Assembly (NCBI RefSeq): GCF_016432865.1 | Contig: NC_067398.1 | Coordinates: 679,892,001 to 679,956,000 of the forward strand | Reading direction: 5' to 3' | DNA: 64,000 nucleotides | Source: Antechinus flavipes | Lineage: Eukaryota | Shown here: positions 1-64,000 of the stretch, in pieces | How positions within the stretch are numbered: the stretch's first letter is position 1 | How the letters are laid out: every line of letters begins with the position of its first letter | Position numbers and translations under genes: made by a program | The notes under the pieces: generated by a model | What the model was told of the DNA's origin: nothing | Databases searched by the model: none | The model's input: the letters and a program-made list of their open reading frames with translations, nothing else

Positions 1-1880
1 AAGATGAGATTTATTGACTGGGGAAATCGAGGGGAAGGAGGGGAGGGAGAGAGGAGGTAGAGTGTCAAAGGAAGGAAAAAAAACAATCCTTCACAAGCTG
101 CTCTATCTTGGCTCAGAAAGGAAACTTCCTCAAGAAAATCATCTAGGCTGGTGCTGTGTCTTCAGCATTAACAGGTGGGAAGCCTGAAGGCAAATACTAC
201 TGGCACTTTGAGTCCTCCAAGAAGGATTTCTTAAGGCCCATAGCCCATTCCCAAATGGGTGGGTCACAAAAATGACAGGATAATGATTTCCAGGTCAGTC
301 TTTCAAATGGGGCCTCTCTGTTCCGAGATAAGTTTATCTCTAGGGAAAACAGTACTCTAGGAAGCAAATGGGAAATTCTCCAGGATGTCTTTCATTTCCA
401 GTTCAATGAGGTGAGGGAGCTGGACTGGACTCCACTGACTTGGCGCAGCTCTGACCCATCCTCTGATTCCCAAGTTTTCTCACTTGTCAAGGCTTCTCTT
501 TGCATAACTATGTATAAATTAAAGGGAAAGAGTTTCTGCTCACTGAGGCATCTGGGGAAGTCTGGATATCACAGAGGCCAGACACATTGCCTCCATTAAT
601 AAATGTTCATTGAACTGGTAGCATTAAAGACAAGACGCCTCTTACAAATAAGGAAAAGTTCACGGAAGGAAAGTCTGAGGTTGTTTCAAGTGCTGTTCCT
701 CTTCGCACTTTGTGGTCACTATTCACTCTTTGTCCTGCTATTTTAGGATAAACGCCAAGTGCTTTTCTCTTGGTCTTTCTTCTCTTCCACACCACCTTCA
801 ATGCTCTGCCTTTATCCTACTACTAGAACATCACTAGAAACCAGCCCTACTCCTGCCCATACTATTCGTACTAGGGCCTGGAGATCATCACCACCTTGTC
901 ACTGGAACTCGTGGCTGGCCTTGGGAGCAAGAGGGGAAAGAAAGAGGCCCAGAATATTATCCACAGTCAGAAAGGACCTGAAAGAGCCTTTATTTTAAAT
1001 CCCATGTTTCACTGCTCCCTAAAATGCGGGGAGGGCACAGGTCAAACCACAGAAAAAGAGATGTGAGGTACACCTTCTGCCCTTTCAGACTCACCCCATA
1101 TCCTAAGTCAAGGAGCCTAGCGATGAGGAAACTGGCAAAGGGTGGACCTACTGCCACAGCTGTCAGGGGACTTTTCAAATGAAGTGAGTCCAAGAGTAGG
1201 AGAGCACTGGGGCTGAAAAGTACTTAGAATGCCTCCTGTCCTCGGGAAGAAACCACACTAGCTTAGACTCTGGCTTCCTGACTCAATTTGGCCTGCCCAA
1301 TTGTAAAGGACAGCCAGAAAAAAGCTCAAAGGACTGGAGAACTCGAAACAGAATCCCCACCAACTTCTTCCAAATGGTTTTATTCATCCTTGCTAATAAG
1401 GAAAAAAAGGCTTACTGCTGACTTACTGCCGGCTCTTATCACTTCATCTCTAGACTGTTCCAATGGTCAGCCAGTTGGTTTTCCTGCTTCAAGTCTTTCT
1501 TCACACCAAACCATCTTCAACTCAGCTGACCAAGTGATTTTCCTTTAGGGAAGGTCTGCTTACAGACCAGTCTTCCATTCGATACACTTCCAGGGCTCCC
1601 CATTGCCCTCAGGATAAACTATAAGCTGAGTTTAAAGGCCCTTGATGATCAGAGTCCTTCTTACTTTTCCAGTCTTTTTACACACCTTACACCTTCCCTG
1701 TACTCTAATCCAGTGACCAGCCTTTTTTCTCTTCCTTGTATAAGGTCCTTCAGATCTCCCAACCCTGTGCCTTTTATAATAATGATCGCAATAACTAGAA
1801 TTTACATAGCACTTTAAAGTTTGCAAAATAATTTACAAATATCTCATTTTATTCTCATCCAAAACCCTGGAAGTAGGTGG

Positions 1881-2000
1881 TTATTATTCCCATTGTACAG
1901 ATGAACAAAATGAGGCAGAAAGATTCGATGCCTTGCCCAGAGTCACACAGCTGTAAGGGTGGATTTGAACTTGGTCTTCCTGTCTTTGGATCCAGGGCTC
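1881..2000 (-). mobile_element. MIR/CORE-SINE fragment in MAP2K7 intron
   Basis: attcccattgtacagatgaacaaaatgaggcaga...ttgcccagagtcacacagct...atttgaac matches the reverse MIR core. Confidence 0.7.
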
Positions 2001-2759
2001 TACATGGCATCTCCCATCTGCCTTTTCAGTGGCTTTCCCCCAGGCATGGAACGCTTTTCTTCCTCACTTCTTCCTCCTTGATTTCTTCAAAGTTTAGCTT
2101 GAATCCTATGTTCTCCAATAAGTTTTCCCCTGTCCTCCTTAATGCCAGGGATTTCCCTCTGAGCTTATCTCTAACTCATCCTGCCACATAGAAGGTGTTG
2201 ATAAATGCTTGTTGACTTGACAGAGAGGATGGGGTGGAGAGATAGGGAGGCATCCATTACTTTCTACACTAATTAGTGGAATCTATTTGGAGGCCAGGTT
2301 TTAGGAGGATGATGCTGTGACTATTCTGCTCTATTTCACCCAGCTGTATATAAACTGGACCCCAGGGGGCCAGAAGGCAAGATGGGGGAGCTGGTCAACT
2401 GGGTCAGTTGAAAGACAGGCGAAATATCAGAGTAGTTATTATATATGAATCAATCTAAGGATGAAACAGGACTGGAATCACCAGGCTTAGGGAGCATAGA
2501 ACATCCAACCTGCTCCCCCAAATCAGATGGTGACTCCGGGGCAAGAAGCAATGAAAACTGAGGAGGAAGGTCTTACTCTTGGCAAGTGCTGACTCAGGGG
2601 AAAAACTTGGATGGCAAAGCACAGGAATAGAATAGTAGATACTAAATTTCTAGATTCAACCTCAAACACTGTTTGGGCTAAGGCCCCAAGAACAATAAGT
2701 AGTAGAAACAGATCGTACAAAACTAATTAGGAACTGATGTTGAGAGAAATAATCAGAAT

Positions 2760-2778
2760 ACACACACACACACACACA
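2760..2778. repeat. (CA)n/(TG)n microsatellite downstream of the MAP2K7 cassette exon
   Basis: acacacacacacacacaca; reads (UG)n on the MAP2K7 pre-mRNA. Confidence 0.9.
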
Positions 2779-3131
2779 ATCAGATAAAGCCAATCAGCAA
2801 GAAGCACATACAACTTATCCCACCACAGCCAAAGAATAAGACAGACGTACTCCTTTGGATACAAAGAGATTCATCCACACACTGCACTCAGACAATTTCA
2901 AAACTCAAAGGCTGAGAGAGCCTACACATCACTCTACAAAGAAAGGCATGGTGAACAGGACAAAGAGGAGGACAGAAAGAGAGAGTGCTCCAGGAACAGG
3001 TAGACAGAGGTAGAGAAAGAGAAAGAATCAGACAGGGATAACTGAACACACAGCAGTTCTATGCGGGCTGAAGGCAGCAAGTTAAGTCAATGATGCAGAA
3101 GTCCAAGCGGTGATGATAAAAAGGCTGGTAC

Positions 3132-4619
3132 CTGCTCGTTGGGACGGGGCAGGAGCAGGGCTTAGAGTGATCACAATAACTGGATGGGGAAAAGGAAGAA
3201 AAAAAAAAAACAACACCACAATAAATAACAGAAACTATCAATTGATCCAAAGGAAAGAAATAAAATCATAACAAAGAAGAAAGGGGAAGGGGAGGCACCA
3301 AATCAATTCGAAGGGAAAAGATGAGGAGAAAACCAACAGAGATGGGAAAATGGGATGGAACCAACAATGAATGCACACATCTGAAGGAGGGACCCCTCCC
3401 TCAATAGTCCTCTCTTTCTGATTAAAGGGCACTGGTCCCATCCCTCTTCAAACCCAATTTTACTTCCTGGCAGTTTGTGGCTGATCCAGGCACAAACAAA
3501 AACCCAAATAGCAGCCCAGGGCAAATGATAACACTGGACCATCTGGAAACCAGTCCGGATGGTCTCCGATCTCCTGTCCCCAAAAGAACCAGGTGAGGGA
3601 CTCAGGCGCTCCCAATTAGAAAGGAGAGGAGAGGCAAGGATGGGAAGACCAGAATCCCAGATCTGTTGGGGGGCAGGGGTGGCGGAGGCTGGGGGAGTTT
3701 AGGCAGCAACTGGGAGAGAACACCCGGGTTTCCAGAGCCAGGCTTTCCTGACCTGGCTGGAAGAGGAATCCCGCACTTCCAAAAAGGAGATCTCCCCTGT
3801 CCCTGCAAAATTCTGGGGGTCTCCTCCCTTAAGGCTATCGCTGAAATTAAAGATTGCTGAAATTCCTATAGAAGGAAAATCCTTTGCTCGCTCGTTCCCT
3901 CCTCCAAAAACTAGGAGTCAACTTAGTGCGGGGTCTGGGGGATGCTACTCCCCGAAAACTGGACAGAAGGGCATGCTATTTATTGATAAACGCTTGGAAG
4001 CGGAACGGGAAGAGAGGGGGAACCAAAGATGTCACCCCCTAACTCCTCAGGGCTGGAGAACGGAGAGAGCTTAGTCTCCTTCCCACCATGGTCCTAAGTT
4101 TGGAGAGGAAGAGTTTAGGAAAGGGGGAAGGGGGCTGGTAGGATTCCTCCCTCCTTAAGGGCTAAGGAGGAGGAAGGAAGAAAGAGAAGGGAGGTGAGGA
4201 GTCAGGGGAAGGGCTCAGGGGAGTTCCTTGCCCCCCTTCGGGTCAGAAAGGAGGGGACCGGAAGTCTTCCCCCTCCCCCAGGCTTGGAGTACAGCCCTGG
4301 GTCAGGGTGACCCTCTCTCCCCATGGCCAACGGAGGGAGGGGGAGTCTCGGGAGAGAGAGGAACCTGGAGGGGTAAGCCGAGGGGTTCCGGAAGTCAGGG
4401 GCGGAGTTTCGGGTCAGGGGCGGGGCATCTCATCCTGACGCCCCGCCCACCTCCCCTCCCCCTTCTTCCCCTCCCCCCCTTGCAGACTTCCTTACTCGGC
4501 CTGGGCCGCTGCGGGCTGATCTCCAGGTTGAGGTCGATCCTCCGCCGGGCCTCGCGGTTCTCTTGCTTCAGCTTCGCCTCCAGGCGGGACAGTTTCTGCT
4601 CCAGGGAGGACGCCGCCAT
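3132..4619 (-). CDS. MAP2K7: MAP2K7 (MKK7), 5' partial: coding exon 1 (4619-4496, 124 nt) and alternative cassette exon 2 (3179-3132, 48 nt); later exons not found in the window (gene continues past position 1)
   Basis: Exon 1 reads MAASSLEQKLSRLEAKLKQENREARRRIDLNLEISPQRPRP with phase-1 donor A|GTAAGG. The cassette exon reads (I)IVITLSPAPAPSQRA with acceptor ttccccatccag| and donor G|GTACCA, matching the MKK7-gamma insert. Synteny with LRRC8E. Confidence 0.97.
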
Positions 4620-5300
4620 CTTCCCCGCCGCCACCGCCACCGCCGCCGCGCACCTCCCGCCCGTCCGACCCTCAGACAAACACCGCACTGCGCTTGCGCT
4701 GGGATGACCCCACCAGGCCTCCGTCCCACACCGAAGTGCGCATGTCTTTATCTGTCACTGCCCGCCCTTCCCTTTCGGAACACACTGCACCTGCGCTTTC
4801 TGCTTTTTTCCCGCCCCTGTCCTCCCTTCTCGTTCCCCAAAGGCCAACGGTGCGCAAGCGTGGCAGGAAGGCTCGCTCCACCAAGGGATCGCCTCCGGCC
4901 ACGGAGAGCAATTCGTACTACGCCTGCGCGGGGACGCCCATGACCTATCAAAGGGGAGGAACCTTATAGCTACGGGGATAGGTTTCTGGCCCAGAGCGGG
5001 AAGGATGTCCGGGCGCAAGTGTACGCTGGCTTGGCCGTGAAGGAAAAGGGGGACTCCGTGGCGCGTGCGCGCAGGGGGGCGGTGCCGGCTTCTTCCGGTC
5101 GCGCACTTAACGGTCATTTCCAGTTGTTGCTGGGAGTCATTTGGGGTTTCCTCGAGACTTGAGGTGCAGAAAAATGAGACCTTTGGCTCAATAATTTCTG
5201 TAAGAGCCTCGACGAGGCTGGGGGACGAAGCCTGAGCCGGAGACTTCCCTCAAGTCCGGCGAATTCACCTTCCCCTGCGCTCTTGCCTAGGCTAGCATTC
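4230..5300 (-). promoter_or_regulatory. MAP2K7 CpG-island promoter / first-exon region
   Basis: Dense CpG. YY1 motif AAGATGGCGGC overlaps the ATG (4612-4622). NRF1-like TGCGCATG (4737-4744) and GCGCGTGCGC (5061-5070). ETS/GABP CCGGAAG at 4258, 4388 and 5092-5098. Confidence 0.85.
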
Positions 5301-5559
5301 CCTCGGGCGATATTTTTATTGTCCCTAATTAATAGTTGGAGTGCTAGATTACTCCGCTAATTGAGACCCAAAGCAACGCCCTACCCTCATTGGGACCTTT
5401 AAGGGATCGAGATTATAGTAGCGTTCACTGAGCTTTAGTCAGTTATTATCGAAACGAATGTTGGCTAAGAATGAGAACTGTCTAGATGGAACCGAGCAGA
5501 CTGACACGCGCAGAAATGTGACCGGAGCTACCGTGAGCTTGAGGATGTAAACTTTGGGG

Positions 5560-6775
5560 ATAAAGAGCTTGATCAAAACTGTTGGGGGAAACTGGAAGGC
5601 AATCTACCAGAAATTGAGCATGGATTTACGCCAATTATCAAGATGAGGTCAAAAGGGACACTTGAAAGATATAAAGGGAGTTGTCAGTAAATTAAGAACG
5701 TGGAGCATATCAGACTTACGGATTGGAGAATTTGTGAATAAACGAGAGGTATAAAATGGATAATTTTGATTACGTTAAGTTAAAAAGAAGCTACAAATGT
5801 AACCAAAATGAGGGAGAAAATTGAGACAATTTATAGACAGTTTCTCAGATAAAATTGTCATATCTCAAACATATAGAGAACTTTGTCAAACATAAGAATA
5901 TGAGTCATTTCTCTCTTGATAGTCAAACAATATGGACTGTGTTTTGGTTTTTGTTTGGGAGGCAGTCAGCTAAGTGACTTTCTTGGGGTCACACACAAGT
6001 GTTATAGGCCAAATTTTACTCTGGGCCTAGTACTCTTATTAATTGTACCATCTACTTGTCCCAAAAGGTGGATTTTCCATGAAGAAAGCAAAGCTATATA
6101 TAATCATATGAAAAAAAATGCTCTAAATTATTATTGATTAGAGAAATACAGATTCAAACAACTTAGAAATCATGCCATGTCTTATCAGATTGGCTAAAGG
6201 GAAATCAGATGTCTAAGGGGATGTGGAAAATTGGGATGGGAATTGTGAACTGATCCAAGCATTTTGGAGAACAATCTGGAATTATGCCCCCAAAATTAGA
6301 AAACTGTGTGTTTGACCCCGCAATACCACTCTTAGAGGTCTGTTTCCCAAAAAAAAAAAAAAAAAATCAGGGAAAAGAAAAAGAGCCTGTAATATGTAAA
6401 GCAAAAAGTTGGAAATTGAAGGGATGCCTATTAGTTGGGGAATAGCTAAACAATTTGGAGTTATGATTGTGATAGAATATGACTGCTGTAAGAAATGATG
6501 AGCTGGTTGATTGCATGAAAGAAATAATAGTCAAATGAGCAGAATCAAGAAAACGTATACAGCAATATTATTCAAAGAATAATTGTGGAAAACAAATCAG
6601 CTACAAAAGACCTATGAAAGAAGATGCAGTCTACCTTCAGAGAAAGAACATGGTATGGCTTTACACATATAAATAGGTGTCAAATGGTATCCTTTACTGT
6701 GTTGTGGAGGGGTTAGGGATGAGACAATTCAGAACTTAAAATGTCAACCCCCCTCCAAAAAAATGATTTTTTAAA
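5560..6775 (+). mobile_element. Old, decayed L1 3' fragment
   Basis: Degraded ORF2-end motifs (ttggctaa, ggaaaattggg...ttgtgaactgatccaagcattttggagaacaatctggaattatgccc) and an L1 3'UTR-like G-rich end. Confidence 0.7.
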
Positions 6776-7069
6776 AAGCTATTGCAGGCTACTTTACTCT
6801 CTATTCTATCTCTGGTTCTAGGATCTGTGTAGTTTTTAAGAGGCAAATGATGGTGCTCAATGAACCCTTAAACTGGGTTCTAAACTGATTCCTCACTGCT
6901 GCTTGGCAATCCTTCTACATTTTCCTAATCATTTATCTATCCCATACTATCCCATTTAATCACATGAATTCTTCCAAACATTTCATCTTTTTAACCTCTC
7001 ATGCATGGTCCCCCACCTACCTCCATCCTCTCAGCTTTGCCTCATATTTTATTGAAAAATTGAAGCTTA

Positions 7070-7257
7070 GGGCAGCTAGTTGGTGCAGTGGATAGAGCAC
7101 CAGTCCTGAAGTCAGGAGCACCCGAGTTCAAATCTGGTCTCAGATACTTAACACTTCCTAACTATGTGACCCTCAGCAAATCACTTAACCCCCAATTGGC
7201 TCCCCATCCCCACCCCCACACCCCCCCCCCCCCGCAAAAGAAAAAAGAAAAAAAAAT
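7070..7257 (+). mobile_element. Marsupial CORE-SINE (WSINE1/MAR1-like) inserted in an L2
   Basis: ggcagctagttggtgcagtggatagagcacc...gagttcaaatc...gtgaccctcagcaaatcacttaacc plus A tail; probable TSD aaaattgaagc/aaaatcgaggc. Confidence 0.85.
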
Positions 7258-7259
7258 CG

Positions 7260-9000
7260 AGGCCATTTGCAAGAACTCCCTTCTCATATCACTTAGATGT
7301 CTTCTGCTTTCTGCTACTTCACCCATCTTACACAAAGAAAATGCCCTTCTTGCCAAGATAAACCTATCTACCTATACCTACTTACACAAGTAATTCTGTT
7401 TCCATTCCATTAAATTTTAACAAACTTCCTCTATCCTCATTATCTTACCTTGTATCTTTCCCTCAGTCAATCACCCATTAATGCCTATAATGTGCCAGGC
7501 CCTCTGCTAATCAGTGGGAATACAAAAAGAGGCAATACCACCCTAGAGCTTCTCATAGGAGAGACAAATACACTCTATTGGCTCCTTCCCCAACTATCTA
7601 CAAACAAGTCCACCTCTATCACGCAGAACCCTTCACTGATGCCTCACCCACCTCCCTTTCCTCAATTCCTCCTCCTCACCCTTGTAGACTTCCTTACTTG
7701 ATCTGGGCTACTATGGGCTGGTCTCCAGGTTGGGATTCATCCTCTGCTGGCCCTAGTGGTTCTTGTGCTTCTGCTTTGCCTCCAGGCAGAATAGCTTTTG
7801 CCCTAGGGAGGACACTGCCATCTTCCCCACCACTCTGTCACTATTGTCCCACATCTCTCTTGTGGCCAAATTCCTTGAGAAGGCCCACTATGAGGAATAC
7901 TTACACCATCTCTTTTGGTACTCTTCAATCTATATTCTGAACTCATCATTCCACTGAATACCCTCTCCAAAATTACCAAAGATCTCAATCATCCAATCCA
8001 ATGACATTTTCTCATTCTTTTTGAACTCTGCAGTCTTTGACACTGTTGAGAATCTTCTCCTTGATTCTATGTTTTTCTGGACACTTCATTCTCTGGTTCT
8101 CCTCCCTGACCACTTTTCAGTCTCCTTTGCTGCATGATCTTTTGGGTCATACCCACTAATCATGAATGTCCCACAAAGCTCTCTTGGAACCTCTTCTCCC
8201 TCTATTTTACTTTGTAATCTCATCAACTCTCAGGGATTCAATTAGAGAATAGTTCTCAAATCTGCCTATCTAGTCTAACCTTTCTGCTGACCTCTAGTCT
8301 CACATCTTCAATTGCCTATCAACCGACTCTCCAAGTAGAAGTCCTTTAGCTATCTCAAGCACAACATGTCCCAAATGGAATTATTTTTTCCCAAATCCTC
8401 CCCTTTTCCACACTTCCCTATTAGCATTGATAGCATCATGTTTCAGTCCCTCAGACTGGCAACCTAGATATCCTTGACTCTTCACTACCCGTCCCTCCAA
8501 TATCTGATCTATTGGCAAAGCTTTTGCAACATATCTTAAATACATCTGATACTGCCATCCCCTCCCTCCATCCACTCCCATTTCACACCTGAACTATTGC
8601 AATGGGTTGCTGATCAGTCTTGCCACAAATTTTTCCCCACTCCAATCTGGCCTTCAGCCGCAAAAGCAATTTTTCTAAAGTTCAGGTCCTACCATGTCAC
8701 CCCTTCCACCCCACTCCTGGCAATCCCCAACTCAGTAATGCCAGAGGTTCCCTATCACCTGTTTTTGATCTGAGATCAAATACAAAACCCACAGTTTGGT
8801 GTTCAAAGATTTCCATTACCTAGTTACCCACATACATGTTCTCAATTTTCTTTTACCTTACACCTTCCCAACACTTATGTGCTTAGAGAAAATAGCCTCT
8901 TTGCTGTTACTTAAACAAGACACTCCATCTTTTGGCCCCAGGAATTTTTCTGCCTGTCCTCTATACCTGTAATGCTCTCCCTTTACTCTCTTCTACCAGA
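7260..9000 (+). mobile_element. Decayed L2 LINE tract, interrupted by the MAP2K7 exon-1 copy
   Basis: L2-type motifs: ctgcagtctttgacactgttga, ctcaagcacaacatgtcccaaatggaa, agtccctcagact...cctagatatccttgactcttc, caatgggttgctg. Confidence 0.65.
7630..7850 (-). pseudogene. Decayed partial duplicate of MAP2K7 exon 1 plus the start of intron 1
   Basis: 7821-7698 aligns without gaps to 4619-4496: 94/124 identical by hand count, three in-frame TAG stops, GTAAGG donor and flanking intron retained. Confidence 0.92.
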
Positions 9001-9651
9001 CAACCAAATAAATTTCTAAAACTGTCAGATTTCGGGGTTCATGCTTGCAAATGATAATTCTGGTGTTCAGAACTGTCATTTCCTTAGTGGTAACCCTGAA
9101 TAGACCTGAAAGCTTTCTGAAAACAGAAGCTAAGACATCTCTGTGATTTTAAGATTAAGCACGGACAGGACCCACCCAATACACCAGATCAAACACAATG
9201 AATTTTAAGTTCCTATCAAACAACTGTCTAGACCCTGACTCCAGGTGTCCAGAAAATTAAGGAGCTGTATTTGGCTTTAGCCTCAGGATATAACTCAGGT
9301 GAGGTTAGAATTAGCCTAGGCTACCCTTATCTGCAAAATAAATAATCTCCTTGGTTTGATTATCCAAGGTCTCGATAAGCAGCTGCTAAAATAAATAAAA
9401 ATCTGGTTAAATTTAAATTGGTAGAACTTTTTCTTTCTCTTTTAATTTCTCTTCCTGTCTTCTTCATTCTTCTGAATACCTGGTCGGTGACTGACCAATA
9501 TGCCTTGATATCATGGGGAACAATATGATCCAGGCCTCAAAAGCAATGACCATCAGTTCAACCCCATGGCCTAATATGAAGATACCAGAATCGTTTTTAT
9601 CAAATACCTGTGTCTAGTCCTGATTAGATGATTGAAAAGACCTTGGGTTAG

Positions 9652-10313
9652 ATCTAGTAGTGTTACCACTGGGTCTGTATCTCAGAGATCATGAAAGAGG
9701 AAAAAGAACTCATATGTGCAAAAATATTTGTAGCAGCCCTTTTTGTAGTGGCAAGGAACTGGAAATTGAGTGAATACTCGTCAATTGGGAATGGCTGAAT
9801 AAATTATGGTATATGAATGTAATGGAATATTATTGTTCAGTAAGAAATGATCAGTAGGCTGATTTTAGAAAAGCCTGGAAAGACTTACATGAACTGATGC
9901 TTAGTGAACTGAGCAGAACCAGGAAAAATTTTACACAGTAATAAGTTATGTGGTGATCAACTGTGATGGACTAGGCTGTTCTCAACACTGTGGTAATTAG
10001 AGGCAATTCCAATAAATTTAGGATGGAAAGAATCATCTGCATCCAGACAACTATGGAGACTGAATATGGGTCAAAGCATAGTATTTTCATCTTTTTTGGT
10101 TTGTTTTTTTGTTTCCTTTTTGATCTTACTTTTCTTGCACAACATGATAAATGGAAATATGTTTAAAAGAATTGCACATGTTCAACCTATGTTGGATTAC
10201 TTCCTATCTTGGGAGGAGGAAAGGGAAAGGAGGGAAGGAAAAAAAATCTGGAACACAAATTCCTACAAAAATTAATGTTGAAAACTATCTTTACATGTAT
10301 TTGAAAAAATTTT
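9652..10313 (+). mobile_element. 5'-truncated L1 (3' end)
   Basis: L1 ORF2-end/3'UTR motifs; TSD aaagaccttgggttag (9636-9651) / aaagaccttaagttag (10314-10329). Confidence 0.88.
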
Positions 10314-10965
10314 AAAGACCTTAAGTTAGTGAAGAATACAAGATTTGGTAGGTAGTGAGGTGAACTTTGATTCCACTTTAGAAGTTATCTAGTGCTTACA
10401 AATTTTGTTTACCTTGGAGAATATAGTGATATTTTGCTATTTGAAGTAAAATCTTTTGGGATTATAATTTGATGATGTTCTACATTTTGATTTCAGGTAT
10501 TGTCTGGATTATCATTAAGCCCCTAGTGTTCAGGGGAAATGTCATTCACTGCTCAAAGGAAGCATAGAGTCTGAGAACTGCTTTTTGTGCCTGAGAAAAT
10601 TGAAGAGACAACTTTTTATAGACAAAATAAGATTCCTTGACTCAATTTCCCCATTTTGCTATTTCCTTTTTGAACAAGAAATTTTCCTACCTGGTTAATT
10701 CTGAGCAAATTTCTATAATCAGGGCAGGTGAATTGTAAAAGATTTTGTTGTTACAATACTAAAACATCTTTGAGTTACCATAATATAATGCAAATATGAA
10801 AGATGTTACTGTTATAAATCTGAATTTGTGTTCAACTCTATTCCTGAGCAGCTAGGCAAATAAGTTCTTACACTTACTATTCACTTACTAATAGTTATAA
10901 TATTCACATATAAGATTAAGTCCTTAAAGTATCTCATTCTTATATATTCTCAAAAGAGAGGGATA

Positions 10966-11882
10966 ACTACACACCTGTCAGATTGGCTAGAATGACAGGG
11001 AAAGATAATGCGGAATATCGGAGGGGATGTGGGAAAACAGAGGCACTAATACATTGTTGGTGGAATTGTGAATACATCCAACCATTCTGGAGAGCAATTT
11101 GGAACTATGCTCAAAAAGTTATCAAACTTTGATCCAGCAGTGTTACTACTGGGCTTACATCCCAAAGAGATACTAAAGAAGGAAAAGGGACCTGTCTGTG
11201 CAAGAATGTATATGGCAGCCCTCTTTGTAGTGGCCAGAAACTGGAAACTGAGTAGATACCCATCAATTGGAGAATGGCTGAATAAATTGTGGTATATGAA
11301 TATTATGGAATATTATTGTTCGGTAAGAAATGACCAACAGGAGACCTGGAGAGACTTACATGAACTGATGTTGAGTGAAATGAGCAGGACCAGGAGATCA
11401 TTATATACTTCAACAACAATACTATATGATGATCAATTCTAATGGACATGGCCCTCTTCAGCAATGAAATGAACCAAATCAGTTCCAATAGAGCAGTAAT
11501 GAACTGAACCGGCTACACCCAGCGAAAGAACTCTGGGAGATGACTAAGAACCATTATATAGAATTCCCAATCCCTCTATTTTTATCCGCCTGCATTTTTG
11601 ATTTCCTTCACAGGCTAACTGCACTATTTCAGAGTCTGATTCTTTTTGTAAAGCAAAATAATGTTTTGGACATGTATACTTATTCTGTATTTATACTTTA
11701 TACTTTAACATATTTAATTTATGCTTTAACATATTTAATAGGTGTTGGTCATCCTGCCATCTGGGGGGTGGGGGGTGGGGGGAAGGAGGGGAAGAATTGG
11801 AACAAAATGTTTGGCAATTGTCAATGCTATAAAATTACCCATGCATATAATTTGTAAATAAAATGCTATTAATAAAAAAAAA
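10966..11882 (+). mobile_element. 5'-truncated L1 (ORF2 C-terminus plus 3'UTR)
   Basis: ORF 11068-11442 contains L1 ORF2 C-terminal motifs (FDPAVLLLGLHPKE, KLWYMNIMEYY, WRDLHELMLSE); poly(A) tail; TSD gagagggata (10956-10965 / 11895-11904). Confidence 0.93.
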
Positions 11883-12535
11883 GAGAGAGAGAGAGAGAGG
11901 GATAGGATAAAGATGTAAAAGTTTTAAATTTATTGAAGTAGTAAACTTCACTTTGAGAAACTAACAAGATATGATTGCTTTCCAAATGACATATACAGGC
12001 TTTGAGCATGTTTTAGAAATAAGTTCTCAATACAGAATTAAGGATTTTACCTATAAAATTTCATTAATAATTGTAAAAAATTTTTAAATCATGTATTTTT
12101 TTCCAATTTTGATGTCTCTGATATTAAAAACAAAACAAAACAGAAAGGCTTACTTTACAATTGAGGGTTCAAGCTAGAGCAAGTAAAATTCTCTGAAGTT
12201 TCAGGTAAATTATGAGTTTCTAATTTGATATTATTCTTATAACACTGTTGTTAATAGAATTGACTCTATAAGATTTGAACTGCTTTTAAATACTGGAAAG
12301 CCATATTTACAAAATTTTCTTAAGCCTTTATTCCTAACATATTTTAGCCATATTATAGGGAATCTGCAAGACACTTTGTACTAGACAAGCAAGTCTGCTG
12401 AAGGAATCTCTCATTGATATCCTGAGAATGATGCCTATTCCAGAATTTTCAAGGGAAGATGTTTTTAGGAATCAGATGTTTGGTTGAGATGTCTAGGACT
12501 CAAGTTGAAAAATACTGAATAAATGGAGATTAAAT

Positions 12536-12660
12536 GGGATAGCTAGGTACAGTGAAAAGAGCATAGGCCCTGGAGTCAGGAGGAGCAGAGTTCAAAACTA
12601 GCCTCAGACACTTGACACCTACCAGCTATATGAGCTTGGGCAAGTCACTTAACTCCAATT
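12536..12660 (+). mobile_element. CORE-SINE
   Basis: gatagctaggtacagtgaaaagagc...ggagtcaggag...cttgggcaagtcacttaac. Confidence 0.8.
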
Positions 12661-12729
12661 TGTGGGGGGTGGGGAGACACCAAGAGTGGATTACCAGAAA
12701 CAAGAAGACTTGATATTAATGTTGATGAT

Positions 12730-13066
12730 CATCAGTGATGAACAGAATCAGCTACACCCAGGGAAAGAATACTGGGAAACAAGTGTGGACTATTTGCATT
12801 TTTTTCTTCCCAGGTTATTTTTACTTTTCTAAATCTGATTTTTCTTATGCAACAAGAGAACTGTATAAATATGTACACATATATTGTATTTAACATGTTT
12901 AACATGTATGAGACTGCCTGCCCCTAGGGGAGGGGGTGGAGGGAAGGAACGGAAAAGTTGGAACAGAAGTGTTTGCAAGGATCAATGTTGAAAAATTACC
13001 CATGCATATGTTCTATCAATAAAAAGCTATAATTTTAAAAAAGAGAGGAAAAAAAGAAAAAAAAAA
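12730..13066 (+). mobile_element. Short L1 3' end
   Basis: gaacagaatcagctacacccaggga...aaaattacccatgcatatgttctatcaataaaaagc plus A tail; same type as the copy at 19555. Confidence 0.85.
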
Positions 13067-13750
13067 GATGATCTTTATTGGATTACTTTGGCTTTAATGA
13101 TTCTGAGTATATTTGCCTTCAAAAGGAGTATGCCCAAATTACTTTTTATTTATTGTTTGGGGATCAGGCCCTGCCTCCTGCAACTTTTCTTCATTTTAAA
13201 CTCACCTGATCAAAATTGATTTATGAAATAATGTTAACTGTTTGATATACTTACAGCAAAAGTCAAAGGGATTTTTTAGTTCCCTCAAATGATTGTTATA
13301 GTTAAGTGTATAAGGAAGGCTTTTCCTAATCCTAGTTTTGATATGTAAGTTTTCTTTCTCAGTCCATTGTGAATCTTCCAAATGAAGTTTATTTGTATCA
13401 TGATTTAATTTATCTATAGAGTCTGTTTAATGAGGTGATTTCCTTAAAGCATATATGAGATTATGACTACTCAACTAAATTTGTTCAACTTTTATGACAT
13501 TGAAGGAATCATGGGATTATGATTTTTTTTGTGATATATATGGCTACAGTATATCTGCTTCCTGGTATAAACTTCTGTCTCTGACTTACACCCCAAGACT
13601 TACTCAGATTGATCCCTCTTTGAGACATCCGGATAAGTTTGTCATCAATCTGGTGCCTACTCTCATGATGGCATTCTATCAAAGGAGATAAGTAGTAAAG
13701 AGGCTACCATTGAGTTGAGTTTTTAGGAACTCCCTCTGAAATCAATCCAC

Positions 13751-14130
13751 AAGCAGCTAAGTGGTACAGTAGATAACCTACTTGATCATGAAGATTTAAT
13801 CTTAATGAAATACCTAATGAAACTCAGTGGCATCAGAGCACCAATCCTGCAGTCAGGAGGACTTTAGTTCAAATCCAGTCTCAGATACTTATTAGCTGTG
13901 TGACCCAGGTCAAGTGACCTAACCCTGATTGCCTTCCCCCCAAAAAGGGGTTGTTTGGAAAAGTTACTATTATATTATTTAAATTTAACTTTTTGAGTGG
14001 CACAGTGTATAGAGTACCAGCCCTGAAGTCAGGAGGACTTGAGTTCAAATCTGATCTCAGACACTTAACTTCCTAGCTGTATGACTCTGGGCAAGTAAGT
14101 CACTTAACCCCAATTGTCTCAGCAAAAATA
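13751..14130 (+). mobile_element. Two adjacent CORE-SINE copies (about 13751-13945 and 13997-14130)
   Basis: Both carry gtcaggaggac...gagttcaaatc...tctcaga.actt...gtgac...aagt...acttaaccc. Confidence 0.8.
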
Positions 14131-14228
14131 AATTTAACTTTTTGTGACTAGAGATTGTTTGAAACCAGAATGTTACCTTGATCCCAGTAACTTTCCAGGA
14201 CTGCCAGAAGTAGCTACAAGAGATTTTT

Positions 14229-16433
14229 TAAAAAAAAATTTAATAGCTTTTTATTTACAAGTTATATGCATGGGTAATTTTACAGCATTGACAATTGCCA
14301 ACTTTTGTTCCAATGTTTCCCCTCTTTCCCCCCACTCCCTCCCCTAGATGGCAGGATGACTAATACATGTTAAATATATTAAAGTATAAATTAAATACAA
14401 AATAAGTATACATGTCCAAACCATTATTTTGTTGTACAAAAAGAATCGGACTCTGAAATATTGTACAATTAGCCTGTGAAGGAAATCAAAAAATGCAGGC
14501 GGGCAAAAATATAGGGACTGGGAATTCAATGTAATGGTTCTTAGTCATCTCCCAGAGTTCTTTCCTGGGTGTAGCTGGTTCAGTTCATTACTTCTGTATT
14601 GGAACTGATTTGATTCATCTCATTGTTGAAGAGGGCCACGTCCATCAGAATTGATCATCATATAGTATTGTTGTTGAAGTATATAATGATCTCCTGGTCC
14701 TACTCATTTCACTCAGCATCAGTTCATGTAAGTCTCTCCAGGCCTTTCTGAAATCATCCTGTTGGTCATTTCTTACCGAACAATAATATTCCATAATATT
14801 CATATACCACAATTTATTCAGCCATTCTCCAGCTGATGGGTATCTACTCAGTTTCTGGCCACTACAAAGAGAGCTGCCACAAACATTCTTGCACATACAA
14901 GTCCCTTTCCCTTCTTTAAAATCTCTTTGGGATATAAGCCCAGTAGTAACACTGCTGGATCAAAGGGTATGCAGTTTGATAACTTTTTGAGCATAGTTCC
15001 AAATTGCTCTCCAGAATGGTTGGATGTAGTCACAGTTCCACCAACAATGTATTAGTGTTCCTGTTTTTCCCACATCCCCTCCAACATTCCGCATTATCTT
15101 TCCCTGTCAATCTAGCCAGTGTGACAGGTGTGTAGTGGTATCTCAGAATTGTCTTAATTTGCATTTCTCTGATTAATAATGACTTGGAGCATCTTTCCAT
15201 ATGGCTAGAAATAGTTTCAATTTCTTCGTCTGAGAATTGTCTGTTCATATTTTTTGACCATTTATCAATTGGAGAATGGCTTGATTTCTTATAAGTTAGA
15301 GTCAATTCTCTATATATTTTGGAAATGAGGCCTTTATCAGAATCTTTGACTGTAAAAATGATTTCCCAGTTTATTGTTTTCCTTCTACTCTTGTCTGCAT
15401 TGGTTTTGTTTGTACAAAAACTTTTCAATTTGATATAATCAAAATTTTCTATTTTGTGATCAGTAATGATCTTTAATTCTTCTTTGGTCATAAATTCCTT
15501 CCTCTTCCACAGGTCTGAGAGGTAAACTATCCTAATCTCATTCTTTATGCCTAGATCATGAACCCATTTGGACTTTATCTTGGTGTACGATGTTAAGTGT
15601 GGGTCAATGCTTAGTTTTGGCCATACTAATTTCCAATTTTCCCAGCAATTTTTGTCAAACAGTGAGTTCTTATCACAAAAGCTGGGTCTTTGGGTTTGTT
15701 AAACACTAGAGTATTAAAGTTGTTGACTGTTTTGTCCTTTAAACCTAACCTATTCCACTGATGAACTAATCTATTTCTTAACCAATGGCTAGTCCACCTT
15801 CATTTGATTTTTTTTTCATTAATTCTCTTGAAATTCTTGACTTTTGTTTTTCCATATGAACTTTGTTCTTATTTTTTCTAGGTCATTAAAATAGTTTTTT
15901 GGGAGTCTGATTGGTATAGCGTTAAACAAATAGATTAGTTTAGGTAGTATTGTCATCTTTATTATATTTGCTCGCCCTATCCAAGAGCATTTAATATTTT
16001 TCCAGTTGGTTAGATCAGACTTAATTTGTGTGGAATGTGCTTTGTAATTTTGCTCATAAAGTTTCTGATTTTCCCTTGGCAGATAGATTCCTAAGTATTT
16101 TATACTATCAGTAGTTACTTTAAATGGAATTTCTCTTTGTAACTCTGTTGGATTTTGTTAGTGATATATAAGAACGCTGATGACTTATGTGGGTTTATTT
16201 TGTATCCTGCAATTTTGCTAAAGTTGTGGATTATTTCTAATAACTTTTTAGTAGAATCTTTGGGGTTCTTTAAGTATACCATCATATCATCAGCAAAGAG
16301 TGATAATTTGATTTCCTTATTACTTACTCTAATTCCTTTAATCTATTGATCAACTCTTATTGCCACAGCTAGCATTTCTAATACAATATTGAATAGTAAT
16401 GGTGATAGTGGGCAACCTGGTTTCACTCCTGAT
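14229..16433 (-). mobile_element. 2.2-kb 5'-truncated L1 (ORF2 3' part, frameshifted)
   Basis: Minus-strand ORFs 15030-15491, 14848-15033 and 14645-14896 give ORF2 motifs (IENFDYIKLKSFCT, REMQIKTILRYHYTP); perfect 16-bp TSD gctacaagagattttt at 14213-14228 and 16434-16449. Confidence 0.96.
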
Positions 16434-16739
16434 GCTACAAGAGATTTTTATTTTCTCTATTATTGGATATACTTAAACATTTATATTTTGAATCCACTCA
16501 GGCTTTATTTTAGTTCTACCCAAACTTACATTTTGGCTTTAACCAAATTCTACTGAATGTCTATATTTACTGATAACCACTTCAATCTATCTTACTTTTA
16601 AGTTAGTGGGTTTGTGTGGAGATAACCCTTATTTAAATCCTATATACACTATAAACCTTGCAGAATCTAAACAAGATGAAGCCACATCCTTTCCAGCTCA
16701 CTCACTCTTACCAAATTAATTTCTTTCTAAAACTCTTTC

Positions 16740-17040
16740 AGATTTTGGAGTTTGTTCTTGTTAATAACAATTTTCATCTGCTGGAATCCCAGTTAAAATA
16801 TTCCCTTCTACAGGAAACCTTTTGCAACCCCTCAATTCTAGTGCCTTTAAAGCCTCTGTTGATTATTTCCTATTTATCCTTTATATAGCTTGTTTGTATA
16901 TAGTTATTTACCTTGTCTTCTCCATTAGATTGTAAGCTCCTGAGGGACTGTGTTTTGCCTTTCTTTGTATCCCCGGCATTTAGCACAGTATAGCTATGTA
17001 GCACATAGTAATTACTTAATAAATGCTTATTGACTCATTG
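16740..17040 (+). mobile_element. L2 3' end
   Basis: ccattagattgtaagctcctgaggg...tagcacag...cacatagtaattacttaataaatgcttattga. Confidence 0.75.
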
Positions 17041-18009
17041 AACCTGGGGGCTGCTAAGTTAAAAGCAAGATTTGGTGCAGATGCTAGCAGTGGCCAAAGT
17101 GGGTGCCTTCTTTTACCCCATTTCTCTGCCCCTTCCCATCCTTACCTAGTAGAAATACTTTAATTATGGACCTTGGAAAGGAGAGGGACACTGCCTTGTA
17201 TCTATGAGGCTGATCAGGGCTCATTGACCTAAGGCCATAATGATGAGTGAAAAAAGAAAATTGCTCAATGGAAAAGGGAAATTTTTTTAAAGAGAAAAAG
17301 GAACAGGATAGGGAGGAAACACAGAAGGAATCCACAGGGATTTACAGCAATATGGAGACTTCAGTGTCATTTAGTCCACCCCTTCCTTTACAATTTAAGA
17401 AAATGAGGCATAGAGAAGTTATGTCCTGTTGAAGGTTATATAAGTGACAAAACCAGTATTAAAATCAGGTCCTACAACTTTTTAAGTTCAGTTCTTTTTC
17501 TCAATGTTCAAGGAGAAGAGAATAGAATAGTAAGAGAAGGATCTGGAGGCAAGGGCAATGTAAATCCTGTTTTCTTAGGACAAAAGAGTATTGCCTGTAT
17601 TATTTGCTTTCACTTAATAAAGTTTAAAATTACAAGTTTTGTTTTAGAAGATTGGGAGGCCCTATTGTTTCACAAGATTGGCTCATATTTAGTTTGTAGC
17701 TCATGAAAACCCTAATATCTGTCCTATGAGCTGTTGTCTAGCCACAATTCCTATATAAGCTTTCCTAAAAGCTAGATAAAAAAGAGAAAACATAGCCTAT
17801 ACTTAGGAATGTGAGCACTCTCTCTCAGTCTCAGAAAAAAGTAAAGAAATTGAGCTACAGAGAAAGAGATAAGTTATACCTATTTCTCGACAAATTTGTA
17901 GGAGATGGTAGAAAAGCTAGGTTTAGTGGAACAATTTATAGATGTTAAGTCATTTGGAATCTAGTACCTAGAGATGATACAAAGAGATCAACTAATTGAA
18001 CTCTCATTG

Positions 18010-18900
18010 TATAACTTTGATCATAAGTGATCAAAGTATATGAACAATTTTCAGATGAGAAAATTCATCTATAGTTATATGAAAAAATGTTCCAAATCAC
18101 TATTGATTAGAGAAATGCAAATTACAACATCTGAGGTACCACCTCACACATCTCAGATTGGCTAAGATGACAGAAAAAAAAAATGATAAATGTTGGAGGG
18201 AATGTGGGAAAACTGGGACACTACTGCATTGTTGGTGGAGTTATAAAATGATCCAATTATTCTGGAGAGCAATCTGGAACTGTGCCCAAGGGGCTATAAT
18301 ACTATGCATACTCTTTAACCCAACAGTGTCATTTCTGGATCTGTATCCCAAGGAAATCATAAAGGAGGGAAAAGGTATACAAGAACATGGGCAAAAATGT
18401 TTGTAGCAGCTCTTTTTGTGGTAGCAATGAATTGGAAAATGAATAGATGCCCATCAATTGGCTGAACAAGTTGTAGTATATGAAAGTAATGGAATATTAT
18501 TGTTCTATTAAAAAAATGAACAACCTGATTTTAGAAAGGCCTGGAAAGATTTACATGAAATGTAAATGCTGAGCGAAACAAGCAGAACCAGGAATAATAC
18601 ATTGTACACAATAACAAAAAGAATGTGCAATGATCAACTATGAAAGACTTGGTTCTCCTCAGGGGTTCAGTGATCCAAAGGAATCCCAATAGACTTTGGG
18701 CGGAAAACGCCATCTGCATCCAGAAGAAAACTAAGGAGACTGAATGTATGAACACATGCTATGTTCACTTCTTTTTTCTGTTTTCTTTTTTTTTTTTTTT
18801 AATCTCTTCTATGGTCTTTCCCTTTTGCTCTGATTTTTCTCTCCCAACAAGATTCATAAAGCAATGTGTGTTTTTTAAAAATGAATAATAAAAAAGAAAG
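18010..18900 (+). mobile_element. Older 5'-truncated L1
   Basis: ORF 18158-18406 is ORF2-like (KCWRECGKTGTLLHCWW); 3'UTR and A-rich tail. Confidence 0.85.
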
Positions 18901-19554
18901 CATATGTGATTTGTTCAAAATATCACAGGGCAATAATCACAAGAGAGAATTTTTTCTTATCTTTATCTTCAGACCATCCTTTTCTTCCCTTTTTTCCTTC
19001 CTCTTCTTAGTGAAGTGAAAAGAAAGATTTGTATGCAAAGTTCAAATCTTGGTTCAAATTCCAACTTACTATATGTTTGATCTTCAATAAATTATTTACC
19101 TTTCTGGTCCTCAGTATTCTCAGCTGTAAAAGGAGGGACTGATACTAAAATAACCTTGAAGGTCTCTTTCAGCTCTAAATATGATGCCATGTCCTGATCA
19201 GACTAAATCTGATAGTGCTAAGGGACTATGCTTCACACATTTGACACATGCAAAGAAGGCAAGTAGAGTGGAGAGGGATCATGAAATCATATAAGAGTGT
19301 GTCAAAGGAAATAGGCTAATCACTCCCTTTAAAATGAAGTATTGTCCTGTAGAAGATATATACTTATTGTGCTTGAGTTCTGATAGAAAAACTATGGCAA
19401 ATTATGGAGGTTACTGTAATAGGGAAGCAGATTTTAGCCCAGTATAACAATTCTCTGACAGTTGATTTAAAAAAAAAAAAAAAAAAGGACTTGGTTGCCT
19501 CAGTAAGTAGTGAATTTCCTAACATGGAGAGACCTTTTAAAAAGCTGGATAACT

Positions 19555-20270
19555 AAACAGTGCATACCCTTTGATCCAGCAGTGTTACTACTGGGCTTAT
19601 ATCCCAAAGAGATCTTAAAGAAGGGAAAGGGACCTGTATGTGCCAAAATGTTTGTGGCAGCCCTTTTTGTAGTGGCTAGAAACTGGAAAATGAATGGATG
19701 CCCATCAATTGGAGAATGGTTGGGTAAATTGTGGTATATGAATGTTATGGAATATTATTGTTCTGTAAGAAATGACCAGCAGGATGAATACAGAGAGGCT
19801 TGGAGAGACTTACATGAATTGATGCTGAATGAAATGAGCAGGACCAGGAGATCATTATACACTTCAACAACAATACTGGATGAGGATGCATTCTGATGGA
19901 AGTGGGTATCTTCAACAAAGAGACGATCTAATTCAGTTCCAATTGATCAATGATGGACAGAATCAGCTACACCCAGAGAAAGAACATTGGGAAATGAATG
20001 TGGACTACTTGCATTTTTGTTTTTCTTCCCAGGTTATTTTTATCTTCTGAATCCTATTTTTCTTGTGCAACAAGAGAACTGTACAGCTCTTTACACATAT
20101 ATTGTATTTAAGATATATTTTAACATGTTTAACATGTATGAGACTGCCTGCCATCTAGGGGAAAGGGTAGAGGGAGGGAAGGGAAAAGTTGGAACAGAAG
20201 TGAGTGCAAGGGACAATGTTGAAAAATTACCCATATATATATTCTATCATTAAAAAGCTATTAAAAAAAA
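19555..20270 (+). mobile_element. 5'-truncated L1 (young-looking)
   Basis: ORF2 C-terminus CIPFDPAVLLLGLYPKE...WRDLHELMLNEMSRTR; TSD aaagctggataact / aaagctagataact (about 19541-19554 / 20271-20284). Confidence 0.93.
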
Positions 20271-21441
20271 AAAGCTAGATAACTTAATGTTGGGGATGTT
20301 ACAAAAGGTGTTTTACTAAAGGTATATATACAGGAATAAATGATAGGTCAGCCTGAAGGTTTCCTGTTAGGAGTATCTGAGAGAAGAAAGGATCTGGTTG
20401 GGGGAGAAAACAATGGAAGCTGAGGTGGGCAGAGAAGCACCAGAAATTAGCATAGCAACCAGTGTCTTTTGTTTGACGTTTATCAAGCATGTGCTTGACA
20501 CTGTACCAGAGCCTATAAAAAATACACTCTTTTAAGTGTTTAAGAGTTATCTCTTCCACAATGAAGGGGATTAGGAGCATGACACCCCCACAATCTGGAG
20601 AAACTGAGTAAAGTTTTTTGGCACTCAAAAAAAAAAAGCTTTACCTTTTTCTGAGATGTTTACAGTACCTTATTGTAAAATTTACATTAAGTATTTGGCC
20701 ATAGACTTTGTCATTGCCTGTTCGTCTTCATGCATTCTCTTGCAGCTTCTGCAAAACTCTCCCAAAATTCTCATTTAATTTCTTATGCTAACACTTGATA
20801 TAGTGAAACCATGATGGAGAAAGTCAGGATATAAATGGGAGCTATTTTCAGGGAGCTCCCAACTTCTCAACTTAAAAAACAAACAAAACAAAGAAAACCT
20901 CATCTCCCCAAAGCCTTGTTCAAAAAGTGTTTATGACACATAGGTTTATAAATAAGGGATTGAATTTAGGATTTGGAGAACAGTCCCTATTCTCCTAAAA
21001 AAGAACGTCTGATACTGCAATAGGAGAATATTCTGAATCACATAGGAGTTTTTCCACTCTTTCCACAACAACCTCCTTTTTTTCTCACAGTCTAAGGCAC
21101 TAAATGAAGACAAATGGTTCAGTGAGTAAGGATAAAGGAAGCATGTCAGTCCCAGCCAAATAAAATGGGCTGACTCCAACCTCAGACTGGAAGGGGAAAA
21201 ACCAGCCAAAAGAGACAGGTGTGGTTGTCTCTGAATTCCAGGATTAAGCTAATCCCACCATGAGGAGCTCCACCCTTATTCCACACAGGCCAAAGATTAG
21301 TTCCCTAATCTGTCAAAGAGTTTCCCTCAAACCTCACTTTCCTCTGGTTTCTGCCTTTTCTCCCTCAGGTGTGTGTCCCCCTTCTAGCCTTAGCCTTTCT
21401 AACTGAGGTTTCCCAAACTGATGAAATCCCCAGGGACCTTC

Positions 21442-24288
21442 TTACTCCTCTTCCATTTTCTCCCGCACTTCAGCAGGCAGTCCCTCATACAGAGCCTCCT
21501 CCACCAGCAGCCCTGATTTCTTGAGCCCCCCACAGTTGCCAAGTTCTTCAGGTAAAGCCTCTAACCGGTTACCCTTGAGTTCTAGCCGGCTGAGGGCCTG
21601 CAGCGAAGCCACCCGTGGGGAGAGCTGGCTGAGATGATTGTACCCCAGTAATAGCGTCCTCAGCTTTTGGCAGAAAAAGAGTTCTTCCGGGAGCCCCTCC
21701 AGGGCATTGTAGGAAACAGCAAGATGCTGTAAGTTTTGGAGGTAGCTTACCTCTTGGGGCAAAGAGCGTAAGCCATTGTGAGAAATGTCAAGCAAGCGCA
21801 AGTTGGTGCAGAAACAGAGTTGAGATGGCAGGGTCTCCAATTTGTTGTGACTAAGGTACAACTGCTCTAAACCCTTGAGTTTGCGAATGTGTTCGGGAAC
21901 ATAGGCTATCTGGTTGTGCCATAACTTGAGAGTGACCAGCTTGCGACAATGTTGAAAGCTTAGGATCTCCTCGATGGAGCGGAGGTGGTTGTCCTTCAGG
22001 TCTAGCTCCTGTAACGCAGCCAAGCTAAAGACAGCATGGGGTATCCTCTCCAGCCCACATCCCACCAGCTCTAACTCCCTCAGAGCCATGAGCTTCTTTA
22101 ACCCATTGAGGGTCAGCAGCCGGGCCCCGTCATTGTGGATGCTGAGCCGCTGCAGGTGCCCGGCCACATCGGTCACACTGGGGGGCACTTTGCCTGCATT
22201 GCTTCTCAGGGAGAGGCTCTTGAGGAGCTTCAGCTCTTTGAGGCTCTCCAGATTAGCTGCCCGGCTAAGTTCTGCGGGGAAAAGACCTTCAAGATGAAGC
22301 TCTTCCAGGCCCCGGAGCCCAAACACCCACAGAGGCACTTCTCGAAGCTCCTCACACTTCACCCTCACCACCTTGAGTCGGTCCCTCAAGAAAACAAAGG
22401 AGGAAAAGGGCAGTTTGGCCGGGGAGTGCAGCAGACTGAGCTCTTCCAGGTGGACCAGCTGGGACAGGGTCGGAGGAAAGGTGATGTCGCAGATGGCCTC
22501 CAGCTTGAGAGCCTCGATCTCGCTCAGCTCAAAGACTGTGTCAGGGAGACCAGGCAGCATGCAGAGGGCCAGCTCCAGCCGCTCTCGCCCGTTGCGCTGG
22601 AGCTTCTGGCGCAGTTTCTCTGCTGTCCACTCGTGGTTGAGGTTGAGCTGCTTGAGCCGGCTCTCACTGACCTCCGAGAGGAAGACGGCAAAGCGTTTGG
22701 AGTAGAGAGAATCATATTGGTCAATGAGGTGGAGCATGAAAGCAAAGTCGTTCTTGACATCGGGGATGTCCCCCATGCCTGTCTCCTCCCTCACTGAGCA
22801 GAAAGAATACTCCTTGAGGGGCCGGTGGAAAAGCCAATAGAGTGTGTAGAGACAAGTGAGGCCATAGACACACACGAAGGAGATGTAGCAGAAGGCCAGC
22901 TTGGCGAAGAGGTGAGCCTTGGTGTGGTTGCAGCAGAAGCTGGCGTAGCCCGTGACTTCGGCCGTCTCCACCTGGCAGGCCACCAAGAAGCTGATCTTCT
23001 CCACATAGATGACGTTGTAGATCAGAATCGCCAGAAATTTGCAGACCTTGAGCACTGTCTGACGGATGTACATGGTGTATAAGATGTCGCCCTCCTCCAC
23101 GTGCACCCGGAACTTCTTCACCTTCTCAAACAGAGCTTTGGCCTGCTCTCCCTCCTTTTTGTCCAGCAGGGTGACAGCCGGGGGTTCCATCACCACCTTC
23201 TCTGGCTCCGTCAGCACCTTCTCTGACTCACCTGCCTTTCCCGTCCCCACGATGGCCGTGGCCGGCACCCGTCCCGAGGCGCCCTTGTGGTTCTCACCAG
23301 ACACCTCGGACAGGGCCCGAGTTGTCCACGGGGAGTCGAAGCATTTGCCCAAGATGGAAATGAAGTGCTCGATCTTGGAGCTGGTTCCGGGGAATTTGAA
23401 CCAGAAGCTTGTGCAGACCATGAAGATGAGAGTGTGGATGACAACCAGGTAGGGGAAGTACTTGGCATACCAGTGCAGGGCGGTCTCGTAGCAGAGCTGG
23501 TTGATGAAGCTATATTGTTGTAAGTCCAGATTGTTCTTGAGACCGCTGAGCTCCCGAAGGTCCTCTGAATCCCCAGAGATTGCCCGGGGCAGCGCCCCAC
23601 AAGGCGTCTCTGATAGATTCTCTCGGGGTACATGGCTGGGCAAGCAGATGATCTTGTCCTGAGTTACCTGAGATTTGGGGAGATAGGAACAGAAAGGATA
23701 AATATGCCTAGGGAGGCGGATGGGAAGAGCCTGGCTTCCAGCCCTGCTTTGGTGGCCAGAACTATTCTGTGCCTCAGTTTCTCCTATTGTAAATATAGTC
23801 CCTCCCCACTTTGGCTCTCCCTTCAAAGATTTTACAAAACACACAATTAAAAAGCTCTGTAACTTTAAGGAATTCCTGGAGTGCCGACACTCCTGCTGAT
23901 CACATACAGGTTTGCCAAGTTTTGGGTCCTAGCCTCTAAAAGAACCCTATACTCAAAAGGGATCCCAGAGGATCATCTCTCACATCTTCAATTCAACCTT
24001 ACTCTGCCTTGGCCTTGGCAGCTGCCTTAATGTTCCCTTTTTCTCCCCAATAAAGATCTTCTCTCTCTTCCCCCAAGACTCACCTCCAGCCCACCTTTGG
24101 GATTTTCCCAGTCTCTTTTCATGGTCTGTCCAAAGGACTGGGATCCTCACCTGCAGGGTACAGCCAAAAACCCCGATCATGAGCATGGCCACTGTGATGT
24201 ATTCAGCTAGCACATCCCACCACGGCTTCAGCACTTTGAATGCGGGCTGCTGCTCTGTAAATTGCTTGAATTCAGCCACTGGGATCAT
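21442..24288 (-). CDS. LRRC8E: LRRC8E volume-regulated anion channel subunit, 787 aa; join(24288-24151, 23667-21442)
   Basis: [30 protein letters not shown]...GCTLQ|GTGAGG, then acceptor tctcag|[10 protein letters not shown]; transmembrane segments and C-terminal LRR array; 138+2226=2364 nt, in frame. Confidence 0.98.
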
Positions 24289-26559
24289 TCTGCCTCTGGG
24301 GGAATTATAGAATGTCAGAATTGGAAAGGACCCCAAAGGTCATTTTACAGAGGAGAAAACAGAAGTTAGGAAAAGGAAAGGACTTGCCCAGACTTTAGTG
24401 GCGAAGTCAGGGTCAGGACACTATCTCTGACCACTGCTTTAATTACTCTAGCCTGCTGCCCAGAAACGATGCAACCAGAGAATAAATGAAGTGGCCCAAG
24501 AGGAGGGAAAGGACCCAGGCATTCCTTGGGCCCCTAACCCAGCTACTGCCTTAGCCTTCGGCCCCCAAGGTCTTCCTTTCTCACCCCAATGTTTTCTCAG
24601 GCCCTTCCCCATCATCAATCTAAATCTTCAGTTTCTAACGATCTCAGATTCTCAAACTGTCTTGAGTTCAGATGAACACCACCTCTCTGTTACTTTCCCT
24701 CCCTACCCCAGCTCTTTCTTTCCTCCCAGAATCCAGGGAGCATAGTCAGCTTCAGCCAAACACAACTCCCTCCCTGGGACCCACCCAGGCTGTCATCTCC
24801 CTCTCAGGAAACTCCAGAGTCCTAACTCTCCCTAACTAATGCCACAAATCGCCTCAAGGACTGAAGGAGCTTGGGAAACTCCTGCCTCCCAGACTCTGAA
24901 TTCCCATTCTGGGCTTTCCAAGGGTGGGACTGAGGCTATATATCTCCACCCCCACCCCATGGGGGCACTCCCCGTGCCACCTCCAACCCAGTGCCACTTT
25001 CAACCGGAAAAGCCGGCTGGAGCCTGGCTCTGATTACCAGGGCCCCAGGGGCAGGGAGTAGAAGAGTCAAACAGGGGCGGGTCAGTTGGACCTTCCTGGA
25101 AGGGGTAGCTGGACTCCTGGAGGGGCAGGGGTCTAGGCCCAGCTTGGAGAGGAAGTGAAAAATGCTGGGAGGGGTGGAAAAAGAAAAGTCTACCTGGCTA
25201 AGAACAGAGAATGGCCAGGGACAAAGGCATGGGAATCCTGGATCCTGACTGAGAAGGGGGAGGAGAGCCAGGATGAGGAGGCAGACACCCAGTCTTCCTT
25301 GTCTCTCTGTCCCTGGGTGTCCTTGCAAACCAAGCTATTTTTCCTACTTTGTTAAATGAGGGGGTTGGACCAGACCATTTATTTCTAAGGTCCCTTCTAC
25401 CTCTCTTATTCTAAGACTAGAACTATTATCCTGGGCCCTGGGGAGGCACAGGAAGCCAGGCGTGGGGGATAGGACTGGATCAGGGCCAAATACCACCTAC
25501 CATAGTATTTGGACTGGCACTTTGCCCTTTTAAATGAGCCTTCTTCATTGCCCCACTCTCTCCTTCAATCTCTCCTTCTTTTCCCCTCCCCCTTTCAAGT
25601 TATTTCAGCCCTAGGAAGGAAGAGAAGCAAAGACTACCTGGATATATCCCTGGGAAGAGATCTTGGATTCAGAATCCAAAAAGAGGGTTAGGGTGTGACA
25701 TACAGAAAAGGCAGGATTAGAGAGGAAGAACCTAAGAGTTTCCTGGTCAAGAAGAGCTAGACATGGAGGAGGGTTCCCCAAGTGTTCCTAGGTGCTCTTT
25801 TCTTTAAGGGAGCAGAGAAGAGACTCCAGGATCCATCTCCTCCAATCTGCATGTCTCTGCTATTACAGAAGTTGCTCCCTAGACGTGGCAATCCCATCTC
25901 TCCCTGATCTGATCCTGTCTCTGTCCTGATCCTCTTATCATTATCCCTGCTTTCAACTCCATCACTCTATTCAACCTTCACCATACAGCAAGCTAAGTAG
26001 AAATCTGGAACGCCATCTGCAACCCTGTTTACTAGCTGTGTGACTAATGCAAATTATTCCCCTCTCTGGACCTTAGTTTCACTGTCTGTAAGTGAGAAAG
26101 TCAGACAGGATGTTCTCTAAGGATGCTTCTATGGCTCTCTAAATACCTGACCGCCCTGTCCCTGTACTCTCTGTTCTAATGAGCCCTAGGTACAGAGTTC
26201 ATTTTGGGAATTGGACATAGACCTCTGGGTTCCAGATTAGGTTTTCACTTTAGACTCCCGCCAATTCCCCGTGGAAGGAGCTGACGAAACTCTACTGATC
26301 ATCCCCAAGCCCCAGCCAGCATCACTGACGTTCCCAGTCTCTTGGCCCTGGCATTCCAACAGCTCTTGCACAGAAAGGTATCTGGGGATACTAGGCCAGT
26401 GATCATACCCTTATGTCTAGAGCAGTTCGGTGTGCCCATAGAGACCCTCCTCCCCCACGCCTACTTACTATATGCTTGATTGTGTGTACTCCAACAGAGG
26501 CAAGCTCATACCTGTCTTTATTCACAAGGACCCTCATTCATGTACACACATCTACTAGG

Positions 26560-26657
26560 ACATCCTGACTCACACGCTGACACACACAGACACACACACA
26601 TGCTGACACACCCAAAGTTATAGTCAGAGGCCCAGTGCATGCACAGTAATCAAGTTA

Positions 26658-26700
<43 letters not shown>
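26560..26700. repeat. CA-rich tract with a pure (CA)n microsatellite (about 26659-26698)
   Basis: Direct observation, in LRRC8E intron 1. Confidence 0.9.
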
Positions 26701-27090
26701 ATAGACATTCACAATCTGTGATGCAGGCTCTGACACAAACACTGGAACATACCCACCCATGTGAGGGAGGATGGCCATACCTATGCTTGCTTGTGACACA
26801 TGAAAAAAACCAGAAACAGCCACATGACCCCAGCTCTGTAGAACACACACACATACAATCATATCTGTGACAACAGAAAAGGGTGAGTATGTTTGCACAG
26901 ACATACACTTTGTGGCATATAGATAGGCCTGGGGTTACAGGCCTTGATTCTCATATGGCCACTCTCCGTGTTCTAGCCCTTATAATCCTTTGCTGGCCCT
27001 CTCTTGTGACAAACTCTTTAAGTCCTCCACAAAAATAAGTTCCAGTTACTTTTTCAGCTTTATTTCATAGGATTCCCTTGACAAATAATT

Positions 27091-27263
27091 TTTTTTTCTT
27101 TCCTTTTTTTTTTTTTTTTTTTTTTTGGTTGAGGCATTTGGGGTTAAGTGACTTGCCCAGGGTCACACAGCCAGGAAAGTGTTAAGTGTCTCAGACCAAA
27201 TTTGAATTTAGGTCGTCCTGACTTCAGGGCTGGTACTCTATCCACTGCGCCATCTAGCTGCTC
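27091..27263 (-). mobile_element. CORE-SINE, antisense, with a long T-tract (A tail)
   Basis: ggggttaagtgacttgcccagggtcacacag...tcctgacttcagggctggtactctatccactgcgccatctagctgc. Confidence 0.9.
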
Positions 27264-29898
27264 CTGTGATCAGTTCTTGACAAACTGGATGGATCTCCAT
27301 CCTCCATGATTCAAATTTTGCCTCAGCATTTATTCACACGGAGCATGTCTGAAAGGCCTTCTCTCCTCTGCCCCATAGCCCTAAAATCTTGTCTCGTCAA
27401 GACTCAATTGTGTTGCTATGTTTTCTTGAAAGCCTTCCTCAATTCTGCCTTGTTCCCCCATTTTTCTTATACTATAAGTATTTATGTTAATACCATGTCC
27501 CTCAAAATGAAATAAAACCTCCTTGAAAGTGGTGTTTCTCAATATCCTCCAGTCCCTAATCATGCTACCACTTAGTAGGTGCTTTATATATGTTGAATTA
27601 TTGTTCTGGTCTTCACAGCAGATCAGCATAGAAATCACTGGTTAAATACCAAAATTATCTCTATCATTATAAATCTTGCTTTCCACAGCCAACAACCAGT
27701 CTTCTCCCACTGTTCCCCTCCCCCAAAATGATGTCATTGATCCTCTTCAAGAAGGAAGGATCAACAAAAGTCTCTCAAAACCAAACCAAACATCCCACCT
27801 ATCAGTTTTGGCTACAAAGCCCTCATTTCTGCCCCAGTTCATACCAGTACATCCTAGTGAAAATCTTAGAAATGTAATCAAGAAAAACAAAAATTGAGGA
27901 AGAATCCCAGTCACCTCCTGTATCTCAGATACATAACAGAGATACATAATCACAGGCGGACACATTCTTATTCATGGTTGGTTACTCAGTTACAGGCTTT
28001 CACAGAAACAGTGGGCCTTCCCGAAACAGTTACCCATCCACCAGTCTCTCTCACATACTGACATGCACAATCATAGTCACAGAGATTTACAGGCAAACAC
28101 GGCACAAGCAAAGAATATCAGATATAAAGTCCATTACAGACCGATGGACGCGTTTTATGCACACCCTTGGATAGACACAGTCCCAGACAGAGACCCAAAC
28201 GCCCAAACGTCAAGTGCCATATAGACTCACAGACACACAGGGATTGTCATTATCTCTGTCTGTCTTTAATTCTAACTTTGTTGTCCCAAACCTATCATTA
28301 AGCCCCCACGGACACATGACTGTCTCCACATCCTAGGATGTTGTCTGAAAAAGATTCCAGTGGAAGAGCCCAAAGAGAATCGATCTCTAAGTACTAAGGT
28401 CTCAAGTGATCTACTTGGGCAGCATCTATGGCCCACAGTGATGTCAGAAATTCCAAGGCAGACTCTGGACCCTTGACAAAGGCCCGATATCCCGTCATCA
28501 GGACTTCATTCCTTTGAAGGCATATAACCCTGTCAAAATGCCAATATGTGGGAGGGTCCCATAGCCACTCATTGTAGTCACGGGCTCCTTTGTGGAAGAG
28601 GTTCATTCATCTGTCCTTGGTAAGGGAAGATTTGAGCCCTGGATGTCCGGGAATAAAATGGGGGTGAGGAGGAGGCAGAAAGGCCACAGAAGAAAGGCCA
28701 GAGACTGCCAGTGGCCTCCTTTCCTTCTTTTATTCTCTTTGCTTGCTCTAGAGCATATTTTCTGTACAACGTACCAGATCTGACCTTCCATGGCTTTCCC
28801 CAGCCTGGAGAGGTAAAAGGTATTGCAGATGGCACTAGACACGCTTTGTTAACTAGCCCCAACCTAGCTCTGCTTCTTCCTCTGCTCTCTGCACCATCCC
28901 CTGCTCATTCCTCTCCCCTAACCTTTGCTCTGTAACTCCCTTTCCCAGATGTCCTTCCTTTTTTGGCTCTGCAAATCCTCTCCATTTTGGTCTTTCAGGG
29001 TTCAACTCAGGGCTTGCCTGTCTGTGGGAAGCCTTCCTGGACCACACCAACCCCACCTGAGCAGATAGCACCTACCTATTCTTTGGCTAGAGATCTTGGC
29101 ATTTGCCTTATAATCTTGGGTTCATCAGGGATTAATTATTTTCATCCTTGTGTAAACTTTTCTAAGAGACTGGAAGTCCCTGCAAGGTAGACGCCCATTT
29201 ATTTGTTAAGTGATCAAGTCACAGACTAGTCCAAGCAACAGGCTAAAGGATTGCCAAGATGCTGAGGACTGAGGAATCTCTGGGCTGACTGGAGAGCTCA
29301 AAAACCAAGTGATAGGGTTTGGGATCTTGGAACTGGAATCTCAGGGTCTGGAGTCTGGATAGGGACAGGGCCTGTGGCGACAGGGATTTAGGGTGGAAGA
29401 AAGCTGGACTGGGAGAGCATCCCGAATAAGTCTGCCCTCAGCTGTGTGGTCCCTTAGCCCCCCATTCAGCTTAGAGGCGCAGCTTCAATGGCCCTGGTGG
29501 CTTTCCAAAGCTATATCCCGCTCTCTGTACAGTTCTACTGTCCCGGCAGATCTCCCTGGGAGGGTTGGGGGGGGGGTTAATCCCCACTCTCCCCCAATGG
29601 ATCCTGCTCTCTGGAAACACCCACTTTCTAGACTAGTCCTCGTTTTCCAGATCCAGGTTCCCAGCCTTCAGAACAGACCTCCGTCCTCCCCACAGGACGC
29701 CCTCCTAGTACGGGGACAACTCCCTCCCTCTCCCACTTCTGGGGACAGATCCTCGTTCCCCTGGTCCAGCTCTCCAGCCTTCCGGACAGATCCCGGTCCT
29801 CGGAGGAGGTTCCCCCTCCCCGCTCTTCCGAGGCAGACCCCTCCCCCTAACTCTCAGAACTGAACCTACTCCCGGGGCAGACCCCTCGCTTCACTCAC

Positions 29899-30130
29899 CC
29901 GCCAGTGCGGCCGCCGCTCCGAGCCGGCTCTCCGGGAGTACGCTCCGGTCTCCTCCGGACGTCCCGAACAGCACCCGGGCCAGGCGGGTGAGTCAAGTCG
30001 GGCGTGGCCGCTGGAGCCAAGGAGCCCGGGCCGCTCCGCCCACCTGGCCCCGCCCCTCACCCAGCCCTCCCCAGGTCCGAAACTGGAGGGAGAGGGAAAC
30101 TGAGGCGGAGGGTGCCAGGAGGCAAATGTC
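29899..30130 (-). promoter_or_regulatory. Probable LRRC8E non-coding exon 1 and CpG-island promoter
   Basis: CpG-rich patch with minus-strand donor CGG|GTGAGT at 29898; GC box (ccccgccc) and TGAGTCA (29989-29995). The coding exon has an acceptor at 24295, 7 nt before the ATG, so an upstream exon is required. Confidence 0.7.
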
Positions 30131-30973
30131 CGTGCTTTCCAGCTCCTGGCTGGCCACTGGGGTCCCAGGAAAGTGAGGGGAGACTTAGTAGTTGGGGGGG
30201 GGGCTACATAGTCTAAACTCCCGGGTTCTGTGAGGATGCAGCCAGTCATTTGGGGTCAGCCTCTTAGGAAGTTAGACGGCTTTCCTTTCTACTGGACCAC
30301 CAGGGGAAACTGAGCCTCAGACCTTTTGAGGTCATTCCGAGAGGAGAAAGCTGGCTCCCAGCTGTCTAGCATTTCTTTCTTTTCTTCCCAGGTGAGTAGT
30401 TCCAGCTAAGGGAGATGAAAAGAAGTGGGATCCTTTAATTTCCCCCTCTCAGCCAACCAGTCCCCAGATCAACCCATAAGACAGAATATTAGGAGACAGC
30501 ACCAGGGAGTTGAGGCCGCCATCCAGCCACTTCCGTATGGGGCAGGGCTTAAGTCCAATAATAGTAGGTAAACCACAGAACCAGTCCAAGAGGTTCCAGT
30601 TCTTTCCCATCAGCCCTTCAGGGCCACAGGGAAGGACCTGGAAGGCAATCAGGTTCTGAACTAAAACTGGGGAGGAGGGAGTAAAAGGCTAGTTACCGCA
30701 GGTTAATAAGCGGGGAAGAGCTTTTGATGAGTGCACCAGGAGATAAAGAGATGAGAGCCACTGATAAGGGTCTTGTTGTCTTCCCTTAGGTGGAAACAGA
30801 TACCATTCTCTTTCTTCCCTCTGACCAGTGGAGCCTCCACTATGATCACTGGAAAAGGTGGGGGAAGGGTTCAAAGGGAAGCTCTCCAGGGATTGGAACC
30901 TGAACAAAGACTTTAGCTGGAGCTCTCCTGTCTTGCAACTATCTTTTCTTTACCTTGTTCTGCTAAAACTCTA

Positions 30974-30974
<1 letters not shown>

Positions 30975-31006
<32 letters not shown>

Positions 31007-31020
31007 TTATCTATATATTT
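30975..31020. repeat. (TCTG)n(TCTA)n tetranucleotide microsatellite
   Basis: tctgtctgtctgtctgtctatctatctatctatttatctat. Confidence 0.85.
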
Positions 31021-31226
31021 AGCTGGTAGAACTGAAAGCTAACAAAGAGCTCATCTAGGGGAAGTCAGTTTAGGTAGGTGAATTGAGTATATGTCAACCT
31101 TTAGGGTCCTTACCTCCCCTGGGGCACCCTGACTTACAAGTTAGTTTCTCTCTTCTTCTAGATTCTTGCACTTTATCATTTCTGCCTCTTTCCTTCCTCT
31201 CTTCCCCCCATTAAAAAATAAAGCAG

Positions 31227-31385
31227 GGTTAGCTAGGTGGCACAGTGGAAAGAGCACCAGCTCTGAAGTAAGGACCTGAGTTCAAATTTGGTCTCAGATA
31301 CTTAACACTTCTCACCTGTGTGACCTTGGGCAAGTCACTTAACCCCAATTGCCCCAACAGCAACAAAAATAAATAAATAAAAAGA
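31227..31385 (+). mobile_element. CORE-SINE
   Basis: ggttagctaggtggcacagtggaaagagcacc...gagttcaaatttggtctcaga...accttgggcaagtcacttaaccc plus tail. Confidence 0.88.
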
Positions 31386-31389
31386 ATAA

Positions 31390-32085
31390 GAAAATGGGAG
31401 ACACTCTAAGTCCATGTTAATTTGAGACACTCCCCTATTCTCATCTGATGTTGCCACCCCTCTAGTGCAAGCCCTCATCTCCTCGAGCCTTGGTTATTGC
31501 AATAGCCTATTCAGGGGTCTGCCCGCTTCAAGTTTCTCCCATTCCGATCTGTTTTCCATTCAGCCACTAATGTGGTTTTCCCAAAACTTAGGTTTAATTA
31601 TGTCCCTTCCTTACTCAATAAACCCTAGTGGCTTCCTATTACCTCTAGAAGCAAAGACAAATTGTTTGGCATTCAAATCCCTTCGTGATCTGCCTCCTCC
31701 TACCCTTCTAGGTTTTTTATATCTTAGTTCCACAACACATTCACTTTGATCCACTGATACTGGCATCCTGGCTACTCCACAAACAAGACACTCCATTTCT
31801 AGGCTCCAACTACTGACTTCATGGCTTTCTTTATGTTCTAATTTAAATCCTTTCCTTTATTGAAAGTCTTTTCTTCTTAACTTTTCTTTTTAATCTTTTC
31901 CTCTTAATTCCAGTGCTTTTTCTCTGTTAATTATTAATATTAATATATTATCCTGTATATAACTTACTTTATATATGTTTTCATGTTTTCTCTCCCAATA
32001 TATATAAGCTCCAAGTACAATCTTTTGCCTTTCTTTGTATCTCCAGCACTTAACACATTGCTTGCACATATTAGACACTTAATTA
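31390..32085 (+). mobile_element. L2 3' region
   Basis: gcaagccctcatctcctcgagccttggttattgcaatagcct...ccagcacttaacacattgcttgcacatattagacactta. Confidence 0.7.
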
Positions 32086-32089
32086 TTGC

Positions 32090-33200
32090 TTATTTTTAAA
32101 AACATGTTTATTATGTATCCAAGTTTTTAATCGTTTTTTTTTAATTTTTGAGTTCTAAATTCTCTTCCTTTTTTCCTTTCTTCCTCATTGAGAAAGCAAG
32201 CAATTTGGTATAGATTATACAAAGGCAGTGATGCAAAACATATTTCATATTAGTCATATTGTGGGAAAAAACAGACTAAATCCTCTCCCTCAAACAAGAA
32301 AGATAAACATTTTTTGAAGTATGATTTAATCTGCATTGAGATACCATCATTCTTTCTCTGAAAGTAGCTAGGATTTTTCATCGTGAATCATTTGGAATTA
32401 TCTTAGGTCATTGCTTTATTGAGAATAGCTAAGTCATTTATTATTGATTATTGTACACTTTTGCTGTTACTGTGTACAGTGTGCTCCTGGTTCTGCTCAT
32501 TTCACTTTGCATTAGTTCTGTTCTCTTCATTTCTTAGAGTATAATAATATTCCATGATAATCTCCAAGCAAAGAGAAATAGTTTTATTTCCTCTTATTAT
32601 TCTTGCTTATTCTAATCCCTTCCATCTTTTTTCCTCTTGTTGATATAGCTAACACTTCCACTACAATATCGAATAATAATGGTGATAATGAGCATCTTTG
32701 CTTTTCCATGCTTTTCTTGAGAAGACATCTAGCTTATCTTCACTACATCAGATAATACTACTTATCATTTTAAGGAAAGCTACATTAGTTTTATGCTTTC
32801 TAGTGTTTTTTAATAGAAATGAGTGTTATATTTTATGAAAAGCTTTTTCTGCATCTATTAAGATAATCATATGGTTTTTGTTGTTTTTCTTGTTAACATC
32901 ACCAATTTTCCTAATATTGCACGAGTCCTGCATACTTGATATAAATCTCACCTGGTCATAATGTAGCTTTTTGATGTATTGCCATAATCTCCTTGATAAC
33001 GTTTTATTTTAAATCTGTGCAGCAATATTCATTAGGGAAATTGGTCTATAGTTCTCTTTCTCTGTTTTTGCTATTCCTAATTTGGTTATCAGCATCATGT
33101 TTGTGTCATAAAAGGAATTTGGTGGGATTCTTTCTTTGCATATTTTGTTGGCTTCTAATGCTATTTTTTCTTTTTGCTTATTTCTCTACCATATGAATCA
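32090..33200 (-). mobile_element. Old L1 fragments, antisense
   Basis: Reverse L1 3'UTR and ORF2 motifs (ctggttctgctcatttcactt, taatggtgataatgagcatc, tcacctggtcataatg). Confidence 0.75.
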
Positions 33201-33656
33201 TATTTATGCTCAGTGTTAAAAGAGGATCCCAGAATTATTTAATCAAACACCTACCTAGCACAGTGGATAAAGTCAATACTCTATCCTGAGTTAGTTGAGT
33301 CAGGAAAACCTGAGTAGAAGTCCCACTTCAGATACTTATTAGGTGGGCAAGTCACTTAACATTTCTGTGCCTCCATTTCTTCAACTATAAGATGGGGATT
33401 GTTCCCCTCTTCATAGGTTGTTAAAAAGATCAAATGAGATAATATCTGTTAGAGCACTTAACCACAATGCCAACAAATAGATCCCTACTCCCCGCTCCTA
33501 GCCCCAGGGAGAAGTTCTCTCTATAACATCCTCTTTACATGGTGACCCAGCTCCACATGAAGACCTACAGGTTTGGAGGCTTCTGAGATATCCTGTTCTA
33601 TTTCAGAAGAGTTAGAAGTTTGAGTTAATCTTATCTTTATAGTATATTTAAAAATC

Positions 33657-34132
33657 TGTGATAAAGAGAAACTGAGGCACAAAGTTCAGAGCATGATCAA
33701 TTTATTAGCAAGGCTAACAATTGCTAATGAGAGGATCCAAGGCTCTTTGGGAACCAAAGATACATCAGATGTAATCAGAGCCACTCTTTTATACAGTTGA
33801 AAAGGTAGTTGTATTCAAAATAGTATAGTAATACAAGAAAAACTAAGACTGTGAATGGTCTGACACAACAATAAAGACTATCTATGTTTGGCTTGATCAG
33901 AGAGGGGTTTCCATAACCCTTCCATAAACATCCTTTGGAAAGTCTTATAGTGGGCAAACATCTTATAACCAGTTTGACTCATCTTTCCTAGTGGTCAGGA
34001 AATTCATAGATTTAAGTTAAGGGAGTTCAAATTCTCTTGAAGGGGTCAATCAGCACATAGTGGATTGATTATTAGTGCATAATAAATACAGTAAGCCTTA
34101 CTAAAATAATAAAAAAATAAAGTGGGGTATCA
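33657..34132 (-). mobile_element. Probable solo LTR
   Basis: About 475 bp with TG...CA ends (minus strand TGATACCCC...TTATCACA); minus-strand TATA-like (33787-33793) and AATAAA (33703-33708) in LTR order. No clear TSD. Confidence 0.5.
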
Positions 34133-34499
34133 ATTTTCTATTTCTCATTTGCATTTCCACATCAACCACTCTAATGCAGGCCTCATTTCCTCTCCCCTGG
34201 TCTTTTGGAGGCAATAAGCCTCTCTACCTATGGGTGCTCCTTCTTCAGTTCTTCCTGCCCAGGCTGCAGAGTTCTCTTTTCAAAGCCCACTTTCCTTACT
34301 CTTTACCAGATAGAATCCTTATATGAATAGGGGAGGAATTCATGATCAAACGAAGGATAGAAAGGATCATAGGAACTGAAAGGGACAATAATTATAACAT
34401 AAAATTTGAAAACTTTTTTGCACAACAAAATCAATGCATCTGAAATTAAAAGGATAAGCAGGTAACTGGAAAAACATTTGCAGTACTCTGATGAAGGCT

Positions 34500-34684
34500 T
34501 CATTTAAAAAATATTTATTTTTAATTTATGAAATAAAACAAGCATTTCCATAACATGGTAGAATAAAAAAAAGGATGATTGTGCATGAAATTGCAAATCT
34601 ATTATGCACAATCAAATAGATAATAAAATTGCCATATAACTTTCTTTTTTTTTTCTTCACTCTCATTGCCATGGTTATCATCAC

Positions 34685-34728
<44 letters not shown>

Positions 34729-35345
34729 ATATATGTATGTGCACATGCTCATGTCAATGTAAAATAATTCCATATATTCTTTTCTTCTCTAGATGCAGAT
34801 AGAATCTTCCTTCCAACTCTTTTTTAAAAAGCTAATTTGGATATATATAATAGTCAAAATGATTTAGTCTTTCAAAACTGTTCTTAAAAATAAATTGCTA
34901 TTACTGTAGACAGTGTTCTCTTGGTTCTGCTCATTTGGCTCTTCATTATTTCATGCAAGTTTATTCATGGTTTTCTAAAATCAATGAATTCATCATTTCT
35001 TATAACACATTAGTATTCTATCACGATCATATCACACAGTTTGTTCAGCTATTTCCCAATTGTCAGTCATCCCTGAAATTTTCAGTACTTTGTTATCACA
35101 AAGAGAGCTGCTATATTTTTAAACATATAGGTTCTTTTCTTTTCTTAAATCATATTTGGAAATATACCTATTAGTGATATTTTTGTCAAATACATGTAAA
35201 TAAAAATTTGTAATGTTCATTAAAAATTTTTTTGAGTTCCAAAATTTTTCCCTTTCCCTTCCTCACCCTCCCAGAAGAAAAGCAGTTTGAAAAAGATTAT
35301 ACATGTGTAGTCTTGCAAAAACATTTTCACATTAGAAAGGTCTTG
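34500..35345 (-). mobile_element. Old L1 3' ends, antisense, with an internal (CA)n at about 34689-34730
   Basis: Reverse L1 3'UTR motifs (gttctcttggttctgctcatt, tatttcccaattg). Confidence 0.7.
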
Positions 35346-35419
35346 TTTTCAATGTATATGTGTATACACATACATATGCGCCCATATGGAACTAATTCAA
35401 AGTTGTAAGAATAAAACTC

Positions 35420-36370
35420 AAGTCCGCAAGGTGCTTATTAAGCAACTATTAAATGCCAGGCACTGTGCCAAGTGCTAGAGACAAAAAAAATACCCCCCCA
35501 AAAGCCTCTGCTTTTAAGGAATTCACATGAGGGATATAATGAAATGATTGAAGAACAACAACAAAAAACTATGTACAAAGAAAATATATGCAGGACAAAT
35601 TGGAGATAATCACATTAAATGAGAATCAAGAAATGTTTTTGGTAGAAGATGGGATTTTAGCTGACGCTTGAAGGAAGTCATATAGTCCAAGAATTGAAAG
35701 AGAAAGAGAGCATCCAGGCAAGGGGGATAGCCAGTGTTAATGCTTAGAGTACAAAGATCAACTGCCTTGCTCTAGGGACAAGTGTAGCTGGATTATAGTG
35801 TACGTGATAAAAAGTAAGGTTTAAGAAGATTGTAAAAGTAGAAAGATGTAAAGGTCTCCATGTTATGAAGACTTTGAACGCTAAAATTTCATATTTGATT
35901 CTTGAGGTGACAGGGGGTCACCAGCATATACTGAATAGAGACATAATGTGTCCAGACTTGTGTTTTAGGAAGATTCTGGGTTGTTGGAGGGTGGAGAGTG
36001 GTGTCCTTGATATTAGCAAGAAAATTAGGAAGAGGGGAGGGGGAGGTCATGCAAAGAAAGATATTAGGTTCTGTTTTTAAAATATTTAGTTTTTGAAGTC
36101 TATGGAAGATTCAATTCAAGATGCCCAATAGGCTTTTGGAGACGAGAAGTTGGACATCAGGAGAGAGGTTAGAGTTAGAGCTCCAAGAAGATCTGGAAAT
36201 CATCAGGATAGAGATGACAGTCAAATCCATGGAAACTGATGAGAGTGCTAAGTGAACTAGTGAGAGGAAAGAAAATAGTCTAGGACAAGGATCTGCAATA
36301 CATCGATAGTTAATGGACATGACCTAGATGAAGATCCCAGCAAAAGAGCCTGAGAAAGGTCAGTCAGTCA
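35420..36370 (-). mobile_element. L2, antisense
   Basis: gtgcttattaagc...ccaggcactgtgccaagtgctagaga, then gatggacatgacctagatgaag-type L2 motifs. Confidence 0.65.
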
Positions 36371-38239
36371 GCAAATAGAAAATAGCCAATCTAAGCAAGT
36401 TATGTTCTAGAGTCATGAAAACTGGAAAATATATTGGAATTTATGGAAATAAGAACACAAGCCAAACTATTTTAAATAAGGATGGGATTAAATTATTCCT
36501 TTGTCTAAAAGTCCTGGAAAGCACCAGAGGAGGAAAAGCCCAGTATGGCAAAAATGATTAAATATCTCAGGATGAGATAGCAGAGCTCAAATGTTGAGCA
36601 TCCTATGACTGAATCAGCTCCACCACTATTTCATTCGTGTGTACCTGGTGAGCTAATGTGTCTAGAATGCCACCCAGTGGCTTATACACAAATACACTTT
36701 GAGTAGCTACCTTCAGCAACTAGATCAAAGAATTAAATATATAGAGTTGGAAGGGACCTCAGAGTTCTACCAGTCTAATTCTCACCCTTCATTTTTCAGA
36801 TGAAGAAACTAAACCTCAGAGATGCAATTTGGCCATTATCACTCAGGTTGTAAATGGGAAAGTTAAAATTTGAATCCGGGTCTTCTTGCTGCAAAGTCAT
36901 TATGTTTTCCCTTACTCTACCATGCTAGCACTCTGAAATCTGGTCTTCTCTATGCCAAAAGGAAACAAGGAATTTCAGTAATTAGGCTGGAAAGGTAGGT
37001 GGGATCCAAGTAATGGCATCTTAAGTGCTAAACTGAAGACTTTTTGTTTTATTCTACAGGCAATTGGCAGCCATTGAAAACTTTTGAGCAGGGAGTGAGT
37101 TAATCAGATATATTTAGGAACATAAATTTGTTTGATTTATGGAAGCTGTATTAGAAAAGGAAAGGGTGGAAACGGAGACTCGAGAGAATCCAATTGAGTG
37201 GTATTTAGAATCTGAACTAGAATAGAAATTGTATAAGTGGAGAAGAGAGGATGGAGATTAGAGATACTGTGCAGCTGAGAAGACTTGATAGTTGATTGGA
37301 AGTGGAAGAATGATAAAGGAGTCAAGGATGAATGGGTGACCAGAAAATCATTGCTATTTTCTTTTTAAATTTTTTTATTTAATTTTTAAATATTCATTTT
37401 TACAATTTTGAGTTCCCAGTTCTCTCCCTTCTTCCAATCCCTTTCCCATTCAATGAGAAGGCAAACAGTATGATATTATCCATATCATTTTTCAAATATG
37501 TATTATAATCTCCCAACTCTGAAGAGAAGTTTCCGGTACTCTATCATTAAAATCTTGTTCCCATTTTTCAAAGTCCATCTTCAATTGCATTTCCTCCATG
37601 AAGCCTTCTTTTATGATCCCAGGTATAAGTGAGCACCTTCTTCTGTAAATTCCCATTGTTTTCTGTTTACCACACTTTGTTAGGTGTGCCCTATAAGACA
37701 GTTCCAGAATTGCGCTCTGCTTCATGATTCAGATGTGTTAGGAAATGTGATTTCTGATTGCCTTAGAGATCTCAAAGACTAACTCTGCAGAAGGCAGACA
37801 TTAAGAATGAGTCAGAGACAGATCAGGAGAGGTAAGGCAAACACTTTTCAAATTAAGGACTGGCAATTATTCTTGGAGGCAGATATGTGGGGGGAAAGTC
37901 AGCCTCTCACTCCCAAAATCTGCACTTTCAACCCTAGAACCTGCTGAGTGCACTTCCTTGAGTCAGATCAGTCTCTTCTTCATTCATTGAGCTGAGGTGT
38001 TCTATCTTGCTTCCAGCTGGTATTCCTTTTCCATCATGCATTCGTCAGTTTATTCAAATATGAATAACTTCACTGACTTTTGCTTAATGTTTTGCTTAGA
38101 CAAATGGGTGTATTCAAGCTACTATTCATGATGATATTTTACATAACCAGAATTTAGTAGGGATGAGGGAGATAGGCTTGCTAAATTAAATTATTACCTT
38201 CCTTTTTTTTGAAGTGCAAAATGGATAATTTTTATTACA

Positions 38240-39930
38240 GTGAATTTATTTTATAAAGCTTTTTATTTTCAAAATACATGCATAGTTTTCAACATTCACC
38301 CTTGTAAAACCTTGTGTTCCAAAATTTTTTCTCCCTCTCTTCCCTCCATTCCCTTCCTTAGACAACAAGCAATCCAATATATGTTAGACATGTGCAATTC
38401 TTCTATACCTATTACAATTATCTTGTTGCATAAAAAAATCAGATCAAAAAGGAAAAAAAAAGAGAAGGAAAACAAAATGCAAGCAAACAACAACAACAAA
38501 AAAGTGAAAATATTATGTTCTGGTCCACACTCAGTTCCCACAGTCCTCTCTGTATGCAAATAGCTCTCTCCATCACAAGATCATTGGAACTAGCCTGAAT
38601 CACCTCGCTGTTAAAAAGAGCCACATCTATTAGAACAGATCATTGTGTAATATTGCTGTTGCTATGTACAACATTCTCCTGGTTCTTCTTTTTTTATTAT
38701 ATAATAATTTCATTTGTTCCCCCCCAAAATAAAACAATTCATAGCAGCCTATTAAGGAGTGAGTTGTTTTTTTCTTAACCGTACCAATACTGAATTTGAT
38801 CATTCCATACTATCTTTTTTTTAAAAAAAAAAAACTTTTTATTGATAGAACCCATGCCAGGGTAATTTTTTACATTATCCCTTGCACTCACTTCTGTTCC
38901 GATTTTTCCCCTCCCTCCCTCTACCCCCTCCCCCAGATGGCAAGCAGTCCTATATATGTTAAATATGTCGCAGCATATCCTAGATACAATATATGTGTGC
39001 AGAACCTAACAGTTCTCTTGTTGCACAGGGAGAATTGGATTCAGAAGGTAGAAATAACCCGGGAAGAAAAACAAAAATGCAAGCAGTTTATATTCATTTC
39101 CCAGTGTTCTTTCTTTGGGTGTAGCTGCTTCTGTCCATCATTGATCAGTTGGAACTGAGTCAGGTCTCTTTGTCAAAGAAATCCACTTCCATCAGAATAG
39201 ATCCTTATACAGTATCGTTGTTGAGGTATATAATGATCTCTTTGTTCTGCTCATTTCACTTAGCACGTTCTCCTGGTTCTACTCACTTCACTTAGCATCA
39301 GTTCTCTCCAAGCCGCTCTGAAATCATCATGCTGATCATTTCTTATAGAAAATAATATTCAATAACATTCATTTTTAATAACTTATTCAGCCTTTCTCTA
39401 ACTGGTGGGCATCCACTCAGTTTCCAGTTCCTTGCCACTACAAAAAGGGCTGCTACAAACATTTTTGCACATAGGGTCCCTTTCCCTCCTTTATGGTCTC
39501 TTTGGGATAAAGACTTAGTAGAGATATTGCTGAATCAAAAAAAAAAAAAAAAAAGCAGAGTTTGATAGCCCTTTAGACACAGTTCTAAATTGCTCTCCAG
39601 CCTGTTTGAATCAGTTCACAACTCTATCAGCAATGTATTAGTGTCCCAGTTTTCCCACATCCCCTCCAACATTCATTCTTACCTTTTCCTGTCATCTTAG
39701 CCAATCCAAGAGATGTGTAGTGGTACCTAAGATTTGTCTTAATTTGCATTTCTCTGATCAATAGTGATTTAGCGCATTTTTTCACATGGCTAGAAATGGC
39801 TTTAATTTCTTCATCTGAAAATTGTTTATATCCTTCGGCCATTTATCAATTGGAGAATGGCTTGAATTCTTATAAATATGAGTCAATTCTCTATAGATTT
39901 CAGAAATGAGGCCTTTATTAGAACCCTTAG
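38240..39930 (-). mobile_element. Older L1 interrupted by a younger L1 insertion (38687-39267) that carries a probable 3' transduction
   Basis: 13-bp TSD ttctcctggttct at 38674-38686 and 39268-39280; ORF 39627-39842 is ORF2-like. Confidence 0.85.
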
Positions 39931-41329
39931 ATGTATTCCCTTTCTTTTAAGAGCAATTAAGGAAAATGTCCTTTATTTTGAACGTTGTACTCCTAGACTT
40001 ACATATATATGATGTGTGATATGTCCTTATAATTCTTGCTCAATCCTCTTCTTGAAGATGAACAAGAGAAGAAACAAGAGCCCAGTTTTGTTCATTTTAT
40101 TCCTAACAAAGGTGAAAATATAGTGTCTTTTGTAGGTCAGTCCCCTGATCAGATGTCTTTTATGTATGACTTTTATACATCGGATAACATACATTCACAA
40201 ATCTTGCATTCATATTTCTCTTATGGCCCTTTTTTATATAGTTCTGAAAGAACTAAGTTTATAGAGACATTTCGAATTAGAAGGGATTTTAGAGAGCCTT
40301 AGTCCTTCTATTTTGAAGATGTGGAAACTGAGAGCTGAAGTGTCTTGCCAGTTCACAGAGTTAAATTGTAACATGCGCAAATTCAACACGCTTTCAACTC
40401 CACGGTGGTCTCCCTCTCTCAATCTCCCCTTCTCTTTTACAAAAAATCATGTCTTCTCCCTCCCTCTCTATTCGCTCCCTCTTCCTCCCCCCCCTACCCC
40501 TCTCCCCATGTCCCTTCCTCTCTTAGGGGCAGGGCCCTCCTTTGTCTTTTTAGAAGGTGGAGTCTTGGTGAGGAAGGCCCTGGATCTTAGGTCCCTCAAG
40601 GAGTCTGGGCAGGACTAAACATCTCATTACCCAGCTCCGGGTGGAGATACAGATTCGAGAGTCCAAATGTGGAGGGATACTCAGCATGAGGATTGGTCTG
40701 CCCACAGGAAAATAGACCAATGGAATACTAGTTCCACCCCCAACCTGTCCAGAGCCCAGCCTGTCAGTTTCTTAGAGCACTGGAGAGGCCAGGTAGGTTG
40801 AAGTGAGGGGAAGGGGTAGCATGGGGCTGGGGGGATAGGAGGACTTGGGTGGGGTGGGGTGATAGTATATAGGATTGATTAGGGCGGGAGGGGGGTGAAA
40901 TCGAAGGTGAGGAGGCCATTTGAGGGGCACCGGAAATCCTCCTTCCTCCCACTCCCCATATGCTCCTTCTGGACTCCTGGAGGCAGTTGTCATGGAAACA
41001 GCCCCTTAAAAAAAGATCCCCCAGAGATTCATCCCCCCTCCCCCGTCTTTGCTTTTGCTTCTCTTCTCCTGTCCCTTTCTCTCCTCTTTCATCCCGTCTC
41101 CCTTCTGCCTGTCTCTCTGGTACTCTGCGTTTTCTCCCCGTTTGTCTGCCTCTCAGCTCTAGCTTATCTTATTCTTTCTTCCGAATTCCTCTCGCCTTCA
41201 CCATTCATCCCTCTTTCCTTCTGTCACCTCCTCTCTCTTCCATCTTTAATTATTTTTATCCCCCCACCATTTTCCTTTGGCTTGTCTCTACGCCCCCTTC
41301 TCCATCTCTTCCTCAGTCTCCTCCGCGTT

Positions 41330-41680
41330 AACCCGGGGCTACTGGCCCTACCCACTCCTGCGTCGTCCCCTCGCTAGCGGGCCAAGGCTGGGGCAGGGGG
41401 CGGGGTGGGGCGGGGCTCTCCTGTGGTCTCCTCGCCCCCAGCCCCCTCCCCTTCCTTGATCTCCTCCCTCTTCTCCCTAATCCCCTCGGTTCGTCGTCCA
41501 GGCCCTACTGCCGGGTCAGGCCCTCCCACGGGGACCCAGGTGTTCCAGCTGCTCCAGGCTGAAGGTGACTGAGAGATGGGCTTGGGGGGGGGGGGGGCGC
41601 CGAGCGAGCGAAGCAGGTGGAGAGGGAGGGGTTGAGAGGCGGGGACTTCGGCGGTCGCGCTGGGCTCTTTGTCTCCATTA
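41330..41680 (+). promoter_or_regulatory. Probable PRR36 promoter / non-coding exon 1 (CpG-rich, GC boxes)
   Basis: Local CpG enrichment, ggggcggg boxes at about 41397-41415, preceded by a CT-rich tract. The first coding exon has an acceptor 1 nt before the ATG. Exact donor not resolved. Confidence 0.55.
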
Positions 41681-42527
41681 ACTCCTTCATGGCAGCCCCC
41701 CTTCATCCCTTCCTTCAGCCAGCAGGTGTCTGGAATCAAGGTGTGTGTTTGGGGTGTGTGTGGAAGGACAATAGACAGATACTTCCCTTGTCCCCCTCCC
41801 CCCCCCTCACACCCAGACTCAGTCGTCATCACTGGAGCTGAAGACAGGACCAAGGCTGCTCCCCCTTCCCTAAACTCTCCATCTGTTTGAATTTCCAGGA
41901 GTTCCTGATCTCTTGCCCCTTCCTCAGGCCTAGCTGGAAACTCGGTTTCCGTAATCTTCTCAGGGGTTGGATGTGTGGAGGCTGAACACTGAGACAGAAA
42001 TAGCATTTGTACTGGGGAGGGAAAGCCTTTTCTATCCCTCACATACTAATTGAGGAGGGGGAGGAGGAATAGGGATCTCTAGTTTGTGAGTGGGATTGGA
42101 GAAGGATGTGACTGGGTCTCTGGAAACACTGGGTGGCTGGGGACAGGGTGCCTGGATCCTGGGTGGTGTGGCCAGGATTCTCCTGGCACTTCAGGGGGTT
42201 GGTAGGCAAGATGGTGCTAATCTCTCTCTAAGCTGTGGGGGGGAGTGGAGGGGGAGGGGTCCCATCTGCCATCTAATTCCCTCAGAACCTGCTGGGTGTC
42301 AAGAGGCTGGTTGCTATAGGACACACACAGGAGAGCTGGGAAACGCCTACAGTGTCCCCAGCTGGTGGGGGAGGCAGGTATCTTAAGAGAATACAAAAGA
42401 AGTGTGAGGATCGTGGGGGGCTGAAAATGAGGAACTGGACAGTTGGGTGCTGGAAAAGGCAAGTGGGAGGAGGTGCTGGTAGGTCTGCAAGGCAGGCTGG
42501 GATGTGTCATTCTCTATCTGTTGCAGG

Positions 42528-47855
<5,328 letters not shown>

Positions 47856-48171
47856 GATGCCCTTGTCCCATCCATCCAAAGGACCATTGTGCCCTCTGAA
47901 CTGAAGGCCCCAGCCTGATACCTGCCTCTTGCCTGTTTTCCCACCCGCAGTTCTGTAGCAGGGGGAATTAGGCAAAGGGATAGTCGTGATGATGTTCTAG
48001 CTTCCTAACATCCTTCCATCTGAGTCCTGGAAGGTCTTGGCCTGACCAGCTTCTTGATTCCCATGTATTGTATGTATGTATGTTGTAGATTGCCATTGCT
48101 GGTTTGCTCCTGTGACCTCTAGCTTCTGTGGGTGGCGTGCCTGTGTGTTTTCTAAGGCCTTTTTAGTTTGT

Positions 48172-48177
48172 AATAAA
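48172..48177 (+). terminator. PRR36 polyadenylation signal AATAAA
   Basis: First AATAAA after the stop (about 320 nt), followed by a GT-rich element (gtggggttgtagttgctgtttt). Confidence 0.75.
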
Positions 48178-48305
48178 GATGAGACAGTGGGGTTGTAGTT
48201 GCTGTTTTAGGGGATTGGGCAGTCCAAAACTTTTGGATCTGGGGACTGCCTCCAAGTCCTGCAATTTCTTCTGCTGATTTTGGTGAACAGGTGGAGAACA
48301 AGGCT

Positions 48306-50072
48306 TTAGGGACAGTTTTCTCCCTTCTCCCTGGGGCTCAGGACCCCCAGGGAAGTGCCCGGTGGCTCTTTGGGGCAGGATTCCTGCAGGGGTGGGCACT
48401 TTGGCCTCCCAGGCAACGGCCGGCTCACCCCATGCTGCCGACAGTGAGTGAGCAGGTTGGAGCTCTGGCTGAAGGATTTTCCACATACTCCACAGTGATG
48501 GGGCTTTTCTCCTGTGGAAAGGTAGCCCCGAGCTTGGTGTAAATGGGGGAGCTGGGCAAGGATCATATGGAGGGGCATGGGGTTGAGGAAGGGGGACTAT
48601 AGAGGCATGGTGGTGAAAACCAGTTGTCAAAACTGGGGAGTTATGGACGTATATTAATGGGGAATCTAGTGGGGAGATGTAGAATTCAGATGGCTAGTCG
48701 GTAGGGAAAATGAAGACAATGGAGAGTAATGAAGGGGCTGGAGGAGCCATGAGGATGAATAGGAGGCCTGGCCGAAATATCTCTGGGGAGAGATGAGACT
48801 GACAATGAGCTGGGCTCCCTTCCAACTTCCCTCCTGGAGGGGAAGGGCTATTGCCGGGTAGGAGGGGATGGGGGCGGGCAGACCTCCTGCCGTTTTCCCC
48901 AGACCCCTCGGTGGCGGGTCCTGCAGCCGGGCTGCTCACTCCCAGCCCCTCCCCCCAGCCCTTTTCCTCCTCCTCTTCCCGGGCCGCACCGGTGTGGGTG
49001 AACGTGTGCTTCTTCATGTCGGATTTCTGGTGGAAGCGCTTGGTGCAGAAGGGGCAGGGATGGGGCCGCGTGCCCGAATGGATAAGCAGGTGTGTGGACA
49101 GAGTGGAGGAGCGCCGGAAGCTCTTCCCGCACACGCCGCAGGGGAACAGTCTCTCCTGGGGGCAGGACGGGAGCCGTGGAAGGAGGGACCAGGCTGGGCT
49201 TCCTCCATACCGTCCCATCCCACCCTAGAGGCAGAACATGGGGCTGGGGCAGCAGCCAAGTAGCTTCTGGCCCTTCGCCCCACCCCCACCCCCCCTAAGT
49301 CCTCCTGGGTTACCTTGAATTGATGAGGGTGCTGTGCTGTGGGTGGTGGCAGCGGTAGCTGTGGCTGCAGGTTTGGGGCAGTAACTGCTGTCGGGGGCGG
49401 GGGCTGGGGCTGAGGCTGGGGCTGGGGGCAGTGGCCATCCCAGGAGAGGCCAGCTGGCCCCTGGAGCCCTGGGGTTAGGTCAAATGAATCCAATCACTAT
49501 GAGGTTCCTAGAAGGTGACCCCTCACAAACTGAGGCCTGAGCCCATAGGCCTCCAACTTCCACTTCCCCTAGCCCAGGAGAGCTCTTACCAAAGAGGTCA
49601 GCCTCTGCCTGCGCAGAGGACCCCAGAGAGGAGCCGGCTTCAGGGTTGGGGGACAGGGGCCTCTCAGCCCATGGGCCTCCAAGCCTCCCCACAGAGAGGG
49701 CTGGGTTCCCTGGAGTAAAGCCTATACAAAAAGAACTCATTCTTTGAGAACTGTGAGAAAACCAGATATTCTATTCCCTGACTCTGCTGATGTAAGGTGT
49801 CCTGGTTCCTGTCACCCCCACCCCAACCCTTGCCCCAAACACATCCAAGATTCTTAAATTTAATTTGAATTGGCCATTTCTCCTGTTCTCACTTTCTCAG
49901 CTCCATGGCCTTTCCCTCTCTCCACAACTTGGGCACCCTAGTACCCAGATCTTCCATGAGAGCCCTGCAGAATTCTGGAGCTGGGGATCTTCAGAAAGGA
50001 CAGGCCATACTTACCAATCACCTTTTTTCTTCCAGAGGTTCTTCTGCTTCTTACTAGGAAGGATCGAGGCAT
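48306..50072 (-). CDS. GFI1-family SNAG/C2H2 zinc-finger repressor (GFI1/GFI1B paralog), 238 aa; join(50072-50015, 49721-49590, 49468-49314, 49155-48990, 48511-48306)
   Basis: [15 protein letters not shown]; ZF3-4 [56 protein letters not shown]; ZF5 [26 protein letters not shown]. Donors GTAAGT/GTAAGA/GTAACC/GTGCGG; phases 1,1,0,1; 58+132+155+166+206=717 nt with no internal stop. The exon-3 acceptor is the weakest call. Confidence 0.9.
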
Positions 50073-53000
50073 CTCAGGGCTACCTCACCGGAGGTGGGAG
50101 GTAGAAGAAAGCAGACTAAGATCGATACCTCAACCCCCTTGAGTCCTCCCACTCTGGAGGTTTTAGTTTAGATCAGCCTGGATTCTTCGGTAGCTATCAT
50201 TCAGATGTGCCTTGGAGGATGGGAACTAATGAAAGTGGAGCAACAGGGTGCCTAGGGTCATTCCATCTTCTTCCTCCTCCCCAACCCCAACATACTGGCT
50301 CCAGCTTACTCTGAGGTTCTAAAAGGAAAGTGGCTATCTTGGGGACCTGCCCCTCCCCATATTCCTCACACACACAACTACTACCACCATTGAACACACT
50401 AATTGAGCTCCTGCAAACTGATTTCCTTCCCAGAAGGAATGGCGATCCAGGTATCTCCCTCATCAGAACTGAGCAGGAGCCAAGGCAGCCCCTCTTCTCC
50501 CTGCTCCTGCCATACCATCCTCTGTTCTTGGGCCTCAGGGAATATGGGTTAACCCTAAGCCCCCACAAAAAGAAAGGACAGATACTCAACCCAAAGGTCC
50601 TGGTCACCTCATCTACACCCATGCATGTCCCCCCTTACCTGCCACACTTTATAGCTAATCTTACCTCCACATCAAAGCCTAGCTTCTAGCCTCATCTCCA
50701 CAAAGTCTGTCCTGACCATTCCAACCCAGCCACAGGCTCAGACCTTCCTTTTCTCTACACTCTTTGGAATCTGCTATAAGAATCCCAGAACCTCAGAGCT
50801 AGCAGAGATGTCAGAGGCCAACTAGTCCAACCCGTACATGAGCACAAACTTATTCTACAACTTCCCTTACAAGCCGTCATCCAATCTCTAACAAGAGGCA
50901 GCCCATTCCTCTTTCAGAGCGTTCTTTGCAGCTTTCACTCCAGTTCTGCCCTCTAACGGCAAATTCTGACATCTTCAGTGTTTGTCACCACCACCATGGT
51001 CATTTCCCTTTGTGGTTTCTGTAGTCCCATTTCACCCACCAATTAATTCTCTGTGTAGATTAATAGATTTGTGCACAGCCTTCTTAATATACAAACTGCA
51101 GCACCACCACCCCCATGTTCTTTTTGGACAAGATATGCTTATCCATGGATGACCAGCTCCCTAAGTTTCGATGATACCTATGAGGTTGTGCTTGTTGCTA
51201 AAATCTGTTGCCGTCTCTTGCTAAGAGATAATTTTGACCTCATTCTCAATCTTTTTTCCTTTTAGAAAGCATTATATGGCATAGTGGGGAGGAGGGAAAC
51301 TCGATTTAGAGCCTAGAGAACCTATGCTTTTTCTGCTTCCGTGTGACTGAGCAAGTCACTTTACTTCTTAGGGCCCTAATGTTTTCATCAGTTGAATGAG
51401 GGCATTGAGATGGTTTCTAGTATTGCTTCCAAATTTAAAAGCCTATTACAAACTCCATATATCTTTTTATGGTTTGTATACAGGCATTTCTTCTCACATT
51501 TCCTCTCACATTTGTTTAAAAACTTTGTTGCTCAGGTTACTGAGCCCCTCATCACAGCTGTATCCCCAGTCCTGTGAGATGCCCTAATCACAAGTCCATA
51601 CTAAGTCTTGGAAGGCTTCCAGTACAGTCTTCTGTGGAGGACTTGAGGAAAGACATGGATAAGAATTATACAAGATGGTGAGGAGGGTTCTCATCAGATC
51701 CACTGACATAGACTTATGTCATAGACTCAGTGTGGGACTGGGAAAGACCCAGATTTGAAGTCTTGACTCGAGATTACCTATGAACTTTGCCAAGTCATTT
51801 CACCTGAGCCTTAATTTCCTATCTAGAAAGTGGGGATAACATCAATACTTTCTATTTCACAAGATTGGTTGGGAGATTCAATGATAATGTGTGTATATAC
51901 ACACACATATGTAATATTTTGTATATTTTTAACATTCTACAAGAATATTGCTATTTCTTTTCAGAAGTCTGAACCTACTAACAGATGAATTACCCATGCC
52001 CCTAAATCTTGTTTCCTGTCCAGGACATCAGATTTATTAGGGACACTTAACTTTCAGCTTTCATCTGAAGGGTTCATTCATTCCTATACAAATTAGAGGT
52101 GGATTCTTACTCCCTTACCTCTTATCTGGCCTATTGCTCCAGTCTTCTAAAATAGTCTCTTTCCTATCTCTCCCCTCGGTATTTCATCTACTGGATCCCT
52201 CTCCCTAAAGTCTAGCTCTTGCCATATCACTCACCTTTAAAGCCTGCAGTATCTCGCTATCCCCAGAGGAAAAATATGAGGTCCTCTGTGATGTTCCACA
52301 TTTGCCTTTCTAGCCTTATCTCACATTGCTCTTCATGACTCTAGTCACATCCATCACTCTACTTCCACCCCATCACCCAAGATAGCATAAGATTCTTACC
52401 TGCTGCCTTTGGTTTTGCAATTTCCTTCCCACCTCTCCAATTAAAATTCCACTCCTCTTCCCAAACTACTTGGTCTTACCTCTTCCTGGAATTTCCCCTG
52501 TCCATTCTACCCTTGGTGGGCTCAACTCTACAAACTTCCTCTGCTTATTTTTCCACGTGTCTTCTCCACTCAGTTAAATTGTCTGGAAGCTACTTCAGGA
52601 GAGAAAGGGAGCCTTATACTCCCCTCTTCTCCCGAGACATCATGTTTAGTGACTGATGATGACACCTACTCACATACACCCTCCTTACCCCACCCACACA
52701 TCCTCCTTCACACCCACCCACACAGAGCACTAACATAGACATCTCCCTATCGCACACATCCCTCCAAAACCATCATCACTGATCTACCTCAGCCTCCAAA
52801 GGATCTGGTTTCACAAACCCTCTGTTCATTCTTGCCAATCTCATCCCTTCCCAGTCCTTTTAAACCAGAATTTAAAGCTACAATGAAAGCTCCATATAGT
52901 AATCCAGCAACGGGATTAGGATGAAGTGAAGAAAAGCTTTTCTTAGTTTGGATGCCAATCCTTCCACATTGTGTCCAATTCTCAGGATGTTTTTTCTTTT

Positions 53001-53291
53001 TCTAAAAACTCCTCCCTCCACAGCCATATTCTGCCTGAAAGAGAATTCCCTAGTATTTCAGGGAAATGAAAGCAACCCTCAGTTTCTCTTGCTCCCTTCA
53101 TGCTATCTGTTGTTAAATCAAAGACTGAGGAAGGGAAAGAACCCCAAGCTTCTTGTTTTAAGCCATGAAGCTCAGACCTTTCTGGTCAGTCTTTATCTCA
53201 CTTTGCTTAGGTTAGTCTCTTCCAACAAACTCCACCAACCTCCCCCACTCCCAACATCCTGCCCACCAATTCTAAGACCGTGTAAATATGC

Positions 53292-53297
53292 TTTATT
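53292..53297 (-). terminator. Candidate EVI5L polyadenylation signal (implies a 3'UTR of about 2.7 kb)
   Basis: First minus-strand AATAAA I found downstream of the EVI5L stop, followed by GU-rich sequence; an ATTAAA at about 54245 is an alternative. Confidence 0.4.
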
Positions 53298-55994
53298 ATT
53301 TGTCTTTCCAACCTTGTGTGGAGACACATGGGTTTGTACAGGCAGTGTGAGGATGGTGGTGGGCAGAGGGGGAGGTGGAGGCCATACACTTACACCTGAC
53401 AAGACACTTCAGAGCAGGCCAGATACCTGCAGAGTACCAATCACCCTCAACTACTTCTGGTCTCAGCACAGGGGACAGAGCCAGAGGGAAGGGATGTTGT
53501 GTATGTGTGAGAGAAAAGGGGTGGAGTCAAGAGAGTGGGAAACCTGCCCCACAGGGGCTTTCCTATGAATTAAGTATAGATCAGACTATTTGCTTCTGAT
53601 ATCAGCTAAGGGGCAGGGGCAATAGGGTCAGGATCAGGAGATAGCTTTGGGAGCACCAATGTGGTGGGCTGCCCTGGAGCCATAAGCTCTCAGTGATTGG
53701 GGGAGGACCAGAGTAACAAGGTGTGAGGAGAGAGTTGGGGCAAATCCTCCTGTAAGGACAAAGAGTAACACTTAGGGTATAGTATGTGTTTGAGGGGAGC
53801 ATGCCCCCAGAGCAGCTTAAGTAGACACTTCATGGATTTTGGCACCTAAGTTCCCAAACTCAGCAAGCAGAGCCCAAAGGGGAGGAATCGGGATGAAATG
53901 GAAGACCAGAAGTCTTATTCTTCAATGAATATGGCACTTCATCCTCCCATGGCCACAGGCACGAATTCTACAAGCAGGTTCCTAGGGCAGGGCCTACCAA
54001 GGAAACATTGCCACTCCTCTTTGCCCAAATTCTTTCCCCTCCTAGGTGGCTTCTGCGAAGTTGGTGAACCCTCTTGGAGTGAATATGGGGGATCTAGAGG
54101 GGCACAGATGTATGCTGAATACTGATACTGCACTCCAGGGAGAGACAAACAGGATAAGACACTCGAGTGAAAATCCTCCCTCCCCCTCAGCCTTTCCGTC
54201 TGGGGTCTGGTCACCATCTGGCTGTGAGGAAGCCCGGCAGCACCTTTAATGTTGGCAAAGAAAAGAAACACCAGGAAAATCTTAGAAAGCAAAGTGCTAA
54301 GTGTAGGGGAAGACTGCTCCGTGGGGGGAATGAGCAGGCTCTGGATGGTGAGGGAGCTCCAGGGTCTGGGACTAGGATGGTCCGAAGGTGCTCTTCGCTA
54401 CCTCTAGCAGTGGCTAAAGCAGTTCCTCTCTCAGCTTGGGAGCCACATGAGGATTCCTCCTTTCCACCCGTGGCCCAAAGAAACTCTCCTCAGCCCTCCG
54501 GACACAGCAGCTTACTTATCTGGGACTGGTGACAGGTGGGTGGGCGAGATGCTGATTAGCAGATGCTTCTAAACATTTCCTTAGATATTTGCTCCCCAGA
54601 CTGGGATGACTTTGGTTTTAGCAGAAAAAGGGCCTGTTCCTCCAGGGGCACTGACCCAGGTACTGGCTTGGCTGATGGCAAGAAGGGAGTGGTGGAGAAA
54701 CAATATGGTCAGAAAATGGAATTGGCACAGGGAGGAAGAGGCAGCTGCTAATGGAAGGCGCAGCGTCCAAACTGACAAGGGACCTGCCCTAACCTGGTCT
54801 CCTATTCCAAGGCCAATCTCCCCCCCCCCTCATTCCCTTCCCCCCTCCCCCTCACCTCAGGAGCTACAAGGGAATGGTCTGGGAAGGAAGGAGCTAGGAG
54901 TGGAGAGCTTGGACATGCCAGGGCCAAGGAGCTCCAGAGGGAAGATACCACAAAAGGCCTGGCAAACAGAGGAAGTTGGGGGGCTTGTACATTCTGTATC
55001 TTCAAGGATGTGAGCCAGCCTCTTGTGTCAGCCTGACAGGAGGAGGAGGCCATAGCTCAGGGGCAGCTGGTGGTCTTTTACATCACAGAAAAGAGAATCC
55101 TGTTCTTGCTTTGACACTAGGCCATGGCCCTGGGAGTCCTATGGCCATGACCCATCTGCCAAGACCTGGTCTCTCTTTTTTTTTTTTTCTCAGGAGGCAA
55201 TCTTTTGCTCTTGATTCTTTTGTCAGGTTTGCTAATGGCTGAATCTCACCCTCTCCCCAATTCCCCCCACCAACCCCCAAACATGGAGGTGCAGAACTGG
55301 CAGGCGGGGACTTGGTTAATCTGAAGCACCTCTCCAAGGATGGGGTGGGAGAGGAAAGTCTATGTGTCCTTAGCTCTCAAGTCCCTGGAGAAGACAGACT
55401 AGTCCTGGGAATGGAGGCGGAGAAGAGAGCAGTTGCCACAGAGGCCAGTCCTGATCATTGGTCCTCTACGCCCCTCCTTGCCCCAGTGCCTGTGCTGCTC
55501 TCTTGGGAGGGAACGGCAGTGCTTTCTGGTCCTGGGCAGTCGGGGATGGGGGAGGAGAACAAAACAACCCTTTTGTAGATAAATAAATAACACTGGGAAC
55601 AATCAGAAACTCAGAGACCACCGAAGTGTTCCAAGGCGGAGGGGAGCTTGTGACTCCCAGAGTCTCCCAGTCCCTGCCTTAGAAAGCCCCTGAAAGGAAG
55701 GAGGATGGTGGGAGATGGGAAGGGAGCCACAGAATGGAGCTGAGTTTAAATACAGTGAATCACAGGTGCCCCTGGAAGAGGGCAGTGTAGACAACACTCA
55801 AGGTAGATGTTCTGATGCACTCTGTGGAGGGGCAGGCACACCCGGATGTGCCCCACTCCCTCTCGTCCTGGTAGGGAGGGGACAGCCCCTCCAGGAAGAA
55901 CGCTGAATGGAGGTTGGGAAGAGCCTGCCCTCCTACCCCCCAAACATGAGAGGTCTGGGCCCCAGATGGGGCGGGCCAAGGAGACAGTCATTCC

Positions 55995-58900
55995 TCAGTT
56001 ACCCAGGTTCTGGCCATAGGAAGGGGCCAGCTCATCAGCTTCGCTGTCCGTGCTGCCCTCACTGTCCTTGGCGGGGCGGTCTAGTCGGCGGAAGAACCGG
56101 GCATCTCGGGGGGAGAGAGGATACAGGGCGTCCTGCAGAGCTGCCCCCACTCCCACCCCCACCCCCAGGAGCTCCTCATCGGAGGAGGGCAGAGAGTCCT
56201 CATCCAAATGACGAACCAAATGGAGGCTGTCGAATGCCAAGGGGTCCTCAAATGGGGGCGGGCCCTTCAGTAGCCGAACCTGGGAGATGGGGGAGAGGGA
56301 GATGAGATTGAGAAGGCGGTAGACAGGAGGGATCCAAACCCATATTAGCGGGGAAGATAAGCTGTGGCCAGGATGAGATGGGAGATAAAGGGGATGCTAA
56401 AGAGGACCAAGGGGGATGAGATGGAGGAAACAAAGGAGATGAACAAGGGATTGGGAAGGGAAACAGAAAAGGGAGTGAGCAAGACCTCCTGTGTGGCACA
56501 GGGCCACCAAGAGAGGAGAGATGGCTCTTGGGTGGAGAACACAGAGCAGGAGGAAGTAGTGGGCCACTGTGGGCCCCCCGCCCCCTCAGCAAGAAGGCTG
56601 TTACTGGATTTGAAGGGAAAACGAGGGGCCAGACTGGGGAAGGAGTAATGGGGATCAGGCAGAGGGCTGGTAAGGTTCCGAGGAAAAGGTCTTCCACCTT
56701 AGCCCAGCCCTGATTCACCCAGACACCAGAGCCTGAGGGGGGCGGCTCTGGGGGAGGGGCAGTTACCCTGGGCTCTGATACGGAGGGGTGGCCTGTGGGA
56801 GCCTACAAGTCCCAGCATGCAGTGCGTCGCCTCGGTCCAGCTGCCAGCCTGCCCAGGGTGAGAGACTCTGCTTGGATCAAGACAAGAGTTATGGGGCAGG
56901 GAGCTCCGGCCCTGATGTGGGGCCCATGAGAGGGCCTGAGACACCAAGCACAGCCGGGGAGCCCATACTTGGGAGTCCTGCTTCCTCGACTTCCCTCCTT
57001 TCTCCCTGTGGGCCTGGACCCTCTAACTCGGACAGCTGGCACCTCTCCCTGCTCTTTAGGCACTAATTTTGGCAGGACCAGGGGCTCTGTAGGAGGCCAG
57101 CTCGTAGAACAGGGATCTAGAGAGAGAACAGTTGGGAGATGTTTCCTTCTCTGTCTCGCTCTGCAGTTGTAGGCCCAATCCTGTGTCTGCTCTAAAGACA
57201 GTAGGAAACTCCTGAAACAACAGCAATAAATGATGGAAGATGACTCCTTTAAGCTTTCCAAAGAGCTTTCACCTCCATTATCTCAGGTGATCCTCATACT
57301 ACTTCTGGACAGCAGGGATTTTTACTCCATTTTACAGATTAGGAAAACTAAGGTAAGAAAAGAGGAAGGGCATATATACCCGTGGTCATCAGCTGAGACC
57401 ACAACTCCAGTCTCGTGCCTATTAGGCCATGGCTCCTGGGCTGGCTGTTCTCTATGTGAGTCCTGCCATGTGCCCCCAGGTAGCTAGAGCATGTGTCAGG
57501 AAGGCTCATCTCAGGGATGGTCTGATGTTCTCCGGTGGGCTACAATGGCACTCTGCTCCTTTCTTAGCACAGCACTGGGGAAATTTGCCAGGCAGTCCAG
57601 GGCCCTGGGAATCTCTTCTCTGGGCACACTAGCTCATGCCCTGGCATAAAGGTGGAAGGTCTGCCAGCGTGCCCAAAGAGGGAACGGATGATTTTCCTTC
57701 TTGGAATGCCAGCTGGCTGAGGAGCGACTAAAGAAGTCACAGCCTGGCCCAGCCTAGGACTCACCTCGGCCTTGAGTTCGTCAATCTGATCCTTGAGCTC
57801 ACGGATGTACTGGGAGGAGTCGGAGTGGTTGAGCTGTCCCTGGATCATACCTTCTTCTCTCTGTAAGGCAAAAACATGCCCCCTCCCAGGTCACCGAGGA
57901 GAGGAACATGGGGACGAAGACTTGCCTCCCACCAAGCTCTCCTCGTGGGTGGCGACCTCACCTGAATCTCCAGCTCTGCGATCCGCTGCCTCATCTCTGC
58001 CACAGCAGCCATGCTGTCTGCCTCCCTGAGCCTTACTGCCATCACCTCCTCCTTGCTCTGGAGGGGCAAAAGCAGCAGGAAAGCACAGGGAGCTGACTCG
58101 GGGGAGGGAAAGAGGAAGGAAGAGAGGGAGAGGGGCGGGATGGGGGCCCGGCAGCCCGAGCTGGACAGCAAGCCCTGGAAGATGGGGAAAGGCTGCAGAG
58201 CACAGCTTGGAGGTGGGGGCTAGAGGGTGGGGGCCCACCTTACACTCAGCCTCAGCATGCTTGCGTTTGCTCTCACTCAGTTGGGTCTGCAGGCCTTTGT
58301 TCTGAGCCACCAGGTAATGGAGCTTTTCCTGCAGGCCCGCACTCTCTGCTTCTACACGGTTCAGCAAGTTTCGATGGATCTGGTCCTAGGGGGAGGGAAG
58401 TCACCAGCAAGTGACTAAGGGCTCAGGCAGTGCAGGGGGAGCTTAGAGCCAGACAACGAGGTGACCTCTGGCCTGTAACTGACAAGGTACGGGGCTGGCA
58501 CAGCCCAGTGGGGTTCATGAGGTGAGGCAGACGGATGGCCTAAGCTTGGTAGTGGGGCAGAGGAGGGCGCAGGCCAGGGAAGACGGGGTCCTTGCCCATT
58601 CCTCATCGTGGGGAGGCCCTCTGACCTGTGTCTCCAGCTCCACCACTCGCTGCCGCAGCTCCCTCCCTTCAGCCAGAGCATGGGCCTCTCGCAGCCGGAC
58701 GGTCATCAGTTCATCCTGTAGGTCACTAAGGGCCAGCTTCCGGGGAGACTCCTTCCATCTCCCTCCCCGGGAGAGGTGGGCCTATCCAGGAGCGAGGAAA
58801 GGGTTTTAGAGCCAGAAGAGACCTCCAAAGGGAAGATCAGCCTCCTGGAATCTCCAGTCATCTTTTTGAGTGTGAAATGGCTCTTAATCAGCATCTTTCA

Positions 58901-60195
58901 AATAAGACCAGAGTCCCATCTCAGAGTCTTCTCCCTGCCCTGGGACTGTGGTCCCAGGGAGATACAAACACTTGGGAAGGCATGATAGAGGGGGCTGAAC
59001 CTGAAGGTCCTCCCTACAGGAGCTCTCAGCCCAAAGAGCTGACAAGAGAGTTAGTACAAAGCCCAGGGCACACTTTAAATAACTATATAAGTGTGAGTTA
59101 TTTTGTCTGCTCCAGTCCTCAAGAATCTCATCAGTGAGGGGGCTTGCTCCTCCAGGTCACACTTTGCTACACAGCTTTATGATACTGAAGAGCTGAATTG
59201 CATCCAGAGGAGGCTGCTAAAAGGATGGCTGGCCTGGAGATGATGCCATTGTTGGATCAGTTGAAGGAATTGAGATGCTGACTTGGAGAAGAGAAGACAT
59301 ACAGGAGACACAATAGTGATCTGCAGTTATCTAAGGGGATGTCACCAGGGAAGAGGAATTAAATGTATTCTCCTTTATCCTAGAGGACGGATAGCAATGG
59401 AAGGAAGATGATGTAAGGAAAAACTTTCTAACAGAGTTGTCTACAAGTGAAAGGGTTGCTTGTCTTGTTACTCAGTTTTACTTTTTCATCCAGCAAACAC
59501 TTAGTAAATGTCCACTATGGACAAGGTGCTGTCTGAGATTTTAGGAGTTTAAAGATAAAAACAAAATTATCCCTGCTCCCAAGAAGCAGGCATCCTGTGA
59601 GGGTGAATGGGCTTCCCATCCCAAGAATCCTTAGCTTGGAAGATGGCTGATTACTTGGAGGGGTTAGAGTTTCACAGTGTACAAGGGATTCCTGTTCATG
59701 CAAGGACTGGCAAGATGACCACTGCGGTTCTGTGGTTCAACAGACACACAATCTGCAGCCAGGTCTCCCCCCCAACTTTTTCTCTAACTAGTTAGATCCT
59801 TCAAGGGACTGCTCAGATGGCACAGTCTTCAAGAAGCCTTCATCCTCCAGAATAGCACTGGAAGAAGACTAATAGAGCATGCAAGCCTTGTTAGCCTCAA
59901 GAAAACCAAAGTTCAAGAGAGGAAATGGTTTTGCCCACAACACAAGGAAGTGACAGAGACAGCACTTGAAGTCTTGGTTTTAAACTGCCAGTCCAGGACT
60001 GTGCAGTGCATCAAAGAGTGAAAGGGAAAGCCCTCCAGGGAAGCCTGGATTCACCTGCCAGCTGTCTGTGAGCTCCTGAACCTGCAATTTCAGCTCCCGA
60101 AGGGAGGCCACAGCCTCACTCTCCCGAAGTTTTAGGCCTTTCAGTTCTTCCTGTAGCCGGGCCACATTGTTCTCATCAGGAAGTGAGTTGTTCCT
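55995..60195 (-). CDS. EVI5L: EVI5L (EVI5-like RabGAP), 3' partial; last six coding exons 60195-60055, 58781-58626, 58385-58239, 58057-57962, 57860-57765, 56279-55995
   Basis: RNNSLPDENNVARLQEELK..., AHLSRGGRWKESPRK..., DQIHRNLLNRVEAE..., SKEEVMAVRLREADSM..., REEGMIQGQLNHSDSSQY..., VRLLKGPPPFEDPLAFD...SDEELLG... All phase-0 GT-AG introns; lengths 141/156/147/96/96/285. Confidence 0.97.
59200..59490 (+). mobile_element. L3/CR1 3' fragment in EVI5L intron
   Basis: gaattgagatgctgacttggagaagagaagac...gttatctaaggggatgtcaccagggaagagg, a typical CR1/L3 3' end. Confidence 0.65.
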
Positions 60196-61019
60196 CTAGG
60201 AAGAGCAGAAGAGGGAAGAGTGTGTGAAGGGAATCAAGCTTCTGTCCTCTTGCCCTCCCATTCCCTCCCTTTTGTTCTTCCATATCTTGCTCGGGGCCCT
60301 GGGGCCTGAAGAGAGCAGTAGGTGATTTTATCCAGCAGGATCTAGCAGTTCCCTTGTCCACACTACCAGACTTGGCCTCTCAAAGAGTTGTTTGACCTGT
60401 CTTCTTCACTGCCAGGACCATACCTTCCCTAATCCCAGCTAAAGCAAGAACCCATTGGTCCTTGTTTTCTAGAGGAAACAAATAGTATTCCTGACTTCCA
60501 TTCTTCACTCTTATAGCTAGGCTGGTGAATGGAGCCCTAGGACCTCTAGACTTCTGGGAAAGTCTGGCTTCCTAGAGCAAAACTACTGAAGAACTAGGAG
60601 GAGATCCCCTTTGTGACTCAAAACTTCCACTTTCCAGGCTTTCAGACTCCAGTCCAAGTTACTGTGATGAAAGATTGAAAAATGAAGTCAGATACATGAA
60701 GGGAAGGAGACAGAAGGAGGCAGTGAGGGAGATATGATGTCATAAAGAGGGAGGTAGAAAAAGAAGACCACATCTCTCCTACCTTGTAACCTTGTAACTA
60801 GAAAGATGCTAGTCTGTGGGCTTATCCCACTGTTGGCAACCCTCTGGATCTGATACCTAACCCTTCCCCTCAGCCCCTCCCAAATACTTAGAAGATGCAG
60901 GGATCATAAACTCCTCTAGCTTCTAGAGAAGTCATATTGTCCCTCCAAGTATAAGAGTCTCTACACAACTTGGATCAATGAAACTCTTCCGAGCTCCCCT
61001 GAAAAGTAGGCTCTTCAAT

Positions 61020-61570
61020 TAGGTGGAGCCACAACCAATATTATTTACACAGTGCTTTACAGTGTATAGATCTGACCATGTTTTCTCTATTCAGTCAGCT
61101 TCAGTGGCTCTATGCAGCACCTCTAGATTCAATCAAAAATTCAGTTTGTATTTACAACTCCTTCATAATCTGATCCCTTCCTACCTTTCTGGTCTTTTTA
61201 TGCCCTACTTCCATCCATGTGCCCTATAAACTAGTCACACTGGGGCTTCATTTTTGCTCTTCAAGCAAGACACTCCCTCTATCTCCTCTAAACATTTTCT
61301 CCAGTTGGGCCCCACGCCTGAATTCTCTTCCTCCTCATCTCTGCTTGGTGACTTACTTGAAGTTCCAGCTACAATCCCATCCTCTACAAGAAACTTTCCC
61401 AATCCCCTTAATGCTATTACCTTCTCTCTTTTGATTATCTTCCAATTTATCCTGCCTGTATCTTCTATGTACAAAGTTGTTAGTGCATTGTTTCCCCACC
61501 ATTAGACTGAGCTCCTTGAGGGCAACCTTTGCATTCTCAATTCTTAGGAGATGCTAAATAAGTGCCTGTT
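61020..61570 (+). mobile_element. L2 3' region in EVI5L intron
   Basis: cagtggctctatgcagcacc...ccattagactgagctccttgagggc...ataagtgcctgttga. Confidence 0.7.
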
Positions 61571-63559
61571 GACAAAGTGCTTTTCCTACAATAACTTCAT
61601 GAGGCATTTCAGTGGTGGAAGCAAAAGGTTTAGGAAGGCCTCAACATGCCCAAGGTTATAAGCAAGTGATTGAATAAGACTTAGAAAGATCTCCTCACTT
61701 CAGTATCAAATCTCTTTCCATTACCCTAGACAGCAAGAGTTTCCTCCAGAAACAGGAAATTCTTATGTTCAACTTAAATCTTCTACTTTGCAAATTACAA
61801 ATCAAATCCTTTTTTCCCTGTCCAGACCTTAATAACAGTGGGGAACAGCTAGTCTCTACCCTTTTGTCAGAAGCCATCTCTGGGTGCAGGGAACCCTAAA
61901 GCATTAATAAATTACTAAGTAATAAGTACTAAATAATAAATTACTTTTTATTGACTCTCAAATACTCTCTGACAAACTGGGGTCCCTCAATATGCCTCAC
62001 ATTCAGAAAGGCCTACATCTGGACACAGCACCTATCAGTCTGATTGAAACTGAGAATCATACATCAGATCACTGCACGAATGGCTGTGGGCAGGACTCCA
62101 AAAACACTATTTTTAGAGTCCTAAGAGAAGGGCCCCAGCTTTTGATAAGGGTGGGGAATAGGATAGGGGGAGGTAGGATATCTCTAAGCTTTTCCTTCCA
62201 AATGAACAGGGCACCTCTTAAGGGCTTTTTAGTCTCTACTAGGGTTGGAGATCAAAGGCAATGATCTAAGCAAACAGGGACTGATTTAACATAGAGGCTG
62301 TCTAAAGATGAACTGATCTCTGAAATCTCCATTTTGTAGAGTGGAGTCAATATGAAACTAGCTGGGGTAGGAGCCACAAATTCTGGCTCCTTACTTCTTT
62401 GCTGTCTGTGCTAAATAGGAAAACATCTCTAATGAGATGCTCTTAGAAGCTGGGGCTGGAGTACAGAATTTTTGAAGTTGGCCCTACTGTTGTAAATACT
62501 ACTCAAACTAGGCAGAGCAGGGTCAACTTTTGTGACCCACATTGCCCTTTGCCTTCTTGAATGGCTGGCATATTCCAAACAGTGGTTACCATATTCTCTT
62601 GGATTACTGAAGGCAAACAAGACACTCTCAGAGGGTGTGTTCCCTGCAAAGTTCTTTTCTATCTGAATGGAAACCCTGAAATGAAAGCTGTGCCAAATCT
62701 GCTGCACAATTCTCAGGAAGTAAGTGTACAGAAAGAAAAGTAGTCTTAGAGCCCAATCTGGCCCATTATAAAAATGATAATGATCAAACTGACATTTATA
62801 TAGCATTTTAAGGTATTTAGAGTACTTGGCACACATAGAGTCTCAATACTCTTGTGAGGAAAGTCTTAGAGGGATTATTATCCTTATTACACCTTTGAAG
62901 CAAGTAAGGTAACCTGCATAGTCATCTGGTGAGTGTCAGAGTGGTATCTGAACCCAGAACTGATGACAAGACCAGCACTTGCTTTGATCCATCACAGGGC
63001 AATTTCTAAGAGAGCTCTGTCTCCTTAGTTGGAAGCGAGTGCCTCTCTGACCTATCCCCACAGCAGGATTACTGTCCTGCAGTCAGAGGATGCCCAGGGA
63101 CACCCCAGGTGTCTCTCCTCTCTCCATGTTGTGGACACAGAGAGTGACCGTAGTTCTGAGGCTGGCTTTGAGGTGGGACTCATAAGCACTGGCCTTATTT
63201 TGATGTTCCCGTGGACATACACATGTGATTTCTGTGTCCACAAGTTTCTGTGTATGTATGTATATAGGTAGTTGGGATAGGGGAGAAGAAGGGAAGGAAA
63301 ATGTGTCACTCGCCTCTCTCCCAAGCCAAGCTAACTTCCCAGCAGTAATGCAGAACACTTTTAAAAACTCTTTTTGTACAACTATCTAGAGATGAGGCTT
63401 GTGTAGGAACCAGGACTTTACTTTTCCTTAGCTTTCTCTTTAAAATACTTTCAGTGATTTACAAGATCAGAGTGATAAAATCTTAAGCAGCAAAATTCTT
63501 TGATTCTGTGTGTAATAGGGCTGAGTTTGGATGGATAGATTATGTAGCTTTCTTTAAGT

Positions 63560-63810
63560 CCTTGCTAGAGTCTCTCCTTCTGCAAGAAGCTCTTTCTAAT
63601 TCTTTTTAATCTTGATGGCTTCCTTCTGAGACCAGCCTAACTTATCCCGTATATATCTTGTTTGATCATAGTTGTTGGGATGCCATCTCCCCTAACTGAC
63701 TAGGAATTTCCTGAGATCAGGGAATGTCTTGCTTTTTTTGAATCTCCAAAATTTAACATAGAGCCTAAAATATAGTAGGTGTTTCATAAGTGCTTGTTGA
63801 ATGACTGATG
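63560..63810 (+). mobile_element. L2 3' end
   Basis: ccttctgcaagaagctctttcta...atagtaggtgtttcataagtgcttgttgaatgactga. Confidence 0.7.
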
Positions 63811-64000
63811 ACAAGTGCTTGGAGATCTTCAGATAACTTTGTGGAAGACAGTCCCAATGCCTTATAGACTGTTCCTGTGAGCTGGTAATATGGTTCTTTA
63901 ACCACCATAAATCCTTTGGTCTCTAGGCCTGAAGGCAAAATTAGACATTTGGTTTCTGGGTCATGTGCCCCGATTCTTCCACTTTAGGACTGAAAATAAG

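Follow-up and report, generated by a model that had tools for sequence, protein, structure and literature searches.

A gene of five exons on the minus strand of the Antechinus flavipes genome, lying between a PRR36-type gene and an EVI5-family gene, quite probably encodes an expressed third SNAG zinc-finger repressor of the GFI1/GFI1B family, and represents an old vertebrate paralog linked to EVI5L. The gene was studied within a stretch of 64,000 nucleotides, here called the window, whose positions are used throughout. The two recognized members of the family, GFI1 and GFI1B, control blood stem cells, neutrophils, red cells, platelets, inner-ear hair cells, and gut secretory cells, and reviews treat vertebrate GFI biology as that of these two genes (PMC5368270, PMC7649360). 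If our reading is true, monotremes, marsupials, turtles, crocodilians, and some fishes have an extra repressor that is absent from mouse and human, and the ancestral vertebrate set comprised at least three GFI genes, one of which was lost by placentals. The form found in mammals would be a natural minimal GFI protein, composed of the SNAG domain and fingers 3 to 5, and could help to show the role of the intermediate domain and of fingers 1, 2, and 6.

Gene Structure and Predicted Product

The gene model was rebuilt from the sequence of the window, which contains no N letters. It runs on the minus strand from 50072 to 48306 and comprises five coding exons (Table 1), separated by four introns that all begin with GT and end with AG and whose phases are 1, 1, 0, and 1. 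The joined ORF of 717 nt predicts a product of 238 amino acids, in which a SNAG domain precedes three C2H2 zinc fingers (Pfam zf-C2H2). The same five-exon model, with canonical splice sites, had been proposed in an earlier note made from the letters of this DNA, and the rebuilding reproduced it identically, the protein included. The CpG content of the finger exon described there was also found: the observed/expected ratio was 0.82 in exon 4, against 0.14 to 0.38 in the remaining exons and 0.23 across the locus. A processed pseudogene (retrocopy) is ruled out by the four GT-AG introns, which are located at positions typical of the family, as the note had argued from the presence of introns.

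Some variation in the exons was observed among marsupials. The wombat isoform X1 carries a 23-residue insert at the place that matches the possible 5′ extension of exon 4, which makes use of the upstream acceptor a candidate event in the window gene. Exon 2 is skipped in the RefSeq isoforms wombat X3 and koala X2, and exon 3 of the Tasmanian devil has an in-frame deletion of 12 nt with respect to the window. The SNAG exon with its phase-1 donor is kept in the devil; in platypus (L004:9632-9707) and Chinese alligator (L001:9755-9827) it was located in the sequence that precedes the annotated start.

Table 1: Features of the locus, with window positions, and genes with which it was compared.
Feature	Position	Strand	Description
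Coding exon 1	50015-50072	-	58 nt, ends in phase 1; ATG, GTAAGT donor; encodes the SNAG domain
Coding exon 2	49590-49721	-	132 nt, phase 1 to 1; part of the poorly conserved linker
Coding exon 3	49314-49468	-	155 nt, phase 1 to 0; linker rich in proline and glutamine
Coding exon 4	48990-49155	-	166 nt, phase 0 to 1; fingers corresponding to GFI1 fingers 3 and 4
Possible alternative 5′ extension of exon 4	49156-49224	-	AG at 49226-49225, giving 23 extra in-frame codons
Coding exon 5	48306-48511	-	206 nt including TAA; finger corresponding to GFI1 finger 5 and 41-aa tail, no finger 6
Convergent neighbour, PRR36-type gene, last coding exon	47376-47855	+	BTBD8_C, Pfam PF15363, E = 7e-21
Tandem upstream neighbour, EVI5-family gene read as EVI5L, 3′ coding exons	56031-58778	-	tblastn
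LRRC8 gene	21445-23844	-	
Platypus GFI1B			Coding exons 100 / 132 / 251 / 138 / 166 / 179 nt
Shark "Gfi-1b-like"			Coding exons 109 / 255 / 245 / 144 / 166 / 191 nt
Turtle third gene			Coding exons 81 / 207 / 206 / 144 / 166 / 215 nt
Tasmanian devil ortholog			Coding exons 58 / 132 / 143 / 166 / 206 nt; RefSeq name ZNF836-like
Sminthopsis ortholog			RefSeq name: uncharacterised LOC
Wombat ortholog			RefSeq names Gfi-1b-like / ZNF672-like
Koala ortholog			RefSeq names ZNF316-like / Gfi-1b-like
Petaurus ortholog			RefSeq name ZNF836-like
Gracilinanus ortholog			RefSeq name ZNF358-like
Platypus ortholog			RefSeq name Gfi-1b-like

Relationship to GFI1 and GFI1B

The proteins nearest to the predicted product are all GFI1 or GFI1B, with an identity of 70-82% in exon 4, and its three fingers align with fingers 3, 4, and 5 of GFI1. 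At the base-reading positions -1, +2, +3, and +6 the residues are R/S/T/T, Q/S/D/K, and Q/S/N/T in the successive fingers, the same as in GFI1 and GFI1B at all 12 positions. Among solved structures, the best single-stretch match was 2kmk, the chain of GFI1 fingers 3-5, with 138.6 bits; the SNAG peptide, compared with a structure library of chains of at least 20 residues, gave chance ribosomal matches only. The first seven residues of the SNAG domain (MPRSFLV) are those of GFI1 and GFI1B. Position 8 is Arg, where GFI1 and GFI1B have Lys, and this Arg was present in all the third-clade proteins seen. As in platypus GFI1B, a separate phase-1 exon encodes the domain. The six fingers that are the complement of the family are reduced to three in the window protein, and the orthologs from outside the mammals retain four to six.

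Exon tables were obtained by exact spliced mapping (Table 1). The phases 1, 1, 0, (0), and 1, as well as the 166-nt exon that encodes fingers 3-4, are common to platypus GFI1B and to the shark, turtle, alligator, and devil genes. The GFI1-like phase pattern and 166-nt exon claimed in the earlier note were thus confirmed against platypus GFI1B, and its assignment of the gene to the GFI1 family is borne out by sequence, exon structure, and the trees described below. The marsupial gene lacks only one exon, the phase 0-0 exon of 138/144 nt that covers the second half of finger 1 and finger 2. Skipping of this exon in GFI1B yields an isoform of 284 amino acids without fingers 1-2 (PMC5368270). Since the exon missing is the same, the marsupial and monotreme protein would be a fixed version of that architecture, and the window protein a permanent counterpart to that short isoform.

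The short isoform is alike in its N-terminal SNAG domain, in its fingers 3-5 with the same base-reading residues, in its phases, and in its 166-nt exon; the identity between GFI1B and the window fingers is about 78% in exon 4. GFI1B, however, is found at a separate locus, whereas the window gene adjoins EVI5L, and the window protein differs from it by having no finger 6, Arg at SNAG position 8, and an unrelated linker. Moreover, the short isoform of GFI1B is produced by alternative splicing, while the loss of fingers 1-2 in the window gene is fixed in the genome. GFI1 shares the family, the domain logic, and the tandem position downstream of an EVI5-family gene, but it is a protein of 422 amino acids with six fingers and a long intermediate domain, and it forms its own clade.

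The genes named "Gfi-1b-like" in turtle, alligator, caecilian, carpet shark, and paddlefish belong to the third clade as orthologs or co-orthologs, and they share the SNAG start MPRSFLVR and the 166-nt exon. Unlike the window gene, they keep finger 6, with a C-terminal RRHQE(T/I)H motif where it is kept, and encode 290-371 amino acids. The finger 1-2 exon is intact in shark, degenerate in turtle and alligator, and lost in the mammal genes. The SNAIL and SCRATCH proteins, which were among the nearest feature-based clusters, likewise combine a SNAG domain at the N-terminus with C2H2 fingers at the C-terminus, but these fingers are only distantly similar and bind E-box sites, and SNAIL/SCRATCH is not the nearest family by sequence.

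Proposed Function

Fingers 3-5 of GFI1 and GFI1B bind an AATC-core site, LSD1 together with CoREST and deacetylases is recruited by the 20-residue SNAG domain, and fingers 1, 2, and 6 of GFI1 mediate contacts with partners (PMC7649360). Considering that the base-reading residues are unchanged, the predicted protein would be expected to bind the AATC-core sites that GFI1 and GFI1B recognize. Taking into account that the SNAG domain and fingers 3-5 are both kept, a sequence-specific repressor at GFI-type sites is predicted, in which the SNAG domain would recruit LSD1/CoREST and lead to repression of the targets that carry AATC sites. The mammal protein would have been reduced to the SNAG domain, a fast-evolving linker, and the DNA-binding fingers 3-5, with the finger 1-2 exon and finger 6 gone. 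Function may be affected by three differences, namely Arg 8, the absence of fingers 1, 2, and 6, and the unrelated linker.

The chief functional rival is a mainly competitive role, in which the protein, although functional, would mostly compete at GFI1/GFI1B sites, or act as a modulator free of partners, instead of being a full LSD1-dependent repressor. We consider this rather unlikely. The identity of the first seven SNAG residues with those of GFI1, and the maintenance of the domain from shark to marsupial, would be hard to explain if it were inert. SNAIL1, whose SNAG domain has Arg at position 8, binds LSD1. In favour of competition is the substitution common to the third clade; titles cited in PMC7649360 report that methylation of SNAG Lys 8 is needed for the recruitment of LSD1 by GFI1/GFI1B. 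A competitive role is also favoured by the loss of fingers 1, 2, and 6, which make the partner contacts (PMC7649360), and by the short isoform of GFI1B, which behaves unlike the long one (PMC5368270); nevertheless, the title of Laurent et al. 2012, cited in the same review, reports recruitment of LSD1-CoREST by the short isoform.

Selection and Conservation

Codons were compared pairwise, with the genes of devil, platypus, alligator, and turtle. For the whole coding sequence, dN/dS between window and devil was 0.32, with a bootstrap interval of 0.16-0.70. For the three fingers compared with platypus, dN was 0.040 and dS 0.876, giving a ratio of 0.046. The identity between the window protein and that of Gracilinanus, an American marsupial, was 79/82 in the fingers, 52/88 in the linker, and 23/41 in the tail. 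Platypus and no fewer than eight marsupials have intact orthologs, and the open frame and the exon layout are kept across Australian and American marsupials. Purifying selection on the third gene is supported by these sequence comparisons, and the ratios agree with the earlier proposal of an intact and functional gene.

Transcription and Splicing

Contigs assembled from four RNA runs were compared with positions 48100-50300 of the window. Contig joints fell exactly at introns 1, 2, and 4, with GT-AG ends on the minus strand. The joint of intron 4 was present in two runs belonging to two studies, with flanks of 41 and 145 nt, that of intron 2 in two runs, and that of intron 1 in one run (49720/50014, cut +1). 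Three of the four junctions that follow from the proposed model were therefore seen, and the exon 3-4 junction was not seen among the contigs of the four runs. The divergence between devil and window at the locus is about 5-9%, and the RNA contigs matched the alleles of the devil genome at 40 of the 40 variant positions listed; consequently, the RNA derives from the devil ortholog and not from the species of the window. The third gene is thus expressed and spliced in a close relative, as observed in shallow RNA. Unspliced contigs of similarly low depth span introns 2-4, which indicates that expression is low in the runs sampled.

The low RNA depth and the unspliced contigs would also be expected of a transcribed but functionless relic that drifts to loss with its frame open by chance, as would the fast evolution of linker and tail, the disappearance of three of the six ancestral fingers, and the apparent loss of the gene in placentals. 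Such a relic is very improbable, since the frame and the exon layout are maintained in Australian and American marsupials and in platypus, the finger dN/dS stays at the low value given above across the marsupial-monotreme split (dS about 0.9), and the SNAG exon with its phase-1 donor is kept as far as platypus and alligator.

Phylogeny and Proposed Age of the Paralog

In the tree calculated with fingers 3-6, the genes of turtles, alligator, monotremes, and marsupials formed a clade with support 95/97 (a starred node), and the mammal genes formed a clade inside it (100/98). When alligator and other long branches were removed, the mammal clade still joined the turtles (90/70). Fingers 3 and 4 of the orthologs from platypus, alligator, and turtle have derived residues in common. 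When the alligator protein was used as query, turtle orthologs were recovered from many species, with the SNAG domain, a degenerate finger 1-2 region, and fingers 3-6.

The full-length tree was divided into three clades, GFI1 (90/62), GFI1B (94/90), and the third gene (87/99), each of which contains cartilaginous fish and bony vertebrates. Within the third clade, zebra shark branched first, followed by paddlefish and milkfish, caecilians, and turtles with alligator, and the starred inner nodes follow the species tree. The mammal third genes were unplaced in this tree: their linker cannot be aligned, which leaves them on a stem of about 5 changes per column. A profile built from seven orthologs and searched against 1.84 billion representatives was swamped by long multi-finger proteins, in which the scores of repeated matches accumulate, and is uninformative on distribution. 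Likewise, the AU test that joined the mammal third gene (GFI1L) with mammal GFI1 is uninformative, as it had identical GFI1 rows on both sides.

On the basis of these comparisons, orthology is supported for the genes of platypus, alligators, and turtles, and the genes of caecilians, sharks, and paddlefish are probably orthologs too. The earlier claim of a third paralog retained in marsupials is accordingly upheld as regards its retention there, but the gene is not limited to marsupials, since platypus, alligators, and turtles have orthologs. If the third clade, whose deep part has moderate support, spans the jawed vertebrates, the paralog would date to the early vertebrate genome duplications.

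Genomic Neighbourhood

The position between PRR36 and EVI5L stated in the earlier note was confirmed by a BTBD8_C exon on one side, on the plus strand, and EVI5-family exons on the other, on the minus strand (Table 1). The BTBD8_C domain is also present in the corresponding neighbours of devil and Petaurus, and the gene called in devil at the position aligned with EVI5L has RabGAP-TBC and EVI5 domains. An EVI5-family gene on the same strand is located 6-7 kb upstream of the third gene in devil, platypus, and alligator. Three exons of the alligator upstream gene are 100%, 97%, and 77% identical to marsupial EVI5L, whereas its identity to a sturgeon EVI5 fragment is only 81% and 57%; these values fit its being the ortholog of marsupial EVI5L. 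Synteny of the third gene was observed in four amniote lineages. At the turtle and caecilian loci, the sole neighbour shown is a convergent TGFBR3-like gene; no neighbour gene was recovered at the third-clade locus of shark, and likewise no synteny was obtained for paddlefish and caecilian.

The arrangement of the other family member is comparable. Mammalian GFI1 adjoins EVI5, and a sturgeon gene model fuses EVI5 and GFI1, showing their tandem adjacency. In human, we take 1p22 to group GFI1, EVI5, BTBD8, TGFBR3, and LRRC8B-D, and 19p13.2 to group EVI5L, PRR36, LRRC8E, and TGFBR3L. With these presumed maps and the gene order of the window, the locus would be the expected duplicate of the GFI1 position. 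The third gene would then descend from an old paralog placed just downstream of EVI5L, in parallel with GFI1 beside EVI5.

A duplicate of GFI1B or GFI1 specific to marsupials or to the mammal stem, lying beside EVI5L by chance, is slightly less probable even than a relic: the finger-only tree, made of fingers so conserved that few sites are informative, does not reject a mammal-stem duplication of GFI1B and permits the mammal third gene to join mammal GFI1B (p-AU 0.085), but a marsupial-only duplication of GFI1B, the kind of recent origin considered in the earlier note, is rejected (AU p = 0.006), the platypus, alligator, and turtle orthologs with their derived finger 3-4 residues group with the mammal genes, alligator, platypus, and marsupials all have an EVI5L-type gene upstream and in the same orientation, and in platypus GFI1B and the third gene belong to separate chromosome records.

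No placental ortholog was found in two protein searches (about 96-313 aa), despite many placental GFI1 and GFI1B entries. From annotated proteins, the third gene thus appears to have been lost in placentals. As for the full history of the old EVI5L-linked paralog, we lean towards a survivor of early genome duplication, linked to EVI5L, PRR36, and LRRC8E and present from sharks to marsupials, that would have been lost in the placental stem and pared to the SNAG domain and fingers 3-5 in monotremes and marsupials, where it would act as a third GFI repressor at GFI1/GFI1B sites in blood, sensory, or neuroendocrine lineages.

Database Status and Names

The window protein is identical in 238 of 238 residues to the RefSeq entry XP_051828474.1, "zinc finger protein 628-like" of Antechinus flavipes. 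That entry comes from an independent pipeline, whose model consists of the same five exons. Hence the gene model is not new, and what is new is the identity of the gene and its history. As the sequence was already in RefSeq, we class it as an uncharacterised member of a known family and not as a new kind of system. The novelty suggested by the earlier note stands in part: no account of a third vertebrate GFI1 paralog turned up in our literature searches, but gene models were already deposited under unrelated names. The "GFI1C" that occurs in the literature refers to Gfi1Cre mice and not to a third paralog.

The identities suggested by the RefSeq names ZNF358, ZNF628, and ZNF836 were rejected, as the nearest sequences are all GFI-family proteins. 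Since the orthologs are dispersed under unrelated names (ZNF628-, 836-, 358-, 672-, and 316-like, and Gfi-1b-like), analyses based on orthology are likely to miss them.

Possible Splice Variants and N-Termini of the GFI-Like Gene

The linker of the window's GFI-like gene, a third member of the GFI1 family, may be subject to conserved alternative splicing, and three observations point in this direction when the sequence is compared with the RefSeq isoforms of other marsupials. An upstream AG in the window offers a candidate 5′ extension of exon 4; the wombat isoform X1 carries a 23-residue insert at the matching position, and the symmetric 132-nt exon 2 is skipped in wombat X3 and in koala X2.

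Features annotated in the window
Feature	Positions	Strand	Description
Candidate 5′ extension of GFI-like exon 4	49156-49226	-	AG at 49226-49225; adds 23 in-frame codons, no stop
PRR36-type gene body	44400-46150	+	long stretch with internal repeats
LRRC8 gene	21445-23844	-	single-exon open frame of 800 codons; LRRC8 pannexin-like domain and leucine-rich repeats

Intact SNAG exons with a phase-1 GT donor were located in the platypus locus (L004:9632-9707) and in the Chinese alligator locus (L001:9755-9827). Since the RefSeq models XP_028906965.2 (platypus) and XP_025048534.1 (Chinese alligator) start downstream of these exons, both appear to lack the true N-terminus. The SNAG exon is included in a platypus UniProt model and in the American alligator model.

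Gene Neighbourhood

In one RNA run of the Tasmanian devil, a contig of 1614 nt entered the interval 48100-48311 from lower coordinates and stopped at 48311, a few bases beyond the stop codon of the GFI-like gene (48306-48308). This contig had a depth of 62, whereas the exons of the GFI-like gene were covered at a depth of about 4. It probably represents the PRR36 3′ UTR, and if so the two convergent genes would overlap antisense in their 3′ UTRs. The PRR36-type gene body had a strongly negative GC skew, of about -0.7 on the + strand, and its comparison with the devil locus gave many self-matches of 67-75% identity.

In the turtle (L006:19885-29159) and in the caecilian Rhinatrema, the third paralog is followed downstream by a convergent gene in which TGFBR3_N and zona pellucida domains occur and no PRR36-type domain, and therefore the local gene order differs from that of mammals. 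The LRRC8 gene of the window is probably LRRC8E, which agrees with the gene order of human 19p13.2.

Fish Sequences

In the tree, the milkfish protein P0303 (Chanos chanos "Gfi-1b"), which has a long branch, joined the paddlefish P0387 (Polyodon "Gfi-1b-like"), a member of the third clade, with support of 100/97, and not the teleost gfi1b. Considering this grouping of sequences, it is possible that some teleosts have kept the third paralog under the name GFI1B. In the gene model of P0304 (Acipenser sinensis), the coiled-coil C-terminus of EVI5 is joined to fingers 3-6 of GFI1; the model evidently reads through from one gene of the EVI5-GFI1 tandem into the other.

Follow-up and report, generated by a model that had tools for sequence, protein, structure and literature searches.

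In a 2020 review, the GFI family is described as two genes (PMC7649360). Zinc fingers (ZF) 3-5 of GFI1 and GFI1B bind sites with an AATC core, while ZF1, ZF2 and ZF6 mediate protein contacts, and a short GFI1B isoform without ZF1-2 (p32) still represses (PMC7649360). An earlier note on the DNA studied here had said the same of ZF3-5, of ZF1, 2 and 6, and of the short isoform, in agreement with this review. Dimethylation of the SNAG domain (at Lys8) is reported to drive the recruitment of LSD1-CoREST by GFI1B p32, according to the title of Laurent 2012 as cited in PMC7649360. The SNAG domain of SNAI1 has arginine at position 8, and mutation of this residue abolished LSD1 binding (PMC5066116). 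A search of the literature for a third GFI paralogue found no description of one, the matches being Gfi1-Cre papers and unrelated work.

The window analyzed here, a 64-kb stretch of DNA from the marsupial Antechinus flavipes, contains a GFI-family gene with three fingers. This three-finger architecture is new within the known GFI family, and the sequences themselves are already in the databases under misleading names. The gene is found in monotremes, marsupials and alligators, and probably in caecilians and some fish.

Structure and transcription of the three-finger gene

Three-frame translation and splice-site inspection place the gene on the minus strand (50072..48306), where five coding exons joined by GT..AG introns encode a product of 238 amino acids. 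Its SNAG motif is followed by a low-complexity Pro/Gln-rich linker, then by three C2H2 fingers and finally by a 41-residue tail. Coding exon 1 (50015..50072, 58 nt) carries the SNAG motif, ends at the donor G/gtaagt in phase 1 (here and below, the slash marks an exon boundary), and is 93-97% identical in the Tasmanian devil and Dromiciops. The linker region continues in exon 2 (49590..49721, 132 nt) and in exon 3 (49314..49468, 155 nt), which occupies the place of the GFI1 exon ending in CxxCxK. Here, however, the exon has no CxxC; its Pro/Gln-rich sequence ends CAA TTC AAG/GTAACC (HQFK). Exons 1-3 sum to 345 nt, so that intron 3 (49156..49313, 158 nt), the expected place of the 138-nt ZF1b-ZF2 exon of GFI1 and GFI1B, is in phase 0 on both borders. 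Exon 4 (48990..49155, 166 nt) begins ccccag/GAG AGA CTG TTC CCC TGC (ERLFPC) and contains the homologues of ZF3 (49078-49140) and ZF4 (48994-49056), with matches to Pfam zf-C2H2. Finally, exon 5 (48306..48511, 206 nt including the stop) encodes the ZF5 homologue (48432-48494) and the tail, a decayed ZF6 (48309-48431).

The model is identical to RefSeq XP_051828474.1 (Antechinus flavipes, "zinc finger protein 628-like"), and thus the NCBI pipeline arrived independently at the same exon structure. In addition, the gene together with 3 kb of flanking sequence at either end matches assembly GCA_016432865.2 of the same species (locus L008) without a difference. An alternative acceptor, ctctag/GG at 49224, would give exon 4 an optional in-frame 5′ extension (49156..49224, minus strand) of 23 residues. 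The homologous site is used, with a homologous 23-residue insert, by isoforms X1 and X3 of the wombat RefSeq gene; the extension frame is open in Dromiciops, and in the devil the AG is shifted by 2 nt. As the extension contains no finger, it leaves the loss of ZF1-2 unchanged.

The earlier note had placed the end of exon 3 at HQFK/GTAACC and the next acceptor 158 nt away at ERLFPC, both in phase 0, and had concluded that a whole ZF1-2 exon of about 138 nt is absent while fingers 3-5 are kept. These coordinates are exact, and the segment absent from short GFI1B isoforms is indeed 46 residues, or 138 nt. When the 54 residues of GFI1 ZF1-2 and the ZF6 sequence were searched by tblastn against all 64 kb with E up to 100, only the ZF3-5 exons were matched. 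The gene has three C-x2-C...H-x3-H units, rather than the six fingers (ZF1-6) of the family. The window contains no N, and the intron orthologous to intron 3 is similarly short in other genomes (152 nt in two Tasmanian devil assemblies, 145 nt in Dromiciops and 197 nt in platypus), which means that the exon loss is real and that an assembly deletion within 49156-49313, the outcome by which the note's claim could have fallen, is ruled out. GT..AG and phase 0/0 are kept in the four species despite the varying length. Moreover, the junction K/E(R or K)LFPC followed by three fingers is found in the annotated orthologues of Antechinus, devil, Sminthopsis, wombat, Petaurus, Trichosurus, Dromiciops, Gracilinanus and platypus. 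The genomes of Antechinus, devil, Dromiciops and platypus no longer contain the ZF1-2 exon.

Transcription was followed in Logan contigs from a close relative of Antechinus flavipes, whose intron sequence matches the devil locus. The gene is transcribed, and introns 1, 2 and 4 are spliced: the joint of intron 1 (50014 to 49720) occurs in a contig of run X5 exactly at the model boundaries, that of intron 2 (49589 to 49467) in runs X1 and X5, and that of intron 4 (48989 to 48510) in runs X2 and X5. Among the devil RNA contigs aligned to the gene, none contains a spliced joint between exons 3 and 4. In X5, intron 3 has zero depth, with coverage of exon 4 and of the 5′ portion of exon 3; the contigs end about 22 nt and about 57 nt short of the junction, beside a repeat skipped in the alignment (49385-49438). 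Contigs of X1 and X2 pass unspliced through the exon 4 acceptor, but they also cover introns 1, 2 and 4 and hence probably contain pre-mRNA or DNA. Read-through of intron 3 would shift the frame and reach a stop before any finger. Splicing of intron 3 is supported indirectly, by the conserved splice sites and phase, by selection on the downstream fingers and by the RefSeq models, which together suggest that the intron is removed.

The fingers resemble those of GFI1 closely. In comparisons ranging from sharks to mammals, exon 4 shows about 80% identity to ZF3-4 of GFI1 and GFI1B, the best database matches of the gene are all Gfi-type proteins, and over ZF3-5 identity to GFI1 and GFI1B is 77-79% (GFI1, 79% over 81 residues). 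The helix residues -1/2/3/6 are RSTT, QSDK and QSNT, and all 12 are identical in GFI1, GFI1B and every orthologue, just as the earlier note had read them against GFI1. The remaining differences from GFI1 (17 of 81 residues) include K13R, D27G, Y31H and I75L outside the canonical contacts, and affinity or specificity could therefore differ. The best structural match in a single stretch is PDB 2kmk, whose 82-residue chain comprises nothing but ZF3-5 of Gfi-1; it aligns end to end (residues 2-80) with the devil orthologue at 138.9 bits, and it matches exon 4 of the window at 105.6 bits (E 2.7e-30); the SNAI1 structure 3w5k matches exon 4 weakly (E 1.5e-10).

The N-terminal SNAG motif (MPRSFLV) is kept in marsupials, platypus, alligator, caecilians and fish, and an unannotated SNAG exon was located in platypus (L002:9632) and Dromiciops (L007:7758-7815). 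Its residues P2, R3, S4 and F5 are followed by arginine at position 8, a residue shared by every mammalian, alligator and caecilian orthologue. The 24-residue SNAG peptide had no match in the PDB.

Neighborhood, orthologues and selection

The neighbors of the three-finger gene form a block that parallels the surroundings of GFI1. On the minus strand lie an exon at 4398-4754 that we take, from its likeness to the human N-terminus, to be MAP2K7 exon 1, an LRRC8 gene (21442-23844) and, from 57.5 kb, coiled-coil exons of the EVI5 family; PRR36, a proline-rich gene with a BTBD8_C domain at its end, is on the plus strand (44119-47855). Synteny with PRR36, the LRRC8 gene and MAP2K7 identifies the EVI5-family neighbor as EVI5L. 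In humans, GFI1 adjoins EVI5 in the paralogous block LRRC8B-D, BTBD8, GFI1 and EVI5, to which the order MAP2K7, LRRC8, PRR36, three-finger gene and EVI5L in the window corresponds. The EVI5-family gene followed by the three-finger gene, with PRR36 facing the latter from the opposite strand, recurs in devil, Petaurus, Dromiciops and platypus, and in the alligator an EVI5-family gene lies directly upstream of the orthologue.

In a maximum-likelihood tree of ZF3-6, the mammalian sequences form one clade (support 100/97), whose branch is long (0.66 + 0.46 changes per column). This clade is joined by the alligator (94/88) and then by an ostariophysan fish group (91/83), separately from GFI1 (83/82); support for the placement of the caecilian genes is weak. 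Tree and synteny together argue that the gene is a third GFI-family paralogue, an ohnolog located between EVI5L and PRR36 in the EVI5L block. The notion that it is the marsupial GFI1 itself was considered and rejected, given its neighbors PRR36, LRRC8 and MAP2K7 and its separate clade.

Relatives outside the mammals retain more fingers. The alligator orthologues (XP_025048534.1 and KYO18862.1) have a SNAG exon, then an exon ending CCNGCDK/gtaaga, which is the CxxCxK half of ZF1, and then a 105-nt exon (GLQLSC...GKTQ) that lacks the zinc-ligand pattern and ends in Q like the ZF2 exon of GFI1. This vestigial exon is followed by ZF3-4 and ZF5-6, and a stretch of about 820 nt in the alligator has a counterpart of 145-197 nt in mammals. 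The alligator has an intact ZF6 (HRPFACPRCPQSFQRKVDLRRH), in the same place as the decayed tail, compared with no finger pattern after ZF5 in Antechinus. In "Gfi-1b-like" genes of fish (Leuciscus, Misgurnus and Chanos), ZF1 is apparently intact, ZF2 is absent and ZF6 is kept, and the caecilian genes (Rhinatrema, Geotrypetes and Microcaecilia) have one degenerate finger and keep ZF6. The alligator, caecilian and cypriniform "Gfi-1b-like" proteins share the signatures PCPFC and HxCGVCG with the three-finger protein, but in the alligator, caecilian and fish proteins ZF6 and some remains of ZF1 or ZF2 persist that the mammalian protein no longer has. These relatives have an EVI5-family or TGFBR3(L)-like neighbor and are probably orthologues; for fish and caecilians, the probable orthology rests on moderate tree support and one neighboring gene.

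This distribution suggests a stepwise loss. The zinc ligands of ZF1-2 would have been lost first, with the alligator (CxxCxK, a finger-less exon and ZF6) representing an intermediate state; the vestigial exon would then have been deleted in the mammalian stem, leaving one short intron of 145-197 nt, and ZF6 would have decayed in place by substitution. The earlier note had proposed to date the exon loss from orthologues, and this can be done: since platypus shares the three-finger state with the marsupials, the losses of ZF1-2 and ZF6 predate the split of monotremes and therians.

Selection was estimated by the Nei-Gojobori method in Antechinus, devil, Dromiciops, platypus and alligator. Over ZF3-5, dN/dS is 0.02 between Antechinus and Dromiciops (11 synonymous changes and 1 nonsynonymous), 0.11 between devil and Dromiciops, 0.04-0.07 between marsupials and platypus (Antechinus 0.05) and 0.11-0.14 between marsupials and alligator (Antechinus 0.11). 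The ZF3-5 codons are thus under strong purifying selection. The values are higher in the N-terminal region encoded by exons 1-3 (0.31-0.47) and in the tail with the decayed ZF6 (0.2-0.8). Exon 3 is 155 nt long in the window, 143 nt in the devil and 149 nt in Dromiciops, and all these differences are multiples of 3. Together with the shared state in platypus and marsupials, the substitution pattern indicates that the three-finger form has been maintained by selection for at least about 180 million years.

When eight orthologues were combined in a profile search, three marsupial entries (Dromiciops, Trichosurus and a Sminthopsis isoform) and two caecilian proteins were added; otherwise the search was swamped by poly-zinc-finger proteins, because many fingers add up in score. 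No eutherian orthologue was found among proteins of 98-313 residues. In the protein set used, all 36 p32-type GFI1B entries are eutherian. Sampling and annotation bias could explain both of these patterns. A broader history can nonetheless be sketched as a speculation, one that is quite unlikely to hold in full: vertebrates would have inherited three GFI genes, of which the third shed its protein-contact fingers stepwise to become a minimal SNAG and ZF3-5 repressor in monotremes and marsupials, doing constitutively what GFI1B of eutherians attains when the ZF1-2 exon is skipped, and was lost in eutherians. As the p32-type entries are all eutherian, the splice isoform may then have assumed the function of the gene that was lost.

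Proposed function and rival explanations

The three-finger gene probably adds a third, functional member to the GFI1/GFI1B family, pared in mammals to a SNAG motif, a disordered linker and ZF3-5, and acting as an LSD1-recruiting repressor at AATC sites. Its protein is predicted to bind TAAATCAC(A/T)GCA and to repress through LSD1-CoREST. Three fingers with the specificity residues of GFI1 would dock on AATC-core sites, and the SNAG motif (P2, R3, S4 and F5, with R8 as in SNAI1) would insert into the LSD1 cleft, bringing LSD1-CoREST to the site. With ZF1, ZF2 and ZF6 absent, the partner contacts assigned to these fingers would not be made, so that the protein may repress independently of such partners and may compete with GFI1 and GFI1B where they are expressed together. 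AATC specificity, LSD1 binding and competition are all proposed here from sequence. Within the window, 10 GFI1-type sites (AAATCACWGC, one mismatch allowed) were counted where 9.4 were expected, with no sign of autoregulatory sites.

The same observations can be read in other ways. The gene may be functional without being a GFI1-like AATC repressor, encoding instead a protein with another DNA specificity, an LSD1-sequestering or dominant-negative protein or, by retention of intron 3, a SNAG-only peptide. The long mammalian branch, the 17 of 81 finger residues that differ from GFI1 and the R8 in place of K8 lend this some weight, but none of the 12 canonical specificity residues has changed between fish and marsupials. 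Retention of intron 3 could find support in the unspliced intron 3 sequence of X1 and X2, in the lack of a spliced exon 3-4 joint and in the stop that read-through meets before the fingers; against this, the unspliced sequence of X1 and X2 also extends over introns 1, 2 and 4, the depth of X5 in intron 3 is zero, four species preserve phase 0/0 and GT..AG at varying intron lengths, and a finger dN/dS of 0.02-0.11 makes no sense unless the fingers are translated. Such an alternative function is unlikely, if worth keeping in view.

A decaying relic, in which fingers 1, 2 and 6 were lost on the way to a pseudogene as may have happened in eutherians, would account for the progressive loss of parts across vertebrates, the weak constraint on the tail (dN/dS up to 0.79) and the missing eutherian orthologue among proteins of 98-313 residues. 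However, the reading frame is intact in platypus and in at least nine marsupials, the SNAG motif is conserved down to the unannotated platypus exon, the indels in exon 3 are multiples of 3, the finger dN/dS remains at 0.02-0.11 over more than 300 million years, and spliced transcripts exist in the devil. A relic is therefore improbable and largely refuted. Barely credible is an artefact of assembly or annotation, with the ZF1-2 exon collapsed out of the assembly or located elsewhere. The sequence of intron 3 is rich in G and of low complexity and adjoins the repeat in exon 3 (49385-49438), features that could invite such an error, but the window is free of N, the tblastn search of 64 kb was negative, and two devil assemblies, Dromiciops and platypus all have a similarly short intron. 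In addition, a 7.4-kb contig of run X7 (depth about 25), possibly from the assembly's own sample, spans the gene without a difference in 49156-49313.

As a probable third GFI-family repressor, the gene represents a natural long-term experiment, while earlier work on ZF1, ZF2 and ZF6 rests on deletion constructs and one splice isoform. Its finger codons have been strongly constrained over at least about 180 million years on SNAG and ZF3-5 alone, which argues that the three-finger core is a sufficient functional unit. It also offers a clean reagent to separate the DNA-directed from the partner-directed functions of GFI proteins, and raises the question of how GFI1-type regulation is divided among three genes in non-eutherian mammals. 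For annotation, one orthologous gene is currently named ZNF628-like, ZNF836-like, ZNF358-like, ZNF48-like, KLF16 or Gfi-1b-like, depending on the species.

Comparison with known GFI and SNAG proteins

The full-length proteins GFI1 and GFI1B share with the three-finger gene the SNAG motif, the finger sequence, the exon boundaries and a paralogous neighborhood. Nevertheless, the three-finger protein has three fingers instead of six, carries R8, R10 and R11 in place of K8, K10 and K11, and evolves much faster.

GFI1B p32, like the three-finger protein, combines a SNAG motif with ZF3-5 and lacks the ZF1b-ZF2 segment (46 residues, 138 nt), and the two have the same K/ER codon boundary in phase 0 (HQFK/ERLFPC in the three-finger protein and CLKCNK/ERSFEC in p32). 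In contrast, p32 arises by exon skipping from a six-finger gene, while the three-finger gene has no such exon in the genome. Moreover, p32 keeps the CxxCxK half-finger, ZF6 and Lys8, none of which is present in the three-finger protein, whose linker is unrelated to that of p32 and much shorter (238 residues overall compared to 284). The earlier description of the gene as a hard-wired equivalent of the short GFI1B isoform thus holds for the exon-level architecture, with the same K/ER junction and the same 46 residues missing, but not for the protein, from which CxxC, ZF6 and Lys8 are gone. Finally, the three-finger protein resembles SNAI1 in its N-terminal SNAG with Arg8 (MPRSFLVR...) followed by a short C-terminal C2H2 array, although the fingers of SNAI1 are from another family and bind E-boxes.

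The SNAG exon and the internal acceptor of intron 3

The SNAG motif of the minus-strand, three-finger GFI1-family gene is encoded in an exon that is missing from some database models of its counterparts. In platypus, a canonical SNAG exon, followed by the donor gtaagt, lies at L002:9632-9710, and the start codon chosen in XP_028906965.2 and P0071 is located some 80 nt downstream of it. These models begin with MPRPIRR or MPRILVF. The UniRef model P0293 takes in the SNAG exon. The platypus RefSeq N-terminus looks mis-annotated. In Dromiciops, the SNAG exon is found at L007:7758-7815 with 93% identity to exon 1 of the window gene. The RefSeq model P0122, which is named "Krueppel-like factor 16" in the database, omits this exon and carries an unrelated 80-aa N-terminus instead.

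Intron 3 contains an alternative, in-frame 3′ splice site on the minus strand (ctctag|GG at 49224), which, if used, would extend exon 4 across 49156-49224 and add 23 aa ahead of ERLFPC. A homologous 23-aa insert is present in the wombat RefSeq isoforms X1 and X3 (P0292 and P0291). The reading frame is open across the homologous region in Dromiciops, and in the devil the AG of this acceptor is displaced by 2 nt.

Probable overlap with PRR36, and the surrounding genes

The 3′ ends of the three-finger gene and the convergent PRR36 gene probably overlap, within 47500-48510. PRR36 has its stop codon at 47855 and an AATAAA signal at about 48173, and a devil RNA contig (record 14 of RNA run X5) runs from exon 5 to beyond 48000. 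In the Trichosurus model P0129, the donor at CRQHG|gtgagc (about 48435) is spliced to the antisense of the last PRR36 exon. At 44119-47366 (plus strand), the PRR36-like gene is made up in large part of proline/serine-rich repeats that are almost identical to one another and form a long array, with a strongly negative GC skew of -0.61 across this region.

MAP2K7, the LRRC8 gene, PRR36 and the EVI5-family gene are the defining members of a chromosomal block. The minus-strand exon at 4398-4754 (MAASSLEQKLSRLEAKLKQENREAR) is the first coding exon of MAP2K7, recognizable from the human N-terminus. The LRRC8 gene is a single minus-strand exon (21442-23844) with an 800-aa ORF encoding Pannexin_like and LRR domains. 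L1-like ORF2 fragments are found at 11068-11442, 15030-15491 and 19510-19896.

Gfi-like loci and finger junctions in other vertebrates

In Leuciscus (L003 and L004) and at the locus of the caecilian Rhinatrema, a TGFBR3-type ZP-domain gene comes next after the Gfi-like gene, in the opposite orientation; its product is 813 aa with TGFBR3_N in the fish and 487 aa with ZP only in the caecilian. This neighbor presumably fits the TGFBR3L/EVI5L paralogon.

In the Acipenser sinensis gene model P0264, the coiled-coil C-terminus of an EVI5 protein runs directly into ZF3-6 of GFI1, and the join falls immediately before ERSFDC; this fusion is probably an annotation read-through between adjoining EVI5 and GFI1 genes. 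The position of the join marks the GFI1 exon boundary ahead of ERSF.

Among proteins P0087-P0287, the p32-type junction of the short GFI1B form (CxxCxK|ERSF) occurs in 36 GFI1B entries, all 36 of them eutherian. The Sminthopsis GFI1B isoform X3 (P0267) has an unrelated 33-aa segment at this position, and the stickleback entry P0095 reads CPLCSK|ERTFDC.
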